Shown here: piece after piece, positions 1-64,000 of the stretch
Layout of the letters: each line of letters begins with the position of its first letter
How positions within the stretch are numbered: position 1 is the first letter of the stretch
NCBI GenBank assembly: GCA_050331735.1
Contig: JBHJGN010000001.1
Coordinates: forward strand, 64,001-128,000
DNA length: 64,000 nucleotides
Direction: 5' to 3'
DNA from: Cyanophyceae cyanobacterium
Lineage (GTDB): Bacteria; Cyanobacteriota; Cyanobacteriia; Cyanobacteriales; JBHJGN01
Notes under the pieces: generated by a model
The model's database searches: none
Told to the model about the DNA's origin: nothing
Seen by the model: only the letters and a program-made list of their open reading frames with translations
Made by a program: the position numbers and the translations under genes

Positions 1-1407
1 GCTGAGCTGCGGAACGTTGGGAGGAACAATTTGACTAGCGTTGGCCCAGTCTTGAAGGCGATCGCACATTCTCGGGGCGACCGTTGAAGCAAGAATATTT
101 TTAGGACGTTGCGGTTCACCAAGAGCAAATAACAAGATTTTGTAGTCTCCAGATTGGGCTAAAGCTCGCACCGCTTCCTGTCCGAGGTTAGACTTCATAT
201 CGAGGTAGCAAGGCAGCCAGCGAGGACCGTACTCGCGGTGATACAGAACCGAAATCCACAGCAGCATCGGATGGGGAGATTTGGTAAACAAAAACTGATT
301 GTAGCGAGTACAGGGCATGCGTTGAAGAATTTCCTGATGCTCTAGCATGACGCAAAGAGTGACAATCCTTTGCCGGGGCATGTGGACTAAGTAGGGAAAC
401 ACAATTTTTTGTTGTGGTTTATCTTTAGGCCAAGCCGTGTAGAAGCAGATTTCGTCGGCAGAGGGGACAAACGTACAGGTCTCGTCCTTGTCTCCCTGTT
501 GTCGGGGTTGGGCAGCCGGAGAGGGTTGTTGAACTGAGCCTCCTTTTTCTAATTTTTCGAGGACAGAAAGAATCTCGGTAACGGACTGGGGGCGAGCGTC
601 CGGCGTTTTCGCCAAACACTGCATAATTAATTCTTCTAGCTCTGAAGGCAGGTTAATCTCTTTAGCAAACGGGTGCGGTTCGTATTCACGATGGGCTTTA
701 TACCAGCCGCCAAAAGAAGAGGTTTCGGGCAGCAGGGGCATTTCGTTGGTGAGCATCTCGTACATCATGACCCCGAAGCTATAGATATCCGAGCGGCTGT
801 CAAGTTCTTGGCCTTCGATTTGCTCGGGTGAACAGTAGGCTAAAGTTCCCATAAAAGAATGGGTTTGAGCGTCATTATCCTGAATTAGTTTGGCAATCCC
901 AAAGTCAAGAATTTTGACTAGCTCTCCTAAAGAGGGATCTTGGATGACAAAAATATTGCTCGGCTTAATATCGCGGTGGACAATTGGGCAGAGCTGCTCC
1001 TCGAAAATAATCCCTTGATGAGCGCTTTGCAAGCCTAAGCCAATTTGGCGAGCTAGCTTGAAGAATCGCGGGAGCGCGAGGGGGCGCAGTTCAAGAACGT
1101 CGTCAAGACTTTCTCCGGTTAATAGTTCCATCACATAGAACGGAACCTTGTGTTCATCTACTCCGTAGTCTTTCACGCGCACAACATGAATACTCTTCTC
1201 TCCCAACAGAGCGCTGATCGTGGCTTCCTGTTCAAAGCGTTCCCGCATCCTCTGATTCAGGAGCGTCTGCGAGAGGAACTTGACGGCTACAGTAACGTTA
1301 CCCAGCAAAGTATCTTGGGCGCGATACACCTGTCCCATTGCACCAGTGCCAATTAGATCGACAAGACGGTAGCGGTTGGCAAGCAGGCGGGGAGAATGAG
1401 ATGACAT
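1..1407 (-). CDS. Hanks-type Ser/Thr protein kinase, SpkA-like (C-terminus runs off the left edge)
   Basis: Absent from the ORF track. Manual translation from ATG at 1407 gives MSSHSPRLLANRYRLVDLIGTGAMGQVYRAQD...VAVKFL...HRDIKPSNIF...DFGIAK, i.e. the Gly loop, VAVK, HRD and DFG motifs. Confidence 0.9.
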   Translation of the reverse strand, partial: MSSHSPRLLANRYRLVDLIGTGAMGQVYRAQDTLLGNVTVAVKFLSQTLLNQRMRERFEQEATISALLGEKSIHVVRVKDYGVDEHKVPFYVMELLTGESLDDVLELRPLALPRFFKLARQIGLGLQSAHQGIIFEEQLCPIVHRDIKPSNIFVIQDPSLGELVKILDFGIAKLIQDNDAQTHSFMGTLAYCSPEQIEGQELDSRSDIYSFGVMMYEMLTNEMPLLPETSSFGGWYKAHREYEPHPFAKEINLPSELEELIMQCLAKTPDARPQSVTEILSVLEKLEKGGSVQQPSPAAQPRQQGDKDETCTFVPSADEICFYTAWPKDKPQQKIVFPYLVHMPRQRIVTLCVMLEHQEILQRMPCTRYNQFLFTKSPHPMLLWISVLYHREYGPRWLPCYLDMKSNLGQEAVRALAQSGDYKILLFALGEPQRPKNILASTVAPRMCDRLQDWANASQIVPPNVPQLS

Positions 1408-1844
1408 AGACGCAAAGACCGAATGCAACTAATCAGCAAAAATATGGCTCCGTGATTTAGGTTGCCCGAAAAAAGCCAATCGCATTCAGTTTGAGCGTGA
1501 AAAAACGAACCGAAATGAATCGAAAAGGATCATCGATGGCAGCAGCCAGAAAGATAGAGACGGTAATACCATTTACCGAAAGTAGTCAGATAGTTCCCAA
1601 ACCAACCAACAATTGGAGGTTCAAGGGCAAAGAGCTGCTGTGCTTCCCTTTTCCCTTTCCCCCAACTCATCAAGTCTCCTATTACTTTTTCTAATTGGTA
1701 TAAGACGCACTGAAAGCGATTCTAGTCAGGCATTCTACTGATCGACAAAGGCGGTTCCCACTAACCACGAACTCTCGCTCAAGTAACGTTATGGCTATTT
1801 AAACGGATGTGATATTGCTTCTGACCCTTGCTAGTTTCATCAAA

Positions 1845-3026
1845 CTAAACGATCGGCCAATGAATATCTCCAAGAAGCATTGGTTGTCTTGCGCCGGTGA
1901 CGAGCGGCAAATTGCCCGGAATGGATTGATGACGCCAGTAGGCAAGCACAGCAAAAGCGATCGCTTCTTTGTAATCTTCGTTTAGTCCGGCGGCATCGGT
2001 AGTCATCACGGCGGCTTCCGACAAACGACTCTGGAGACGCTGTTTCAGATAGAGATTGCGACTGCCTCCACCGCACAGGAGAATTTCATCGGGCAGTTGC
2101 GGAAGAAAGGTGCGATAGCTCTGGACAACAGAAGCCACCGTTAGCTCTGTTAAGGTAGCAAGCCAATCTGAAGAGCTTAACTGGTAAGCGGCAGCATCCT
2201 GCCAACACTGCTGAAGATAGGCTTCCCCAAATAGCTCTCGACCGGTAGATTTCGGCGGCGGCTGGCGGAAATAGTCCTGGTCTAGCCACCGCTCCACTAA
2301 CTCCTGACAAGGCTCGCCCTGGGCCGCCCAATTCCCATCGCGGTCATAGGTTTCCCTTCCTTGGGTAAGCTCCTGCACCGCTAGGTCAATCAACGCATTC
2401 CCAGGCCCCGTATCCCATCCGGCAATCTGCTGCTCCCAGTTTTCCGGCTCGCGAGCCGGCAGATAGGTAACGTTGCCAATGCCGCCAAGATTTTGAATAC
2501 ATCTCCGTCTCTTTGGATGACTGAGGACACAAGCATCCACTTTAGAAACTAGCGGTGCCCCCTGACCGCCTGCTGCAATATCTGCTGCCCGAAAATTACT
2601 CACTGTGGGAATGCCTGTTAAGTGAGCAATCACCTCGCCTCGTCCAAGCTGAAGGCTGTAGCCCAACGAGGAAGTAGACTGAAGCCCTTTCCCCTCCTTG
2701 CCCTGTGCCAGGGTTGCCCTTGGCGCTCGATGAAAGACCGTTTGGCCATGAGAACCAATCAGGGTAGCGCCAACGCCTGCGCTAATCTCTTGAGCGGTTC
2801 GAGCGAAGCTGTCGGCGATCGCCTCATCTAGCTGGGCAAGCTGCGCCATTGCCAGAGAAGCCCCACCGCATACCGCCAAAATTTGCTCTCTGAGGTCTGC
2901 CGGATAGGGAAAAGTATCTCCCGCCAGCAGCTCGACTGCTAAATCTGTCTCGGCTCCGGTCACTTTGACGAGAGCAGCATCAATGCCATCAACCGAAGTC
3001 CCACTGATTAAACCAACAATTTTCAT
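1845..3026 (-). CDS. anmK: Anhydro-N-acetylmuramic acid kinase
   Basis: [38 protein letters not shown] and PPKSTGRE motifs. Confidence 0.95.
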
Positions 3027-3057
3027 GTCCCCCCGACGGTTAACTAACCCGATCCAC

Positions 3058-5520
3058 TTAGTCTATCGCTAACGGGTCAACATCAATCGTCAGGCTGACT
3101 GAGCGGGGGCAGAGGGAACGTAGCGACCCTAGAGGCTGAACCGTGGCGGAAGACGCAAACTTGAGCAAGAGCTGCCAGCGGTAGCGACGCGCTACGCGCC
3201 GGATGTTGGCTGGGGCTGGACCCAAAATTTCATCTTCTGCCCCAACCAAGCTCATACAGGCATCTGCTAGCGCCTCAGCGGTTTGCTGTACCTCTGCTTC
3301 ATCCAGTCCACTTAAGCGAATTAACACTAAACGACCGTAGGGAGGATAGTTTAATTCGGCTCTGGCCTTCAATTCAGGGTCCGTAAACGCGATATAGTCA
3401 TGGTGCTTTACAGCCTGAATCGCCGGATGTTCGGGGGAATAGGTTTGAATAATCACCTGTCCGGGGATATCTCCCCGCCCAGCCCGACCCGCCACTTGGG
3501 TGAGGGTTTGAAACGCTCGTTCTGAGGCGCGGTAATCCGACCGGTGCAGCAAACCATCCGCCGCCACCACTCCCACCAACGTTACTTGGGCTAGATCTAT
3601 GCCCTTCGTCAGCATTTGCGTACCGACTAAGACGTTGGCTTCTCCGCGAGCAAAGCGGTTGAGCAGGTGGCGATGGGCTCCTTTGGTGCGTGTCGTATCG
3701 CTGTCGAACCGCAAGGGACGGAGATGGGGAAACTGCTGCTGTAGCTCCAGCATCACTCGTTGCGTCCCGCTGCCGAAAAATTTGAGATAGGGAGAACGAC
3801 ACTGGGGGCACTGAGGCGGCTGTAAACAGCTATAGTTACAGTAGTGGCAGCGTAACCGTTCCGTGGCTCCTTCGTGAGTGTAGTGGTACGACAGCGAAAC
3901 ATCGCAGTAAGGACACTCAATGACAGTGCCGCAACTGCGACAAGACACAAAGGTACTGTGTCCGCGACGGGAGACAAATAAAATTCCCTGCTCTTGAAGC
4001 TGAGCGAGAGCCTGCCTCAGCGAACGACTAAAAATAGAGCGGTTGCCGCTGTGCAACTCCTGCCGCATGTCAACAATTTCGACCGCAGGGAGGGGGCGAG
4101 AGCCAATTCTTGCTGGCAAAGAGAGGTAGATTCCCGATAACGGGTTGCTGGCCGCTGAGTCTTTCACCCCGACCCAAGTTTCCAAGGAGGGAGTCGCGGA
4201 GCCAAGAATGAGCGGACAGCGGTCCAGTTCGGCTCGCCATTGAGCTACAGTGCGGGCGTGATAGGTGGGAGCCGGTTGGTTTTGCTTGAAGCTCGCGTCG
4301 TGTTCTTCATCTAAGACGATCAGTCCTAGGTGGGGCAGGGGAGCAAAAACAGCAGAACGAGTGCCAATCACGACCTGCGGCTCGCCCGTGAGCATCTGTC
4401 GCCAAGTATCAAAGCGTTCGCCGTCGGATAGAGCGCTATGGTAAACGCACACTTGACGACCAAACCGAGCGCGGAAGCGATCCGTGAGCTGTGGAGTTAG
4501 GCCAATTTCGGGAACGAGAACCAGCGCTGACTGTCGCCGCTTCAAAATCGGGGCGATCGCCTGGAGATACACTTCCGTTTTTCCGGAGCCAGTCACTCCA
4601 TGCAGCAGCACTTGGGCACTGCCTTCTAGAGCCTGAATAATCTGGACAGCCTCGGTTTGGGCGGCGGTTAATTCCTTGGCTTGGTCGGCGGTGGTGGCAG
4701 CCTGCTCCAGGCGAAGCCGTTCTCGCCACTCCACGACAACACATCCTTTGCGCTGGAGAGCCTCGACGGTCGCAGAACTCGTCCGGCAAATTTGAAGCAG
4801 ATGCGTCAGCCACAGTTCTCCACCCCGCTGCCGCAGCGCTTCAACCACTTCCCGCTGTCGCTCGGTGAGGTCCACAGGTTCATCGACAATCAGAGTCACC
4901 GCTTTTTGCCGCTTCGGACTGACCGTTTTCGGCGGTTCGAGGTAGCTTTCTACCCAGCCTCGTTTTAACAGTTCTCTGACTCCCCGATGGGCTCCGCGCA
5001 CTTGGCGCTGTAGATACTGAGCGCTGTAGTTCCCGTGCTTTTGGGACTGAAGCAGCTTGAGCACCTGGCGAGCCACCGGGCTACAGAGAGCTTCGGCTCC
5101 GGGAGGCAGGGATTTGAGGCGAATCCGTCGCTGTGATCGCCCCAGCAGACCGGGGGGTAAAGCGACGCGAATGACCGTTATCAAGTCGGTACAGGTGTAC
5201 CGGGCAACGCGCTCGAGCAACTGCCAGTATGAGCGAGGGAAAAAGGCAGCACTCACCACCTCCTCAATCTCTCGAATCCTTTCTAGCGGCAGATTGGGGG
5301 GAGATTGCACAAGACGAATCACAATGCCCCCCATAAGCTGCGCTCCAACGGGTACGCTGACAATATCTCCTGGCTGGGCCGAGACGCCCGTCGGTAAGCA
5401 ATACGTCAACAGCTCTTGAACTCCCGGACAGTCTACTAACACTTCCACCCACTGCGGAGACTGATATGGAGCTGATGACCCAGGCTCAGCTAAAACCAAG
5501 CCAGAGTGACGATTAACCAT
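3058..5520 (-). CDS. priA: Primosomal protein N'
   Basis: GVTGSGKT Walker A, DEEH, four CxxC pairs, QVAGRAGR. Confidence 0.96.
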
Positions 5521-6203
5521 GAATAAGCTAAAGATAACGTTTCTCTAGAAATTTGTCTCGCAACCAGACTTGAAACCACCAAGGCTTTCAAAGCTTACCA
5601 TTTAGTTCGTTTCACTATCAAACTAACTCTTCTGAAAACTTTAAGCAATGTGTTATTACTTACTTAGCTAAAGCTGATAGTTGATGAGCAAGATGCGATT
5701 AGTATACAGAATTCTCACTAACGGTAGAGAGAGAAAAACATTCCTATATGAGATGCTACCTTTATAGCAACAGCAGTTTATAAAACGTAGCAATTCAAGA
5801 GATTAGCCCTGCTTTAGAGTTTAATCCCACAGCTTGTCGACTGGTGGATACGGCCCTCCAACTTCCGAGAAAGGTAGCCGTGTTTTCTGTCCTCAAATCT
5901 TCCACGAAGAGTTGTCGATTGTTACCGTAGCATTGTCAACCCTAAGTTTTGTAGTTAGAGAAACAAATGAACCCGATAAATTTGGTAGTCTTGTTCGCGA
6001 GACTCATCCTAGGCTAGCTAGCGGGCAGAGCCACGCCTTCAGGCCACACTTTCCTCAGCGGGCTTGGCTATGGTGGCGTTATGGCAGCGAAAACCCGACC
6101 GATTGACCAGCAGACACAGTATTTATTTTAGTTATCGCAGTTATGTAGAAGCTGAGTAGAAATATCCGAAGTCAATTTATTTAATAGTAAAAATAGAACG
6201 CAT

Positions 6204-7316
6204 ATGAACATTGCCGAACTGACCCAAGAGGAAACAATTCACTCCACAACAGATGAAAAAGAATTCACTCAGGCAGATGCTGGTGCTGATGATTCTGAGC
6301 TTGTTGAAGTTGAATTTTCTGACTTGGCTGACGATCTAGATAGTCCCCGATATAGTAAAACGAGATCTGAAGATACCGTTGGGGCTTTCTTTAAGGAAAT
6401 GGCGCGGTATCCTCTTCTCAAACCAGAAGAGGAAGTAGAGCTGGCTCATCGCGTTAAGTTTTTAGTTGAAACCGAAGAAAAACGGCAGCAGCTAAAAGAA
6501 GAGCTGAAGCGTCCTCCCACGAAAGCGGAATTGGCCGAATCTTTAGGCTTAAAGAGTGAGCGTCAGCTAGAGAATCAACTTTATCGTGGCCGGGTAGCGA
6601 AGCGGAAAATGATTCGCTCTAACCTCAGATTAGTCGTTTCCATTGCCAAGCGCTACCTCAATCGCGGAGTTCCGTTTCTCGATCTGATTCAAGAAGGAGC
6701 CATTGGATTGAACCGCGCCGCTGAAAAATTTGACCCCAACAAGGGGTATAAGTTTTCTACCTACGCTTACTGGTGGATTCGGCAAGCGATCACACGCACG
6801 ATCGCTAACGATGCTAGAACCATTCGTCTCCCGATTCACATTGTTGAAAAGCTGAACAAGCTCAAAAAGGCGCAGCGCAATCTGAAGCAGAAACTTCAGC
6901 GCAATCCGTCTGAAGAAGAGCTCGCCGAAGAGATGGAAGTGTCTCGTTCTCAACTGCGCCAGCTCCTCCAGCTACGCCGACAGTCGCTGTCCCTCAATCA
7001 CCGCGTCGGGAAAGGAGAAGATACGGAATTAGTGGACCTGCTGGAGGACAACGAGCTTCAGTCTCCCGAAGAAAGCATGAACGAAGCAATGCTGCGTCAG
7101 GAAATTTTAGACGTGCTGTGCGACGTGCTCACAGAGCGAGAAAAAGATGTTATCTCTCTCCGCTATGGCTTGTCGTCTAGTCAACCCCATACCCTAGAAG
7201 AAGTTGGAGGCATTTTTAACTTATCCCGCGAGCGAGTGCGGCAAATCCAGAGTAAGGCCATGCGCAAGCTGCGGCGTCCACAAGTGGCTCGTCGGCTCAA
7301 AGGGTGGTTAACGTAA
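6204..7316 (+). CDS. sigE: Group 2 RNA polymerase sigma factor (RpoD family, SigE-like)
   Basis: NLRLVVSIAKRY, DLIQEG, YKFSTYAYWWIRQ and a C-terminal HTH (SRERVRQ). It lies divergent from priA. The SigE subtype is a recollection-based inference. Confidence 0.8.
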   Translation: MNIAELTQEETIHSTTDEKEFTQADAGADDSELVEVEFSDLADDLDSPRYSKTRSEDTVGAFFKEMARYPLLKPEEEVELAHRVKFLVETEEKRQQLKEELKRPPTKAELAESLGLKSERQLENQLYRGRVAKRKMIRSNLRLVVSIAKRYLNRGVPFLDLIQEGAIGLNRAAEKFDPNKGYKFSTYAYWWIRQAITRTIANDARTIRLPIHIVEKLNKLKKAQRNLKQKLQRNPSEEELAEEMEVSRSQLRQLLQLRRQSLSLNHRVGKGEDTELVDLLEDNELQSPEESMNEAMLRQEILDVLCDVLTEREKDVISLRYGLSSSQPHTLEEVGGIFNLSRERVRQIQSKAMRKLRRPQVARRLKGWLT

Positions 7317-7371
7317 GTGTCCTCGGTCATTGGTCCTTTGTCCTTCGTTGTCCCAGTGACCCTCTAGTGTT

Positions 7372-7839
7372 ATGACTGCTCATGCTCAATTAACCATTCG
7401 TGCTGCTCAGCCGTCCGACGTGACGGCTATTTTTCAGCTCATTGAAGCCCTTGCTCAGTATGAAAAGCTCTCCCAGGCAGTGACAGGTAATGTAGAGGCT
7501 TTAGAAAAACATTTGTTTGGTCCGCGCCCCTACGCTGAAGCAATCGTCGCTCAGTGGGAAGAGCAAGTGGTCGGATTTGCCCTATTTTTTACCAACTACT
7601 CCACCTTCTTAACCCGGCCAGGAATTTATCTAGAGGACATTTTTGTGCTGCCAGAGTATCGTCGTCGCGGAATTGGTCGAGCCATCCTGGACCGGGTTGC
7701 TCAAATCGCTAGGGAGAGAGGCTGTAGTCGGCTGGAGTGGAGCGTTCTCGACTGGAATGAACCCGCGATCGCCTTTTACAAAGAGCTAGGGGCAACCGTG
7801 TTAGAAGAGTGGCGCATCTGCCGCATCTCCTCCCCCTAG
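7372..7839 (+). CDS. GNAT family N-acetyltransferase (SSAT-like)
   Basis: YLEDIFVLPEYRRRGIG acetyl-CoA motif; WNEPAIAFYKELG. Confidence 0.9.
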   Translation: MTAHAQLTIRAAQPSDVTAIFQLIEALAQYEKLSQAVTGNVEALEKHLFGPRPYAEAIVAQWEEQVVGFALFFTNYSTFLTRPGIYLEDIFVLPEYRRRGIGRAILDRVAQIARERGCSRLEWSVLDWNEPAIAFYKELGATVLEEWRICRISSP

Positions 7840-8013
7840 ATCAAGACGGAGCAACGCTCGCTCCGATTTTTCTGATTAAACGCTACACAAGTTAAACCTC
7901 GGCCAAGGGTTAAAGGAAAAGACAAATCAACTGTCCTTTTCCCTTTCCCCCTTCCCCTTGACCCCATTCAACCATTGGTAGCTCTCTCAAGCTGATGCCA
8001 AGACAAATGCCAG

Positions 8014-8793
8014 CTACTTGAAGCGAGTGAGCTGAACGCGGTAGCGCTGCTTTTTGGTGATGGCGACTTCTCCTACCTCGACTCGTCCTTTCCCGCGTAC
8101 CGAGATCAGGTCTCCTGGGCGAACGGTGTGGCTTGGCTGAGTCACTTCTTTCCAGTTGACCCGTACATCTCCTGTGCTAATGGCATCCGCCATCTTACTG
8201 CGGGACATGCCTAAGCCAGCCGAGGCGATCGCATCGAGGCGCAGCGACGCTTCCACCGTGGTCATCGCTTTTTGCTGAGGCGGACGAATCTTCAACTCGC
8301 TCAGTTCGATGCGCCGGGTTTTCACAGGGACAGAGCGGACCTGCACCAGCGCCGTTTCTAAAAACTCTACTAGTTCTGGCACCACAATCACCTGAGCCCC
8401 TCGTTCGCCGAGCACGTTAATATCGCCGATTTTCTCGCGAACGACTCCCGTTCCCAAAATCGCGCCCAAGAAATCTCGATGAGTAGCAGAATCGAACAGA
8501 AAATTTCCGGCAATATCAAGAGCCGCTAATTCGATCGAAGACTGCTCTAGAGGCACTTCAGAACGAGAAATACCGATGCGTTGACGTTCGGCTTGCGGAT
8601 AGCCCCCCCAGGCCAGAATCTCTACTTCCGTCAGCCGACTGAAGGCTTGCTGAACATCGACAATGACCGCCGGAGAAACAAAATCGGTGGCAACCACTTC
8701 CCACGTTCTGAGCGCTTGCTCGGCTTTGTCTACAACCCGAACTACCGCTTCTCGCTCGGCAACTCCTTTGAGTAATTCTTCTCTTGGCAGCAT
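8014..8793 (-). CDS. S4-domain RNA-binding protein (YlmH/Sll1252 family)
   Basis: HRDFLGAILGTG motif and a C-terminal S4 domain (SLRLDAIAS...GDLISVRGKGR). Confidence 0.9.
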   Translation of the reverse strand: MLPREELLKGVAEREAVVRVVDKAEQALRTWEVVATDFVSPAVIVDVQQAFSRLTEVEILAWGGYPQAERQRIGISRSEVPLEQSSIELAALDIAGNFLFDSATHRDFLGAILGTGVVREKIGDINVLGERGAQVIVVPELVEFLETALVQVRSVPVKTRRIELSELKIRPPQQKAMTTVEASLRLDAIASAGLGMSRSKMADAISTGDVRVNWKEVTQPSHTVRPGDLISVRGKGRVEVGEVAITKKQRYRVQLTRFK

Positions 8794-8805
8794 AATGTTT
8801 AAAAA

Positions 8806-9324
8806 TTAAGCACTGAGCGTCTCAGTCTCGGTGAAAGTTTGCAGGTCTTCGGGGTCAAACTGCTGAAGAACCTCAGTAGCTCGGTTCTTCACGTTCGCTG
8901 TTCCTTTCACCGCGACTAAATACTTGCCAGCTTGAAGGCGATCGCGGTAGGGAGGCTCTTCTTCCCGTCCAAAATTCAACACCCCACCGCCAACAAAAAA
9001 GCTCCCCATGGCCGCCGCTACGGCCCCAAACAGCCCTCCCAGGACGTGATTGCCTAAAGCTCCTAGGGGTTCTACAATCGCGATGCCGGTTTGCAAATTA
9101 AAGACGTAGCCCGCCACAAAGCCAAAGGGAATGAGCCACAAAGCCATTCCGCGCGATCGCCGACTAGCCAGCGCCTTTGGGTCCAGCACACTAAACGCCT
9201 CGCTTGTCTGATATCCCTGACCGATAATCGTTATTTGCTCGGAAGACAATCCGGCTTTTTCCAACCCGGTTAAGGCGGCTTCAGCCTTAGTTTTATCTGG
9301 CAAGACCGCCACTAAGTAGTTCAT
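8806..9324 (-). CDS. Hypothetical membrane protein
   Basis: 172 aa with two Gly/Ala-rich hydrophobic segments; co-oriented with the S4 gene. Confidence 0.75.
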   Translation of the reverse strand: MNYLVAVLPDKTKAEAALTGLEKAGLSSEQITIIGQGYQTSEAFSVLDPKALASRRSRGMALWLIPFGFVAGYVFNLQTGIAIVEPLGALGNHVLGGLFGAVAAAMGSFFVGGGVLNFGREEEPPYRDRLQAGKYLVAVKGTANVKNRATEVLQQFDPEDLQTFTETETLSA

Positions 9325-9636
9325 GACTAGAATTCAACGACGATTTCTTCTAGCGTAGCAGTCGCCGTCTGGCGTTAACAGTCTTTGACCACTTGCTTAA
9401 GCATTGACGAAAATAAGCCTATTTTGTTAGCAAATACCTAGCCAAATGCTCATAGCTAATAAAAGGTAGCTGCTCCCGACAAATTAACGATTGAGGAGAG
9501 CTCCCTTTCCCGTTACAATAGGCTACTGCGGCTGCTTGTTGCAGATTCAATCTGAGACGCAAGCTTAAATAACGCTTTAACTAGCCTTACGGAGCTAGTT
9601 ATCTAATACTGGTTCGCTCTCACCCCTCTATTGACT

Positions 9637-11217
9637 ATGGCTAAGGTTCTTGTCTCTGATTCCATCGATCAAGCTGGCATTGATATTCTCTCCCAAGTTG
9701 CCCAGGTTGATGTCAAAACAGGTCTTCCTCCTGAAGAACTCGCTAAAATTATTCCCGAATACGATGCCTTAATGCTCCGCTCTGGAACCAAAGTCACCCA
9801 AGAGGTGATTGAGGCTGGCACTCGATTGAAGATCATTGGACGGGCTGGAGTAGGCGTTGACAATATTGATGTCCCGAGCGCCACTCGCTATGGCATTGTG
9901 GTGGTTAACTCTCCTGAAGGCAATACGATTGCCGCCGCCGAACACGCTCTGGCCATGATGCTTTCTCTTTCTCGCTACATTCCAGAAGCAAATCAGTCGG
10001 TCAAAGCCGGCAAGTGGGAACGCAAAAAATTTATTGGCTCTGAAGTTTATAAAAAGACGCTCGGAGTGGTCGGTTTAGGAAAAATTGGCGCTCATGTGGC
10101 GACTGTCGGGCGCTCCATGGGCATGAAACTGCTGGCTTACGACCCGTTTATTTCCAAAGAGCGAGCCGACCAGCTCGGCTGTAGCCTTGTCGATCTAGAT
10201 CTCCTCTTTACGGAATCAGACTATATCACCCTCCACGTTCCCAAAACCCCAGAAACCACTCATCTGATTAACGCTCAAACTCTGGCCAAAATGAAGCCCG
10301 CGGCTCGACTGATTAACTGCTCTCGCGGCGGGATTATTGATGAGGACGCTCTTGTTGAGGCGATCGCCGCTAAGAAAATTGCCGGTGCAGCCCTCGATGT
10401 CTATGAAACAGAGCCATTGGGGGAATCACGGCTCAAAGACATGGGGAGCAACGTTGTCCTCACTCCCCACCTCGGAGCCTCGACAGCAGAAGCCCAGGTT
10501 AATGTTGCTATTGATGTGGCCGAACAAATTAGAGACGTAATTTTGGGGCTGCCTGCCCGGTCTGCGGTGAACATTCCCGGGCTGAATCCGGACGTAATGG
10601 AGAAACTGAGACCTTACCTGAAAATGGCAGAAACGCTCGGAAAGCTGGTGGGTCAATTAGCCGGGGGCAGAATCGAGCAGCTCAACGTTCGTCTTCAGGG
10701 AGATTTAGCCAGCAACGCCAGCCAACCGCTCGTTGTAGCAGCCATCAAAGGTTTGTTAACTCCGGCCCTGCGGGAGCGGGTAAACTACGTTAACGCCAGT
10801 ATTGAAGCCAAAGAGCGAGGCATTCGGGTTGTAGAAACGAGAGATGCGTCGATGCGAGATTACTCCGGCTCGCTGCATCTAGAGGCCAAAGGCTCCCTCG
10901 GACAGCATTCAGTGATGGGTACGCTCCTCAGTGACGGAGAAATTCGGATTACAAATCTGGACGAATTTCCGATCAATGTGCCTCCGAGCGGTCACATGCT
11001 GTTTACCCTACACCGGGATATGCCGGGAATCATTGGTAAAATCGGGTCTTTGCTGGGCAGCTTTAACGTCAACATTGCCAGTATGCAGGTAGGACGCAAA
11101 ATCGTGCGCGGCGACGCGGTGATGGTGCTCAGCCTTGACGATCCGCTCCCAGACGGGCTGCTCTCAGAAATCACTAAAGTCGCCGGAATCAGAGATGCCT
11201 ACACCGTACAGCTTTAA
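9637..11217 (+). CDS. serA: D-3-phosphoglycerate dehydrogenase
   Basis: GRAGVGVDN, GLGKIG, TPHLGAST and a C-terminal ACT domain. ATG at 9637 preferred over TTG at 9631. Confidence 0.96.
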   Translation: MAKVLVSDSIDQAGIDILSQVAQVDVKTGLPPEELAKIIPEYDALMLRSGTKVTQEVIEAGTRLKIIGRAGVGVDNIDVPSATRYGIVVVNSPEGNTIAAAEHALAMMLSLSRYIPEANQSVKAGKWERKKFIGSEVYKKTLGVVGLGKIGAHVATVGRSMGMKLLAYDPFISKERADQLGCSLVDLDLLFTESDYITLHVPKTPETTHLINAQTLAKMKPAARLINCSRGGIIDEDALVEAIAAKKIAGAALDVYETEPLGESRLKDMGSNVVLTPHLGASTAEAQVNVAIDVAEQIRDVILGLPARSAVNIPGLNPDVMEKLRPYLKMAETLGKLVGQLAGGRIEQLNVRLQGDLASNASQPLVVAAIKGLLTPALRERVNYVNASIEAKERGIRVVETRDASMRDYSGSLHLEAKGSLGQHSVMGTLLSDGEIRITNLDEFPINVPPSGHMLFTLHRDMPGIIGKIGSLLGSFNVNIASMQVGRKIVRGDAVMVLSLDDPLPDGLLSEITKVAGIRDAYTVQL

Positions 11218-11291
11218 GAATATTAAGAATAATGGACAGAGCGAACAATTAGTAGACAGGCTCATTGATAATTGCTCATCGGTCACTAAAT

Positions 11292-12164
11292 ATGCGCTGG
11301 TGGAAAATAGAAGTTCAGTGTAGTCCCGAACAGGAGGAGTCTGTTTTTTATCGACTAGACGAATTTGGCTGTCGCGGGACGGCAACAGAGGTTCAAGGGG
11401 AAACGCTTTGGGTGCGCGGCTATCTTCCCCAGGAAGAAACAGCGGTTGCCGAGCTAGAGGCGCTGGCGCAGCGGCTTAGGAAAGATGCGGCGGAGCTATG
11501 GCGATCACCACTCATCGATTGGGACTCTCTAGACGAAGAGGACTGGGCAAATAGCTGGAAGCAGGACTGGCAGCCAACCCCCGTTGGCGATCGCTTTTTG
11601 GTGTGTCCGGCTTGGCTCTCGCCTGCTCCTGACGAGCAGCGCACGGTCATTCGCCTCGATCCGGGGGCGGCTTTTGGCACCGGAACCCATCCGACAACGC
11701 AGCTTTGCCTAGCCGCGCTCGCAAGCTGCCTTAACGAGGCTCCGCTCCTCGCCGATATTGGCTGTGGCTCTGGGATTCTCTCGATTGGTGCGCTCTTGCT
11801 GGGGGCACAACGAGTCTATGCGGTCGATTTAGATCCCCTCGCCGTTAGCGCTACGGCTAATAATCGACAGCTAAACCACCTTGAAGAGACTCGTCTGCTT
11901 GTAGAGCAAGGCAGTATTGAAAAGATAGCGGAAAAGGTTGACGGGGTAATGTGCAATATTTTAGCTCCTGTGATCGTCCAATTGATTCCGCAACTGTCGA
12001 GGATTACGAAACCGCATAGTTGGGGGCTGCTGAGCGGAATTTTGGGGCGCCAAGTCAACGACGTTGCTGCTGTTTTGCAGCAGCATCGCTGGACCATTGC
12101 TCAGCATTGGCAGCAGCAAGAGTGGAGTTGCCTCAAAATTGTTCAAAACTTGAATAAAGATTAA
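11292..12164 (+). CDS. prmA: Ribosomal protein L11 methyltransferase
   Basis: DPGAAFGTGTHPTT and DIGCGSGILS motifs. Start taken at ATG 11292. Confidence 0.93.
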   Translation: MRWWKIEVQCSPEQEESVFYRLDEFGCRGTATEVQGETLWVRGYLPQEETAVAELEALAQRLRKDAAELWRSPLIDWDSLDEEDWANSWKQDWQPTPVGDRFLVCPAWLSPAPDEQRTVIRLDPGAAFGTGTHPTTQLCLAALASCLNEAPLLADIGCGSGILSIGALLLGAQRVYAVDLDPLAVSATANNRQLNHLEETRLLVEQGSIEKIAEKVDGVMCNILAPVIVQLIPQLSRITKPHSWGLLSGILGRQVNDVAAVLQQHRWTIAQHWQQQEWSCLKIVQNLNKD

Positions 12165-12354
12165 TATTTTCTGGAAAATCTATTCTTACTCGTTGAACTG
12201 CGCGTTAAGATAACGAGCTCATCAAAATCAAACGAAAGAACGAAAAAAGAAGCTAAAATATTTGAGCTTGCTCAAAGCCGCCACCGGAGTTCACGTCTGG
12301 TAGAACGATGAGTTTGAAATATGCTGCCAAGCTAGTCTCCTCTTTATTTCTCGT

Positions 12355-14277
12355 ATGAGCCAACAATCTAACTTTCTGCCGATTTCTCGACGAACTGCTG
12401 TTAAGCTGCTAGGTGTTGGTGCCGTGGGAGGCTTACTAGGGTATTCAAGGTTTGCTAAACCTCAGCCATCAGTCTTTGAGCAAGATCGCCTAGAGCTGCC
12501 GCCGCGACTGAATCAGCCGAAGACGGCTGTTGTCGTTGGTGCCGGTTTAGCCGGACTCGCCTGCGCCTACGAACTCAGTCAGCGAGGATTTGCCGTCACC
12601 TTGCTGGAGAAGTCGTCTAACCTCGGCGGTAAAGTGGCGAGCTGGCAAATTCGCGTCGGGGAAGAAGAATTTAGAATGGAGCATGGCTTTCACGGCTTTT
12701 TTCCCCAGTACTACAATCTCAATAATCTTGTCCAGGAACTGAACCTCGTCGAGAATTTTAAATCGTTAGATTTTTACTCTCTCGTTTTCCGAGATGCTGT
12801 TTATCAGCCAGAGGTGTTTCGTCCCAGTCACTCGGCCTTTCCGTGGAATATCGTTGATTTGGCGATCGCTTCTCCCAATCGTTGGCGTTGGGGCATTAAT
12901 TTAGCCAAGCTCAAGCATCTGGAGGTTTTCCACGAAATTACGGGATTCAAAATTCCGAAAACCTTCGATCATCTCGACAGGATGTCGGTGGCTCAGTGGG
13001 TTGCTCGAGATTTTCCGCAAGGTCTCTACGATCTCTACTTTCTGCCCTTTGCCAAATCGAGCCTCAATGCCCCAGACCGCCTCAGCGCCGGAGAACTGCT
13101 CCAGTTCTTTCACTTTTATTTCTTTGGCAACCCCGAAGGGCTAGCTTTTAACGGAACTCGGCAGGATATGGGGACGAGTTTAGTAAAGCCGATTGCGGAA
13201 GCGATAGAGCGCAATGGGGGTCGAATCATCACAGAAGCAGCAGTAAGCTCCATTACCTGTAGCGAGAAGAAGATTGCCTCTGTAAGCTATCAGCAGGGTC
13301 ATCGGGCGAGTACTATCCCTTTCTGGGTGGAGAGCACAGCGCAAGACAACCAGATGAAATACTACGGTGCGGCTGATACTGTTTTTGCCGCGGCACCAGA
13401 AGGGAACGAAGCGCTGTCTCTCAAATGCACCCATCAAGGTTGTACGGTAGGACGACAAGCCGATGGCACTTTCTTATGTCCGTGTCATGGTGCTCGTTAT
13501 GATGAGCAAGGACGGGTAGTTAGCGGTCCAGCGACCAGAGATTTACGCCGTTTCCAGATTACCGAACGCAACAACCAAGCACTTCAGTTGGTAGCTGACA
13601 CCTCCCTTGCCTCCCCAGAAGAGACAATCGTCGCTGATTATACGGTGATCGCCACTGACGTTCCGGGAGTGCAGCAGTTGCTGCGGCTGATGCAGGGAAA
13701 CGATTGCGGAGTGAAAGCCCAGGTGGAACGATTGGCAGTAGCCGATCCGTTTGCTGTCGCTCGTTTCTGGTTCGACCAAGATTTTGAGTGGGAACATAGT
13801 CATTTCACCTCTCTTTCCGGCTATCAGCTCACCGACAGTATTACTCTTTATCACCGCATCCAGGATCAGTTTATTGACTGGGCGCAGCGCACCGGAGGCA
13901 GCGTCGTAGAGCTACACGCCTACTGTTACAAAGAGAAGGAGTTTCCGACTCAACAAGCGTTGCTATGCACCTTTGAGCAGGAACTCTATGAAATTGTTCC
14001 CGCTTTAGCCCAGGCAAAGATGCTGCACCGGGAATTGGTTAACCAGAAGAATTTTTCTGGCTATCCTCCGAACAGCTACGATGAGCGTCCTGAAACCACC
14101 ACTCAAATTCCTAATTTAGTTTTTGCTGGAGACTGGGTAAAAATGCCGTTTCCCTGCGGCTTGATGGAGCGAGCCGTCAGCAGTGGCTTGCTGGCCGCCA
14201 ATGCGATTCTTCATCGGGAAGGATTGCAAAGAAAGACGCTGCTATCGGTGAATCCCGAGGGAGTATTTAAAATTTAG
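12355..14277 (+). CDS. cruE: FAD-dependent carotenoid desaturase with inserted Rieske domain (CrtU/CruE family)
   Basis: GAGLAGL FAD motif, EHGFHGFF, Rieske CTHQGC...CPCHG, and C-terminal AGDWVK...MERAV. Confidence 0.75.
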
Positions 14278-14392
14278 CTAAACCAGAAGCAAAAGAGCCC
14301 CATTGTGGAGAAACGGTAATCAGGGCAGCAGAGTCAAAATTTTTTCTAGCCAGCCGTAGCGTCCCCACAGAAGCGTGACTCATGACCCTTAA

Positions 14393-16846
14393 TCAGGTTA
14401 ACACGTCTCCTCCCATCATCCGCTGATAGCGAACCTCCAGCTCTTGCTTCAAAGACGGCATCTTTTTCAACGAGGCATCGGCTAGAATCAGTTTTTCTGC
14501 CGCCTCCCGCGCTAAATTTAATACTTCCTGATCTTCGACTAAACTTGCTAACGCAAAATCCGGCAGCCCTGACTGACGCTTGCCTAATACCTCTCCAGGA
14601 CCGCGAAAGCGCAGATCCATTTCTGAGATGAAAAAGCCATCTTGAGACTGTTCCAAGACGCCGAGCCGCTGCCGCGAGTCTGGAGTCTTGCTGGTGCTCA
14701 TCAGCAAGCAGTAGGATTTATGGGAGCCGCGCCCTACCCGCCCTCGAAGCTGATGCAGTTGCGATAACCCAAACCGTTCCGCATTTTCAATCAGCATCAC
14801 GGTCGCGTTGGGAACGTCAACGCCGACCTCAATCACCGTCGTTGAAACGATAATTTGAGTAGCATTATCCCGAAACGCCGACAGTGCCTCCTCCTTTTCT
14901 ACTGCGCTCATCCGTCCGTGGAGCAAGCCGACCTGAAACTCACAGAAAATGCTTTCCGAAAGGCGCTGATGTTCCTCGACGGCGGCCCGCACGTCGAGCT
15001 TTTCTGATTCTTCGATCATCGGCAAAATAATGTAGGCCTGCCGTCCCTGCGCTACTTCCCGGCGAATCAAGTCATAGGCCTGGAGACGTTCTTTGCCAGC
15101 GAGGACAGAGGTTTGAATCGGCTGACGACCGGGGGGCAGTTCGTCTACCTGGCTAACATCTAAATCACCGTGGAGAGTGAGCGCTAGCGTTCGAGGAATG
15201 GGGGTGGCCGTCATCGTGAGCACGTGGGGAGACTGACCCTTGGCCAGCAACCGAGAGCGCTGCTGCACTCCAAAGCGGTGCTGTTCGTCGATTACCACTA
15301 GCCCTAACTGACTAAAATTCACGGGGTCTTGAATTAGAGCATGAGTACCAACCAGTAACGGGAGTTCCCCAGTGGCTAGCTGCGCGTAAATTTCGCGACG
15401 TTTCGCTGTTTTAGTCGATCCCGTCAGCAGCTCTACGGGGAGGTGCAGCAGATTAAACCAGCCCACTAGCTTCCGGTAGTGTTGCTCGGCTAACACCTCC
15501 GTTGGAGCCATCAGCGCCGCCTGATACCCCGACTGAATGGCGGCTAAAATCGCAAACACCGCGACAACGGTCTTGCCCGAGCCCACATCTCCCTGCACGA
15601 GCCGATTCATCGGCGTGGCCGATTGGAGATCTTGCAAAATGTCGCTAATCACTCGCTCTTGCGCTCCTGTGAGCGCAAACGGCAGCAGCCGCTGAAACTT
15701 CTCAATCAGTTGACCTTTGGGGAGCAACACGGCGCTGTGTTGCTCTCGCCGCTGCTGCTGGCGGCGCTCCAAAAAACCAAGCTGGAGGTAAAAAAATTCG
15801 TCAAACACCAACCGCCGTCTGGCGTGGGCGAGGGCAGTGTGCTCCTTGGGAAAATGAATATTGGCGATCGCCTCGGGCAGGGGAACTAAACCGTACTGAC
15901 GGCGAAGGCGAGCGGGCAGGGGGTCTTTAAGCTGCTCTAGGGCAGGCAGACAAGCGACAACCGCTTTGCGCACAGCATCGGCGGCAATGCCTTCGCTCAG
16001 CGGGTAAACCGGCAGCACTCGCCCGATTTTCAGCGAGTCAATGTTGGCGCCGGGACTGTCAAGGACTTCGATTTCGGGGTCTTCCAGGGTCAGGCCGTAC
16101 TTATTTTGCTTAACTAACCCTGAAGCGGCGACCGCTGCCCCCGGAGGGTACTGACGCTTCAGCTTTTGCTGCCAGCCCCGGTTACTAAAGCGAGCGCCTG
16201 CAAAAAAGCGGCTGAGCTTAAGCTGTCCGGTTGGGTCTTTGAGCAGGAGTTCAAAAATGGTCAGCTTTTTATTTTTTGGGCTGCTGAAGCAGTTGCAGCG
16301 CTTCACTGTTCCCACGACGGTCACGGATTCCCCGGGCACGAGGTGGGCCACCGCGACCTGACGAGCGTAATCGATGTGGTCTCGCGGATAGTAAAACAGC
16401 ACATCTCGGACTTGGTAGAGGCCAAGACGCTCGAGCTGCTTGCTGCGGGTGCGCCCGATGTCTGGGACTCCGCTGAGCGGCGCATCAAGCGCGATCGCCC
16501 GCTGGGATAGAGGCAGGGAGCGAGTACGGGGGAGCTTCGGCGGAGGCGGTTCTGAAGAAGCGTCGAGGTTTTGCTTGAGCTGAAGCAAAAAGCGGCGAGC
16601 GTCAGCAACTAAGTGCTGGCGCTGAGCCAGAGACATTTGAGAGTAGCGGGCAAACTGAGTCGCCATTTCCTGCCAGCGACGGCGCTCCTGAGACGACCCG
16701 AGCGAGAGAGATTTGCCAAAGCTGAGGCACAAAAACTCGCTGAAGCGGTAACGATGCCCCTGTAAATCGCTGAATCCCCGTTCCGCCTCTACTGAAAGCG
16801 CTTTTTGTAAGCGAACCCAATCTGGTGTTTCTCCTACATTGGTCAT
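14393..16846 (-). CDS. recG: ATP-dependent DNA helicase RecG
   Basis: QGDVGSGKT, DEQHRFG, TATPIPRT, QLRGRVGR. Confidence 0.97.
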   Translation of the reverse strand: MTNVGETPDWVRLQKALSVEAERGFSDLQGHRYRFSEFLCLSFGKSLSLGSSQERRRWQEMATQFARYSQMSLAQRQHLVADARRFLLQLKQNLDASSEPPPPKLPRTRSLPLSQRAIALDAPLSGVPDIGRTRSKQLERLGLYQVRDVLFYYPRDHIDYARQVAVAHLVPGESVTVVGTVKRCNCFSSPKNKKLTIFELLLKDPTGQLKLSRFFAGARFSNRGWQQKLKRQYPPGAAVAASGLVKQNKYGLTLEDPEIEVLDSPGANIDSLKIGRVLPVYPLSEGIAADAVRKAVVACLPALEQLKDPLPARLRRQYGLVPLPEAIANIHFPKEHTALAHARRRLVFDEFFYLQLGFLERRQQQRREQHSAVLLPKGQLIEKFQRLLPFALTGAQERVISDILQDLQSATPMNRLVQGDVGSGKTVVAVFAILAAIQSGYQAALMAPTEVLAEQHYRKLVGWFNLLHLPVELLTGSTKTAKRREIYAQLATGELPLLVGTHALIQDPVNFSQLGLVVIDEQHRFGVQQRSRLLAKGQSPHVLTMTATPIPRTLALTLHGDLDVSQVDELPPGRQPIQTSVLAGKERLQAYDLIRREVAQGRQAYIILPMIEESEKLDVRAAVEEHQRLSESIFCEFQVGLLHGRMSAVEKEEALSAFRDNATQIIVSTTVIEVGVDVPNATVMLIENAERFGLSQLHQLRGRVGRGSHKSYCLLMSTSKTPDSRQRLGVLEQSQDGFFISEMDLRFRGPGEVLGKRQSGLPDFALASLVEDQEVLNLAREAAEKLILADASLKKMPSLKQELEVRYQRMMGGDVLT

Positions 16847-16988
16847 CGTTCTCTGTTGAGTGTTGAGTCAAGACCACTTAGTTTGGATAAGCTCTTGGCG
16901 GTTAGCGGCAGCCGCCTACTCAGAGCTAGTGACGTTCAGCTTCTGGAGCACTTCCCACTCTCTCATCACTGTTTCTCTCCTGCCTCAG

Positions 16989-17876
16989 TTAACGATCGAA
17001 CCAGCTTGCTCGCCAGGCGGCTTCGGCCTCGGCGATGGCATACTCGCGCCGCAGGCGACGATACTGCTGTCGGAGTTGGCGAATGCGCTCGGCTAATCGC
17101 CGAATTTTCTGACGCTTGGTAGTTAAACCCGGTTCAGAAAATTCTATTTCTGACCGACGCAGCCGAATTGCTGTAATTTTAGCAACGGTTGACTTTTGCG
17201 ATCGCTCGTTTTCGGCTTCAACGAGCAAATGAAGCAAGTTAGGCGGACTACTGACGGCGCTAGCTTCTTCAGACATCGCTACCTCGACCAGCTTTGGCGG
17301 GAGCTGATCTGGCAGAATTTTCGCTCGCTGTAGCAGACGATTCACTTCTACCGAGAAGTCAGTCAAAGTCCGATCGATTTTTTGTTCGATTTTTTTCTGC
17401 CAGCGACTCAGGTTTTCTGGGTTTTTTTCTCTATCTGCGTCATCCACTTCATCAAAGCTGGCTTCTTCCTCGCTCTCATCTTCGCTGGCCAATTCCTCTG
17501 TAGCCCCTAGTTCTTCCGCAGCCGATAGTGAAGAGTCTGTCGGCAACTCCTCCAGCAGTTTTTCCATAATGTTCAGCTCTTGAGAATCTTCTGGCTCTGA
17601 TTCTCTGAGTAAGGAGAGCTCATCGTGGATCTGCTCTCCTAGTCTCCGTAAATTTTCCTGAAGCTCTTCTCTTTGCCGTAAGGTCAAGGCCAGAAATGAC
17701 TGAGGATAGATTTGAGTACAAACTTGGTAGCAAGCCAGAGCTATCTGCTTGCGCGCTGCTTGACCGAGTAGATTCAAATACTGCTCGTAAAGATTGTTGA
17801 GTTCGGTCTCGACGGCTGTTGATGACTCTTCTAAGGCCGTCAGTTCCTGCTGAATTTGCCCGATTTTCCTGCCCAT
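16989..17876 (-). CDS. Hypothetical coiled-coil protein
   Basis: 295 aa helical, acidic ORF co-oriented between tsf and recG. Confidence 0.8.
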   Translation of the reverse strand: MGRKIGQIQQELTALEESSTAVETELNNLYEQYLNLLGQAARKQIALACYQVCTQIYPQSFLALTLRQREELQENLRRLGEQIHDELSLLRESEPEDSQELNIMEKLLEELPTDSSLSAAEELGATEELASEDESEEEASFDEVDDADREKNPENLSRWQKKIEQKIDRTLTDFSVEVNRLLQRAKILPDQLPPKLVEVAMSEEASAVSSPPNLLHLLVEAENERSQKSTVAKITAIRLRRSEIEFSEPGLTTKRQKIRRLAERIRQLRQQYRRLRREYAIAEAEAAWRASWFDR

Positions 17877-17901
17877 CCTGACTCTAACGTTTTTTTACAG
17901 G

Positions 17902-17931
17902 AAAAGGAGCAGCTTGAGGCTCAAGCTACTC
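17902..17931 (-). terminator. Probable intrinsic terminator after tsf
   Basis: Minus strand reads GAGTAGCTTGAG-C-CTCAAGCTGCTC followed by CTTTT. Confidence 0.55.
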
Positions 17932-18007
17932 TTTCCGTATCAGTAGTAAAACTTTTGATCTACCTATCGAGAACGACTCCTGCAGCCCTTGGTGGTCAAG
18001 ACTGACC

Positions 18008-18667
18008 CTATTTTGTGCCTGCCTGTGCTGCTACTTCCTCGGCGAAATTACTTTCTTCTTTCTCAATGCCTTCGCCGAGAACAAAGCGAGCAAAGCGGCG
18101 CACCTGAATATTCTCACCGAGTTGGGAGATGTGTTGCTTGACTAATTCTTCCACGGTAATGCTTTGGTCGCGGATGTAGGGCTGATCCATCAACGTCAAC
18201 TCTTTCAGGCGCTTATCAATGCGACCTTGAACGATCTTTTCTTTGATATTGTCGGGTTTTTTTTGTAAATCATCCCGACCCATTTCAATTTCTTTTTCTT
18301 TCTGAATAATTTCCTCAGGAATATCAGTCACCTTGACGTATTCAACATTTTGGTAGGCAGCTACCTGCATGGCAATGTCGCGTACCAAGGTTTGGAACTC
18401 TTCACGCCGGGCCACAAAGTCCGTTTCACAGTTCACTTCGACAAGAACGCCAATTCGTCCTCCAGTATGGATGTAGCTCTCAATTAATCCCTCGGCAGCA
18501 ACGCGCCCCGCCTTCTTTTCGGCGGAGGTAATGCCTTTTTGCCGCAGCCACTCTGTGGCTTTGGTAAAATCTCCACCACTTTCTGTAAGCGCCTTTTTGC
18601 AATCCATCATGCCAGCGCCCGTTTTTTCCCGTAGCTCTTTGACAAGTTTTGCCGATATGTCCGCCAT
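18008..18667 (-). CDS. tsf: Elongation factor Ts (short type)
   Basis: [16 protein letters not shown] and EVNCETDFV. Confidence 0.97.
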
Positions 18668-18751
18668 CTTGTTTTCCTACACTTATACGACCAATTATGA
18701 AGACCAGGGTCCGCCTCTATTGTATGAAGCGGAGTTCCTTTGCCATCTTAA

Positions 18752-19561
18752 TTATTCTTCTTCACTCTTGCCCTCGTCTGCTGCTAGATTGTCTTCGCTC
18801 CATTCTTCTGGTTCCTCACCAGCATCAATATCTTCTAAAGATTCTTCAAACTCTTCGTAGTCCTCGCTCTCGTCGGGTTGACCGTGACGACCTTCATAAA
18901 TGGCATCGGCTAACTTACCGATAATGAGCTTAATTGAGCGAATGGCATCGTCGTTGGCTGGAATTGGAACATCTACAGAATCAGGATCGCAGTTTGTATC
19001 TAATAAAGAGACAATGGGAAGGCCCAACTTTTGACACTCTAAAACAGCATTGTATTCCCGACGGAGATCCACAATCAACACAATATCAGGGATTTTGCGC
19101 ATTGTTTTGATGCCGCCCAAATATTTTTGAAGTTTCTCCAGCTCGCGGCGCAGCACGGACGCTTCTTTTTTCGGGCGCTTGTCGAGGTTTCCACTGTCTT
19201 CAAGCTGTTCGAGTTCTTTGAGCCGTTCAATGCGCGACTTAATCGTTTCCCAGTTGGTGAGCATGCCACCCAGCCAGCGCTGATTGATGTAGTAGGCTCC
19301 ACAGCGAGCGGCTTCCTGAGCGACAATTCCCGCTGCTTGACGCTTCGTGCCGACAAATAGAAATCGCTGACCACTTTCAGAGGAGGAGCGAACGTAATCG
19401 TAGGCTTCTTCCATCAGTTGAGCGGTTTGCACCAAATCGATAATGTGAACGCCATTGCGGGCTGTATAAATGTAGGGAGACATTTTGGGGTTCCAGCGAC
19501 GAGTTTGATGCCCAAAATGAACTCCTGATTCTAAAAGTTCAGCAAGTGAAATAACGGCCAT
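18752..19561 (-). CDS. rpsB: 30S ribosomal protein S2
   Basis: [15 protein letters not shown] and PANDDAIRS. Confidence 0.98.
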
Positions 19562-19573
19562 TAATTTTCTCCT

Positions 19574-19640
19574 GTTCGGGTTTATCCTCCATCCAGGCGG
19601 TCTCTCGATACAGAAACACCCGAAGCCCTGGATGTGCGAA
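19574..19640 (-). promoter_or_regulatory. rpsB 5' leader, probable structured autoregulatory RNA (t44/S2-leader-like)
   Basis: The minus strand has a CATCCAGG...CCTGGATG stem and TTCGGGT...ACCCGAA complementarity just upstream of the AGGAG RBS. Confidence 0.55.
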
Positions 19641-19895
19641 TTTAGACAACTTTTCTAGAATAGCACGGGTCGGAGGGAAACAGATAGATTGGGGATATCG
19701 CCAGCCGCAGCTTGGGAAAAGGGGAAGGGGTAAAGGGGAAAGGAAACAATTTTCTATCAACAATCAGCCATTAACAATTAACCAGAATGTCAGGTTGCTC
19801 AAGCTTTCTAAGCTTGAGAAGCTGAGAAGCTGCCTTCACTCCTAATGACTGAGAGAGTACCGCTACACTAAAAGGCAACGATAAAAAATAGCACA

Positions 19896-21023
19896 ATGTC
19901 CGAGCGACGCCTGATGATTTCGATAGTTAACCTCCTGCTGGTAGTGGCGGCAGTCTTTTTTGCTGTATTGGTCTGGCAACTGAGAAGTCTGATTGTGATT
20001 TTAATGATTGCGGTGGTGGTTGCTTCTACCCTGGCGCCAATTGTCGCCAGTGTTCAGCGGCTACGGATTCCCCGTTGGCTAGCCGTGATTCTAGTCTTCC
20101 TAGGCTTAATCTCTATTTTGACAGGAGCGGGACTATTAATCGGTCCGACGGTGGTCGCGCAAATTGAGCGGCTGGCCCGCACCCTGCCGGGGTATCTGGA
20201 CGTATTGGGCACTCTCGCCCAGGATCTAGCGGTGCGATTTGGCGTGAATGAACCAGAGGCTTTTGATTTAATCAATCAACTCTTCGATATTCAGTCTCTA
20301 ACGGCTTGGGCTTTTCGGTCCAGCCAGCAGCTACTAGTGCGCTCGGTGGGAGTAACGCGGGGTCTCCTCGGTGGAGTGTTCAATCTGATTTTGGCACTGT
20401 TGCTCTCTGGCTATATGCTTGCTGGCTCCAGCAAGCTGATTGACGGCCTCGTCAGTCTATTTCCGAAGCCCTGGGACGATCGCCTAGCGGCGCAGGTAGC
20501 TCCTGTCAGTCAGCGTATGGGAGGATATATTCAAGGTCGGCTGCTTGTATCGTCAATTTTAGCGATGGCGGTTAGCTTCGGCCTGATTGTTCTCGGCATT
20601 CCCGAATTTGCCCTCGGTTTAGGCGTTATTGCCGGATTTACCAATTTAATCCCCTTTTTTGGTCCGTTCTTAGGAGCTATCCCGGCCCTAATCGTCGCCG
20701 TTGCCCAAGGAGGCTTAACCTTTCTGTGGGTGTTGCTGCTGTTTGTGATTATTCAAAATCTAGAAACCTACGTGCTCGATCCGCTGCTGGTGGGATCTTC
20801 AGTGAGGGTGGCTCCACTGTATCAGCTCTTAGCGGTGTTAGGCGGCGTTCAGGTTTTGGGTATCATCGGAGCATTAATTGTGCCTCCGTGGGTCGCTGGT
20901 GCTGCGGTGGTTTTAGAAAATCTCTATCTCAAGCCGAAGTTACGAGCCGAGCAAACTATCGCCAGTCCGTCTTCAACCTTGACGGCGGCAGAACCGGAAG
21001 CGAGTCCCGTTTCTACCCAGTAA
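19896..21023 (+). CDS. AI-2E family transporter
   Basis: Multi-TM protein with NLIPFFGPFLG and QNLETYVLDP motifs. Confidence 0.88.
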   Translation: MSERRLMISIVNLLLVVAAVFFAVLVWQLRSLIVILMIAVVVASTLAPIVASVQRLRIPRWLAVILVFLGLISILTGAGLLIGPTVVAQIERLARTLPGYLDVLGTLAQDLAVRFGVNEPEAFDLINQLFDIQSLTAWAFRSSQQLLVRSVGVTRGLLGGVFNLILALLLSGYMLAGSSKLIDGLVSLFPKPWDDRLAAQVAPVSQRMGGYIQGRLLVSSILAMAVSFGLIVLGIPEFALGLGVIAGFTNLIPFFGPFLGAIPALIVAVAQGGLTFLWVLLLFVIIQNLETYVLDPLLVGSSVRVAPLYQLLAVLGGVQVLGIIGALIVPPWVAGAAVVLENLYLKPKLRAEQTIASPSSTLTAAEPEASPVSTQ

Positions 21024-21050
21024 ATCAGTCTCAATCGGGAATGACTAACC

Positions 21051-22718
21051 ATGCGCCTTTTCTCTGTGCAGGTTTCTATCACTCAGGTGTGGCTCGGGGC
21101 GATCGCCTTTTGTCTAACGTGCCTGCTCTCAATCGCTCCCGTTGTCGGCCAAAGCCAGTCCCCCGCTCCGATTACCCTCGATGGTCGTCGTTTGTTTGAA
21201 GTCAGTTCTTCGGGAGGATACGACGCTCAAGAACGAGCCGCCGATGCCAATCGGCTGCTGCGGCAAAAGATTACCCAAGCCGAACCACCCGTCGAAGTAG
21301 AAATCGATCGAACAACCGAGCTGCCGGTGATTCGCGTTGATGGCGACCACCTCCTCACCGTCACTTTTGAAGATGCCCCCAGAGGCAGAAGCGTCCAGGA
21401 ACAGGCCCAAATTTGGGCCACCGAGCTTCAGAACGCCATTGCTCGAGCGCAGCGCGAACGGACGAATAGTTATCTAGGGCGAGCCGTGCTGCTTGCTGCT
21501 GGGTATCTTGTCTTAGCTGCGGTGATGAGCTGGGGCTTAGGCTGGCTATGGCGCTACTGGCTACAGCCCAAGCTCGAACGAGATTCCCACTCTACTCCCA
21601 GTCAGGAGGACACTTCGCCTTCATCGGTCAGTGCAGAAATTGGGGCCCAGGTGCTCTTAACCCTAGTACGAGGAGCAGTCTGGCTTTATGCCGTTATTGC
21701 TGCCAGCAAGCTCTTTCCCCAAACTCGGCAGTGGAGTCGGGATGTGGTAGACGTAATCGCTAACAGTTTGTTTGCGGATTTATTTTCTCTAGGCGATAGC
21801 TCGTACTCGGTTCTAGACCTATTAATCCTCATTGGGCTGTTGGCAGGACTAATTATTGTCGCCAGATCCGTCAGAAAAATTCTCAAGTCACGGGTTTTGA
21901 GCCTCACAGGACTGAATCGGGCAACCCAAGAAACCATTGCCTTAGTAGCCAACTACGGATTTATTTTTATTGGCAGTCTTGTACTCTTACAGCTCTGGGG
22001 GCTAGATCTGAGTTCGCTCACGGTGTTCGCCGGGGTTTTAGGGGTTGGGGTTGGTTTAGGCATTCAGGGCATTGCTAAGGAATTTGTCAGCGGACTTGTG
22101 TTAATGCTGGAGCGCCCGATTCAGGTGGGGGATTTTGTCGAAATTGGCGAACTGATGGGAACCGTAGAGCGGATCAGCGTACGCTCGACAGAAATCCGGA
22201 CTCTCGATCAGGTTTCACTGATTCTGCCTAACTCCCGCTTTCTAGAAACGGAGGTGATTAACTGGAGCCATCACTCTTCGGTGTCGCGGCTGCGGCTTCC
22301 CGTTGGAGTTGCCTATGGCTCCAATTTAACTACGGTACGTACGGCGCTAATGAATGCAGCCAAAGAACACAGCGACGTGCTCTCCTCCCCCGCACCGAGA
22401 GTCTTCTTCCTTGGGTTTGGCGATAGTTCTCTTGATTTTGAGCTGTTAGTATGGATTGCTGAACCCCGTAAGCAGTTTCAGATCAAAAGCGATCTTTATT
22501 TTCGTATCGAAGCGATTCTGCGCCATCGCGGTGTGGAAATTCCCTTTCCTCAAAGAGATCTACACGTTCGCGGTCGCTTACCGATAGACGTGTCCCCCGA
22601 GCTAGTACAGTCCTTAACCGAACTCACCACTGGATTGACTAATTGGCTCAATCACCAGTCTAACGGGGCTGCTGGACCATCGAGATTAGGGGTTAGGGAT
22701 GGTCAAGACGACAACTAA
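21051..22718 (+). CDS. MscS-family mechanosensitive channel
   Basis: GVGVGLGIQG, ERPIQVGDFV, GFGDSSLDFEL, EIPFPQRD. Confidence 0.92.
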   Translation: MRLFSVQVSITQVWLGAIAFCLTCLLSIAPVVGQSQSPAPITLDGRRLFEVSSSGGYDAQERAADANRLLRQKITQAEPPVEVEIDRTTELPVIRVDGDHLLTVTFEDAPRGRSVQEQAQIWATELQNAIARAQRERTNSYLGRAVLLAAGYLVLAAVMSWGLGWLWRYWLQPKLERDSHSTPSQEDTSPSSVSAEIGAQVLLTLVRGAVWLYAVIAASKLFPQTRQWSRDVVDVIANSLFADLFSLGDSSYSVLDLLILIGLLAGLIIVARSVRKILKSRVLSLTGLNRATQETIALVANYGFIFIGSLVLLQLWGLDLSSLTVFAGVLGVGVGLGIQGIAKEFVSGLVLMLERPIQVGDFVEIGELMGTVERISVRSTEIRTLDQVSLILPNSRFLETEVINWSHHSSVSRLRLPVGVAYGSNLTTVRTALMNAAKEHSDVLSSPAPRVFFLGFGDSSLDFELLVWIAEPRKQFQIKSDLYFRIEAILRHRGVEIPFPQRDLHVRGRLPIDVSPELVQSLTELTTGLTNWLNHQSNGAAGPSRLGVRDGQDDN

Positions 22719-22975
22719 AGGTAGGTCTTGGCTATTTAGCTGTTAGCTACTCAAGTAGTGGAAATCTAATATTAGCTCTGCTTGGTTAGTTGCTGTCTAA
22801 AAGGAAATCGCTTGAGTTAGTCAAAGCGTGGAAAACTGTCTTCATTGGTAACACCTAACCACTAACTCTTAATTGAACTTGGGGAGTAGCGACTGATAAA
22901 GTCAAGTTTCCTCAAGGAAAAACTTTGAGCCGTCAATCAAGCTAAGAGCTAAAAGCTCTTAGCTTTTCATCCCGT

Positions 22976-23881
22976 CTACTCGCCGCCGAGCAACCCTTCT
23001 TGCTCTAAAAACTCGCGGGCCACCTCATCCGGCTCGCGTCCGTTCCCCGCTACTTCCCAGTTGAGCCGCTGCATCGTATCCGCATCGAGCACCGCCGCTA
23101 CCTCATTGAGTCGCTCTGCTACTTCAGGATGCTCTGCTAAGGTATCTTGACGCACGAAAGCAGCAGCCGGGTAGGGAGGCCAAAAGTTTTTATCGTCTTC
23201 TAACACTACTAAATCGTAGGCAGCAATCTGTCCATCGGTGCCATACCCGCTAGTCACGTCGATTTCACCTTCTTCTAGCCCAGAGTACAGCAGCCCTGGA
23301 TCGAGGGTAACCACTTCTTCAAAATTGAAGCCGCCGTAGGTAGTTTGTAGTCCAGGCAAACCATCACCGCGCTCAGCAAACTCGAGATCGACTCCCAGGG
23401 TCAAATCGCTAGCTTTCTGCGAGAGTTCGCTAACGGTTTCTACGCCTAACTCGTTAGCCAAATCTTTAGGCATCACCAGAGCATAGGTATTATTGAAAGA
23501 AGTTGGCTCCAGCACAGCAACATCATACTCTTCTGCGTAGGTCTCTTTGACAACGTTGTAAACTTCTTCTCTCGTCATCTCGGGGTCAAATTCCTGACCA
23601 AGAATCGAAATCAGCGCCGTGCCCGTATATTCTGGATACACATCAATATCGCCTTCCACTAAAGCCGAATGATTTTCATCGGTTTGACCAATGGGGGTAT
23701 ATTCAGCATCAAATCCGGCATCATCTAAAACCATCTCGTACATATTGCCGAGAAGATATTGTTCTGTAAAAGATTTAGAGCCTATTTTAATTTCGTCGCC
23801 TGAGCCACCACCGCCGCAAGCCGTCGTTAAGCTAATCGAGGCTAAACCTAAAACCCCTAGAACTATTTGTCGCTTAAGCAT
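22976..23881 (-). CDS. Glycine betaine/osmoprotectant ABC substrate-binding lipoprotein (OpuAC/OsmF family)
   Basis: Lipobox LTTAC, GSKSFTEQ, DVYPEYTGT, NNTYAL, LEDDKNFWPPY. Confidence 0.88.
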   Translation of the reverse strand: MLKRQIVLGVLGLASISLTTACGGGGSGDEIKIGSKSFTEQYLLGNMYEMVLDDAGFDAEYTPIGQTDENHSALVEGDIDVYPEYTGTALISILGQEFDPEMTREEVYNVVKETYAEEYDVAVLEPTSFNNTYALVMPKDLANELGVETVSELSQKASDLTLGVDLEFAERGDGLPGLQTTYGGFNFEEVVTLDPGLLYSGLEEGEIDVTSGYGTDGQIAAYDLVVLEDDKNFWPPYPAAAFVRQDTLAEHPEVAERLNEVAAVLDADTMQRLNWEVAGNGREPDEVAREFLEQEGLLGGE

Positions 23882-24278
23882 TCTTCTTTCCTCTTAACTT
23901 GACGCTGGTACTGTAGCCACATAAATACTGCCTGTCGTGAAAACTAGTATAGATCGTCAACAGCGACTCGTTATCGATCGTTAATTGCTGAGTGTTTAGT
24001 AGAAGCTGGAGTCGAACAAGGAAGAGTTGCTCCCGAAACCTTGAACAACTTAGCCTATCTCAACGCTGTCGACCTGCATTTAAACACTCTGACTAATACT
24101 CGGTAAGCCCCAATACTCAAAAAAAGCGTTGAATCTGACTGCCGTTTTAATAACTTCTTGCTACTGTTATCCCAGCGTTGACCATACTAGGATTTTTTAA
24201 TGGCTCCAAAAAAAATTCATGGCTGGCTATCCTAGCCCAAACGAAACTATAGTGAGGAGAGGGTGATGGCGGATAATT

Positions 24279-24851
24279 ATGTTGAACTTATTAGACAAAA
24301 AGCAGTTTTGGTCTTCTCCACAACGACGCTCATTGGCCTATTTACTCGGGCTGACTTCAGCCGTTGCCCTCTGTAGCTCGGGGATGCTATTGCCGTTACC
24401 TCAAGGTTGGGCCGGAATTTTGTTAGGCAGTTCTAAGCAAGCGCAAGCTTCCCCGCATCGTCCAATGACTCTAAAATCGTCTGCTCCCCAAAGCATTCAG
24501 CAATTAATAGAAAAACAGGCTAGAGGCTGGGAAAACGCCGACTCGAAGTCTATTATTGAGGATTTTGCTGAAGAAGCTCTCTTTGTTGTTCCCGGCTCTG
24601 TCTTTAAGGGCAGATCAGCTATTAAAGCCGCCGCAGAAGACTATTTTTCTCAGTTTTCTCAAACTCAAATTACTATCGACCGTATTGTGGTAAGCGGCAA
24701 TGAAGGAGTTGTGGAATGGCGCTGGAGCGATGTTAATGACCGAACGGGAGAGAAAACCTTGGCTGACGATGCCATTGTCTTTGAACTAGAAGACGGCAAG
24801 ATTAAGTATTGGCGCGAGTATATTGATACTCAGTCGCCTGCTCAAGAATAA
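24279..24851 (+). CDS. NTF2/SnoaL-like domain protein with N-terminal hydrophobic segment
   Basis: FAEEALF...GRSAI...DGKIKYWREYID pattern. Confidence 0.8.
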   Translation: MLNLLDKKQFWSSPQRRSLAYLLGLTSAVALCSSGMLLPLPQGWAGILLGSSKQAQASPHRPMTLKSSAPQSIQQLIEKQARGWENADSKSIIEDFAEEALFVVPGSVFKGRSAIKAAAEDYFSQFSQTQITIDRIVVSGNEGVVEWRWSDVNDRTGEKTLADDAIVFELEDGKIKYWREYIDTQSPAQE

Positions 24852-25087
24852 GCAAGACTTTTGAATCTGATTAAACGGAGTCTACCCGAGCTGGCGGGCT
24901 AGATGCTGATCGCTTTTGTCTGGCTGACACTTTGTTTAGCTCCTGCTCAGAGAATACGCTCAAAAAAACAAGAGTTTGTCCTGATCAAGCAGTACTGCAC
25001 TAGCGAAGCTTTCCCTTGCAAAGGACAAGTTGACCAATTTACTATATTGAGCAGACAGTAATTCCATTCAGAGTTTTAAAAAGTATC

Positions 25088-25633
25088 ATGGCAGAAGAAA
25101 ATTCCTCTAACGCAGAATCGCCAAAAACTGACGACAAGACGGCTGAAACGACCGCTAAGAAACAGGCTGGAACCGATGATTCTACAGCTAATAAACCTGC
25201 TACTAAACCAGCCGCTAAGAAACCATCTACCAAGGGCGGCAAGAAGGAGAAGCCTCCTGCTATTGAAGACAAACCTTTTACAGAATTTGTTGAGCAACAC
25301 TTTGTCCCTGCTCTTAAAGAGGCTTTTGCCGAACAGGGAGTCGAGGAGATTGACTTAAATTTTCTCAAGCAAAACCTCCCCAGCACCGTTATTAACTCTG
25401 ACGAACAGTGCTGGCAAGTAACGGGTAACTGGCAAAATGGACAGCGCCAGTTTATTCTGTATTTTCTGGAGGAAGATATCAAAGGGCCAAAGGCGTTTAC
25501 TTATGCCACCAATGGTTCTGCCCCAAGCACCATTGAATCATTTATGATTGACGAGCGTAAAGTCAATTTGGATTTGTTAGTTCTGTATACCCTCCAGCGT
25601 CTCAACGGGCAAAAGTGGCTGGTGCGAAATTAA
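25088..25633 (+). CDS. ndhV: DUF2996 family protein (NDH-1 subunit NdhV)
   Basis: EDKPFTEF, WQVTGNW, ESFMIDERK and QRLNGQKWL motifs. Confidence 0.75.
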   Translation: MAEENSSNAESPKTDDKTAETTAKKQAGTDDSTANKPATKPAAKKPSTKGGKKEKPPAIEDKPFTEFVEQHFVPALKEAFAEQGVEEIDLNFLKQNLPSTVINSDEQCWQVTGNWQNGQRQFILYFLEEDIKGPKAFTYATNGSAPSTIESFMIDERKVNLDLLVLYTLQRLNGQKWLVRN

Positions 25634-25715
25634 GGAGACGGCTGTATCCGAGCGCACTCTTTGCCTTGAGATTGCTTCTGTCTCTAAAATAACGCGGTTC
25701 CTGAGTGAAACCGAA

Positions 25716-26219
25716 TTAAAGCTCGAAGAAATCGTAAACAACGACTCCGGTATCCGAGTGATTGCCCACGCCGATATAGCCTTTTGTCAGCATCTCGTTG
25801 AGAGTCTGCTGAACTTCCTCAAAGCTTCCCCCGGTATCGATCACTCCTTGAGTCACAGAAAGTTTGCCGCCCCGTTTTTGAGCCGCTCGCGCTAGCTCGA
25901 CCATAAGCTGTTCCTGGCGAGGTAGCTGAACAGGACTCTGGGACGAAGCGGGCTGGAAAGGTTCTTGGACCTGAGCTGTTCCATAGCTTTGAGGAATGCC
26001 CGTTGAGGATAGACCGAGACGCTGCCGCACTCTGAGGTTGTGCTCGTCAACCATGCTGGGAATCAGCAGCAAATCAACAAGTTGACCGACTCCAAAAAGC
26101 CCCCAGGTGCAAAACCACAAAAATCCGCTGAGAAATTTCCGATTGTAGATGCGATGAAATCCAGCAAAACCTAAAAGCCAACAGAGCCAGAGTAGATAAC
26201 TAGTGCTAGAACGATTCAT
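25716..26219 (-). CDS. TM2/NINE-domain protein
   Basis: YLLWL...GFHRIY...TWGLFGVGQLVDLLLIP. Confidence 0.85.
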   Translation of the reverse strand: MNRSSTSYLLWLCWLLGFAGFHRIYNRKFLSGFLWFCTWGLFGVGQLVDLLLIPSMVDEHNLRVRQRLGLSSTGIPQSYGTAQVQEPFQPASSQSPVQLPRQEQLMVELARAAQKRGGKLSVTQGVIDTGGSFEEVQQTLNEMLTKGYIGVGNHSDTGVVVYDFFEL

Positions 26220-26407
26220 TGTTAATGAACGAGAAAGGGCTGTTGTCGCAGTTAGAAAAATTGGTAAGCAGCTTCAGGACACAGAACGTCTTAACATAGA
26301 TGAAAGGCTGCTTGTACTTTAGTTTATATTCTAAGTCTTTCTTTTCTGTTAGAGATTCTAGAAAACAGAGAAGGTTGAGGGGTCTTAACTTATTTTCATA
26401 TAGCTAG

Positions 26408-26800
26408 TTGACCATGCAGGTATTTGTTTTACTGTTTAACGCCCAAACCGAAAACGAAGGGATTCATACCGTTCAATCGGGCGAACACAACAAAGTATTG
26501 ATGTTTGAATCAGAGGACGATGCAACTCGTTTTGCCCTGTTGCTCGAAGCGCAAGATTTCCCGACTCCGACCGTTGAAGCCATTGATTCTAAAGACGTAG
26601 AAGAGTTTTGTCTTGGGGCTGGTTACGAGTGTGAACTGATTCGAGAAGGAATGTTAGTTATTCCACCAGAGGCCAACGTTGAAAAAACCGACTGTTCTAC
26701 TGAAGCAGACGCCCAGACCGCAGAAGCGACAGTCGATGAATCAGAATTAAGCAACGAGCAGCTCGAGCAAATTCGTCGTCAGTTAGAAGGGCTACTCTAG
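26408..26800 (+). CDS. DUF3110 family protein
   Basis: VFVLLFN..TENEGIH...VLMFESEDDATRFALLLEAQDF. The start may be ATG at 26414. Confidence 0.85.
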   Translation: MTMQVFVLLFNAQTENEGIHTVQSGEHNKVLMFESEDDATRFALLLEAQDFPTPTVEAIDSKDVEEFCLGAGYECELIREGMLVIPPEANVEKTDCSTEADAQTAEATVDESELSNEQLEQIRRQLEGLL

Positions 26801-26837
26801 TCTGACCAAGGCATTCGAGCAGCAAAAGTGAGGTAGG

Positions 26838-27755
26838 ATGAATATAGACAGAGGTCATCTGCTCACGGAGCAGATTAATCCCAACAGCCACAATCTCGAT
26901 CGGCTCACTGCGCTAGAGTTAGTCGAACTATTCAACCGCGAGGACGCGCACACAATCGAGGCCATTGCTCATGCTAAAGAGGCTCTGGCTGAAGCGATTG
27001 AGGCGATCGCTTGCGCTCTGCGCCGGGGAGGACGTTTATTCTATGTGGGGGCTGGAACCAGCGGACGCTTGGGGGTTTTGGATGCAGCAGAATGTCCGCC
27101 AACCTTCTGTACCCCTCCTGAAATGGTGCAGGGAATGATTGCCGGGGGAGCCGCGTCTTTAGTGAAAAGCTCAGAAAGTTTGGAGGACCGCGCTGAAGAT
27201 GGAGCCGCAGAAATCGAGCAGCGACAGATTACGGACTCCGATGTTGTCGTCGGCATTAGCGCTGGCGGCACTACCCCATTTGTGCGGGGAGCCGTGGAGG
27301 CTGCCAAGGAACGCGGAGCGACAACGATTTACATTAGCTGCGTTCCTGTGGCCCAGGTCAGCCATCGCGCCGACATTGATATTCGCCTGCTCGTCGGACC
27401 GGAAGTATTAGCCGGGTCTACGCGCCTCAAAGCCGGAACCGCGACAAAAATGGCCCTCAACATTCTGTCAACGGGAGTGATGGTGCGTTTAGGGAAAGTG
27501 TACGGCAACCGCATGGTAGATGTTTCCGTGACCAACAGCAAGCTGCGCGATCGCGCTCTGCGCATTCTGCAAGAGCTGACAGAGCTCGACCGCCCAGCAG
27601 CCGAACACCTGCTCGAGCGCAGCGGACTGCGGGTGAAGCTGGCGCTGCTGATGCACTGGTGCCATCTCGACGCTAGCCGAGGCGATCGCCTACTCCAGGA
27701 GCATGGTGGCAATCTACGCGCGGCTTTACAAGCTCAGCGGAGTCATGAGAATTAG
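26838..27755 (+). CDS. murQ: N-acetylmuramic acid 6-phosphate etherase
   Basis: GAGTSGRLGVLDAAECPPTF and GSTRLKAGTA. Confidence 0.96.
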   Translation: MNIDRGHLLTEQINPNSHNLDRLTALELVELFNREDAHTIEAIAHAKEALAEAIEAIACALRRGGRLFYVGAGTSGRLGVLDAAECPPTFCTPPEMVQGMIAGGAASLVKSSESLEDRAEDGAAEIEQRQITDSDVVVGISAGGTTPFVRGAVEAAKERGATTIYISCVPVAQVSHRADIDIRLLVGPEVLAGSTRLKAGTATKMALNILSTGVMVRLGKVYGNRMVDVSVTNSKLRDRALRILQELTELDRPAAEHLLERSGLRVKLALLMHWCHLDASRGDRLLQEHGGNLRAALQAQRSHEN

Positions 27756-27767
27756 TAACTATTCTGA

Positions 27768-29291
27768 TTGAGCCTTCCGCTCTTAGCAACCACCATACCA
27801 GCAAAAACCATGTTTAACGGATCGCAGTCAACAGCAGTGCTTTTCATTCTCCTCGTCGTCGCCATTCAGGTCTGGGGCTTTAACCGCGCGCGAGCCTACG
27901 GCAAGCCAGGCATCTTAGCCTGGCTCCAGTCTGTTGTTCTGTTAGCCCCTTGGGTGGTTTTCTTTGGCCTACTGGCTGCCGGAATTTATATTAATATTGT
28001 GGGCATTATCTTTTTGCTGGTGGCCTCAGCAGGAGCCTACATTTGGATCGGTAGACAGGTGAGGACAGCCGGTCAAGAGCGTCTGAAAGAACAGGCTGTA
28101 CATGAACCCACAGCAGAACTGCCACAGCCTCCCACCGAAGCAGAAACAGTCGCTCCTGAGTCGGAAGTACCGCCGATTGATGCGGGCGATCTCAAGCTGA
28201 TTCAAGGAATTTTTGGGATCGATACCTTTTTTGCCACTGAAACCATCGCCTATCAAGAAGGGGCAATTTTTAAAGGTAATCTGCGGGGAGACCCCGAGAC
28301 CGTTCATTCCCGTCTTTCGGCTAAGCTTCAACAACTCTGGGCAGACAAATATCACCTGTTTCTGGTAGAAAGCCCAGAAGGCAAGCCAGTCGTGATTGTG
28401 CTTCCCAGCAGCAACGGTCCTCAGCCCGCTACCCTGGCTCAAAAAAACTTGGCGCTGGTGCTGCTAGTGGCAACGGTGGCAACCACTCTAGAAGCGGGTG
28501 GTTTACTGCTAGGCTTCGACTGGTTTAGCGAACTGGGACGGTATCAAGAAGCCCTGCCCCTGAGCCTAGGACTGTGGAGTATCCTCCTCGCCCACGAACT
28601 CGGCCATTTTTTCGTAGCCAAGCGTTATCAGGTACGCCTGAGCCTCCCCTATTTTCTCCCTAGCTGGCAAATCGGTTCGTTTGGAGCGATCGCTCGCTTT
28701 GAGTCACTGCTCCCCCATCGCACCGCTCTCTTTGATATCGCTTTAGCGGGTCCAGCCTGCGGCGGCATCGTTTCCCTCGTCCTCTTTGTGATCGGCTTGC
28801 TGCTGTCCCGTTCAGGAAGTTTGTTTCAAGTGCCGACCCAATTATTTCAGGGATCGATTTTAGTCGGAGGATTGGCGCGAGCTGTTTTAGGGTCCGCCTT
28901 AGAAAAAACGCTGGTCGATCTGCATCCGCTGACGGTGATCGGCTGGCTCGGTCTGGTGATTACGGCTTTAAATCTCCTGCCTGCGGGCCAGCTCGATGGC
29001 GGGCGCATTCTTCAGGCCATTTATGGACGCAAAGTGACCAGGCGCGCAACAATCGCTACCCTCGTCGCCCTCGGCATTGTGGCGCTGATCAATCCGAATA
29101 ACCCGATTCCCCTCTACTGGGGCATTGTGATTCTGTTTTTGCAAAGAGACTTAGAAAGACCGAGCCTCAACGAACTCACCGAACCCGATGATGCCAGAGC
29201 TGCCTGGGGATTACTGGCCCTCTTCCTGATGCTCGCGACGCTCATTCCTCTCAGTCCAAGTTTAGCGGGTCGTCTGGGGATTGGAGGCTAG
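27768..29291 (+). CDS. Site-2 (M50) intramembrane metalloprotease
   Basis: HELGH and NLLPAGQLDGG motifs; multiple TM segments. Start uncertain. Confidence 0.92.
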   Translation: MSLPLLATTIPAKTMFNGSQSTAVLFILLVVAIQVWGFNRARAYGKPGILAWLQSVVLLAPWVVFFGLLAAGIYINIVGIIFLLVASAGAYIWIGRQVRTAGQERLKEQAVHEPTAELPQPPTEAETVAPESEVPPIDAGDLKLIQGIFGIDTFFATETIAYQEGAIFKGNLRGDPETVHSRLSAKLQQLWADKYHLFLVESPEGKPVVIVLPSSNGPQPATLAQKNLALVLLVATVATTLEAGGLLLGFDWFSELGRYQEALPLSLGLWSILLAHELGHFFVAKRYQVRLSLPYFLPSWQIGSFGAIARFESLLPHRTALFDIALAGPACGGIVSLVLFVIGLLLSRSGSLFQVPTQLFQGSILVGGLARAVLGSALEKTLVDLHPLTVIGWLGLVITALNLLPAGQLDGGRILQAIYGRKVTRRATIATLVALGIVALINPNNPIPLYWGIVILFLQRDLERPSLNELTEPDDARAAWGLLALFLMLATLIPLSPSLAGRLGIGG

Positions 29292-29338
29292 AAACAGTGA
29301 CCAGTGGCCCATCAACAATCAACAATTAACAGCATTCA

Positions 29339-30460
29339 ATGACCCCGGAAATTTCAACGGTAGATGTGTTGCAGCTCGCTTCTGGCGATCGCCTACAGAT
29401 TCAGATATACCAGTTTAAGGGAGCGCAGCCGGGCAAGAAAGCCTACCTCCAGGCTAATCTTCACGGAGCGGAAATCGTTGGCAATGCGGTGATTGAGCGT
29501 CTGATTCAGTTTTTAGGAACTTTAACGGCTGAACAGCTCGTTGGGGAAATTTGGCTAGTTCCGGCGTGTAACCCTGTGAGCACCAATCAGCGCTCTCACT
29601 TCTTCTCAACGGGGCGCTACAATAGCTACGATGGCAAAGACTGGAACCGCATTTGGGACTATGAAGCAGGGGACATTCAAACTTTTGCTCAAGCTCACCT
29701 CGATTTAGATCCAGAAGAGATTAGAACCCGGTATCTATCTCAGCTCAAAGGCATCTTTCAACAGCAATTAGCAGACATTCAGCGCCCGAGCAGCGTTGAG
29801 TATGGTCAGTACTTCCGCTTCCAGCTTCAGTCGCTCTGTTTAGATGCTAACTACGTCATCGATCTGCATAGCTCTAGCAACCACGGCATTGACTATCTTT
29901 ACTGCTTTCACAGTCGCGAAGCCAGCGCTCCGTATTTGCTCCTGGAGTACGGCATTTTGATGAAGGAGTACGATGGCATTTCCTTTGATGAAGCGTTTAT
30001 GAAGCCGTGGTTAGAGTTAGAAGCCCAGTTCGCTCAGTTGGGCCACCCGGTTCGGTTTGATGTTGAATCGTGGACTTTGGAGCTCGGGACAGGCATGCAG
30101 CTTAATCCTATATCGGTGGACAAGGGAGTGGCTGGGATTAAGAACTATCTGATTTACAAAGGAATGCTCGCCATCGCTGATTCTCATCCCTTAGCTTCAA
30201 CCGCCATCACGCTGGTTGAAAAGAGTAGGCTGAAGAAGTATTACGCGCCCACTGGCGGCATGATTCAGCATAGAGTCCCGCTTAGGAAGACTGTTCAGGC
30301 TGGAGAAAAACTTTACCAAATTCTCAGATTTTCCCTAGGGCAGTTGCCAATCGTCGTGGACGTTTGTGCCGAGCAAGATGGCTTAGTCTACGATGTTTCT
30401 ACTAACGAAGCCGTCAATCAAGGAGAATACGTTTTGTCTATGATGAATGCCAGGAATTAA
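29339..30460 (+). CDS. Succinylglutamate desuccinylase/aspartoacylase family protein
   Basis: HGAE, DWNR, DLHS and ELG motifs. Confidence 0.87.
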   Translation: MTPEISTVDVLQLASGDRLQIQIYQFKGAQPGKKAYLQANLHGAEIVGNAVIERLIQFLGTLTAEQLVGEIWLVPACNPVSTNQRSHFFSTGRYNSYDGKDWNRIWDYEAGDIQTFAQAHLDLDPEEIRTRYLSQLKGIFQQQLADIQRPSSVEYGQYFRFQLQSLCLDANYVIDLHSSSNHGIDYLYCFHSREASAPYLLLEYGILMKEYDGISFDEAFMKPWLELEAQFAQLGHPVRFDVESWTLELGTGMQLNPISVDKGVAGIKNYLIYKGMLAIADSHPLASTAITLVEKSRLKKYYAPTGGMIQHRVPLRKTVQAGEKLYQILRFSLGQLPIVVDVCAEQDGLVYDVSTNEAVNQGEYVLSMMNARN

Positions 30461-30469
30461 AACTGCAAA

Positions 30470-31408
30470 GTGGAGCACAGCGATTTGACGGATACAGTTA
30501 TTCCGATGGCCCCAGAGGGGTTTAAATCCGGATTCGTCGGAATTGTGGGACGACCCAACGTGGGGAAATCGACTCTCATGAATCAACTGGTGGGGCAGAA
30601 AATCGCCATCACCTCTCCCGTTGCTCAGACGACGCGCAACCGCCTCAGAGGAATTTTGACCACCGACCGCGCCCAGCTCATCTTTGTCGATACCCCCGGA
30701 ATCCACAAACCCCACCACGAACTCGGTAAGGTGCTGGTTAAAAACGCCCAGAGAGCGATCGCCTCGGTGGATGTGGTGCTGTTGGTTGTTGACAGTACCG
30801 GGGTTGCCGGAGGCGGCGATCGCTTTATTGTCGATCTGCTCAAGCAGTCTTCTGTTCCGGTGATTCTTGGTCTCAATAAGTCGGATCTCCAGCCAGCCGA
30901 GTATCACCCCATCGATGATACCTATCGGCAAATTGCCGAGGAACACAACTGGTCTATTGTCAAGTTTTCCGCCTTGACAGGAGCCGGACTAGCATCGCTT
31001 CAGCAACTCCTGAGCGACCGTCTCGAACCAGGCCCCTATTACTATCCTCCCGATTTAGTGACTGACCAGCCAGAGCGGTTTATTATGGGCGAACTGATTC
31101 GAGAACAAATCCTGTTGCTGACCCGTCAAGAAATTCCCCATTCAGTCGCCATCACCGTAGAAAAAGTTGAAGAAACCCCCCGCATTACCCGAGTTTTTGC
31201 CGCCATCAACGTTGAAAGAGACTCTCAAAAAGGCATTCTCATTGGTAAAAAAGGCAGTATGCTCAAAGCCATTGGCACTCAAGCAAGAGAGCAAATGCAA
31301 AAGCTCATTGCCGGAGATGTCTATCTTGAGCTATTTGTCAAAGTTCAGCCGAAGTGGAGACAGTCGCGGTTACGCCTAGCCGAACTCGGCTACCGAGTTG
31401 AAGACTAG
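30470..31408 (+). CDS. era: GTPase Era
   Basis: GRPNVGKST, QTTR, DTPG, NKSD and a KH domain. Confidence 0.97.
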   Translation: MEHSDLTDTVIPMAPEGFKSGFVGIVGRPNVGKSTLMNQLVGQKIAITSPVAQTTRNRLRGILTTDRAQLIFVDTPGIHKPHHELGKVLVKNAQRAIASVDVVLLVVDSTGVAGGGDRFIVDLLKQSSVPVILGLNKSDLQPAEYHPIDDTYRQIAEEHNWSIVKFSALTGAGLASLQQLLSDRLEPGPYYYPPDLVTDQPERFIMGELIREQILLLTRQEIPHSVAITVEKVEETPRITRVFAAINVERDSQKGILIGKKGSMLKAIGTQAREQMQKLIAGDVYLELFVKVQPKWRQSRLRLAELGYRVED

Positions 31409-31630
31409 CGCCGCAGGCGCGGGAAAAGGGGAAAAAGTTGCTCCGCAACGGGGAAAGGGGAAATTATTGAGCTTATTTCTTAGCTCTGTGTTCTTTTGCT
31501 GTCCCGCACCGGACAGATTTCCCCTTCCCCGTCCCAACCGGGACAATTTCCCCTTTTCCCTTTCCCCATCGCGGAGCGATTTCCCCCTTCCCCGTCCCAA
31601 CCGGGACAATTTGCCCGCGCCTGCGGTGCT
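31407..31630. repeat. Miniature inverted-repeat element built from purine/pyrimidine tracts and small hairpins
   Basis: Ends AGCGCCGCAGGCGCGGG (31407-31423) and CCCGCGCCTGCGGTGCT (31614-31630) match at 16/17 positions as an inverted repeat. Internal direct repeat CCCCTTCCCCGTCCCAACCGGGACAATTT occurs twice. Confidence 0.75.
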
Positions 31631-31703
31631 TCTTTACCAAAATTAATTATTTAAATGGTATTTCCGGGCGTAATCCTGGGTACGTTAGCTCTAGCTTCAA
31701 GGG

Positions 31704-34700
31704 TTGCTAGCTTATCGTTGGCTCAGGAAATTCGCTGTGCAAAAGAAATCTCTCACCGGAAAAACGACGATTCCAGAATATCTCGACCAAGCAGAGTTCA
31801 AGGGAGAAGTTTTGCTTCAACTTGGACAAATGCTTCAGATGTTGAAGCAAGGGAATCACCCCGAATGCCGCAAACAGCTACAGGAGCAATGTCAGCAGCT
31901 ATCAGAGCTTGGCCAAGAAGCCAAGCTTTATCAGTGGGTGACGCTGCTGCAAACGGCTCAAAGAGCGATCGCCAATCGCGACAATCCGTTTCAGGAAACG
32001 GCGAAAAGAATTATCAGAGATATCAAACGGGCGTTAGAAAAAGTAATAGCAGGCTGCGGTGATGAAATTGAACTCACTCAAGAACTGCAAGCTCTTGCTC
32101 CTCTTGAAAAGAGTTTAGAAGAGCCGCAATCAGTATCCAAACCTTCTGAAGGGGAGGCTAGCTCCCCCTCTGATGAGCTGCTCTCGCTGTTTGCGGATGT
32201 CTCTGATGAGGCTCGAACTGTCATCGAAGCGCCGCCTGACGACTTCGGCGACTACTGGCTTGAGGCAGCATCAGCCGCCGATCCTCCAGAATCAGCGGCT
32301 GAATTGGCCAGCTTGTTTAGCTCCTCTGAAGCGACTGAGGATGCGGCAACTCCGTCTTTAACCGACGAGAGCAGCTTATTTGGCGAGACGGAAGCGGAAT
32401 TGAGTTCGTCCGATGAAATTCTTGAGCTGTTTGAGCCTGAGCCATCGAGCCAGCAAACAGACTCAGCCGATGCCCCGGTAGAGTTAGCAAGCCTGTGGGA
32501 GGATGAAGACGAACCAGAGTTATTAGCTGCCGCTCAGCCAGAGCCGTTGTTGTCGCCAGACCTGACAACCGACGATTTCACCGTCCGTGATTCTGAATCG
32601 ATGCCGCCGTCAGCAATACTAGCCCGTCAAGATTGGGAACTCGTTTACTATGGTCTTGACGAGCTAGAGGCTTTGCTCGAGCAAACCCCTCAAACCTGGT
32701 TTGCGTCTTTTGATGAGTTAGAAGCGTCGCTAGCAGGCGACTCCAGCGAGCAGGCGAATTTCTTGGAGTCGTTAGGGAGCCCCCTCGAGGCGCTGCCTGA
32801 TAGCGAGCGTCAGCTACTAGACGAGGGGACTACCGAGCTTCAGAAACTGCTCGAGGAGGCCAGCCAAGTAACGCCACAGCCTCAATCGGCCAGTAGCCAA
32901 CCGCTGGCGACAGCGTTTGAACAAACCATGCGGGTGCCAGTGAAGCAGTTGGATACTTTAAATAACCTCATTGGGGAACTGGTCGTCAACCGCAATACCC
33001 TCGAGCAAGATCATGGCAGGCTGCGGCAGTTTTTAGACAGTTTACTGCATTACGTCCAGGGTCTGAGCGATATTGGCGGTAGAATGCAGGAACTCTACGA
33101 GCGATCGCTGCTGGAGGGAGCACTGCTAGCAAGCCGTCACGGAGAGCGCAACGATTGGTCTGAACCGAGCGCTAGCAGTAGCGATCGCAGTCTTAATGCC
33201 CTAGAGATGGACAGATTTACGGGCTTTCATACCCTCTCCCAAGAGATGATTGAACTGATCGTGCGCGTCCGAGAGTCTGCTTCGGATATCCAGTTTTTGG
33301 TAGACAATACCGAACAGGTTTCTCTATCCCTCCAGCAAATTACCTCTCAGCTTCAAGAAGGTCTCAATAAAGCGCGCATGGTGCCTTTTTCTCAAACGGC
33401 AGACCGTTTACCCAGAGCCGTTCGGGAAATTTCGCGGCGCTTAAATAAGCAAGCGCAGCTCAAAGTAGAAGGACGAGATGTTCTCATCGATAAGATGCTC
33501 CTCGAGCAGCTCTACGATCCGATGACTCATTTGGTGAACAACGCCATTACTCACGGCATCGAATCGCCAGAAGAACGCCAGCAGCAAGGGAAACCTCTCT
33601 GCGGTCAGGTGACCGTTAGTGCTTTTCTCCAGGGAAATCAAACGATCATTTCCATTGCCGATGATGGCGCGGGCATTGATTCGCGCAAAGTCAAAGCAAA
33701 AGCCTTAGAAAAAGGACTGCTCTCCCCGGCCAAGGCTAAAGCTCTGGCGCATCAAGATTGCTACGAATTTTTGTTTCATCCCGGTTTTAGCACCAAAGAC
33801 AAAGCGGACGACTTCGCCGGTCGCGGAGTGGGGATGGATGTAGTGCGGACCAGTCTAGAGGCCATTCGCGGCAAGATTGGCATTGATTCTACTCTGGGGA
33901 AAGGCACGACCTTTACCGTTCGTCTGCCGCTAACGCTCAGCATTTGTAAGGCTCTCTGCTGTTTGAGCAATCAGTTCCGCATTGCTTTTCCCATGGATGG
34001 CGTAGAAGACATGCAGGACTACGCCGCGTCAGATATTCAGACCGATGCAGAGGGTCAGCCGTGCGTTCCGTGGCGCAATACCCTCCTGCCTTTCCGTTCT
34101 CTCAAAGAACTGCTGTCCTATCGTCGCTCGGTTGGTCGGAGAATGAGAGGCACTCAGTCAGAAGACACCGTGTCGATTGTCGTCCTGCGAGGAGCGGGAA
34201 CCTTACTCGCTGTCGAGGTCGAACGGGTACTTGGGGAGCAGGAAATCGTCATTAAGCAAATTGAAGGCCCCATTCCTAAGCCTTTGGGCATTGCCGGAGC
34301 AACTGTACTTGGAGACGGTAGCGTCATGGCCATTGGTGATGTGCTGGAATTAATTGAAATCGCTCAAGGAAATCACAGCCTAGAGGGGCAGCTCTGGCAG
34401 AAGACCATTATTTATGCTCAACCAGAGGCGATCGTCGATCAAAAACCAGCGGTGTTAATTGTTGACGACTCCATTACTGTTCGAGAACTGTTGTCGATCA
34501 GCTTTAGTAATGCCGGATATCGCGTTGAGCAAGCACGAGACGGCTCAGAAGCCTGGGAAAAGCTTCGCTCTGGACTAGCGTGCGATATCATTTTCTGCGA
34601 CGTAGAAATGCCGAGAATGAACGGTCTAGAACTACTCTCCTGTCTGCAAAAAGACGAACGGTTAGCGTCGATTCCGGTGGCCTTACTGACCTCTCGCGGT

Positions 34701-35279
34701 GCAGCCCGTCATCGTCAAGTTGCCGTTGAGCTTGGAGCTAGAGGATACTTCACCAAACCTTACACCGAGAAAGATTTGTTGGATGCGGCGCAAAAGATGA
34801 TTGCTGGAGAAGTGTTAGTCTCTGGCAGTCCTCGATCTAAATCAACAGCAGATAAACCGCCAGAAGACGCAGAACCACCGGCAGAACCAACCGTGCTCAT
34901 TGTCGATGACTCAGTGATGGTGCGAGAAATGCTGTCGATGACGTTTAAAAAAGCCGGTTATCAAGTGGAACAAGCCAGAGATGGACAAGATGCCCTGGAA
35001 AAGCTGCGCTCTAGCTTGCCCATCGATCTCGTTTTCTGCGACATCGAGATGCCGAGAATGAACGGACTAGACCTGTTAGCCCGTCTTCAGCAAGATCCCA
35101 CGCTTTCTCAGCTCCCCGTAGCGATGATTACTTCCAGAGGAGCCGAACGTCACCGCAATATTGCCCAAGAACGAGGAGCTAAGGGCTATTTTACTAAACC
35201 CTACATCGAGAAGACCCTCTTAGAAGCAGCGAAGGAATTACTCAAAGGAGAAAACCTCATGGCGCAAGCAGCCGATTAA
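31704..35279 (+). CDS. CheA-like hybrid kinase (PilL/HmpE-like): dimerisation, HATPase, CheW and two REC domains; no canonical Hpt
   Basis: RVPVKQLDTLNNLIGELV, HLVNNAITHG, DDGAG, GRGVGMDVV, a CheW-like segment and two REC domains (IVDDS...CD(V/I)EMP...FTKPY). Start uncertain (see findings). Confidence 0.88.
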   Translation: MLAYRWLRKFAVQKKSLTGKTTIPEYLDQAEFKGEVLLQLGQMLQMLKQGNHPECRKQLQEQCQQLSELGQEAKLYQWVTLLQTAQRAIANRDNPFQETAKRIIRDIKRALEKVIAGCGDEIELTQELQALAPLEKSLEEPQSVSKPSEGEASSPSDELLSLFADVSDEARTVIEAPPDDFGDYWLEAASAADPPESAAELASLFSSSEATEDAATPSLTDESSLFGETEAELSSSDEILELFEPEPSSQQTDSADAPVELASLWEDEDEPELLAAAQPEPLLSPDLTTDDFTVRDSESMPPSAILARQDWELVYYGLDELEALLEQTPQTWFASFDELEASLAGDSSEQANFLESLGSPLEALPDSERQLLDEGTTELQKLLEEASQVTPQPQSASSQPLATAFEQTMRVPVKQLDTLNNLIGELVVNRNTLEQDHGRLRQFLDSLLHYVQGLSDIGGRMQELYERSLLEGALLASRHGERNDWSEPSASSSDRSLNALEMDRFTGFHTLSQEMIELIVRVRESASDIQFLVDNTEQVSLSLQQITSQLQEGLNKARMVPFSQTADRLPRAVREISRRLNKQAQLKVEGRDVLIDKMLLEQLYDPMTHLVNNAITHGIESPEERQQQGKPLCGQVTVSAFLQGNQTIISIADDGAGIDSRKVKAKALEKGLLSPAKAKALAHQDCYEFLFHPGFSTKDKADDFAGRGVGMDVVRTSLEAIRGKIGIDSTLGKGTTFTVRLPLTLSICKALCCLSNQFRIAFPMDGVEDMQDYAASDIQTDAEGQPCVPWRNTLLPFRSLKELLSYRRSVGRRMRGTQSEDTVSIVVLRGAGTLLAVEVERVLGEQEIVIKQIEGPIPKPLGIAGATVLGDGSVMAIGDVLELIEIAQGNHSLEGQLWQKTIIYAQPEAIVDQKPAVLIVDDSITVRELLSISFSNAGYRVEQARDGSEAWEKLRSGLACDIIFCDVEMPRMNGLELLSCLQKDERLASIPVALLTSRGAARHRQVAVELGARGYFTKPYTEKDLLDAAQKMIAGEVLVSGSPRSKSTADKPPEDAEPPAEPTVLIVDDSVMVREMLSMTFKKAGYQVEQARDGQDALEKLRSSLPIDLVFCDIEMPRMNGLDLLARLQQDPTLSQLPVAMITSRGAERHRNIAQERGAKGYFTKPYIEKTLLEAAKELLKGENLMAQAAD

Positions 35280-35478
35280 GTCCCTTCGGGACGGGAAAAG
35301 GGGAAACAGTTCCTGCGGAACGGGGAAGGGGGAAAGGAAAATTCCTCCGGGACGGGGAAAGAACACAGAATCAAGGACTAGGCTGAGTAACCCCCTTTAC
35401 CCTTTTCCCCTTCCCCTTTTCCCGCGCCTGTGGCGCTATTCCCTTTACCCTTTACCCTTTACCCGCGCCGACGGCGCT
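35280..35478. repeat. Same dispersed repeat family (GGGAAAAG/CCCTTTA tracts with hairpin modules)
   Basis: GTCCCTTCGGGAC-type hairpins, plus CCCGCGCCTGTGGCGCT and CCCGCGCCGACGGCGCT resembling the end at 31614. Confidence 0.7.
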
Positions 35479-35518
35479 AAAATAGCGACAGACGAAAATT
35501 CAACAGATCGTTAACACA

Positions 35519-37108
35519 ATGCTTCTCAAAATCTCTCAGAAACAATTTTTGGCGTGTTCTTTTTTCCTGGGGTTGCTTTTTAGCCCATCCGTCAGAGCTG
35601 AAGAGATCGAAATTAAAGTTGGCATTGTTCAGCGCTTTGGAGATGAAGAGACTGATGAACTGACCATCGCCTCTCCTCAAGGAGATACGCTCACTCTCCG
35701 GGGTGAAGCGGTGGAGCTAGAGGCCAACCAAGTCGAACTAGAAGTGGAAATGCGGCCTTTGGCTATACCGGCGGTGGAAGAACGGTTGGTGCTCAGCGAT
35801 CACGCCACCTTTGAAACAGCAGAATACAGCGCTCAACAGTGGGAAGCCCTTGGCATTGAAGTAGAAGTCACTCAGCCCGAACGCTGGCAGGTCTGGGCCA
35901 AACGAGACGTGTATGAAACTCCGCTGCTGCGTCGGTGGCTGTTGCAGAGTCTCCAGGCTCAAGGATACGCCGAGCCGTATTTAGATACTCAGGTTGTTTT
36001 AGAGAAGCCGCAGATTATTTTAAATGTTGATGGCGATCGCACGGCGGTCAGCGAGCTAGAAATTACCGCAGCAGGGGCGTTGATCCAGGTGAAAGAAGCC
36101 CCGGAGCAGAAAACTCACCTTTATCCAGGCTCTCTCAAGCTTCAGCCCAATGCCTACGGCACGTTTACCTTAGTTAATGAAGTCCCCTTAGAAAGCTACC
36201 TGCGGGGCGTGGTTCCTCACGAAATTGGTCCAGCGGCCCCGAAAGGAGCCGCCGAAGCGCAGGCTATTATTGCTCGGACCTATGCCCTCCGGAATCTGCG
36301 GCGGTTTCAAGCGGACAACTATGAGCTGTGCGCGAGCGTTCACTGCCAGGTTTATTTTGGGTTAGCCGACACTCATCCCCAGGCCGACCAGTCGATCGCC
36401 GCGACCCGAGGCTTGGTGTTAACCTATCAAAATGAACTAGTAGACGCGCTGTATTCCTCTACTACCGGCGGGATTACGGCCCCGTTCAGCGATATTTGGA
36501 ACGGCAGCGATCGCCCCTACCTTAAAGCCGTAATCGACTCGCCTCAGCCGGTTTGGGATCTTTCTCAACGCTCCTTGGCTGACGAACAGGCGTTTCGGGA
36601 CTTTATTTCCCTCCAGCAGGGATTCAATGAAACGGGCCGAAACGTTTTTCGCTGGAGCAAGCAGGGCGACCTCGAGCAGCTCAACGAAGATTTACAGAAG
36701 TATCTAGAGAAAACTAATCATCCTCTGGCTGACTTCAACACCATTGAGAGCCTGGAGATCGTCGAGCGATCGCCCTCGGGCCGAATTCTCAAGCTGATCG
36801 TGCAAACGGATCGGGGTTTGCTCGAACTGCATAAAACTGAGGTTCGCAGTGCTTTGGGTCCGCCCCGCAGTACGCTATTCTACATCGAGCCGATTTACGA
36901 CGAAGCGCAAGTCCTCAAAGGATACACCTTTATTGGTGGTGGTTTCGGTCACGGGGTAGGCTTAAGTCAGTTTGGTTCCTACAATCTGGCCAATCTCGGC
37001 TGGTCTGCTGAGCAAATTTTGTCTTTCTACTACCCCGGCACCACTCTCCAGTCTCTTGACGAATCTGTTGTCTTTTGGCGGGCAGAAAAACCAAAAGAGC
37101 TAAATTAG
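35519..37108 (+). CDS. SpoIID/LytB domain protein
   Basis: LESYLRGVVPHE, AQAIIARTYA, CQVY, GFGHGVGLSQ; signal peptide. Confidence 0.92.
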   Translation: MLLKISQKQFLACSFFLGLLFSPSVRAEEIEIKVGIVQRFGDEETDELTIASPQGDTLTLRGEAVELEANQVELEVEMRPLAIPAVEERLVLSDHATFETAEYSAQQWEALGIEVEVTQPERWQVWAKRDVYETPLLRRWLLQSLQAQGYAEPYLDTQVVLEKPQIILNVDGDRTAVSELEITAAGALIQVKEAPEQKTHLYPGSLKLQPNAYGTFTLVNEVPLESYLRGVVPHEIGPAAPKGAAEAQAIIARTYALRNLRRFQADNYELCASVHCQVYFGLADTHPQADQSIAATRGLVLTYQNELVDALYSSTTGGITAPFSDIWNGSDRPYLKAVIDSPQPVWDLSQRSLADEQAFRDFISLQQGFNETGRNVFRWSKQGDLEQLNEDLQKYLEKTNHPLADFNTIESLEIVERSPSGRILKLIVQTDRGLLELHKTEVRSALGPPRSTLFYIEPIYDEAQVLKGYTFIGGGFGHGVGLSQFGSYNLANLGWSAEQILSFYYPGTTLQSLDESVVFWRAEKPKELN

Positions 37109-37145
37109 AGGTGTAGAAAAGCGAGATAGCGTTCTGAAGGATGTT

Positions 37146-37886
37146 ATGTCTGAACCACTTCTTGAAGTCCCTTACGTAGCGCTTCCGCCAACTCAGGACG
37201 AGCTACCGTGCGATGACGATATTCCGATGGAAACTCAGCGCCACAAATTCCAGATGGATTTACTCATCGAGCAACTGCTGCTGTGGCTGGAGACGCGAGA
37301 CAACGGCTATGTTAGTGGCAATATGTTTGTTTACTACAGCATGGCGCAGATTCGCAATCAGGACTTTCGGGGGCCGGATTTTTTTGCCGTTTTAGGCGTT
37401 CCTAAAAAAGAACGTAAAAGCTGGGTCGTTTGGGAAGAAGGCAAGGGCCCCGATGTGGTCATTGAACTGTTGTCTGACAGCACCAGAGATCAAGACAAGA
37501 CGGAGAAAAAAGCCATCTATCAAAACCAGATGCGCGTTCCAGAATACTTCTGGTTCGATCCGTTTAACCCTCAAGACTGGGCTGGTTTTGCCTTACGAGA
37601 TGGAGTTTACGAACCCCTGGTGACAGACTGCCAACGCTTTGTGAGTCAGCAGTTACAGTTAGCTTTGGTTCAGTGGGACGGAACCTATAGAGGCGTGAAT
37701 ACCACTTGGCTGCGATGGGCAACCTTAGCTGGAGAACTACTGCCGACAGAGCGAGAAAAAGCGACGCAAGAAGAGCAGCGGGCCGAGCAAGCTGAACAGC
37801 GGGCCGAGCAAGCTGAACAGCGGGCTAGAGAGTTAGCCGCACAACTGCGAGCAATGGGCATCGAACCAGAAGGCGATCGCTTTTAA
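37146..37886 (+). CDS. Uma2 family (PD-(D/E)XK fold) protein
   Basis: GPDFFAV, PDVVIELLS, VPEYFWFDP and a C-terminal AEQRAEQ repeat. Confidence 0.92.
   Translation: MSEPLLEVPYVALPPTQDELPCDDDIPMETQRHKFQMDLLIEQLLLWLETRDNGYVSGNMFVYYSMAQIRNQDFRGPDFFAVLGVPKKERKSWVVWEEGKGPDVVIELLSDSTRDQDKTEKKAIYQNQMRVPEYFWFDPFNPQDWAGFALRDGVYEPLVTDCQRFVSQQLQLALVQWDGTYRGVNTTWLRWATLAGELLPTEREKATQEEQRAEQAEQRAEQAEQRARELAAQLRAMGIEPEGDRF
37773..37826 (+). repeat. 21-bp coding tandem repeat (EQRAEQA)
   Basis: gagcagcgggccgagcaagct gaacagcgggccgagcaagct gaacagcgggct. Confidence 0.85.
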
Positions 37887-38464
37887 GCTAAAGATAGAAT
37901 AAGCAGTCCGCCGTCAGCAGGATGCCTCTTGGCTTTTCTCTTCACCTCAGTCTTAGCATTTTAGAGAAAGAGCAGACAATTTCATCCTTCTGGAGAAACA
38001 CTGTTGAAAGTTTAATAACCGTGAGGCAGCGGATTAGGCACGTCAACATCGAGTTGCAGCGCTCTCCCAATTTTGATCAGGAATTATTTAATAAAGAATT
38101 AAGAGTTTAAATTGGGCAACGGATATACTTTATCAGTCTTAAGAAGTATGCTTTTTGAAGTATCCGTTTGTCTGCTTACTCCCAGGTTGTACCGTCTCTG
38201 ATCGATTTACTATGAAATACTGTCATTGGTCTGTCGATTGTTTTACGTTTTGAGCTCAAGCCTTGCCTTCATCTATCGCAGGAAGTTAAGTCTCTAACAA
38301 GGCAGCTTCACACAAGGCAGTATGAGCAATTTTCAAGTTCTGTAAAGCGAAGAATCAGCAAGGCTAAGGCTAGCTCCCCTTTTGGGCTATTGCCGCCCAA
38401 ATGCGGACCTAGCATAGTACTCACTGGTATCTCTACTCAGCCGGATTCATACACAGTGCTCATT

Positions 38465-39157
38465 ATGTCTGCGTTAGAAAATCAGTTACTGGCTAACTTA
38501 CCCTCCACCGAGTGGCAGCGACTTTCGCCGCACCTCAAGCGGGTTTCTCTTCAGGCAGGACAAGTCCTTTACAATCCAGGAGAAACAATCAATCAGGTGT
38601 ATTTTCCGACTGGGGCTTTAATTTCAATTGTCTCTGTCCAGGAAGATTTATCGGTAGAAATTGGTTTAATTGGTTATCAAGGAGTATTGGGACTTCCGGC
38701 GCTATTAGGAGATGGCGTTGTGACCAGTCGTAAAATTGTGCAAATTTCTGGGAGTGCTTTAGAGCTTGATGTTGAAGTTTTTAGAGCGGAATTTCATCGC
38801 GCTCAAGAGTTGCACAGACGACTCCTGCTGCACATACAGGCAATGTTGCTACAGGTGACTCAAACGGCTGTTTGTCGAGCAAACTATACGATCAAGGAGC
38901 AGCTTGCCTACTGGTTACTGTTGATTCAAGACTGCGTACAGAGGGAAGAACTGCCGCTGACTCAGCAGTTTATCGGCAGAATGCTTAATACCCGTCGTGC
39001 CAGTATTTCCGAAGCGGCCAGTAGCCTGAGCCAAGCTGGAATGATTGACTACAGCCGAGGCAAGATCAAGATCCTCAATCGCTCAGCCTTAGAAGCTGCC
39101 GCCTGCCCCCCTTATCGCTTGCTAAAGCGAGAAGAAGACCGATTATATAACACCTAG
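38465..39157 (+). CDS. Crp/Fnr family transcriptional regulator
   Basis: cNMP-like N-domain (VYFPTGALIS...EIGLIG) and HTH (LTQQFIGRMLNTRRASISE). ATG 38465 preferred. Confidence 0.88.
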   Translation: MSALENQLLANLPSTEWQRLSPHLKRVSLQAGQVLYNPGETINQVYFPTGALISIVSVQEDLSVEIGLIGYQGVLGLPALLGDGVVTSRKIVQISGSALELDVEVFRAEFHRAQELHRRLLLHIQAMLLQVTQTAVCRANYTIKEQLAYWLLLIQDCVQREELPLTQQFIGRMLNTRRASISEAASSLSQAGMIDYSRGKIKILNRSALEAAACPPYRLLKREEDRLYNT

Positions 39158-39262
39158 CGGGCGGGGGCAGGACAAGCCCACTGTTTTAAGCGATCGCGCT
39201 TCAGTTTGAATATGAGCGTTACTTGTCGAGAGCGGTTGTCGAAATGTTCAACATGACCAAAT

Positions 39263-39288
39263 AAAAAGCCCGCACTAGAGGCGGACTT
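39263..39288 (-). terminator. Intrinsic terminator (probably typA's own, now downstream of an inserted element)
   Basis: Minus strand AAGTCCGC-CTCTAGT-GCGGGCTT followed by TTT. Confidence 0.75.
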
Positions 39289-39304
39289 CTCTGACAATTA
39301 ATTC

Positions 39305-39773
39305 GTGACATTCTCCCGACTCTGACTCTCCGAGTACAGAGCGGGCTTCATGAGATCACTCTCAATCAATTTCCTGCTTCATTCGGTCGTTTCTAGACAT
39401 AGTTAACCGATGCTATCTACATCCCCGATAGAACCCGTCCACAGGCAGTTTGTTTATAGTCCACTTGATAGACCCACAGCAGACTTATTATGTATTGAAA
39501 TGAAAACCAGAACATCTTACTTTCTGTTTGACGAGGTAGGGCTTGCCTTTCTGGCAAAGGTCAGAGGGAATTGACTCGTCATGTTGTGTACAGAGATCTA
39601 GCAAAAGACTAGACAAGAAACACCTTTTATTCATTACCTATTTCTAGGCTTCCTATTAGGAATTATCTTTATCATTCTAACATATAGTCCGACTCCCGTA
39701 ATTGCTCCTTGTCAGTCGCGCGCTCCCTATCCCGACGCTCGCTTTCAGCAGAGCGCGGGGCTTCCGCGCCCAG
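39305..39773 (-). mobile_element. Non-autonomous IS200/IS605-family derivative (hairpin ends, no tnpA/tnpB ORF)
   Basis: Left end GGAAGCCCCGCGCTCTGCTGAAAGCGAGCGTCGGG lies just after the typA stop (TTAG). Right end GAAGCCCGCTCTGTACTCGGAGAGTCAGAGTCGGGAGAATGTCAC. The two subterminal hairpins are similar and in the same orientation, with no TIR or TSD. Confidence 0.7.
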
Positions 39774-41567
39774 CTAACGCTTCGCTAACTTTTTGGTTGC
39801 CATCTTGCGGAGGCGAATCGACTCTGGCGTTATCTCTACCAGTTCGTCGGAACCAATGTATTCTAACGCTCGCTCTAAGCTCATCTCCACCGGAGTCTGC
39901 AACTGTACTAGCTCGTCTCCCGTTGCGGAACGGTGATTAGTAAGCTGTTTCGTCTTGCAGACGTTGAGATCGAGGTCTTGGGGACGGTTGTGTTCGCCCA
40001 CGATCATGCCCTTATAAACCTTAGTTCCCGGAGAAATAAAGAAAACACCGCGGTCTTCAGCATTCTTGAGAGCATAAAATGTTGCCGTTCCCTCTTCAAA
40101 GGCAATAATGACGCCGTTGTAGCGCGTCTCTAGATCTCCGCACAGCGGACGGTATTCTAAGAAGCTGTGGTTCATAATGCCTTCACCGCGAGTAAGGCGG
40201 ACAAAATCGCCTCGGAAACCAATCAGTCCTCGCGCCGGAATCACAAACTCTAGCTGAGTACGTCCGTTAGTGCCAACCTGCATATCCTGCATTTCTCCCT
40301 TGCGCTGACCGAGGCGCTCGATGCAGCTACCGTTGGCTTCTTCGGGAACATCTAGGACTAAATACTCGTAAGGCTCACAGGGTTGACCGTTGACCTCCCG
40401 ATAAATCACCTGCGGCTGAGATACCTGAAACTCGTAGCCCTCGCGCCGCATCGTTTCGATGAGGATGCCGAGGTGGAGTTCGCCGCGTCCTGAGACCGCA
40501 AACTTATCGGGAGAATCGGTTGGTTCGACGCGCAGCGCTACGTTGGTTTCCAGTTCGCGCATCAGGCGATCGCGCAACTGCCTCGAGGTAACATAGCTTC
40601 CTTCCTGTCCAGCAAAGGGAGAATCGTTCACCGAAAAGGTCATTTGCAGCGTTGGTTCGTCCACCTTAATCAGGGGGAGAGCCTGCGGCTCGTCGGGACA
40701 GGTAATGGTTTCGCCAATATTAGCATCAGCAAATCCAGCGACTGCCACAATGTTACCAGCGCTGGCTTCTGCTAGCTCAACTCGCTGAAGTCCTTCAAAT
40801 CCTAACAGCTTCGTCACCTTTGCCTTAGAAACGTTGCCGTCTTCCTGAACGATTGCTGCCTGCTGACCCGCTCTAATAGTTCCGTTGTGGATTCTGCCAA
40901 TCACAATTCGCCCTAGGTACTCAGAATAATCTAGCGTCGTTACCTGAAGCTGAAGCGGCTTGGTCGGATCGCCCACTGGAGGAGCGACGTGGTGTAGAAT
41001 CGCTTCAAACAGAGGCTGCATATCGGACCCTTCGGCTTCCAGCTCTTCTTTGGCAAAGCCTTCTAACCCAGAAGCGTAGAGAGTCGTAAAGTCGCACTGA
41101 TCGTCGTCTGCTCCTAACTCAACAAACAGATCGAACACTTTATCAACTGCCTCATCAGGATGAGCATTGGGACGATCAATTTTATTGACAACAACAATCG
41201 GACGCAGCCCTTTTTCCAACGCTTTTTTAAGCACGAATCGCGTTTGCGGCATCGGTCCTTCATTGGCATCGACAATCAAGATGCAGCCATCGACCATGCC
41301 TAGCACTCGCTCGACCTCGCCCCCAAAATCGGCGTGTCCTGGCGTATCAACAATGTTAATCAGAGTATCTTTGTAATGAACGGCTGTGTTTTTCGACAGA
41401 ATTGTAATGCCCCGTTCTCGCTCTAGGTCATTGGAGTCCATAACGCAGATTGGAACGTCTTCCCCCTCACGAAAAATACCGGACTGTTTGAGGAGAGCAT
41501 CAACCAGCGTTGTTTTACCGTGGTCAACGTGGGCAATAATCGCGACGTTGCGAATGGGAAGAGACAT
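39774..41567 (-). CDS. typA: Translational GTPase TypA/BipA
   Basis: [34 protein letters not shown] at 41567 (MSLPIRN). Confidence 0.97.
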
Positions 41568-41689
41568 AATTAAATATTCAGTAGCTAGAGTTAGCCAGTA
41601 AAGATTTATTAATAATTTTAGCTTACACTCGGATTTCTGTCTTATTACCCTCCTCAAAGCGTTGCAGGCGCAAGAGAAGCCGCTTCAGC

Positions 41690-41960
41690 TTTCGCGCTCG
41701 GGAAAAGGTCCAAGGATCAGGGGGAGAGAGGATGGTTGTTAAGCTTATTTTTTGCTTCTATGTTCTTGTCCTACACCGGACAAATTTTCCTTGGCCCTTT
41801 TCCCCGTTGCGGAGCAATTTCCCCTTTCCCCTGTCTTGGTGCGCGTTCCCTTGCGTCTTTCGCCGACGCGGGGTCGCACCGCTTCCCCGTCCCGTCAGGG
41901 ACAATTTCCCCTGTTTCCCCGACACCGCATCTGTTGCTTTACTTTCCAGAGATGGTATGA
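41690..41960. repeat. Dispersed MITE-like repeat
   Basis: Pyrimidine tracts and hairpins as at 31407. Ends in GACACCGCATCTGTTGCTTTACTTTCCAGAGATGG, which recurs at ~49137-49171. Confidence 0.65.
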
Positions 41961-42270
41961 AATTAAGCGATCGCCACTGTCAACTGTTACCTATGTCATC
42001 CAGCTTGACAAAGCAAGCCTTGACTAGGCCCATTTCCTCGTATTTTGAATAGCCTCCCCATCGCTGTCAAGGACTGCGATGGCTACTGTGTAAGCCTGTG
42101 TAAAAGTTTGGCCTCTTCTAACTAACTTTTGTATCGAAAACAACATCTTTATGGGTTCTTTAGACAAGATCGAAGTATGCCCATAGCAAACTCATTACGA
42201 GTTTGCCTTCAATTCAAATCAAATTTTTTCACAAATTCTTGTTGAAGCGTTTTTAAGAGGAAAATTAACG

Positions 42271-42939
42271 ATGGCACAAGTTGCACTGGAAATGGTCAAA
42301 CATAGCGGGGTCGATGTAGATAAGCTCGTGAAAAAGCTAGTTCGTGCTGCTGCGGCTGAGTTTACGACCTATTACTACTACACTATCCTGCGAGCCAACG
42401 CCATTGGTTTTCAAGGAGAAGGGCTCAAGGAAATCATCGAAGATGCCCGTTTAGAAGACCGCAATCATTTTGAAGCGTTGTTGCCGCGCATCTACGAACT
42501 AGGAGGGGAACTACCCCGCGATATCCGGGAGTTTGCCAACGATGCTGCCTGTCCCGACGCCTACCTCCCTGAAGGAATGCAGCGCCAGAACTGTGCGCCG
42601 CGCGTTGGCTTCACTGGCGGAGGAGTCGAAGAGGAAAAAGCGGTTTCAGAGGTCAAAGAATCAGCACAGCAGGGCGATATGCGCCAGATGCTGCAAGTTT
42701 TAGTGGAGGCTGAACGCTGTGCAATTCGAGTTTATACAGATATTTGCAACATGACCTTCGGGAAAGATCACCGCACCTACGAGCTATCTTTAGCCATTCT
42801 TAACGAAGAGATTGAACACGAAGCTTGGTTCTCAGAGTTTCTAGGGGAGGGTCCGTCCGGTCATATCCGTCGTGGTTCACCAGGAGAATCTCCCTACACA
42901 TCCCGCTTTCTCGTCGCACCCAATTCCCATGCTCAATAA
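42271..42939 (+). CDS. Ferritin-like Dps-like protein (DPSL type)
   Basis: [30 protein letters not shown] and EEIEHE motifs. Confidence 0.85.
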
Positions 42940-43311
42940 CTAGGAGCTAGGATAGCGTCACTTTGGAATTGGCAGTGCCTCTGACGTTTGCCCCTAATTC
43001 ACTGCCAATTCTTGGTGACTATTATGGTTCAGCGTGTTCGAGTGGCCCGTGGTGAAGCATCTTTTAGCAGAACACCCCCTATCAGATTTAATCAGCACTG
43101 TCTGCTCCTGCGATCTAGATGGAGAAATTTATGCTGTAGAGGCTCGCTGTCTCCACTGCAACGGACCTTCAGAGCAAGGACAGCTACGGGGAAATATTAT
43201 TGAATATCCTTAGTATTACTATCAATACGATGCCGTGTTGATCCCACCGACCTTTCTCAGTTAGCAAACGATTTGAAGAGGAGGTTTTCATAGAATTATC
43301 AGGAGATAACA

Positions 43312-43866
43312 ATGAATTCAGCAAATTTTTTCTCATTCGGCGGAAATCTTGACCAAGACTCGATAGACTCCGTTGAGCTTGTCAAGAGATATGCTCAAGG
43401 AGAACGGAATTTTCATGAAATTCGGCTTAACGGAGCTAACCTTTGGAAGATTAATCTTGGCGAAGCCGACTTAAGTGGGGCAGATTTAATCGGAGTCGAT
43501 TTGAGACAAGCTAATTTAAGAGGAACCAATCTTAGTGGAGCTAATCTGACTGGAGCTAATCTTCATCGTGCCAATTTGATGAATTCTCAGCTTATTTTGG
43601 CCACTCTACGGGGAGCCAACCTAGAGAGGGTTGAACTGATTCAAAGTAATCTTAATCAAGCGGATTTAAGGTGGGCAAATCTCAGCGAAGCGAATCTAAG
43701 TGCGGCAGATTTGCAGCAAGCAAACTTAGATGAGGCAAGGCTAGGCTCTGCTGTTTTAAGAGGGGCGAACTTGTACAGAGCGAAACTCGAAGTAAGTCAG
43801 TTAGAGGCAGCGAACGTCGATCTCACTTGGGCAACGATGCCGGATGGAACACTCTATCTCGCATAG
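43312..43866 (+). CDS. Pentapeptide repeat protein
   Basis: RYAQGERNF followed by A(D/N)Lxx repeats. Confidence 0.93.
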   Translation: MNSANFFSFGGNLDQDSIDSVELVKRYAQGERNFHEIRLNGANLWKINLGEADLSGADLIGVDLRQANLRGTNLSGANLTGANLHRANLMNSQLILATLRGANLERVELIQSNLNQADLRWANLSEANLSAADLQQANLDEARLGSAVLRGANLYRAKLEVSQLEAANVDLTWATMPDGTLYLA

Positions 43867-43941
43867 CTTTTAAAAGATGAAGCAAAAAGGAAGATTTCGC
43901 TGCAATTGGCTTCCCTCGATTCAACAGTAGAGTCGCATAGC

Positions 43942-44583
43942 TCATTTTCTCCAATCAGGGCGCACAATCAAGAGCGTGAGTACTCCTGAAAAAACAATCA
44001 TGCCAACATTAATTCCGAGCAGCACTAAGCCGCCAAATCCTTGTAGCGGAGAGCTAGACATAAAAGCAATGCTGGCAGCGGCAACCGATGGTACGAGTGC
44101 TAAAGCGGCTACCACTCCGACTAAGGTATCAGTCTTCTGCTTAGCAAGGGCAATGGCTCCTGCTATGCCCGCAGCGAGAGCAGCGGCAACGCTATACCAA
44201 CCAGGACGAACCCGTTCGGCCAGTAGCGGTTTATCGATTAAGTTTGTTTCAGGGGGAATGACGTTGGTGGTGTTCAAGACCCAAGTTGTCAACACCGAAA
44301 ACAGCATTGCGACTAAAAGACCTAATAACGACGTAGCCAAACCTTGCAGGGCTAAACGCGGCTGTCTAGCTACCAGAGCAAACGCAATTAAACCCAGAGG
44401 CGGGAGAGCGGGAGCAACGACCATAGAGCCAATCAGGATCGGAACCGAATTCGTTAGCATAGCGATCGCCGCTAACACTCCAGACATTGCCATGAAGACT
44501 AGATAGGAAGAGGTTAGCTCGGCTTGTTCAGTGATTCTTTGCAGGGTGCGATCGCTAACCAAGGGGCGGCGCTGAGAGGGCAT
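43942..44583 (-). CDS. DUF389 family membrane protein
   Basis: NSVPILIGSMVVAP and LVGVVAALALVP; multi-TM. Confidence 0.82.
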   Translation of the reverse strand: MPSQRRPLVSDRTLQRITEQAELTSSYLVFMAMSGVLAAIAMLTNSVPILIGSMVVAPALPPLGLIAFALVARQPRLALQGLATSLLGLLVAMLFSVLTTWVLNTTNVIPPETNLIDKPLLAERVRPGWYSVAAALAAGIAGAIALAKQKTDTLVGVVAALALVPSVAAASIAFMSSSPLQGFGGLVLLGINVGMIVFSGVLTLLIVRPDWRK

Positions 44584-44707
44584 CTTGAACAGTGAATCAG
44601 TGACCAGTGAGCGATAAACGCAAAGTTTATTTTGATTGAACTTTCAATTGTTAATTCTATAAGCTAAGGCCTGAAGTACAATCAATGAACTTCTCACTAT
44701 TACAGTT

Positions 44708-45307
44708 ATGTCCGGCTTCCAGCGTTTGATTGGCTTAACTGGCAGTATTGGCACAGGTAAAACGACGGTTTCTCGTTACCTAGCTGATGTATATCAACTA
44801 CCGATCCTCGATGCCGATCTCTACGCTAGAGAAGCGGTCCAGCCAGGATCGCCCATTCTCGCCACTATATTTTGTCGATATGGGAGCTCGGTGCAAATGC
44901 CCGATCGGACTCTCAACCGCCAACGCTTAGGAGAAATCATTTTCAATGACGCAGAAGAGAAACGCTGGCTAGAGCAACAAATTCATCCCTTCGTGCGCGA
45001 TCGCTTTTTATCTGAACTGCAACAGTTAGCGGAACCAACGATCGTTCTTGCGATTCCGCTGCTGTTTGAAGCCCAAATGACAGATTTAGTGACAGAAATT
45101 TGGGTCGTTTACTGCTCTTTCGAGGAGCAGGTTAAGCGGTTAAAGCAGCGCGATTGCCTCAATCGGCAACAGGCGATCGCCCGCATCCACAGTCAGCTCC
45201 CCATTGACACCAAGATGGCGGCGGCGGATGTTGTTTTAGACAATTCCTCCAGTTTAGAATCTCTCTACAGACAGATAGACCAAAGCTTCAAGCCGGCAAA
45301 AAGTTAG
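44708..45307 (+). CDS. coaE: Dephospho-CoA kinase
   Basis: IGLTGSIGTGKTT, DAD, IHP, IPLLFE. Confidence 0.95.
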   Translation: MSGFQRLIGLTGSIGTGKTTVSRYLADVYQLPILDADLYAREAVQPGSPILATIFCRYGSSVQMPDRTLNRQRLGEIIFNDAEEKRWLEQQIHPFVRDRFLSELQQLAEPTIVLAIPLLFEAQMTDLVTEIWVVYCSFEEQVKRLKQRDCLNRQQAIARIHSQLPIDTKMAAADVVLDNSSSLESLYRQIDQSFKPAKS

Positions 45308-45414
45308 GCTTTTGCTATTCAACACACCACATCAAGCACTTAAAAATTAAGTAAGGCAGGAGGCAGACGGCAGAAGGGTTTGCAAAGGAAGGAAACAGGG
45401 GTTTGAGATGCGGA

Positions 45415-45594
45415 TTGGGTGTTAGTTCGAGTCCTGAGAGTAATGGACCGCTGAGCGATGCTGTTCCTCGCTTTGTTCGTGTCGGTGCATCAGGATATAG
45501 GAATCGCTTGTCCATCAATCAGTTCGCAGGCAACATTGTCATCTGGCAGGGCTAAAAATTCTTCAAGAGTAAGGTTCGTTTTGGTTTGAGGCAT
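45415..45594 (-). pseudogene. Internally deleted Uma2 gene
   Basis: Uma2 N-terminus (MPQTKTNLTLEEFLALPDDNVACELIDGQAIP) is joined out of frame to a Uma2-like C-terminus (YPDAPTRTKRG...PLLSGLELT); the core is missing. Confidence 0.7.
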
Positions 45595-45756
45595 TGTAGC
45601 AGGCACTTTCTGGGGAAAGGGTAAGGGGGAAAGGGGAAAGGAATAATTATTTCTTAATTTATCTGAGTTTGTTAGATTAATTGTATGCTCAAGGTTTTCA
45701 AGAGATTGGACAAAACCTAGCACCCCAAAGGCGATCGCAACTCAACGTTTAGTAAT

Positions 45757-47505
45757 ATGACAATTCTTGAACAGCTTCAAAACCGCTTGAGTAAAGCGTT
45801 GGTGGCGGCATTTGGGGGAGAATTAGCCGACCAAGATCCGATGGTAGTTCCGGCGAGTAACCCCAAGTTTGGCGATTATCAGTCGAATGTAGCCCTGCCG
45901 TTAGCGAAAGAGCTGAAACAGAAACCAAGAGCGATCGCCTCTGCTATTGTCGAGCAACTCAACGTTGCCGATCTCTGCGAACCACCAGAAATAGCCGGCC
46001 CAGGATTTATCAATTTAACGATCAAGCCAAGCTATTTAGAGGCGCAGTTGGGAGAGATCCAAAGCGATCCGCGCTTAGGAGTCGCCCCTACCCCCAGTCC
46101 GCAACGAGTTATTGTCGATTATCCCAGTCCAAACATTGCCAAGGAGATGCACGTTGGTCATTTACGTCCAGCCGTGATTGGAGACTGTATCGCTCGTATT
46201 TTAGAATTTTTGGGTCATGATGTGTTGCGGCTCAGTCATGTTGGCGACTGGGGAACGCCCTTTGGCATGTTGATTGCCTACCTGCGCGAGGCATACCCGG
46301 AAGCGTTGACGACAGAAGGGTTAGACTTAGGAGATTTATCTACGTTCTATCGTCAGGCCAAGCGGCGCTTTGATGAAGATGCAGAATTTCGAGAAGCGGC
46401 TCGCCTTGCCGTGGTGCAGCTTCAGGCAGGAGATGGGTCAACGCTTCGCGCCTGGAAAATTGTTTGCGAGTTATCAAGTCGCTCGTACCAGGAGATTTAT
46501 AATCTACTCGGCATCTCTCCTTTTGTAGAACGCGGCGAATCTTTTTACAACCCCTTCCTTCCAGAAATTGTAGAGGAGCTAGAGCGCCTTGGCTTGCTCG
46601 TTGAGGATGAAGGCGCAAAATGTGTCTTTTTAGAAGGCTTTACCAACAAAGAAGGCAAGCCGCTGCCGCTAATTGTCCAGAAATCGAATGGAGGTTATAA
46701 CTATGCCACGACTGATCTAGCTGCTATTCGCTATCGAGTGCAGAAAGATCAGGCGCAGTGGGTGATTTACCCGGTCGGAGCGGAACAGAGCAACCATTTT
46801 GCCCAAATATTCCAAGTCGGACGACGAGCAGGCTGGATCGGTGACGAGCATTGGTTCGTGCATGCGCCCTTTGGACTGGTGCTAGGGGAAGACAGCAAAA
46901 AGCTCAAAACCCGCTCTGGAGAAGCCGTCCGGTTGCAGGATTTATTAGAGGAGGCGATCGCCCGCGCTCGTGCTGATTTAGAAGCTCGTTTAGCCCAAGA
47001 AGGACGCACCGAGAGCGAAGAGTTTATCGAGCACGAGGCGAAAGTGGTGGGGATCAGTGCAGTTAAGTATGCCGACCTGAGCCAAAATCGCACCAGTAAC
47101 TATATCTTCAATTACGATAAAATGCTCTCTCTTCAGGGCAACACCGCACCGTACCTTCTTTATGCCTACGTGCGGGTGCAGGGCATCAGTCGCAAAGGCA
47201 ATATCGATTTTAAGCAGTTAGGTGCGATTAACGTTGTTCTCGAAGAAACCGAATTGACGCTTTCTAAGCATATTCTGCAACTAAGTGAAGTGCTCAACGC
47301 TGTCGAACAAGATCTCCTCCCCAATCGGTTGTGCGAATATTTGTTCCAACTGAGCCAAAAGTTTAATCAATTCTACGACCGCTGTCCGGTGCTTCAGGCC
47401 GAAGAACCGCAGAGGTCTTCTCGCTTAGTGCTGTGCGATCTGACGGCTCGTACCCTGAAGTTAGGTCTCTCTCTGCTAGGAATTCCGGTGCTGGAGCGAA
47501 TGTAG
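45757..47505 (+). CDS. argS: Arginine--tRNA ligase
   Basis: [36 protein letters not shown] and terminal ERM. Confidence 0.97.
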
Positions 47506-47609
47506 CAGTTAAGTCGTCGGCAAGGACGCGAGGCGATCGCATTGGCTGTTGGTAAAGAGAGCGAGGCGTGTCTATCCAAAAAAAACGCCACTTGACCCCA
47601 AGCCTACTG

Positions 47610-48155
47610 CTATTCAAACACAGGCGGCCACAGCTCAGATACCTGCACTTCCCATCCCGGCAACAGATTGGGAAGGCTCAAAACATCTCCATCCTTTAGA
47701 GCGAGCGGTTCTTGCCCCGCTCGCCGAATTTCTAACCACCGCTGCTCTGGATGAATCAAAATGCCCACCTGAGTTCCCTGCTCCAGGAACTGATCAATTT
47801 TTGCTCGCAGCCCTGTCAGGCTATCGGTGGGCGATTTTACCTCGACCATTAAATCCGGGGCTAACTCCGCAAAGCTGCGCGGACTGCGCCGTAGCCGTTC
47901 TGCTTGCACAAACGATACATCCGGGGCGCGGGTATCTGAATTAGGCAAGTTAAATCCGGCCCCGGCCCCCGTCACTCGTCCAAGCTGGCGCGGTCTAGTC
48001 CAATTTGCAAGTTGCCGCCCAAACTCAAACGCCACCTCATCAGACTCATAGCCAGATGGACTCATCAGCACAATTTTCCCATCAATCAGTTCAACTCGAT
48101 AGCGATCGTCAAGCTGACGCTGCACCTTCTCCAAATCTTTGGCTGTTAACCCCAT
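47610..48155 (-). CDS. Uma2 family protein
   Basis: ELIDG, RAPDVSFV, APDLMVEVKSP. Confidence 0.92.
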   Translation of the reverse strand: MGLTAKDLEKVQRQLDDRYRVELIDGKIVLMSPSGYESDEVAFEFGRQLANWTRPRQLGRVTGAGAGFNLPNSDTRAPDVSFVQAERLRRSPRSFAELAPDLMVEVKSPTDSLTGLRAKIDQFLEQGTQVGILIHPEQRWLEIRRAGQEPLALKDGDVLSLPNLLPGWEVQVSELWPPVFE

Positions 48156-48291
48156 TGCTACCTCTTGTAGACGCGCGAGCTACTTGCGATCTATTCTATG
48201 TAACTTTTGAAGTGCTGAGCGATCGCTGACTGGGGCGACTCTCGCCTGAGTGAGGCTAATCTCACCGGGAAAGCTAGGATCGTGATGTAGC

Positions 48292-48978
48292 ATGCAGGAA
48301 ACTAAGATGGTTGCTAATCAATCTAGGACTCCCGTTATCCCACCGCTGGAGAATGGCGATCGCCTCACTCGTCCTGAATTTGAACGGCGTTATGCGGCAA
48401 TGACCCACCTTAAAAAGGCAGAATTAATTGAAGGAGTTGTCTACGTGCCAGCAGCATTAAGGTTTGGCAACCATGCAGAACCTCATGGTCAGCTCATTAC
48501 CTGGTTAGGAGTTTACCAAGCCTTTACTCCTAGAGTCAGAGTTGGCGATAATCCTACTGTTCGTCTGGATTTAGATAACGATCCTCAGCCCGATGCCGTA
48601 CTGCTCATCGATGGCGGACAAGCTAGCATTAGTGAGGACGATTACATTGAAGGTGCGCCCGAATTAGTCGTGGAGGTTGCTGCCAGTAGTGCTGCCTACG
48701 ATCTGCATGACAAAAAACGAGCCTATAGACGCAATGGGGTGCAGGAATATCTTGTCTGGCGAGTCTACGAACAGGAACTAGATTGGTTTCGCCTGGAAGC
48801 AGGAGAGTTTGTGAGACTACAGCCAGATGCCCAAGGAGTTGTTCGTTCTAGAGTCTTTCCGGGTTTATGGTTAGCCACAGCCTCATTATTATCCGGAGAA
48901 ATGGACCAGGTATTAGCAATGTTGCAGCAGGGACTAAATACGCCAGAACATCAAGATTTTGGGCAACGTTCTGATTAA
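48292..48978 (+). CDS. Uma2 family protein
   Basis: LENGDRL, PQPDAVL, APELVVEVAASS, GVQEY. Confidence 0.92.
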   Translation: MQETKMVANQSRTPVIPPLENGDRLTRPEFERRYAAMTHLKKAELIEGVVYVPAALRFGNHAEPHGQLITWLGVYQAFTPRVRVGDNPTVRLDLDNDPQPDAVLLIDGGQASISEDDYIEGAPELVVEVAASSAAYDLHDKKRAYRRNGVQEYLVWRVYEQELDWFRLEAGEFVRLQPDAQGVVRSRVFPGLWLATASLLSGEMDQVLAMLQQGLNTPEHQDFGQRSD

Positions 48979-49102
48979 ACCGGATCGCAACTGCGAAAAA
49001 GTAGCATGCGGTATAAGTTAAAGTGATCGCTTTATTGTATTAAGTAAAGAGACAACTGCTCCCATTTCTCAACGGACATGCTGCACAAATAGAGAGAACT
49101 GT

Positions 49103-49175
49103 AACCTTTACCCCTTCCCCTTTCCCCTTTACCCCTGACACCGCATCTGTAGCTCTACTTTCCAGAAATGGAATG
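49103..49175. repeat. Heptamer tract plus MITE-like end
   Basis: CCTTTAC/CCTTCCC/CTTTCCC units, then GACACCGCATCTGTAGCTCTACTTTCCAGAAATGG. Confidence 0.6.
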
Positions 49176-49176
49176 T

Positions 49177-49737
49177 CTATACCTGTAGCTCAAATCCAGG
49201 TAATACCTCTTCTCCAGAAACAATAGCTGGCAGTTGTCTCACTGCTACCGTTTCTGGTCGGTAGATTTCTACTGTGGCATCTTGCAGATTGATCAGCCAG
49301 CCTAAACGCAGTCCGTTAGTAATATATTCCTGCATTTTCTCTTGCAGGGAAACCAGGCGATCGCTTTGTGACCGCAATTCAATGACAAAATCGGGAACCA
49401 GGGGAGGAAATTTTTTCCGCTGTTCTAGGGTTAAAGCTTCCCATCGATTCAATTTGACCCAAGCCGCGTCAGGCGATCGCTTAGCACCATTAGGTAAGAT
49501 AAAAATCGTGGAAGAGCTAAACACTTTTCCTAATTTAGCTTGACGATTCCAAATACTTAAATCTGTAATCAGATCTGCTTCTTGACTACCGCTTTCTCCT
49601 CCGACTGGTGGCACGATAATTAATTCTCCTGCTGCACTCATCTCCAGGCTGAGATCGCGATTAGCCATACATAACTGATAAAATTGCTCGTCGGTTAAAT
49701 GAGCAATTGGTTCTAGATTGAGCACAACCGTATTCAT
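49177..49737 (-). CDS. Uma2 family protein
   Basis: RSPDAAWV, PDFVIELRS, LGWLI. ATG 49737 preferred. Confidence 0.92.
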   Translation of the reverse strand: MNTVVLNLEPIAHLTDEQFYQLCMANRDLSLEMSAAGELIIVPPVGGESGSQEADLITDLSIWNRQAKLGKVFSSSTIFILPNGAKRSPDAAWVKLNRWEALTLEQRKKFPPLVPDFVIELRSQSDRLVSLQEKMQEYITNGLRLGWLINLQDATVEIYRPETVAVRQLPAIVSGEEVLPGFELQV

Positions 49738-49815
49738 AAAAATTGCCCTCGTGCTTTGCTCATAATTATAAAATTGAGGCAAGACCCGTGAAACTCCTTC
49801 AAACAGGAATGACTC

Positions 49816-50424
49816 ATGGTACAGACCCCATTCAAACCCATCACGCTAGAAGAGTTTCTCCAACTGCCAGAAACTGAGCCTGCTAGCGAATATATTGCTG
49901 GGCAAATCATCCAAAAGCCGATGCCCCAGGGAAAGCACAGCACTATTCAAACTGAGTTTTCTACGACCGTAAATGTCAGTCTTAAACCTCGACAGGTTGC
50001 AAGAGCGTTTTCAGAGCTACGCTGTACGTTTGGTGAACGCTCAATCGTTCCAGATGTATCTGTGTTTACCTGGCAGAGAATTCCACGGGACAAAAATGGG
50101 GAGGTTTCTAATACCTTTCTCTTGTCTCCTGACTGGACAATTGAAATCCTGTCGCCCGACGGGCGACACAAGCCCCCGAATCGAATTCGGGGGTCGCGCC
50201 CTTATCAGAGCCAAACAAAAGTAACCAAGAACACTTTGCACTGTCTTAATCATGGTACTCAAATGGGTTGGCTAATCGATCCTCATGAGCAAACGGTTTT
50301 TGTTTATCGTCCCAAACAGCAGACGGAAGTATTTGATGAACCAAAACAGCTACTTCCATTTCCCTCCTTTGCTCAGGAGCTAAATTTGAGTGTAGGGGGT
50401 GTGTTTGGTTGGTTATTTGAGTAG
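49816..50424 (+). CDS. Uma2 family protein with in-frame 15-aa insertion
   Basis: IVPDVSV, PDWTIEILSPD[GRHKPPNRIRGSRPY]QSQTKV, GWLIDP. Confidence 0.9.
   Translation: MVQTPFKPITLEEFLQLPETEPASEYIAGQIIQKPMPQGKHSTIQTEFSTTVNVSLKPRQVARAFSELRCTFGERSIVPDVSVFTWQRIPRDKNGEVSNTFLLSPDWTIEILSPDGRHKPPNRIRGSRPYQSQTKVTKNTLHCLNHGTQMGWLIDPHEQTVFVYRPKQQTEVFDEPKQLLPFPSFAQELNLSVGGVFGWLFE
50161..50205. repeat. 45-nt palindromic (REP-like) insertion inside a CDS
   Basis: GGGCGACACAAG-CCCCCGAAT-CGA-ATTCGGGGG-TCGCGCCC-TTAT forms a nested hairpin. Confidence 0.8.
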
Positions 50425-50513
50425 TGCCGTTTAGACAGTTGTACATTATCGCTCTTGCAATGCAGCGCCAGCCTACAAGCTAAAATTATTGACAAGCGTA
50501 CCTTGAGAATAAA

Positions 50514-51092
50514 ATGACTACAACCAGTCGGCAGTTCACCTTAGCGGAATATCTAACCTATAGTGACAGCACAGAGGGACATTACGAGTTGGTTAATGGA
50601 GAACTCATAGAAATGCCGCCTGAGTGGGACTTTAACAACCAAATTGCCTCCTATCTATTTGCAGAATTGTTGAAGGTTGTTTCAAGTCGTCTCATTCGCT
50701 GCAAGGGAATCGAAATCGTTGTGGGGGGAGTGCGAGCAACGACGAGAGTGCCAGACTTAATGGTATTGAGTGAAGAATTACGACTAGCATTACGACAATC
50801 ACGGCGGGGAACAATTACGTTGGATATGTTGCCCCCGGTACTAGTGGTGGAGGTAGTCTTGCCGGGAAAAGAAAATGAAGATCGGGACTATCGCTACAAG
50901 CGTTCAGAATATGCAGCACGAGGAATTGCTGAATATTGGATTGTCGATCCAGAACGCGGTCAGGTAGTAGTGTTGACGCTGGTGGATGGGTTGTATGAGG
51001 AGGCCATTTATCAAGGAAATGAACACTTGGTTTCCAAGTCTTTTCCAACTTTAAAGCTAACCTCAGAGCAAGTTCTTCGAGGAGGAGAATGA
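50514..51092 (+). CDS. Uma2 family protein
   Basis: YELVNGEL, RVPDLMV, VEVV, KRSEYAARGIAEYWIVDP. Confidence 0.92.
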   Translation: MTTTSRQFTLAEYLTYSDSTEGHYELVNGELIEMPPEWDFNNQIASYLFAELLKVVSSRLIRCKGIEIVVGGVRATTRVPDLMVLSEELRLALRQSRRGTITLDMLPPVLVVEVVLPGKENEDRDYRYKRSEYAARGIAEYWIVDPERGQVVVLTLVDGLYEEAIYQGNEHLVSKSFPTLKLTSEQVLRGGE

Positions 51093-51133
51093 CCGATGAA
51101 AAAGGGCAAGAGGGCTGAAGAGTCCTCGCGCCA

Positions 51134-52006
51134 CTACACAGAACTACACAGTACTCGAAAACCGAAATCGTTGTAGCGGTTGTTCGGACTGCCGCTGTAG
51201 CGAAACGCGGAACGGCAGTATTTTGGAGCTTCGTACCACGCACCACCGCGCAACGGACTATTAGCGCTTTCATCATCAGATGACCAAGGTTTATTGCCGT
51301 TCTTCTTTAGTTCCTCTGGTTTTTCTTCATAGCTATCATGCCAGTGATCTAAACACCACTCCCAAACATTCCCGTGCATGTCGTATAGACCAAATCTATT
51401 CGCTACTTTGAAATAGCCCGCTTCGGTTGTTTCTTCTCTATCGATTCCTCGCGGTCCTCGACCGTAGTTTCCTAAATAAGTCTCGCTGTCTGTTTTAAGG
51501 TCTGTACCTCTGTAGTTTGCTAGATCGGTTGTAATTGTTTCTCCAAAGTGAAATGGCGTTGTCGTTCCCGCACGGCAGGCATATTCCCATTCGGCTTCGG
51601 TCGGCAATCGATATTCTCTTTCTGTGTGGCGAGAGAGGCGATCGCAAAACTCGACCGCTTGATACCAACTAACCTGTTCTACAGGGCGGTTGTCTCCCTT
51701 AAATTCTGACGGATCTGGCTCCAGCTTTCGCTTAACTTGAGGGAAAGAAGCTACAGTTCGCCACTGGGCCTGAGTAACAGGATGCATTCCTAAACAAAAA
51801 TCGCTCAGGCTAACTTCATGCTGTGGCTCTTCAGAAGATTCATGTCCAATTTCGGTTGCAGGAGAACTCATCTGAAAGCTTCCTCCAGGGATCTCGACCA
51901 TTTTCAGCAGAATCCCGTTGCCTAAATCTTCAGCGTAGTAACGTCCAGAGCGATTCTGATAGCGAAGGTTGACGCGATATTTTACTTCACCTTGGGAGAC
52001 AGTCAT
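51134..52006 (-). CDS. FGE-sulfatase/CLec-fold protein with DGR-type variable C-terminus
   Basis: [51 protein letters not shown]...GFRV. Confidence 0.92.
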
Positions 52007-52019
52007 AGTTAGCTTTCTG

Positions 52020-52136
52020 ACCTCTGATTATTCGTTCTCCGAGGATGAATTTGTGGTCTCTGGGGAGACGGTTGAGGATGGGAACGTACCACTGAATGAG
52101 ATCGTAGGTTTTCTGAATAATGGGTAGCTCTTCCAT
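52020..52136 (-). pseudogene. avd: Truncated DGR accessory variability determinant (Avd), N-terminal ~39 aa only
   Basis: [39 protein letters not shown] resembles the N-terminus of cyanobacterial Avd. The frame continues for 10 unrelated residues to a stop at 51987, overlapping the next gene. Confidence 0.82.
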
Positions 52137-52229
52137 GCAGAATTTGAAAAATAAGCGATCGTGCTGCACACGAGATCGTTAAGGAAAAATGGTAAAGGGT
52201 AGAGGGCAAAAGGTCAAGAGAGCAAAGGG

Positions 52230-54920
52230 CTAAAGAGTCCTCGCGCCAAAACACACAACACGAAAACCGACAACGTAGAAGCGGGCGTCCGGATCGTTGT
52301 TGCGGCGAATCGCAGAACGGCAGAGCTCTGGAAGGTTGTACCACGAACCACCGCGCAACGTCCTTAAAGCGCTTTCATCGTCAGTTAACCAAGGTTTATT
52401 GCCATTTTGCTTGAGTCCCTCCGGTTTTTCTTGATAGCTATTGTGCCAATGGTCTAAACACCATTCCCACACATTTCCGTGCATGTCATATAAGCCAAAA
52501 GCGTTAGCCGGATATTCTCCGACTGAACTTGTTTCGTTTTCCTTGCTTTCAGAATAGTTCACTAGCTCTGGCGTAACTGTGTCCCCGAAATAATAGGATG
52601 TTGTTGTCCCCGCACGGCAAGCATATTCCCACTCGGCTTCAGTGGGCAAGCGATATTCTCTGTTGGTATGGCGAGAGAGGCGATCGCAAAACTCAACCGC
52701 GTCGTACCAGCTCACGTTCTCGACTGGGCGGTTGTCGCTCTTAAAATCTGATGGATCTGTCTCCAGCGCTCGATTGACTTCGGGTAAAGAGGCAACGACT
52801 TGCCACTGCGCCTGAGTAATTGGATATTTACTGATGAAGAAATCAGAAACCGTTACCTCATGTTGCGGTTCTTCATCGCGATAGTGACCCGCTTCATCTT
52901 TGGGAGATCCCATCAAAAAGCTTTCTCCCAAAACCGCCACCATCTCTAGCTGAATCTCATCGCTAATCCGCTCTATCCGCTGCCAGCCGAAGCCAGAAGA
53001 CTTTGTAATTAGCCATTCTTGTTCGCGTCCAAACGAAAACCACGACCTCGGCTTTGGCTCAATCTTGGCTGTTTCAAACTCGAACCGTTGCAGAGCTTCT
53101 AGCTCAACTTCTTCAACCACAAACTCATGAGGCAACCATTGCGGCCATTCCTCTGGGATAAGTTGCGCTGTCTCGAACTCCAGAATTTTTAGCGTCGGGA
53201 ATCCGGGGAACTGGGTTTCTTCCCACGAACCCATCCGAAATTCTCGCGCGAGTTCTCTGTACTCGCCTCCAAGACGTTCAAGAATACTTGCCGTTACGCT
53301 TGCAAACGACTTTAAACTCCCGTCTTCCGACTCGTTTTGCTCAGGGGACAATAAAACCGACTTAAACTGCTGCAACGAGGCATAGCCTAACCGCTGTGCT
53401 ATATATAACGACACGGCATTGATAATTTCAATGGCATCCACCGGGGGCAGCATCTTTAATAGAGCTTCCCGTACCCCACGAACAAAATCGTATTGCACCA
53501 ACTCTGGATCGATATCGCCAGCTTGGTCGGGTAACCGATGAAGCAGTCCGCTCAAAAAAACTTCTGCCACTGGCAAAGGCGACATTTTTGACATCATTGA
53601 GGCCCGGATTAAGCGCATGACTGGCAGAGTAATGACCGGAGCGGCGGCCAGCAGAGTGATTAACTGCCGTGCCTGTGGCGATGACAGCATCCGAAACTGC
53701 TGAATGCGATCGCGGGATAACTTGGCTAGCTCTTCTCCCAGCCACTGCTCGCGTTCAGCCTCGGTTAACTCTCCCGGCGGACGTTCCCGAAAGCGCTTGT
53801 TTACCTCGTCCTCAGACGACGGTGCTTGTGGGACACTCCCTCCCTGCTGGGGCAATAAAAATCCCGCCGTCACCTCTTGACCATCACCGGAGAGCACTTT
53901 GCTCCAGGCGGCCACGTCTTCGGTGGCTGAAGTAAACACCGGAACGGGGATGCCGCGAACCTCCTCTTCCTCTACAAAAAGGTCGAGTCCGATCGCTTCA
54001 GCTTCCAGTTGAGAGTTGACAGCACCGGAGAGGGAATTACGCAGAGCAACATAAGTACCGCGCCCCAGGGCCGTTCGCTCCCACATCCATTCCGGCAGCA
54101 CCTGCCAGATCGCCGTTGGCATTGCGCCTGCCCACAGCTTCAAAACCGCTAACATCCTGTCATCCCACCAGTAATCAGCGACGCAATCGCTTAGAATAAT
54201 CACGATGCGCCGACCGTTAGGAGAAACCAGTTCTCGGGCCGTATGCGGGGGGCGATCTGGATGCGATCGCAATACAATTGCCCCAGCCTCGGTTTCGAGT
54301 TCCCAGCGTCGAAGGTCGCGAAAGGCTCCGTAATGCTTTAAGAGTTGTTGGAGATCGTCGGCTAAGCGCTTCCACAAATTCATCGAGGAGCTGCGATCGA
54401 CGATGAGGGCGATCTCAAACCACGGTTCGAGGTTTGGTTGAAGCACTGGCGACCAAACCCTAGTTTCCACGATGCGATCGACCGTTTCCGCCTCATCAAT
54501 CTGCTCTCCTAACCCCGTTGGAACTTGCTTGAGAAGCGGTCGCAGCGCCCGAATTAAATCCATTGGGTTGTCCAGCAGCGGCGGATCGGCAACCCACAGA
54601 GGAAGCGCTTTTTGAGGAAGGGGCTTAGCCGTCGGACGTGGAGGAGGTGGAATTATGGGAATCTGTGGATCTGGTGGCTCATTATCTTTTCCATTGACTT
54701 TGCTATCGCGAGGTGGAGCAGGTGGAGGTGGAGGTGGTGGAGGGCCTGGATCAGGTAGAGGTGAAGGGTCTGGATCAGGTAGAGAAGTTTCTTCCGGCTG
54801 TTTTTCCTCCTGTTTGTCTCTTGGCTGAATGCGCGTTGTCAACCACAGGACTTCTGCAATATTAGTTGCATCGAGCTGCTCGTCTTTGGCTAAGGCAGCA
54901 ATCAGCCGTTCGACATTCAT
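52230..54920 (-). CDS. vWA (SAV_2336-like N-domain) + FGE-sulfatase/CLec fusion; DGR target
   Basis: IAEVLWL N-terminus, Pro-rich linker, MIDAS DRSSS and ILSDC, LPEWMWERTAL; C-terminal [15 protein letters not shown]...RGGSW...GFRVVC. Confidence 0.88.
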   Translation of the reverse strand: MNVERLIAALAKDEQLDATNIAEVLWLTTRIQPRDKQEEKQPEETSLPDPDPSPLPDPGPPPPPPPPAPPRDSKVNGKDNEPPDPQIPIIPPPPRPTAKPLPQKALPLWVADPPLLDNPMDLIRALRPLLKQVPTGLGEQIDEAETVDRIVETRVWSPVLQPNLEPWFEIALIVDRSSSMNLWKRLADDLQQLLKHYGAFRDLRRWELETEAGAIVLRSHPDRPPHTARELVSPNGRRIVIILSDCVADYWWDDRMLAVLKLWAGAMPTAIWQVLPEWMWERTALGRGTYVALRNSLSGAVNSQLEAEAIGLDLFVEEEEVRGIPVPVFTSATEDVAAWSKVLSGDGQEVTAGFLLPQQGGSVPQAPSSEDEVNKRFRERPPGELTEAEREQWLGEELAKLSRDRIQQFRMLSSPQARQLITLLAAAPVITLPVMRLIRASMMSKMSPLPVAEVFLSGLLHRLPDQAGDIDPELVQYDFVRGVREALLKMLPPVDAIEIINAVSLYIAQRLGYASLQQFKSVLLSPEQNESEDGSLKSFASVTASILERLGGEYRELAREFRMGSWEETQFPGFPTLKILEFETAQLIPEEWPQWLPHEFVVEEVELEALQRFEFETAKIEPKPRSWFSFGREQEWLITKSSGFGWQRIERISDEIQLEMVAVLGESFLMGSPKDEAGHYRDEEPQHEVTVSDFFISKYPITQAQWQVVASLPEVNRALETDPSDFKSDNRPVENVSWYDAVEFCDRLSRHTNREYRLPTEAEWEYACRAGTTTSYYFGDTVTPELVNYSESKENETSSVGEYPANAFGLYDMHGNVWEWCLDHWHNSYQEKPEGLKQNGNKPWLTDDESALRTLRGGSWYNLPELCRSAIRRNNDPDARFYVVGFRVVCFGARTL

Positions 54921-56080
54921 TAGTCGGCCTCACTTAAGCGCTTAAACAGAAGCTGTCTGAGCTTCTCCATCTCCATTTCGCTAGGACCAGGATCGCGAGT
55001 AATCAGGTAAACGGCATTGAGCAACTGGTCAGTGGCGCGATCGGCTTTATTGCCTCCTTCGAGAAACTTTTTAATGAGTGGTTCGAGCTGCGGTTTCAGC
55101 GTTTTCCAGTTATCTTCGCCAAAACGGGACTCGATAATCGGATAGAGCGATTCGAGGGTTGGATCGGGCATTCTGACTCGCAGACAGCGCCGCCGAAACG
55201 CCGGAGGAAAGTCGCGTTCGCCATTACTGGTCATCACCACGAAGGGGAACTCGCAGCACTCGATGCGTCCTTCTGTAATGGTCGCGCTTAAATCTTTATC
55301 TTCGGTTAAAACAGTAACCTGCCTCTCAATTCTTTTGCGTCGTACCAGTTCAGGAATCTCAAACTGACCTTCCTCAAACAGATTGAGCAGATCGTTCGGA
55401 AGATTGAGATCGCTTTTATCGATTTCGTCAATGAGAAGAACTCGCGGTCGCCGGGAGGAAAGGAAAGCGGTTCCGACTGGTCCGAGTTGGATATAGTCCC
55501 CCAAGCTGCGTTCCTCTCGACTCGGTTTCTCTTGACTCTCTAATTGGACAATTGCCTCGCTGTCGGTTTGGTCGAGCTGACTGCCTCGCTGTCGAGCCAT
55601 CAGTTCTAAAACTTGGGAGGTCGTTGTCTCGCTGCGGGTTTGATCGAGCTGAGCATCTTGCAGCCGCGCGATCGCATCATAGCGATAAAGGGCATCTTTA
55701 AGGGTCGCTCGCGCCGTTACGGGCCAGACTAAAACTGGACCGAGTTGAAGTTCGTAGGCGACTGCATAGGCTAAAGACGTTTTTCCCGAACCGGGAACTC
55801 CCGTGATCAGCAAGGGACGGCGTAGATGCAAAGCTGCATTAACAGCATCAACAATTTCTGAATCACCATTTTTATCTTTCTGAATGCGAAAACTCTTTCC
55901 CCTCTCAATAGCACGGTTTTCTTCCTTCGCTCTTTCATGCAGCTTGTCCCAGCGTTTGTTGTCTTTCTTCTCATCGACTTGTTCGCGGGGAAGAAACTCT
56001 CGCCAGGGAGGGCGATCGGGAATTTCTACGAGTGGATTGGGGGTGTCGCCGCAGTTGCCGTGAAAGTGTTTCCAAGTCAT
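54920..56080 (-). CDS. MoxR-family AAA+ ATPase
   Basis: LRRPLLITGVPGSGKTS, LLIDEIDK, TSNGERDFPPAFRRRC. Its stop overlaps the vWA start (TAATG). Confidence 0.92.
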   Translation of the reverse strand: MTWKHFHGNCGDTPNPLVEIPDRPPWREFLPREQVDEKKDNKRWDKLHERAKEENRAIERGKSFRIQKDKNGDSEIVDAVNAALHLRRPLLITGVPGSGKTSLAYAVAYELQLGPVLVWPVTARATLKDALYRYDAIARLQDAQLDQTRSETTTSQVLELMARQRGSQLDQTDSEAIVQLESQEKPSREERSLGDYIQLGPVGTAFLSSRRPRVLLIDEIDKSDLNLPNDLLNLFEEGQFEIPELVRRKRIERQVTVLTEDKDLSATITEGRIECCEFPFVVMTSNGERDFPPAFRRRCLRVRMPDPTLESLYPIIESRFGEDNWKTLKPQLEPLIKKFLEGGNKADRATDQLLNAVYLITRDPGPSEMEMEKLRQLLFKRLSEAD

Positions 56081-56101
56081 AGGAGCTATAGAGGTAAATA
56101 A

Positions 56102-57574
56102 TCAAGGAGCAACGCGATCCGGTGAGTAGAGGGGACGTTCGTTAGTAGGAATCGTTGGCAAGCGATCGGGGTTGTCGCAAAGAATTCCTAGAGTCTGAAT
56201 AGGATTAGCTGATGTTGCTAGTCTTTTTTCCTGAATTGACTGAGCCAGTTGTGCAACTTCTCTGAGGTTGTCTGCGATGAGAAGAGAATCGAACGCCTCA
56301 CAAATCTCGTCTCGATCGAAGTCCGCACAGTGCGTCCACAAAACAATCGGCATCTGGGAGAGGATTAATTGCTTCAAGGCTTCCTTGCGAGCAACAGAAT
56401 CATCCGGTAAACCCGAAATTACTTTTGCTCCTACCTTTCCAGAAATCAACTGCCCTGCAAAGGTATCTTGGCTACTAGAAAAATCAACTTCAATAAACTC
56501 CTGGCAGACTGAATTAGCTGTCAGGCACTTTTGCAGACGTTGCCAACCTTCTCTTACTTTCAGAAGCAGAAGTGGATGAGTAGCTCGTTCAAGCGAACGA
56601 ACCAGTAATCTATAGCGATCGCCTAGCTTAGAGATTTCTTGCAACTCATCTAAAGCTTCCCATTCAAAGACTTGTTCTTCTAGAAGATCCCTGGGGAGAA
56701 AAATTTCCAGAACAGCCTGATGGGAGATTTCTTTTTCGAGCAATATCGATGCAGCTTGGTCTAGCCACGAATACAAAGGATTTGCCAATAGCTTGTCTAC
56801 GTCCACCAGCTTACCGTTTGGGAGTTCGCAGGAAAATCCTCTCATTCCGTCAGAATCGCTATCGAGGGGGTGTGGTTGTCCTGCCAAGTGCAGCTCGGCA
56901 AATAACTGTACTGACTTGGCTTTACGCACAAGGGCAACTAAGACATAACCGTGGAGGGAAGTTAGCTTTGGGGGAACGGTGATGTTATGCTTCCTAACAA
57001 GATTGTCTCGCCAACTTCTCAGCTCATCAAAATTTCTTTGAGTTTGCTTGGTGATAATTTCGATGGCACTATCTATAAAGGCAACGGTCAGTTCAGGGCT
57101 GTCGTACTTACTAAAAATTTGGCGAAAACTCTTCAAGTCATTGAGGGATGGATGATCTCGGAAAACCTCCCTTAGCGATCGCTGGTAATGAGAGAGAAAT
57201 GCAGCTTTGCACGCGACTTCTAGCGCGGCGCGATCACCTGGTTGAAATTGATTTAATACCCAATCCCACTCCTGCTGCGAAATTTTTTGTGTTGGCGCAG
57301 CGACTATGGAGCCATCCCTCAGCTCGGCTATTTTAGGGTCGTCAGGATGACTGACAGAGACCTTCAAGAATAGTTCGTCAAGGCGATTTTCTCGTTTTGC
57401 CCATTTGATCAGATCGAATGCTTTATCTCCTAAATCCCCTGATTCAGGAGCAATGGTATTTAGCTCCTCCACATTCATCAGATCGCTTAATCTCTCCAAC
57501 TTTTTTGATGTAGGGTAGCAATTAATTATTGCCTGACGAAATTTTTCTCTTCTTTCCCCATTCCACTTCCTCAT
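56102..57574 (-). CDS. EAD1 + vWA-MoxR associated protein (VMAP-C-like)
   Basis: N-terminal helical domain (AIINCYP...AFDLIKWAKRENRLDEL); C-terminal EIFLPRDLL..W...LG..Y.LLVRSLER, PIVLW, LCDNPDRLP. Confidence 0.75.
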   Translation of the reverse strand: MRKWNGERREKFRQAIINCYPTSKKLERLSDLMNVEELNTIAPESGDLGDKAFDLIKWAKRENRLDELFLKVSVSHPDDPKIAELRDGSIVAAPTQKISQQEWDWVLNQFQPGDRAALEVACKAAFLSHYQRSLREVFRDHPSLNDLKSFRQIFSKYDSPELTVAFIDSAIEIITKQTQRNFDELRSWRDNLVRKHNITVPPKLTSLHGYVLVALVRKAKSVQLFAELHLAGQPHPLDSDSDGMRGFSCELPNGKLVDVDKLLANPLYSWLDQAASILLEKEISHQAVLEIFLPRDLLEEQVFEWEALDELQEISKLGDRYRLLVRSLERATHPLLLLKVREGWQRLQKCLTANSVCQEFIEVDFSSSQDTFAGQLISGKVGAKVISGLPDDSVARKEALKQLILSQMPIVLWTHCADFDRDEICEAFDSLLIADNLREVAQLAQSIQEKRLATSANPIQTLGILCDNPDRLPTIPTNERPLYSPDRVAP

Positions 57575-57581
57575 AAGCTAG

Positions 57582-57995
57582 CTATCGTTCTAATGGTGGT
57601 AACAATGGAATTGCACTGGCGTAAATGAGCAGTAAAAATGACCCGTAAAACGGCTGATAAAAATCTAGCGTCTCAAATGGTCCGCCGATGGCAAATACCC
57701 AAACGGCAAACGACGCACAAGATAGCCAAATTTGCTGCCAAGCCGTTGGTTTACCCGATTCCGCCGTCTGTTTTCGCGTCCAGAAATAGGAAAATACGAG
57801 TCCAGCTCCAAACAGCATCCAGAGGAACAAAGGTTTTGGGATATCGTTTCCCTGGCTTTGAATTAAGCCGTTGCCTGCCAGCCACAGCCCGACTACATCG
57901 GCAGGAATATACTTAAGGAGACGGTCGAAATAACCATCAATACTTTTATTTTCTCCTCCTGACTGGTACTGCTGCCAGACGATACGACGGCTCAT
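57582..57995 (-). CDS. Small integral membrane protein (~4 TM), unknown function
   Basis: ATG at 57995 preceded by GAGGAG; DRLLKYIPADVVGLW, WVFAIGGPF and four hydrophobic segments. Confidence 0.8.
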   Translation of the reverse strand: MSRRIVWQQYQSGGENKSIDGYFDRLLKYIPADVVGLWLAGNGLIQSQGNDIPKPLFLWMLFGAGLVFSYFWTRKQTAESGKPTAWQQIWLSCASFAVWVFAIGGPFETLDFYQPFYGSFLLLIYASAIPLLPPLER

Positions 57996-58002
57996 CTTCT
58001 CC

Positions 58003-59061
58003 TCACTGCAAAAATGGTGCGATTTCTTGGTAGATCGATTGAAATAAAATGCCCTCGCGGATGCTCCCAAAACCCCGCGACATCGATAGGTGATGCAGCG
58101 CTATCAACTGCCAGCGCTCGTTAAAGCAGGGCGAACCGCTCGATCCTTTCTTTGTCCGGTTCACGTACCAGATGCGATCGCGTTCTAGAGCGAAACCGAC
58201 GACTCCGCTATCGCTGAGGGAAACCTGCATCAGCTCTCCTTCGGGATGCTGAAGAACATATAAACCTTTTTTAGGTTCTGGTAAGGTAGCAGTAGAAACA
58301 TAAACGAGAGGTTTAATGTGGTTTGCTTCAGCGATCGCTGCTTCAGCCCGCAATAAGACGTAATCGAGACTTGATATTGGGCTAAAGGCAACGACGGGCT
58401 TTTCCACTGCTACCGCATAGACCTCCGGGCGCACGGGAGTTTCGCGTTCTTCACTAACGTAACCAAACTCAAAACAGAGCGATCGCGCTAGGTGGTTGAG
58501 GCGTTTGGAATCTACTGTTTCCTCTGTCAGAACGTGATAATTGGTCAGAATTAAATCGGCAGCAACCAGGACTCCGGTTCCGGTGCGATCGCTATCGGTA
58601 AAAACTACTTTGCAAATTGAATCAGCACACTGCAAACCTCGCTTAAGCTGACCAACATCTGTCTCAAAAGAAAGCGCTCGCGCTGGGAAGAAGGCTTCGA
58701 GTTCAGTATCGGTCGTCGGACCTTGCCAGTCGAATGGTCGGCTAATGACTTCTGTGATCCCTTCTCCGTTGAGAACGAGATGCTCTTGCAATAAGTCCTG
58801 AACTCGCTGATAAAACTGACGAACATCTGGATTGTTAGACTTTTGCTGATAGAGAGAGACAATCAGCTCAACTAACTTGTTTTCCCTCCTCGCCCAATCG
58901 ACAAGATCGAACGCAGCATCGGTCGTATCGCTCTCACTGGCAATTTCATTGAGATCGACATCCAAACTATCAGCAAAAATTTGGATCTTTTTGCGGGAGG
59001 CAAAAGCTTTCGTAATCGCATTGCGGAGCTGATTGCGATCGCTACCCGATAACTTCAACAT
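58003..59061 (-). CDS. EAD1 + trypsin-like serine protease
   Basis: N-terminal LSGSDRNQLRNAI...AAFDLVDWARRENKL; catalytic triad motifs LTNYHV, LDYVLL, GSSGSP; QHP and ALHH; GGAGG RBS. Confidence 0.88.
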   Translation of the reverse strand: MLKLSGSDRNQLRNAITKAFASRKKIQIFADSLDVDLNEIASESDTTDAAFDLVDWARRENKLVELIVSLYQQKSNNPDVRQFYQRVQDLLQEHLVLNGEGITEVISRPFDWQGPTTDTELEAFFPARALSFETDVGQLKRGLQCADSICKVVFTDSDRTGTGVLVAADLILTNYHVLTEETVDSKRLNHLARSLCFEFGYVSEERETPVRPEVYAVAVEKPVVAFSPISSLDYVLLRAEAAIAEANHIKPLVYVSTATLPEPKKGLYVLQHPEGELMQVSLSDSGVVGFALERDRIWYVNRTKKGSSGSPCFNERWQLIALHHLSMSRGFGSIREGILFQSIYQEIAPFLQ

Positions 59062-59324
59062 CAGCGACCTCCAAAACAGGATTTTAGGATGTTGAACCGC
59101 CGCTCGTTCTCTGCGACCCGTTTACTCAAAGCATCTGCTGGCTGCAACTGTTATGGAAAAGAATATCATTCATGGGTGAGAAGTCAAATAAGAATGCCTT
59201 TTAGTGCAATTAATTGCGGTCAAAGGAAAATTTAGATCTGCTCGGTCATGTTTATGTCTGCATCCGAAAACCCCTCAAAACGGGGTAGCTTTAAAGCATT
59301 ACTGACCTTGAATGATTCACCACA

Positions 59325-60143
59325 ATGACAAAACTAATTATCCGACGGCAGCAAGGAAAAGCCCGGTACTACACTGAGGATCTAGGGGGTGGAGTCGGAC
59401 TAGACATGATTCTTATCCCTAGCGGTAGTTTCTTGATGGGAACGGAAGATCGAGAAATCGACAGACTTTGTGAAACTTACAGCAGTGAGCATTTTAGAAC
59501 TGAAGGACCACAACATCGAGTAACCCTCCCCACTTTCTTTTTTATAGGACGTTATCCCATTACTCAAGCACAGTGGCGAGCCGTCGCTTCTTTACCTTTA
59601 ATCAATCGGAAGCTAGAGCCAGATCCATCAATATTTGAGGGAGACAATCGTCCAGTCGAGAACGTGAGCTGGTACGAAGCGGTAGAGTTTTGCGATCGCC
59701 TCTCTCGCCACACCGGAAGGGAATATCGGTTGCCCACCGAAGCTGAGTGGGAATATGTTTGCCGTGCAGGGACAACAACACCCTATTATTTCGGGGACAC
59801 AATCACGTCAGAGTTGGCAAACTATGAAAGAAATCGAGAAGAGACAAGTCCAGTCGAAGAATACCCAGCCAACGCTTTTGGCATTTCTGATATGCACGGG
59901 AATGTGTGGGAGTGGTGTCTAGACCACTGGCACGATAGCTATAAAGACACACTAGAGGAATTAAAGCAAAATGGCAATAAACGGCTGACTGGTAAGAAAA
60001 GCGCTAATAGAACGTTGCGCGGCGGTTCATGGTCCTACACTCCAGAGGCCTGCCGTTCTGCGTTTCGCAACTACGACTATCCGGACCTCCGCAACGACAT
60101 TATCGGTTTTCGAGTTGTGTGTAGTGGCGCGAGGACTCTTTAG
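59325..60143 (+). CDS. FGE-sulfatase/CLec-fold protein with DGR-type variable C-terminus
   Basis: [31 protein letters not shown]...CRSA...GFRVVCSGARTL. Confidence 0.92.
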   Translation: MTKLIIRRQQGKARYYTEDLGGGVGLDMILIPSGSFLMGTEDREIDRLCETYSSEHFRTEGPQHRVTLPTFFFIGRYPITQAQWRAVASLPLINRKLEPDPSIFEGDNRPVENVSWYEAVEFCDRLSRHTGREYRLPTEAEWEYVCRAGTTTPYYFGDTITSELANYERNREETSPVEEYPANAFGISDMHGNVWEWCLDHWHDSYKDTLEELKQNGNKRLTGKKSANRTLRGGSWSYTPEACRSAFRNYDYPDLRNDIIGFRVVCSGARTL

Positions 60144-60282
60144 CCCTTTCCCCTCTTGTTCTTTTGCCCTTTTCCCTTCTTTGGTTCAGTCCCAGATTTA
60201 ACAAAGCTGGCAATTCTAACTTTCAGCATTCCGGCAATTCACGCAGTCTAAAAATTAAGCTCACCGTTTATGATCGTCAATT

Positions 60283-60792
60283 ATGCAGGGGCAATTCACC
60301 GTGAAGACTCGTTCAGCCACCCAAGTACTCTTCGAGACCGATTATTACCAATGGACGCAAGGAACTGTTAAGCATCTCCAGAACCGGGATGTTGAAAACC
60401 TAGATTGGGAACATTTAATCGAGGAAGTCGAGCTATTGGGCATTAGCGCTAAGAATACCGTTAAAGGTTCTCTAGAAGTGCTACTCGTGCATCTTCTGTA
60501 TTACCAATACTGGTATAACCGCCGGGAATACTTAACCGAAGGATGGGCGGATGAAATCGAAGAATTTCGCTCCCAATTTGAAAAGAGCCTTGCATCTCGG
60601 AGCCTCTATAATTACATGCTAACGATTCTCGACCAAACCTACGCCAAAGCAAAGCGGAGAGCAGTGAGAAGGTTTGTCAGGGCTAAGCTCATACCTCCCC
60701 AGTTTCCCGACCAATGCCCCTACAGCATCGCGCAACTATTCGATGAAAACTACTTTCCAGAGTTTAAGTCAGAGCTAGAATCAAGCGACTGA
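60283..60792 (+). CDS. DUF29 family protein
   Basis: LFETDYYQW, LDWEHLIEEVE, LLVHLL, FPDQCPY. Confidence 0.9.
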   Translation: MQGQFTVKTRSATQVLFETDYYQWTQGTVKHLQNRDVENLDWEHLIEEVELLGISAKNTVKGSLEVLLVHLLYYQYWYNRREYLTEGWADEIEEFRSQFEKSLASRSLYNYMLTILDQTYAKAKRRAVRRFVRAKLIPPQFPDQCPYSIAQLFDENYFPEFKSELESSD

Positions 60793-60933
60793 TCGAAACA
60801 ATTTATTCTCATATAGTGCAATTCACAAAGATTTTAGTTTCGTGACCAACAATAATGGTGGCGATCACTTCGCTTTCGCTACTTTTATGGAGGGTGCGCT
60901 ACCAAACGAGTAACGCATCCCCTATTACTAAAA

Positions 60934-62583
<1,650 letters not shown>

Positions 62584-62611
62584 TCAGTGCGGTGGCGATG
62601 AATGTCGATGA

Positions 62612-64000
62612 TTATTCAGCACTCATCATGGAATCATTATCTTTGATCGAGTGAATTTTCAAAAAGTTTGTCCCTCTCGGTTTCTGTAGCGGACTGCCTC
62701 CTAGAATCAACACTTTGTCGCCCGGTTTGACGATCTGGCGCTCTAGCAAACACGTTTCCATCTGCTCGATCAGCGCCTCCATATCCTCTTGATAATCCTC
62801 AAGCAGCAGCGGCTTGACTCCCCAAATCAGGTTGAGACGATGGTAGACCTCGACGCTGGGGGTAAAAGCGACAACAGGAACCTGCGGACGCTCAGAAGAA
62901 GCAATGGTGGCGGTGTAGCCAGTGGTGGTAAAGCAGGCAATGCACCGTAAATCGAGCGTTTTGTCAATTGCATTCAACGCTTCACTCAGAGCATGGGTAT
63001 CGTCGGCGGTGGCTGGCGGATTATTGACAAATTCGATGTCGCTCTCCACATCGGTGGCAATTTTGGCAAGCATCTGCACTGCTTTGACCGGAAACTCGCC
63101 CACCGCTGACTCTCCAGACAGCATCACCGCATCGGTCCCGTCGATAATCGCATTGGCCACGTCGCTGGCTTCAGCGCGAGTGGGACGAGGACTGCGGATC
63201 ATGCTATCTAGCATTTGCGTAGCGGTGATCGTCGGAATCGATCTGAGGTTGCACAGCCGAATAATTTGCTTTTGCAGCATTGGCACTTTCTCGGGACTCA
63301 TTTCCACCCCTAAGTCGCCTCGCGCCACCATCAGCGCATCGCATTCCTCTAAGATCTCCTCGATGTTGGCGATCGCCTGGGGTTTTTCAATCTTGGCCAA
63401 CACTGGCATATCTGGGGCTCCCATTTGCGCCAGGAGTTCTTTAAGGAGCCGCAGATCTTCTGCTCGGCGCACAAAACTCAACGACACCAAATCGACTCCT
63501 TGAGAGAGTCCAAATTCTAAATCCTGCTTGTCCTTCTCCGTCATCGAAGGCAGGCGGAGATCTAAGCTCGGTAAATTTACGCCTTTACGACTCTTTAGAA
63601 TCCCTCCTTGAACGACTCGACAGACCACAGCCTCTTGCTGAATCTTTTCAACAGCTAGCTCCAGCAGTCCGTCATCGAGAAGAATCTGCGTTCCTGGTTG
63701 AGCATCCTGCGCTAGATACGGATAATCAAGGGCGATCGCATCGCGATGATGTTCAAAGTCTGGCGGCACTAAGGTGATGGTGTTTGCCTCAGTTAGCCTG
63801 ATTTCTCCTTGAGGAAGCTGACCAATGCGAATTTTTGGCCCCTGAAGATCCTGAAGCAGAGTAATGGGAGTATCCAACTCTGCTGAGACAGACCGCAGTA
63901 ACGATACCATCCGCGCGTGGTCCTCATAGCTGCCGTGAGAAAAGTTCAGTCGTGCTACGCTCATTCCAGCCCTGACCATTTGATGCAGCACTTCTGGAGA
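62612..64000 (-). CDS. pyk: Pyruvate kinase (N-terminus beyond the right edge)
   Basis: [38 protein letters not shown]. Confidence 0.96.

Follow-up and report, generated by a model that had tools for sequence, protein, structure and literature searches.

The locus described here is most probably a cyanobacterial VMAP ternary conflict system that has lost its diversity-generating retroelement (DGR). It lies in the window, i.e. the whole stretch of 64,000 nucleotides that was analysed. The locus encodes a full VMAP ternary core, made up of a VMAP-C protein, an AAA+ ATPase and a vWA protein, together with an EAD1-tagged protease, as the initial annotation proposed and as the domain matches confirm. 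The CLec sensors of the locus were once diversified and now look fixed rather than hypermutable.

Gene organization of the locus

Five genes form a row on the minus strand and are spaced by 7, 7, 21 and -1 nt, the last value being a TAATG overlap between the ATPase and vWA-CLec genes. Beyond the vWA-CLec gene are placed a stub of avd and then CLec gene A, while CLec gene C is divergent and lies upstream of the row. The features are the following:

51134..52006, minus strand: CLec gene A, stand-alone, 290 aa (FGE-sulfatase match, E 4.2e-49; former variable repeat, VR, at about 51137-51253)
52026..52136, minus strand: 5' stub of avd, about 37 codons, within a 49-aa open reading frame (51990-52136)
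52230..54920, minus strand: vWA-CLec gene, 896 aa, a former DGR target with a vWA domain (SAV_2336 N-terminal type), a helical middle and a CLec/FGE fold (its CLec part is called B below)
52233..52358, minus strand: former VR (VR_B) at the 3' end of the vWA-CLec gene, with paralogue differences at codon positions 1+2 and at the A columns of the L008 template
54920..56080, minus strand: AAA+ ATPase of the AAA_5 type (putatively MoxR-like; Pfam AAA_5), 386 aa
56102..57574, minus strand: EAD1 and VMAP-C protein, 490 aa (Pfam EAD1 residues 3-87, VMAP-C residues 254-469)
57582..57995, minus strand: membrane protein by hydropathy, 137 aa, ATG start, no named family, partner gene of EAD1-trypsin
58003..59061, minus strand: EAD1 and trypsin-like serine protease, 352 aa (Pfam EAD1 residues 3-87, Trypsin_2 residues 161-322)
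59062..59324, no strand: divergent intergenic region, 263 nt, with one promoter-like site (59187-59160, minus strand)
59325..60143, plus strand: CLec gene C, stand-alone and divergent, 272 aa (FGE-sulfatase match, E 1.6e-52; former VR at about 60015-60140)

These coordinates and gaps agree with the gene order, strand and spacing first annotated. The reading frames are intact in 5/5 operon genes and in 3/3 CLec genes. The operon promoter likely lies within 59062..59324; the promoter scan as a whole is at chance level (7 sites found, 8.0 expected). Uma2-family genes (putative restriction endonuclease) are abundant around the locus.

The source assembly comprises 5.57 Mb in 99 contigs and is scored 99.98% complete. 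Sequencing run X1, the sole run containing DNA of the locus, is labelled metagenome. Given this label and the 99 contigs, the assembly is probably a metagenome bin.

The signaling core

The EAD1, VMAP-C, AAA_5, FGE-sulfatase and Trypsin_2 domains named at the outset all score above the curated Pfam cut-offs. The VMAP protein reaches 40.7 bits for EAD1 and 76.1 bits for VMAP-C (PF20028, cut-off 27), and a sequence search retrieved no relative of solved structure. The ATPase scores 35.8 bits for AAA_5 (cut-off 22) and contains a Walker A motif (G94-T101) and a Walker B motif (around D218-E219). Its identity is 64% to the counterpart in locus L008, 62% to that in L102 and 43% to that in L023. Against PDB sequences the single protein gave no match, and a profile of 11 sequences gave generic AAA+ matches, none specifically MoxR.

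The vWA part matches the NCBIfam model NF041121 (SAV_2336_NTERM, residues 17-512, E 2.3e-115), whereas the Pfam vWA models give no match in 52230-54920. The predicted model of the domain (pLDDT 86.7) has as its best VIA match the vWA domain of CMG2 (Z 8.8, rmsd 3.3 over 134 residues), followed by the MIDAS domain of MDN1 (Z 8.1) and the vWA domain of NorD (Z 7.5). Scores of the vWA/MIDAS matches are middling, with Z 8.8 to 7.2 and a Foldseek E of about 1e-3 at probability 1.0, and TIR and CheY-like folds come close to them (Z 7.5-8.2). A MIDAS-type DxSxS...D motif is present, with D175-x-S177-x-S179 after the first strand and D245 at the end of a later strand. The NF041121 match, the predicted model and the placement of this motif in the right strands together argue for the annotated vWA domain, on which Pfam is silent.

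NorQ-NorD-type MoxR-vWA pairs are chaperones for metal-centre insertion. As in the window, they place an AAA+ ATPase beside a vWA/MIDAS protein, and the NorD vWA domain resembles the model (Foldseek E 8e-3). On the other hand, they lack VMAP, EAD, protease and CLec components, and the window ATPase has no sequence match to the solved ATPases of such pairs, NorQ included.

The EAD1 domain occurs on both the core VMAP protein and the protease. The profile search finds only these 2 EAD1 matches genome-wide, both in the operon, consistent with an adaptor pair that is private to it.

The protease and its membrane-protein partner

The protease scores 44.9 bits for EAD1 and 61.2 bits for Trypsin_2. 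Residues H176, D233 and S308, the last within GSSGSP, are unchanged in 9/9 aligned homologues; we take them, by motif, to be the putative catalytic triad.

The 137-aa protein was annotated as having four transmembrane segments. This is plausible: three hydrophobic segments are strong by hydropathy and the fourth is only weak. The protein shows nothing above the Pfam cut-offs and no NCBIfam or PADLOC match, and has 181 homologues, the best at 76% identity. Its gene stands immediately 3' of the EAD1-trypsin gene in 8/10 loci (L090-L099), and a term search finds no such small membrane-protein gene in the main text of Kaur et al. 2020 (PMC7159879). The conservation of this pair across genomes is new here, as a minor point. 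The two genes may constitute a killing module; the recruited protease would then work on the membrane protein or by way of it.

Related loci with a complete retroelement

The row VMAP / ATPase / vWA-CLec / avd / RT / CLec, where RT is the reverse transcriptase, is found in an Elainellaceae MAG (L008) and in Elainella saxicola E1 (L023). Like the window, both encode EAD1-VMAP-C, the ATPase and vWA-CLec, followed by a further CLec gene, of which gene A is the counterpart by synteny. The identity of vWA-CLec to the window over the N-terminal part is 44% for L008 and 34% for L023. Unlike the window, both retain avd (117-118 aa) and the RT (363-380 aa) between the two CLec genes, and L023 has additional EAD1 effectors and lectin domains. 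The template repeat (TR) was mapped in L008 alone, the repeat search in L023 giving no third copy. The two VRs of L008 depart from this TR at 20/26 A columns and at 0/76 other columns.

The synteny expected from the initial annotation is also seen, since the order VMAP/ATPase/vWA recurs in L008, L009, L017 and L102. Of the 9 loci whose vWA match is at least 300 aa long, all have the ATPase gene immediately 5' of the vWA gene except L010, whose contig begins inside the gene.

Past diversification of the CLec proteins

The CLec domains are FGE-sulfatase domains related to TvpA, with the VR within the last ~40 codons. In the vWA-CLec protein the match (PF03781) covers residues 659-889 with E 1.6e-55, and the domain is close to TvpA (2y3c) by profile (E 4.8e-30) and by Foldseek (E 1.1e-11). 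An all-beta extension ahead of it is visible in the predicted model. Gene C and the CLec part of the vWA gene share 79-84% nucleotide identity. The C-terminal tail of gene A is altered by an insertion of 10 nt that lies 3' of the GFRV codons.

All three CLec C-termini underwent adenine-specific diversification in the past. With the TR of L008 as proxy template, the own TR being absent, the three window VRs are variable at 21/26 template-A columns and at 12/76 others (Fisher p 3e-9). The B/C differences within the VR fall 21 times at codon positions 1+2 and 3 times at the third position, compared with 88 and 78 elsewhere (p 9e-4). Outside the VRs, paralogue differences fall chiefly at third codon positions, as under purifying selection. 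The third-position divergence between B and C is 7% within the VRs and 38% outside; this far lower value indicates that the last homing was recent when set against the age of the paralogues. The FGE-sulfatase matches and the adenine-column pattern uphold the earlier assignment of the three CLec genes to the DGR-target type.

Loss of the retroelement

The fragment annotated as avd is indeed a remnant of this gene. Its 49-aa open reading frame matches NF033474 (DivGenRetAVD, E 7e-12) at profile positions 1-35 of 104 and PF22296 (bAvd, E 2e-5), and aligns with the complete Avd proteins of L008 and L023. As these relatives carry the diversifying machinery in the same row, ~1.6 kb of it was deleted in the window. 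The deletion junction is spanned by a 618-nt X1 contig (51631-52248) with 0 mismatches at depth 54.

The assembly was searched for the missing parts. No DGR-type RT is present in the 5.57 Mb, where the sole RVT_1 match is an RT-Cas1 fusion; this fusion alone was matched by the L008 and L023 RTs in tblastn (27-28% identity). The TR search with the three VRs and the L008 TR (blastn, word size 7) returned the ends of CLec genes alone, without any non-coding copy. No Avd other than the stub was found, with nothing over the cut-off for PF05635. The description of the sensors as hypermutable finds no support in these searches, in avd being cut after about codon 37 or in the mismatch-free junction. 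With no replacement DGR in the assembly, the three binding specificities would now be inherited unchanged.

Recurrence of the loss

The nearest genome in the set searched (G005) contains at locus L102 the row EAD1-VMAP-C / ATPase / vWA-CLec / CLec with no RT between, the ATPase being 62% and vWA-CLec 48% identical to the window. It shares the EAD1-trypsin and membrane-protein pair (L103). Unlike the window, it has no avd stub, and its protease pair is on another contig and is followed by an EAD1-CHAT protein. No DGR-type RT was found in the G005 genome, and G020 likewise keeps a vWA-CLec system without one.

Stubs of avd occur in three other cyanobacteria as well (L017, L053 and L054); they are independent and cut at different codons. 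Their recurrence in other genomes is the second minor novelty. Together with the RT-less G005 and G020, it suggests that receptors may repeatedly pass from an 'adaptive-like' to a 'germline-fixed' state. The genome studied here contains a second VMAP system (contig C37), likewise without avd and RT, so that the end state of a possible sensor life cycle may be seen twice in it.

Alternative explanations

A DGR active in trans, with RT, Avd and TR in an unassembled part of the genome that keep rewriting the three VRs and the stub as the scar of one lost copy, is quite improbable. The searches that found none of these parts covered an assembly scored 99.98% complete, the C37 system lacks avd and RT too, and B and C differ at 5/76 non-A columns, compared with 0/76 for the active L008 pair. 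Each of the three VRs lies within a single clean contig of a second assembly of the X1 reads, but contigs conceal rare variants and are therefore compatible with low-level diversification. The 99 contigs and the metagenome label of X1 leave some room for such a source, and Kaur et al. 2020 (PMC7159879) state that for some systems the TRs can sit elsewhere in the genome. The low divergence of third positions in the VRs is what recent homing from one TR would leave, and the 3' flank past the stop codon, where the homing signal would presumably lie, is conserved in all three CLec genes.

The locus could also be a regulatory or developmental sensor, serving signal transduction, homeostasis or programmed cell death in the filament, and not be directed against invaders. 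In that case the DGR would have tuned it before it became fixed. Such a regulatory role is suggested for cyanobacterial DGR targets by Vallota-Eastman et al. 2020 (PMC7517822). The recurrent RT loss (G005 and G020; stubs in L017, L053 and L054) is easier to conceive with a fixed ligand than in an arms race, and none of the defence models in PADLOC matches the core proteins. This reading is nevertheless unlikely: in the account of Kaur et al. 2020 (PMC7159879), conflict systems typically carry EAD1, VMAP and protease effectors, the neighbourhood is rich in Uma2-family genes, and a related MoxR-vWA pathway of Actinobacteria is reported in a preprint to sense a parasitic epibiont. Least probable of all, and very unlikely, is an operon that ceased to work after the DGR loss and is heading to pseudogenes. 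The truncated avd, the missing RT and TR and the altered tail of gene A would be in keeping with decay, whereas the open reading frames of all operon and CLec genes, the tight gene spacing, the intact catalytic and nucleotide-binding motifs, invariant among homologues, and the predominance of third-position differences outside the VRs are not.

Proposed mechanism

For the preferred reading, a VMAP conflict system with its DGR lost, the following sequence of events can be proposed, after the models of Dore et al. 2024 and Kaur et al. 2020. The CLec surface at the C-terminus of the vWA protein would bind an intracellular ligand of the invader, as may the two free CLec proteins. The ATPase would then act on the vWA/MIDAS domain and remodel or assemble a complex with VMAP-C. 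Subsequently, the EAD1 of VMAP would pair with the EAD1 of the protease and concentrate it. The activated protease would cleave its targets, among which may be the adjacent membrane protein, and the infected cell in the filament would arrest or die.

Two further readings are offered as tentative and less likely than not. DGR-armed immune sensors may pass through a life cycle of diversification, fixation of a useful set of specificities and deletion of the retroelement, with the signaling operon kept. Separately, the protease and membrane protein may serve as killing module.

Relation to known systems

The novelty first attributed to this configuration was overstated. Kaur et al. 2020 (eLife, PMC7159879) already link DGR-diversified vWA-FGS/CLec proteins to cyanobacterial VMAP systems, and place ~80% of such systems with a DGR. 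The window shares with the systems described there a vWA protein with C-terminal FGS/CLec and variable region, the all-beta extension before CLec, an AAA+ ATPase (MoxR-like in those systems), VMAP, EAD1 on a core component and on a separate effector, and the cyanobacterial host. It differs from that description in that its DGR is deleted to an avd stub, with no TR or RT in the assembly.

The antigen-sensor reading of DGR-diversified loci in multicellular bacteria is likewise found in Dore et al. 2024 (PNAS, PMC10907252), for Thiohalocapsa PB-PSB1 DGR 4, 5 and 7 and the cyanobacterial RT clade 5E. In the logic proposed there, sensing falls to CLec, relay to the ATPase and the response to the VMAP-linked effector. 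As in the window, a vWA-CLec target stands beside an AAA+ ATPase (MoxR in those loci), VMAP and a trypsin-like peptidase, with a short CLec-only second target. In DGR 7, as presented in that paper, the peptidase is fused to VMAP, whereas in the window it is a separate EAD1-tagged protein. Those loci have a working RT and TR and read-level variation, and the assembly of the window has none of these.

A remnant DGR target, all3226 of Nostoc/Anabaena, is described by Vallota-Eastman et al. 2020 (BMC Genomics, PMC7517822), with the idea that diversification parts are removed once a good variant is found. Both all3226 and the window have a CLec-type variable protein with residual TR-VR homology and no RT nearby. 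What sets the window apart is the avd-stub scar kept in a complete VMAP operon, with no RT or TR at all in the assembly.

Biological significance

DGR-sensor VMAP systems are among the closest bacterial parallels to immune receptor diversification and, as far as the literature searched shows, are known by computation alone. The locus in the window adds no new principle. Its signaling core is preserved cleanly and in full, next to a dated scar left by the loss of the DGR. Three fixed receptor variants on one scaffold are convenient for ligand hunting, and the lack of ongoing mutation is convenient for testing the chain of sensor, ATPase, EAD1 and protease. The protease and membrane-protein pair provides a concrete and testable effector hypothesis. 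The repeated loss of the retroelement is relevant to the question of how long hypermutation of this kind stays useful.

Organization of the operon

The tight minus-strand row of EAD1-trypsin, membrane protein, EAD1-VMAP-C, ATPase and vWA-CLec genes described in the initial annotation is borne out by the ORF list, the gene spacing and the Pfam families. The row and its two separate CLec genes are composed of:

51134-52006, minus strand: CLec gene A, filled by an FGE-sulfatase domain (Pfam, above cut-off)
52230-54920, minus strand: vWA-CLec protein, 896 aa, FGE-sulfatase at residues 659-889 (Pfam, above cut-off); its CLec part is designated B
54920-56080, minus strand: ATPase, 386 aa, top family AAA_5 (Pfam, above curated cut-off)
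56102-57574, minus strand: EAD1 + VMAP-C protein, 490 aa (Pfam, above curated cut-offs)
57582-57995 (counted from ATG), minus strand: small membrane protein, 137 aa
58003-59061, minus strand: EAD1 + Trypsin_2 protein, 352 aa (Pfam, above curated cut-offs)
59325-60143, plus strand: CLec gene C, filled by an FGE-sulfatase domain (Pfam, above cut-off)

The intergenic distances, obtained from the ORF list with a spacing script, are 7, 7 and 21 nt, followed by a one-base overlap (TAATG). FGE-sulfatase is the C-type-lectin-like (CLec) fold of the targets of diversity-generating retroelements (DGR). The EAD1 domains of the VMAP protein and the protease are the only EAD1 matches in the whole genome. 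PADLOC gave no system-level match for the operon proteins, and its single-protein matches were weak P-loop matches for the ATPase and one match for the protease (E 9e-4). The promoter and terminator scans did not rise above chance (7 found versus 8.0 expected and 12 versus 10.7, respectively). The flanking genes are ordinary or selfish, with Pfam matches to the Uma2 family, DUF29, phosphoglucomutase and pyruvate kinase. Five consecutive Uma2-family genes (putative restriction endonucleases), distributed over both strands, occupy 47610-51092 and adjoin the operon, and a DUF29 gene is placed at the other flank (60283-60792).

Domains and conserved motifs

The vWA domain is absent from the Pfam matches of residues 1-647, even at E values up to 10, and from the matches to PDB sequences obtained with a profile of 20 homologues. 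On the other hand, NCBIfam SAV_2336_NTERM matches residues 17-512 of the 896-aa protein (E 2.3e-115). In the model of the full-length protein (pLDDT 63.6) the Foldseek rows shown were all CLec/FGE-family structures, and the vWA part was therefore modelled separately (residues 135-365, 19-row alignment; mean pLDDT 86.7). The top Foldseek rows for this predicted model are vWA domains (CMG2/ANTXR, TRAP and NorD), with E values of only about 1e-3. In a VIA-align comparison with 48,161 chains, the vWA domain of CMG2 ranked first (Z 8.8, rmsd 3.3, 134 residues), and the next matches were the MDN1 MIDAS (Z 8.1), the vWA of collagen VI (8.1) and that of NorD (7.5), interspersed with the non-vWA folds of a TIR domain (Z 8.2) and a CheY-like receiver (Z 7.5). 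The residues D175-R-S-S-S179 directly follow the first strand and D245, in an invariant SDC motif, closes a later one, which are the places of the MIDAS residues in vWA domains. Despite middling scores and the silence of Pfam, the NCBIfam match, the modelled fold and the MIDAS-like residues agree, and the vWA identity previously assigned to this protein is accepted.

In the protease, H176 (TNYH), D233 and S308 (GSSGSP) do not vary across the aligned homologues (9 of 9), and the GVPGSGKT (position 94) and LLIDEID (position 215) motifs of the ATPase are likewise invariant in 11 homologues. The earlier identification of this ATPase as MoxR is putative: the label MoxR-like is based on AAA_5 and the gene context, and the PDB sequences returned generic AAA+ matches and none that was specifically MoxR. 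The VMAP protein found nothing specific among the PDB sequences.

A truncated avd gene and a deleted retroelement

The interval from the vWA-CLec stop (52230) to the CLec gene A start (52006) contains an ORF of 49 codons. Over its first 35-37 residues, this ORF matches the DGR accessory protein Avd (NF033474, E 7e-12, profile positions 1-35 of 104; bAvd, E 2e-5), as the initial annotation had proposed in calling it an avd fragment. A short GC-rich hairpin followed by a T-rich run is found at 52159-52173 on the minus strand, downstream of the vWA-CLec stop and ahead of the avd stub, in a scan that overall did not rise above chance. DGR targets bear a hairpin 3' of the variable repeat (VR), and the element could be of this type or a terminator.

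A scan of genome contigs with the single N-terminal protein returned nothing, whereas an alignment-based scan, with one genome per species, found relatives carrying both avd and a reverse transcriptase (RT), an Elainellaceae MAG (L008) and Elainella saxicola E1 (L023). The stub is 72-76% identical to their whole Avd proteins. In both, the gene order is ATPase, vWA-CLec, avd (117-118 aa), RT (363-380 aa) and a short CLec gene, preceded by EAD1-VMAP-C in L008 and by EAD1 effectors in L023. The template repeat (TR) of L008 (6788-6918) follows the RT and precedes the short CLec gene. Of the 26 adenine columns, 20 differ between this TR and the two VRs of L008, compared with 0 of the 76 others, a textbook pattern for an active DGR. 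The window has the row of L008 minus about 1.6 kb, a size judged from the L008 spacing; the missing part comprises the remainder of avd together with the RT and TR.

The sequencing run that contains this DNA, labelled metagenome (X1), yielded in a separate assembly a 618-nt contig that spans 51631-52248 with 0 mismatches at a depth of 54. This contig bridges the junction, and the deletion can therefore not be put down to an error in the assembly of this genome only; the run is probably the source sample, hence no independent population. The assembly (5.57 Mb, 99 contigs, scored 99.98% complete) contains a single RVT_1 match, which is an RT-Cas1 fusion. A tblastn search of the genome with the RTs of L008 and L023 matched this gene alone (27-28% identity). 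Likewise, Avd models and the L008 and L023 Avd proteins found no Avd beyond the stub, and blastn (word size 7), queried with the L008 TR and each of the three VRs, found no TR, only the CLec gene ends. On this evidence the organism is without a working DGR, although a cassette could still lie on an unbinned contig.

The RT-Cas1 fusion lies at a contig end (G000:C26:1-1657, locus L005) and suggests a CRISPR adaptation module of the RT-linked type; its interpretation as a group II intron protein was rejected. A second VMAP system of the same genome is found at G000:C37:54025-62438 (locus L088:8025-16438). It comprises two short CLec genes, Trypco1, trypsin-VMAP-M1-VMAP-C, an AAA_5 ATPase and vWA-CLec, and contains neither avd nor RT. 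An Uma2 gene and two P450 genes adjoin it.

Imprint of past diversification

As paralogues, the three CLec genes share 75-84% DNA identity, and all three ends carry the imprint of past DGR action. Outside the last ~40 codons the differences fall mostly on third positions (B/C: 49, 39 and 78 at codon positions 1, 2 and 3, over 205 codons), while the last 42 codons of B/C show 14, 7 and 3. The Fisher test of positions 1+2 against 3, within the VR and outside, gave p = 9e-4 (B/C), 4e-5 (A/B) and 1e-3 (A/C). Aligned to the L008 TR, the window VRs are variable at 21 of 26 adenine columns versus 12 of 76 others (p 3e-9). Third-position divergence of B/C is 7% within the VR versus 38% outside, which fits a rewriting of all three VRs from one TR well after the paralogues split.

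Among the 76 non-adenine columns, 5 differ between B and C and 0 within the active L008 pair, a hint that some time has passed since homing last occurred. This signal is weak because the lost TR may have held other adenines, and a dating of the DGR loss from it was dropped. In run X1 every VR lies within a single clean contig, mild evidence against ongoing variation given that contigs drop rare variants. The sensors had been called hypermutable; this term is not supported, since the diversifier is deleted and the sensors appear fixed. In CLec gene A, 10 nt are inserted directly after the conserved GFRV codons (~51134-51160), and its tail reads ...LCSSV versus ...VCxGARTL in B and C.

Apparent recurrence of the loss

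The scan returned 68 loci, with an Avd match of at least 60 aa in 15 and an RT in 12. In three other loci, a 5' stub is all that is left of avd behind the CLec target, and the sequence covered contains no RT: L017:13913-14020, which contains stop codons, L053:10946-11056 and L054:3064-3150. The stubs are cut at different codons (~32 to 55), and the deletions therefore look independent and the loss of the DGR recurrent. Five genomes of the same order with vWA-CLec were screened for a DGR-type RT, which is present in three (G002, G010 and G015) and lacking in two (G020 and G005, the nearest genome searched). The vWA-CLec gene of G005 directly abuts a short CLec gene, without avd.

The EAD1-trypsin/membrane-protein pair

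No NCBIfam or PADLOC family matches the small membrane protein, no Pfam family does so above cut-off, and the ESM Atlas gave only unnamed clusters. With 181 homologues (75-240 aa, identity up to 76%), it is the best-conserved gene in the row. Matches were found in 11 of 151 genomes of the order searched. An EAD1-trypsin gene is directly upstream in 8 of the 10 loci with substantial matches (L090-L097 of L090-L099), at a distance of ~7-20 nt in the window (57582-59061) and in these eight loci. The next gene after the membrane protein often encodes an EAD1 protein, with VMAP-C in L093 and L096 and CHAT in G005. In G005 the VMAP/ATPase/vWA-CLec/CLec row (L102, contig C5) and the EAD1-trypsin/membrane protein/EAD1-CHAT/CLec row (L103, contig C168) are on separate contigs, so the EAD1 effector module can stand apart from the core. 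The predicted complex of the VMAP EAD1 (residues 1-100, 5-row alignment) and the protease EAD1 (residues 1-100, 9-row alignment) scored 0.19 versus a mark of 0.32, a value that carries no weight either way on binding. In the main text of Kaur et al. 2020, a term search turned up no mention of the small membrane protein.

Proposed mechanism and biological significance

The system of the window belongs to a published kind, the cyanobacterial VMAP systems with CLec. Passages of Kaur et al. 2020 (PMC7159879) describe the FGS domain, fused to the vWA component, as the main effector of these systems, ~80% of which are DGR-linked, with EAD1 bridging the core and effector proteins. In the relevant sections of Dore et al. 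2024 (PMC10907252), the sensors of VMAP systems seem to be the targets of most DGRs in multicellular cyanobacteria (clade 5E), and antigen sensing is proposed. The mechanism outlined here is modelled on both papers, which in these portions disagree on the sensing component; the vWA-CLec protein is favoured as the sensor on the basis of its CLec fusion and former diversification.

The analysis shows the domain make-up, the intact motifs and the conserved linkage of the row, its EAD1 pair and the former DGR action on the three CLec ends; the signalling steps are inferred. The CLec surfaces would bind a ligand. The three CLec proteins show, as judged by eye, no obvious N-terminal signal peptide or hydrophobic segment, which makes a cytoplasmic ligand likely. 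The ATPase would then act on the vWA/MIDAS domain, as is thought for MoxR-vWA pairs, and VMAP-C would enter the complex. Subsequently, the protease would be brought in by EAD1-EAD1 pairing, and its targets may include the membrane protein. As the initial annotation had anticipated, full-text literature searches yielded no functional work on cyanobacterial systems of the VMAP/CLec type. For a different MoxR-vWA pathway, which senses threats in Actinobacteria, experimental evidence is reported in a 2026 preprint.

A remnant target without RT is mentioned in a passage of Vallota-Eastman et al. 2020 (PMC7517822), together with the idea that the diversifier is discarded after a good variant arises. 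Relative to these works, the preserved deletion scar, the recurring scars in other loci and the conserved protease/membrane-protein pair are modestly new.

What the first reader, a model, noticed from the sequence alone, without database searches (positions are those of the whole stretch)
60015..60143. Three variable regions show the DGR adenine-mutagenesis signature, allowing the missing template repeat to be predicted
Seen, codons after the conserved TGG. VR1 (~52230-52360): TAC AAC CTT CCA GAG CTC TGC CGT TCT GCG ATT CGC CGC AAC AAC GAT CCG GAC GCC CGC TTC TAC GTT GTC GGT. VR2 (~51118-51260): TAC GAA GCT CCA AAA TAC TGC CGT TCC GCG TTT CGC TAC AGC GGC AGT CCG AAC AAC CGC TAC AAC GAT TTC GGT. 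VR3 (this interval): TCC TAC ACT CCA GAG GCC TGC CGT TCT GCG TTT CGC AAC TAC GAC TAT CCG GAC CTC CGC AAC GAC ATT ATC GGT. Codon positions 1-2 vary widely while position 3 (C or T) is almost fixed, the reverse of normal drift. Known: this is what A-to-N mutagenesis of AAC/AAT codons produces. Inferred TR, approximately: TGG AAC AAC AAT CCA GAG AAC TGC CGT TCT GCG AAT CGC AAC AAC AAC AAT CCG GAC AAC CGC AAC AAC AAT ATC GGT TTT CG. VR2 deviates at a few non-A positions and may be older.
Basis: partly seen in the sequence, partly recalled or inferred. Interest (0 to 1): 0.85.

Follow-up and report, generated by a model that had tools for sequence, protein, structure and literature searches.

The report
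Frozen retroelement-written tips, rewriting machinery deleted
Three lectin-like sensor genes keep binding tips once rewritten by a mutagenic reverse-transcriptase system (DGR), but that system was deleted here, so the tips are frozen; this is ordinary decay of a known system.

Summary
Three FGE-sulfatase/C-type-lectin-fold genes (59325-60143 +, 52230-54920 -, 51134-52006 -) end in an 83-base stretch. There, 15/28 first, 10/28 second and 3/27 third codon positions vary. In the rest of the domain the third position varies most, 143/222.

The DGR reading is supported from outside the window. Four same-order relatives carry the syntenic cassette: MoxR ATPase, long FGE target, bAvd, RT, TR, short FGE target. 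Of the 28 variable columns here, 24 lie where at least one relative's TR has an adenine (Fisher p 2.6e-10).

The DGR is dead in this genome. Only a 39-codon avd stub remains (52020-52136 -), butted against the short target gene. The only RT in the 99-contig bin is an RT-Cas1 fusion, and no TR or TR-downstream RNA element was found. A contig from an independent assembly of one run bridges the scar with no differences.

So these are fossil variable regions of a cyanobacterial-type DGR that served a VMAP/MoxR conflict-system locus, a kind already in print (PMC10907252, PMC7517822). The predicted TR is plausible but cannot be verified. Earlier notes of this scan report fossil DGRs on other DNA.

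The parts
59325..60143 (+). Short FGE-sulfatase/CLec-fold target gene (272 aa) carrying VR3
   Evidence: PF03781 E 1.6e-52; ORF listed
60015..60143 (+). VR3. TR-homologous stretch from TTGCGCGG. Variable core is 60030-60112. IMH-like GGCGCGAGGACTCTTTAG ends at the stop codon (60141-60143).
60144..60190 (+). Polypyrimidine tract downstream of the VR. It is conserved in VRs of relatives and absent from their TRs, and no hairpin is predicted. It may be a target-recognition element (inferred).
52230..54920 (-). Long target gene (896 aa). The N-terminal 647 aa have no Pfam domain; the C-terminal FGE-sulfatase domain carries VR1.
   Evidence: PF03781 E 1.6e-55; N-terminal part has no family at E up to 1
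52261..52358 (-). VR1 scaffold of 98 bases; the variable core is 52261-52343
52020..52136 (-). avd (bAvd) stub: the first 39 codons of an accessory gene of about 115 codons. The open frame 51987-52136 gives 49 aa.
   Evidence: tblastn with 4 relatives' Avd: 76-82% identity over residues 1-39; PF22296 positions 3-34 of 107, below the family cut-off
52007..52022 (-). Deletion scar. Avd homology ends and the upstream edge of the short target gene begins. The rest of avd, the RT, the TR and its RNA element (about 1.7 kb in relative G006) are missing.
   Evidence: the junction is bridged by contig record 3 of run X1 (51631-52248, 0 differences)
51134..52006 (-). Short FGE-sulfatase target gene (290 aa) carrying VR2
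   Evidence: PF03781 E 4.2e-49
51156..51253 (-). VR2 scaffold; the core is 51156-51238. Between the core and the IMH-like stretch lies a 10-base insertion that shifts the frame, so the gene stops early at 51134.
54920..56080 (-). MoxR-like AAA ATPase (386 aa)
   Evidence: AAA_5 E 9.8e-9; syntenic with the relatives' AAA gene
56102..57574 (-). EAD1 + VMAP-C protein (490 aa)
   Evidence: PF20028 E 5e-21 and PF19955 E 3.4e-10
58003..59061 (-). EAD1 + trypsin-like peptidase (352 aa), the likely effector
   Evidence: PF13365 E 2.5e-16 and PF19955 E 1.6e-11

Best explanation
The interval is the variable region (VR3) of one of three C-type-lectin-fold (FGE-sulfatase) genes in a VMAP/MoxR-type conflict-system locus. 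All three tips were once rewritten by a diversity-generating retroelement (DGR). In a DGR, a template repeat (TR) is transcribed and then copied by a DGR reverse transcriptase with Avd, which misreads adenines. The cDNA replaces the VR up to a 3' recognition stretch called the IMH. In this genome a deletion of roughly 1.7 kb removed avd from codon 40 onward, the RT, the TR and its downstream RNA element. These lay between the long and the short target genes. The three tips are therefore frozen variants and now change only by ordinary mutation; VR2 already carries a 10-base insertion and point changes at fixed positions. Shown here: the codon-position pattern, the agreement with TR adenine columns of relatives, the synteny, the avd stub, and the absence of an RT or TR from the assembly. 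Inferred: that the lost TR had AAC/AAT at the variable columns, that the proteins act as ligand sensors of the conflict system, and that loss was by a single deletion.
For: Three FGE-sulfatase genes. Codon-position reversal: core 15/28, 10/28, 3-4 of 27-28 against upstream 81, 61, 143 of 222 (p 4.9e-7 for position 3). Of 28 variable columns, 24 coincide with an adenine in at least one of 4 relatives' TRs, while 47 of 55 invariant columns have none (p 2.6e-10). Relatives G006, G011, G027 and G015 have AAA, long FGE, bAvd (PF22296, E 1e-18 to 1e-22), RT (PF00078, E 1e-20 to 1e-24), TR and short FGE in the same order. In the alignment each TR departs from its two VRs mostly where the TR has A (read by eye, not counted). 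There are exceptions, among them the G-to-C/T change in the IMH-like stretch. Avd stub of 39 codons, 76-82% identical to relatives. PF00078 gives 1 match in the genome, and it is an RT-Cas1 fusion. tblastn with 4 DGR RTs hits only that gene. blastn, nhmmer and a fuzzy scaffold search find only the 3 VRs plus FGE paralogues. A profile of TR plus its downstream RNA element matches only the VR part; the best match to the RNA part has E 0.29. The junction and all three VRs are covered by contigs of run X1 with 0 differences, at depth 45-54 against 48 on the 7.3-kb contig that spans most of the locus.
Against: The genome is a 99-contig bin from a metagenome, so an RT/TR contig could have been left unbinned or unassembled. 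Contigs drop rare variants, so cannot exclude low-level VR diversity. The relatives belong to other families of the same order, and no genome of the same genus or family was available, so the lost TR is inferred and not seen. The four TRs are homologous to each other, so the Fisher test overstates independence. Four of the 28 variable columns have no adenine in any relative's TR.
Confidence: 0.85

Rival explanations
1. The DGR is alive. An RT, Avd and TR sit on an unbinned or unassembled contig of the same organism and rewrite the three VRs in trans. The stub at 52020-52136 would then be a degenerate second locus, as described for Thiohalocapsa PB-PSB1.
For: VR1 and VR3 keep an intact IMH-like stretch and the conserved downstream tract. 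PMC10907252 (passages read) describes degenerate loci alongside complete ones in a single genome. The genome is a metagenome bin.
Against: The bin is scored 99.98% complete and has no DGR RT, no full Avd, no TR and no TR RNA element. VR2 carries a 10-base insertion inside the stretch that homing would overwrite. Contigs of run X1 pass through all three VRs without differences (weak evidence).
Confidence: 0.08
2. The missing cassette is an assembly artefact: a collapse or mis-join removed avd-RT-TR from the contig.
For: VR and TR repeats often break or confuse short-read assemblies. Logan's contigs break inside the conserved FGE domain.
Against: The junction lies in unique sequence, between avd codon 39 and the start of the short target gene, not in a repeat. 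A second assembler's 618-base contig spans 51631-52248 with 0 differences at depth 54. No RT-bearing contig exists in the bin.
Confidence: 0.03
3. No retroelement was ever involved. The pattern would come from ordinary paralogue divergence with diversifying selection on the binding site and codon bias.
For: C-type-lectin binding sites can be under positive selection. Only three copies are compared.
Against: This does not explain near-identity of third positions and of the non-coding 3' flank while the rest of the genes differ at 64% of third positions. It does not explain the coincidence with TR adenine columns of relatives, nor the avd stub in the syntenic place.
Confidence: 0.02

Closest known systems
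Cyanobacterial DGRs of RT clade 5E that diversify putative sensors of VMAP/MoxR ternary conflict systems (Dore et al. 2024, PMC10907252; outline with abstract, section 13 and search passages read)
   Same: C-terminal CLec/FGE variable regions. [quoted passage not shown] Neighbouring MoxR ATPase, VMAP, adapter (EAD) and trypsin-like peptidase genes.
   Different: This genome has no RT and no TR, and its avd is cut to 39 codons. No vWA domain was detected in the long target.
Degenerate or remnant DGR loci: 'degenerate' loci of Thiohalocapsa PB-PSB1 (PMC10907252, passage), and the all3226 paralogue with remnant TR-VR homology and no nearby RT in a model-organism genome discussed by Vallota-Eastman et al. 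2020 (PMC7517822, passages)
   Same: Target genes with a VR signature whose diversification machinery is missing. Vallota-Eastman et al. already suggest that the components may be removed once a variant is selected.
   Different: In PB-PSB1 each class keeps one complete locus. Here none was found in the whole bin, and the deletion scar (the avd stub) is preserved in the syntenic position.
   Same: Adenine-specific TR-to-VR information flow, a VR at the C-terminus of a CLec-fold protein, and a 3' IMH that differs between VR and TR (in the relatives, GAGGACTC in the VR against GAG[C/T]ACTC in the TR).
   Different: A cellular locus with three targets. No hairpin is predicted after the VR; a conserved polypyrimidine tract lies there instead.

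Membership tests
Diversity-generating retroelement (complete, active) | DGR-clade reverse transcriptase | tested here: not met
   PF00078 gives 1 match in the genome, an RT-Cas1 fusion. tblastn with 4 relatives' DGR RTs hits only that gene, at 28-30% identity.
Diversity-generating retroelement (complete, active) | Template repeat paired with the VR, mismatches at TR adenines | tested here: not met
   No fourth copy was found by blastn, nhmmer or a fuzzy scaffold search allowing up to 12 substitutions. Scans of public collections with two patterns found 0 matches.
Diversity-generating retroelement (complete, active) | Accessory protein Avd | tested here: not met
   Only residues 1-39 remain. 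PF05635 gives no match.
DGR target / variable region (fossil) | VR at the C-terminus of a CLec/FGE-sulfatase-fold protein | tested here: met
   PF03781 in all three genes, reaching the C-terminus.
DGR target / variable region (fossil) | Variation confined to sites that are adenines in the template | tested here: met
   Tested indirectly: 24 of 28 variable columns match adenine columns of the relatives' TRs. The genome's own TR is not available.
DGR target / variable region (fossil) | IMH-like 3' boundary shared with VRs of live cassettes | tested here: met
   GCGAGGACTCTT followed by the conserved tract in VR1 and VR3, as in the relatives' VRs. Their TRs change the G and then diverge.
VMAP ternary conflict system (Kaur et al. 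2020, PMC7159879; seen only in the search listing and as summarised in PMC10907252) | MoxR-like AAA ATPase | tested here: met
   AAA_5 E 9.8e-9. The syntenic gene in G006 also touches bpMoxR, at E 3.3e-4 and below the family cut-off.
VMAP ternary conflict system (Kaur et al. 2020, PMC7159879; seen only in the search listing and as summarised in PMC10907252) | VMAP protein | tested here: met
   PF20028 VMAP-C E 5e-21 together with EAD1.
VMAP ternary conflict system (Kaur et al. 2020, PMC7159879; seen only in the search listing and as summarised in PMC10907252) | vWA domain protein | tested here: not met
   No Pfam family at E up to 1 in the 647-aa N-terminal part of the long target, nor in that of G006.

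The most novel reading that the evidence does not exclude
Loss of the DGR core may be a recurrent, possibly selected, end state in this order of bacteria. Under this reading the retroelement diversifies immune-sensor tips for a time and is then excised, leaving frozen sensor sets. This genome has two RT-less three-target VMAP/MoxR loci, the one in the window and an older one on contig C37. In addition, 9 of 19 relatives with VR-like 3' ends had no DGR RT at E up to 1e-30.
Probability: 0.25. Interest if true: 0.45.

Novelty: new member of a known kind. Interest (0 to 1): 0.3.

Why it matters
This is a clean, datable example of how a targeted-hypermutation system ends. The scar (a 39-codon avd stub) sits exactly where live relatives carry avd, RT and TR. 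Three frozen sensor tips remain, two of them still with intact recognition sequences. That gives a natural 'off' state to compare with live cyanobacterial DGRs attached to VMAP/MoxR conflict systems. It also shows that a lost template can be inferred from its targets. It does not change what is known about DGRs: degenerate loci and removal of the diversification components are already discussed in print (PMC10907252, PMC7517822).

Tried and rejected
Four scans of public collections found nothing. They used an IMH-spanning pattern and a 62-letter VR scaffold with N at the variable sites, each against genome contigs and metagenome contigs. So no living TR with the same scaffold could be used to test the predicted TR.

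PF05635 (23S_rRNA_IVP) gave no match in the genome. PF22296 was the better Avd model.

PADLOC gave only weak AAA-type hits and no system call for 7 locus proteins.

Folding the VR 3' flanks as DNA gave no hairpin (z 0.3 to 2.1 in 4 of 4 sequences), so a BPP-1-like cruciform was rejected.

Runs X2 and X3 of the same study hold only fragments under 95% alike that lie on conserved FGE-domain parts. I read these as coming from other organisms; they say nothing about this strain.

Contig record 2 of X1 (depth 9) carries a VR1-like end with 22 differences in 142 bases. I read it as an FGE gene of another, rarer organism and could not inspect its letters.

One look-up of earlier notes failed because it had too many words. 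It was repeated with fewer words.

Full report
**Observation.** The window holds three genes with a C-terminal FGE-sulfatase (C-type-lectin-fold) domain:
- 59325-60143 (+), 272 aa, carrying VR3
- 52230-54920 (-), 896 aa, carrying VR1
- 51134-52006 (-), 290 aa, carrying VR2

In the 83 columns from the conserved TGG to GGTTTTCG, 28 columns differ among the three copies. They are 15 of 28 first, 10 of 28 second and 3 of 27 third codon positions. A protein-guided codon alignment gives 15/28, 10/28 and 4/28.

In the 222 aligned codons upstream, the same genes differ at 81, 61 and 143 of 222 positions. They are only 64-66% identical as proteins there. The third position, normally the fastest to change, is therefore nearly fixed in the core (4/28 against 143/222, p 4.9e-7). 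The excess at positions 1 and 2 is modest taken alone (p 0.07).

In VR1 and VR3 the conservation continues through the stop codon into about 45 bases of non-coding DNA.

**What it is.** A DNA search of 40 same-order relatives found VR-like matches in 19 of them. No genome of the same family or genus was available. In several relatives the matches come in threes within about 3 kb.

I fetched four such places, in G006, G011, G027 and G015. In each, the gene order is:
1. trypsin/VMAP or a related gene
2. AAA ATPase
3. an FGE protein of 550-967 aa
4. a bAvd protein of 112-116 aa (PF22296, E 6e-18 to 1e-22)
5. a reverse transcriptase of 352-370 aa (PF00078, E 3e-20 to 6e-24)
6. a non-coding copy of the repeat
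7. an FGE protein of 269-290 aa

This order is shown. In the alignment the non-coding copy is a classic template repeat. It carries AAC/AAT codons where the two flanking VRs differ from it and from each other. It agrees with them at most other positions (read by eye from the alignment, not counted). It diverges from them just after the IMH-like stretch, GAGGACTC in VRs against GAG[C/T]ACTC in TRs.

Of the 28 columns that vary among this window's three VRs, 24 lie where at least one of the four foreign TRs has an adenine. Of the 55 invariant columns, 47 have none (Fisher p 2.6e-10). With adenine required in at least 2 of the 4 TRs the split is 22/6 against 6/49, p 1.1e-9. The four TRs are homologous to each other, so the p-value overstates independence, but the agreement is plain. 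The DGR origin of the pattern is therefore well supported.

**The machinery is gone.** In this window the long target gene ends at 52230 and the short one starts at 52006. Live relatives have avd, RT, TR and a conserved RNA element in that gap, about 1.7 kb in G006.

What remains here is a 49-codon open frame (51987-52136, -). Its first 39 residues are 76-82% identical to the N-termini of the four relatives' Avd proteins. After that the similarity stops, 13 bases before the ATG of the short target gene.

Across the whole 5.57-Mb, 99-contig assembly (completeness figure 99.98%) the searches gave:
- PF00078 finds one gene, and it is an RT-Cas1 fusion.
- tblastn with four DGR RTs finds only that gene, at 28-30% identity.
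- PF22296 finds only the stub, and PF05635 finds nothing.
- blastn and nhmmer with the VRs find the three VRs plus the 3' ends of other FGE paralogues on C37, C62 and C11.
- A fuzzy search with the 67 fixed scaffold positions, allowing up to 12 substitutions, finds only the three VRs.
- A profile of the relatives' TR plus its strongly conserved downstream RNA element matches this genome only over the VR part. The best match to the RNA part has E 0.29.

**Is the deletion real?** The genome comes from a stromatolite metagenome, so it is a bin and an unbinned RT contig cannot be excluded. Logan's separate assembly of the one run that holds the stretch gives a 618-base contig (depth 54) covering 51631-52248 with no differences. 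That contig bridges the scar. Other contigs cover VR2 (50922-51382), VR1 (52226-52518) and VR3 (53083-60300) with no differences, at depths of 45-52.

Contigs drop rare variants, so this is only weak evidence against ongoing diversification. It does argue against an assembly artefact. VR2 has a 10-base insertion between the variable core and the IMH-like stretch, which shifts the frame and creates an earlier stop. VR2 also differs at positions that are fixed in VR1 and VR3. Any further homing would have overwritten these changes, so VR2 at least has not been rewritten since they arose.

**How it most likely worked, and works now.**
- Known for DGRs in general: the TR transcript is reverse-transcribed by RT with Avd, adenines are misread, and the cDNA replaces the VR up to the IMH.
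- Shown here: three targets that share one scaffold and hence, by inference, shared one TR. Two of them flank the former cassette. The third (the finding's interval) lies 7 kb away on the other strand, at the far side of the MoxR ATPase (54920-56080), EAD1-VMAP (56102-57574) and EAD1-trypsin (58003-59061) genes.
- Inferred from Dore et al. 2024 (PMC10907252, section 13 read): the variable CLec tips are ligand or antigen sensors that feed a MoxR/VMAP conflict system with a peptidase effector.
- No vWA domain was detected in the long target, so full membership of the ternary system is not shown.

Today the tips are frozen alleles. Whether freezing was selected or is mere decay cannot be told from these data.

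**The predicted template.**
- TGG AAC AAC AAT CC, as in G006 and G027
- CGC AAC AAC AAC AAT, as in G015
- CGC AAC AAC AAT ATC GGT TTT CG, as in G015

Three copies do not settle several columns:
- The codon after GCG has T at position 2 in all three VRs, while the relatives' TRs have A there.
- GAG, GAG and AAA are compatible with more than one template codon.
- GAC, GAC and AAC likewise.
- One third position reads T, T and C.

Four scans of public collections with two scaffold patterns found no living TR of this scaffold. The prediction remains plausible and untested.

**Comparison with what is known.** This is the cyanobacterial-type DGR associated with MoxR/VMAP conflict systems described by Dore et al. 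2024 and Vallota-Eastman et al. 2020. Both papers already mention degenerate loci or remnant TR-VR homology without an RT. The second suggests removal of the diversification components once a variant is selected (passages).

I did not test it. Earlier notes of this scan report several fossil DGRs on other DNA.

**Verdict.** The element is dead in this assembly. It is a new member of a known kind, of modest interest.

Noticed in passing
Own genome contig C37, about 53.9-62.4 kb (locus L002 6025-14438): A second, paralogous locus. It has three FGE-sulfatase genes (280, 316 and 908 aa) with Trypco1, trypsin-VMAP and an AAA ATPase, and is followed by two cytochrome P450 genes. It has no avd or RT. 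Its VR-like 3' ends and IMH-like stretch are more decayed than those in the window, so it looks like an older RT-less locus.
   Followed up: partly
window 60144-60190 (+) and 52185-52229 (-); L035 about 8000-8070 (-): A polypyrimidine tract directly after the VR stop codon (TAGCCCTTT..CTCTTG..CTTTTGCCCT) is conserved among VRs of this genome and of G006, G027 and G015. It is absent from the TRs and no hairpin is predicted. It may be the target-recognition element of this DGR clade.
   Followed up: partly
Relatives G005, G014, G021, G025, G028, G031, G032, G033, G036: These 9 of the 19 relatives with VR-like DNA matches showed no DGR RT orthologue at E up to 1e-30. G029 has an RT with three internal stops and no VR-like match. 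Most are draft assemblies, and some of the matches lie at contig ends.
   Followed up: no
L037 (G027:C1) about 5780-5980: In G027 the 3' half of the TR has no AAC run and is identical to both of its VRs. Only the 5' half of that VR is being diversified.
   Followed up: no
L035-L038, about 150 bases downstream of each TR: A strongly conserved non-coding element follows the TR in all four relatives. It includes GGGAAT, GAGTCCAGAC and CATCCGAAAA. It is presumably the structured part of the DGR RNA and has no match in this genome.
   Followed up: partly
Own genome contig C26, 2-1657 (-) (locus L001): An RT-Cas1 fusion gene, running off the contig end, is the only reverse transcriptase in the assembly.
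   Followed up: partly
window 50514-51092 (+) and 60283-60792 (+): Uma2-family (PF05685) and DUF29 (PF01724) genes flank the locus. A Uma2 gene also flanks the paralogous locus on C37.
   Followed up: no
window 51634-51944: Run X1 holds a second contig (314 bases, depth 27) that is 86% alike over the 5' part of the short target gene. This suggests a related strain or species in the same sample.
   Followed up: no
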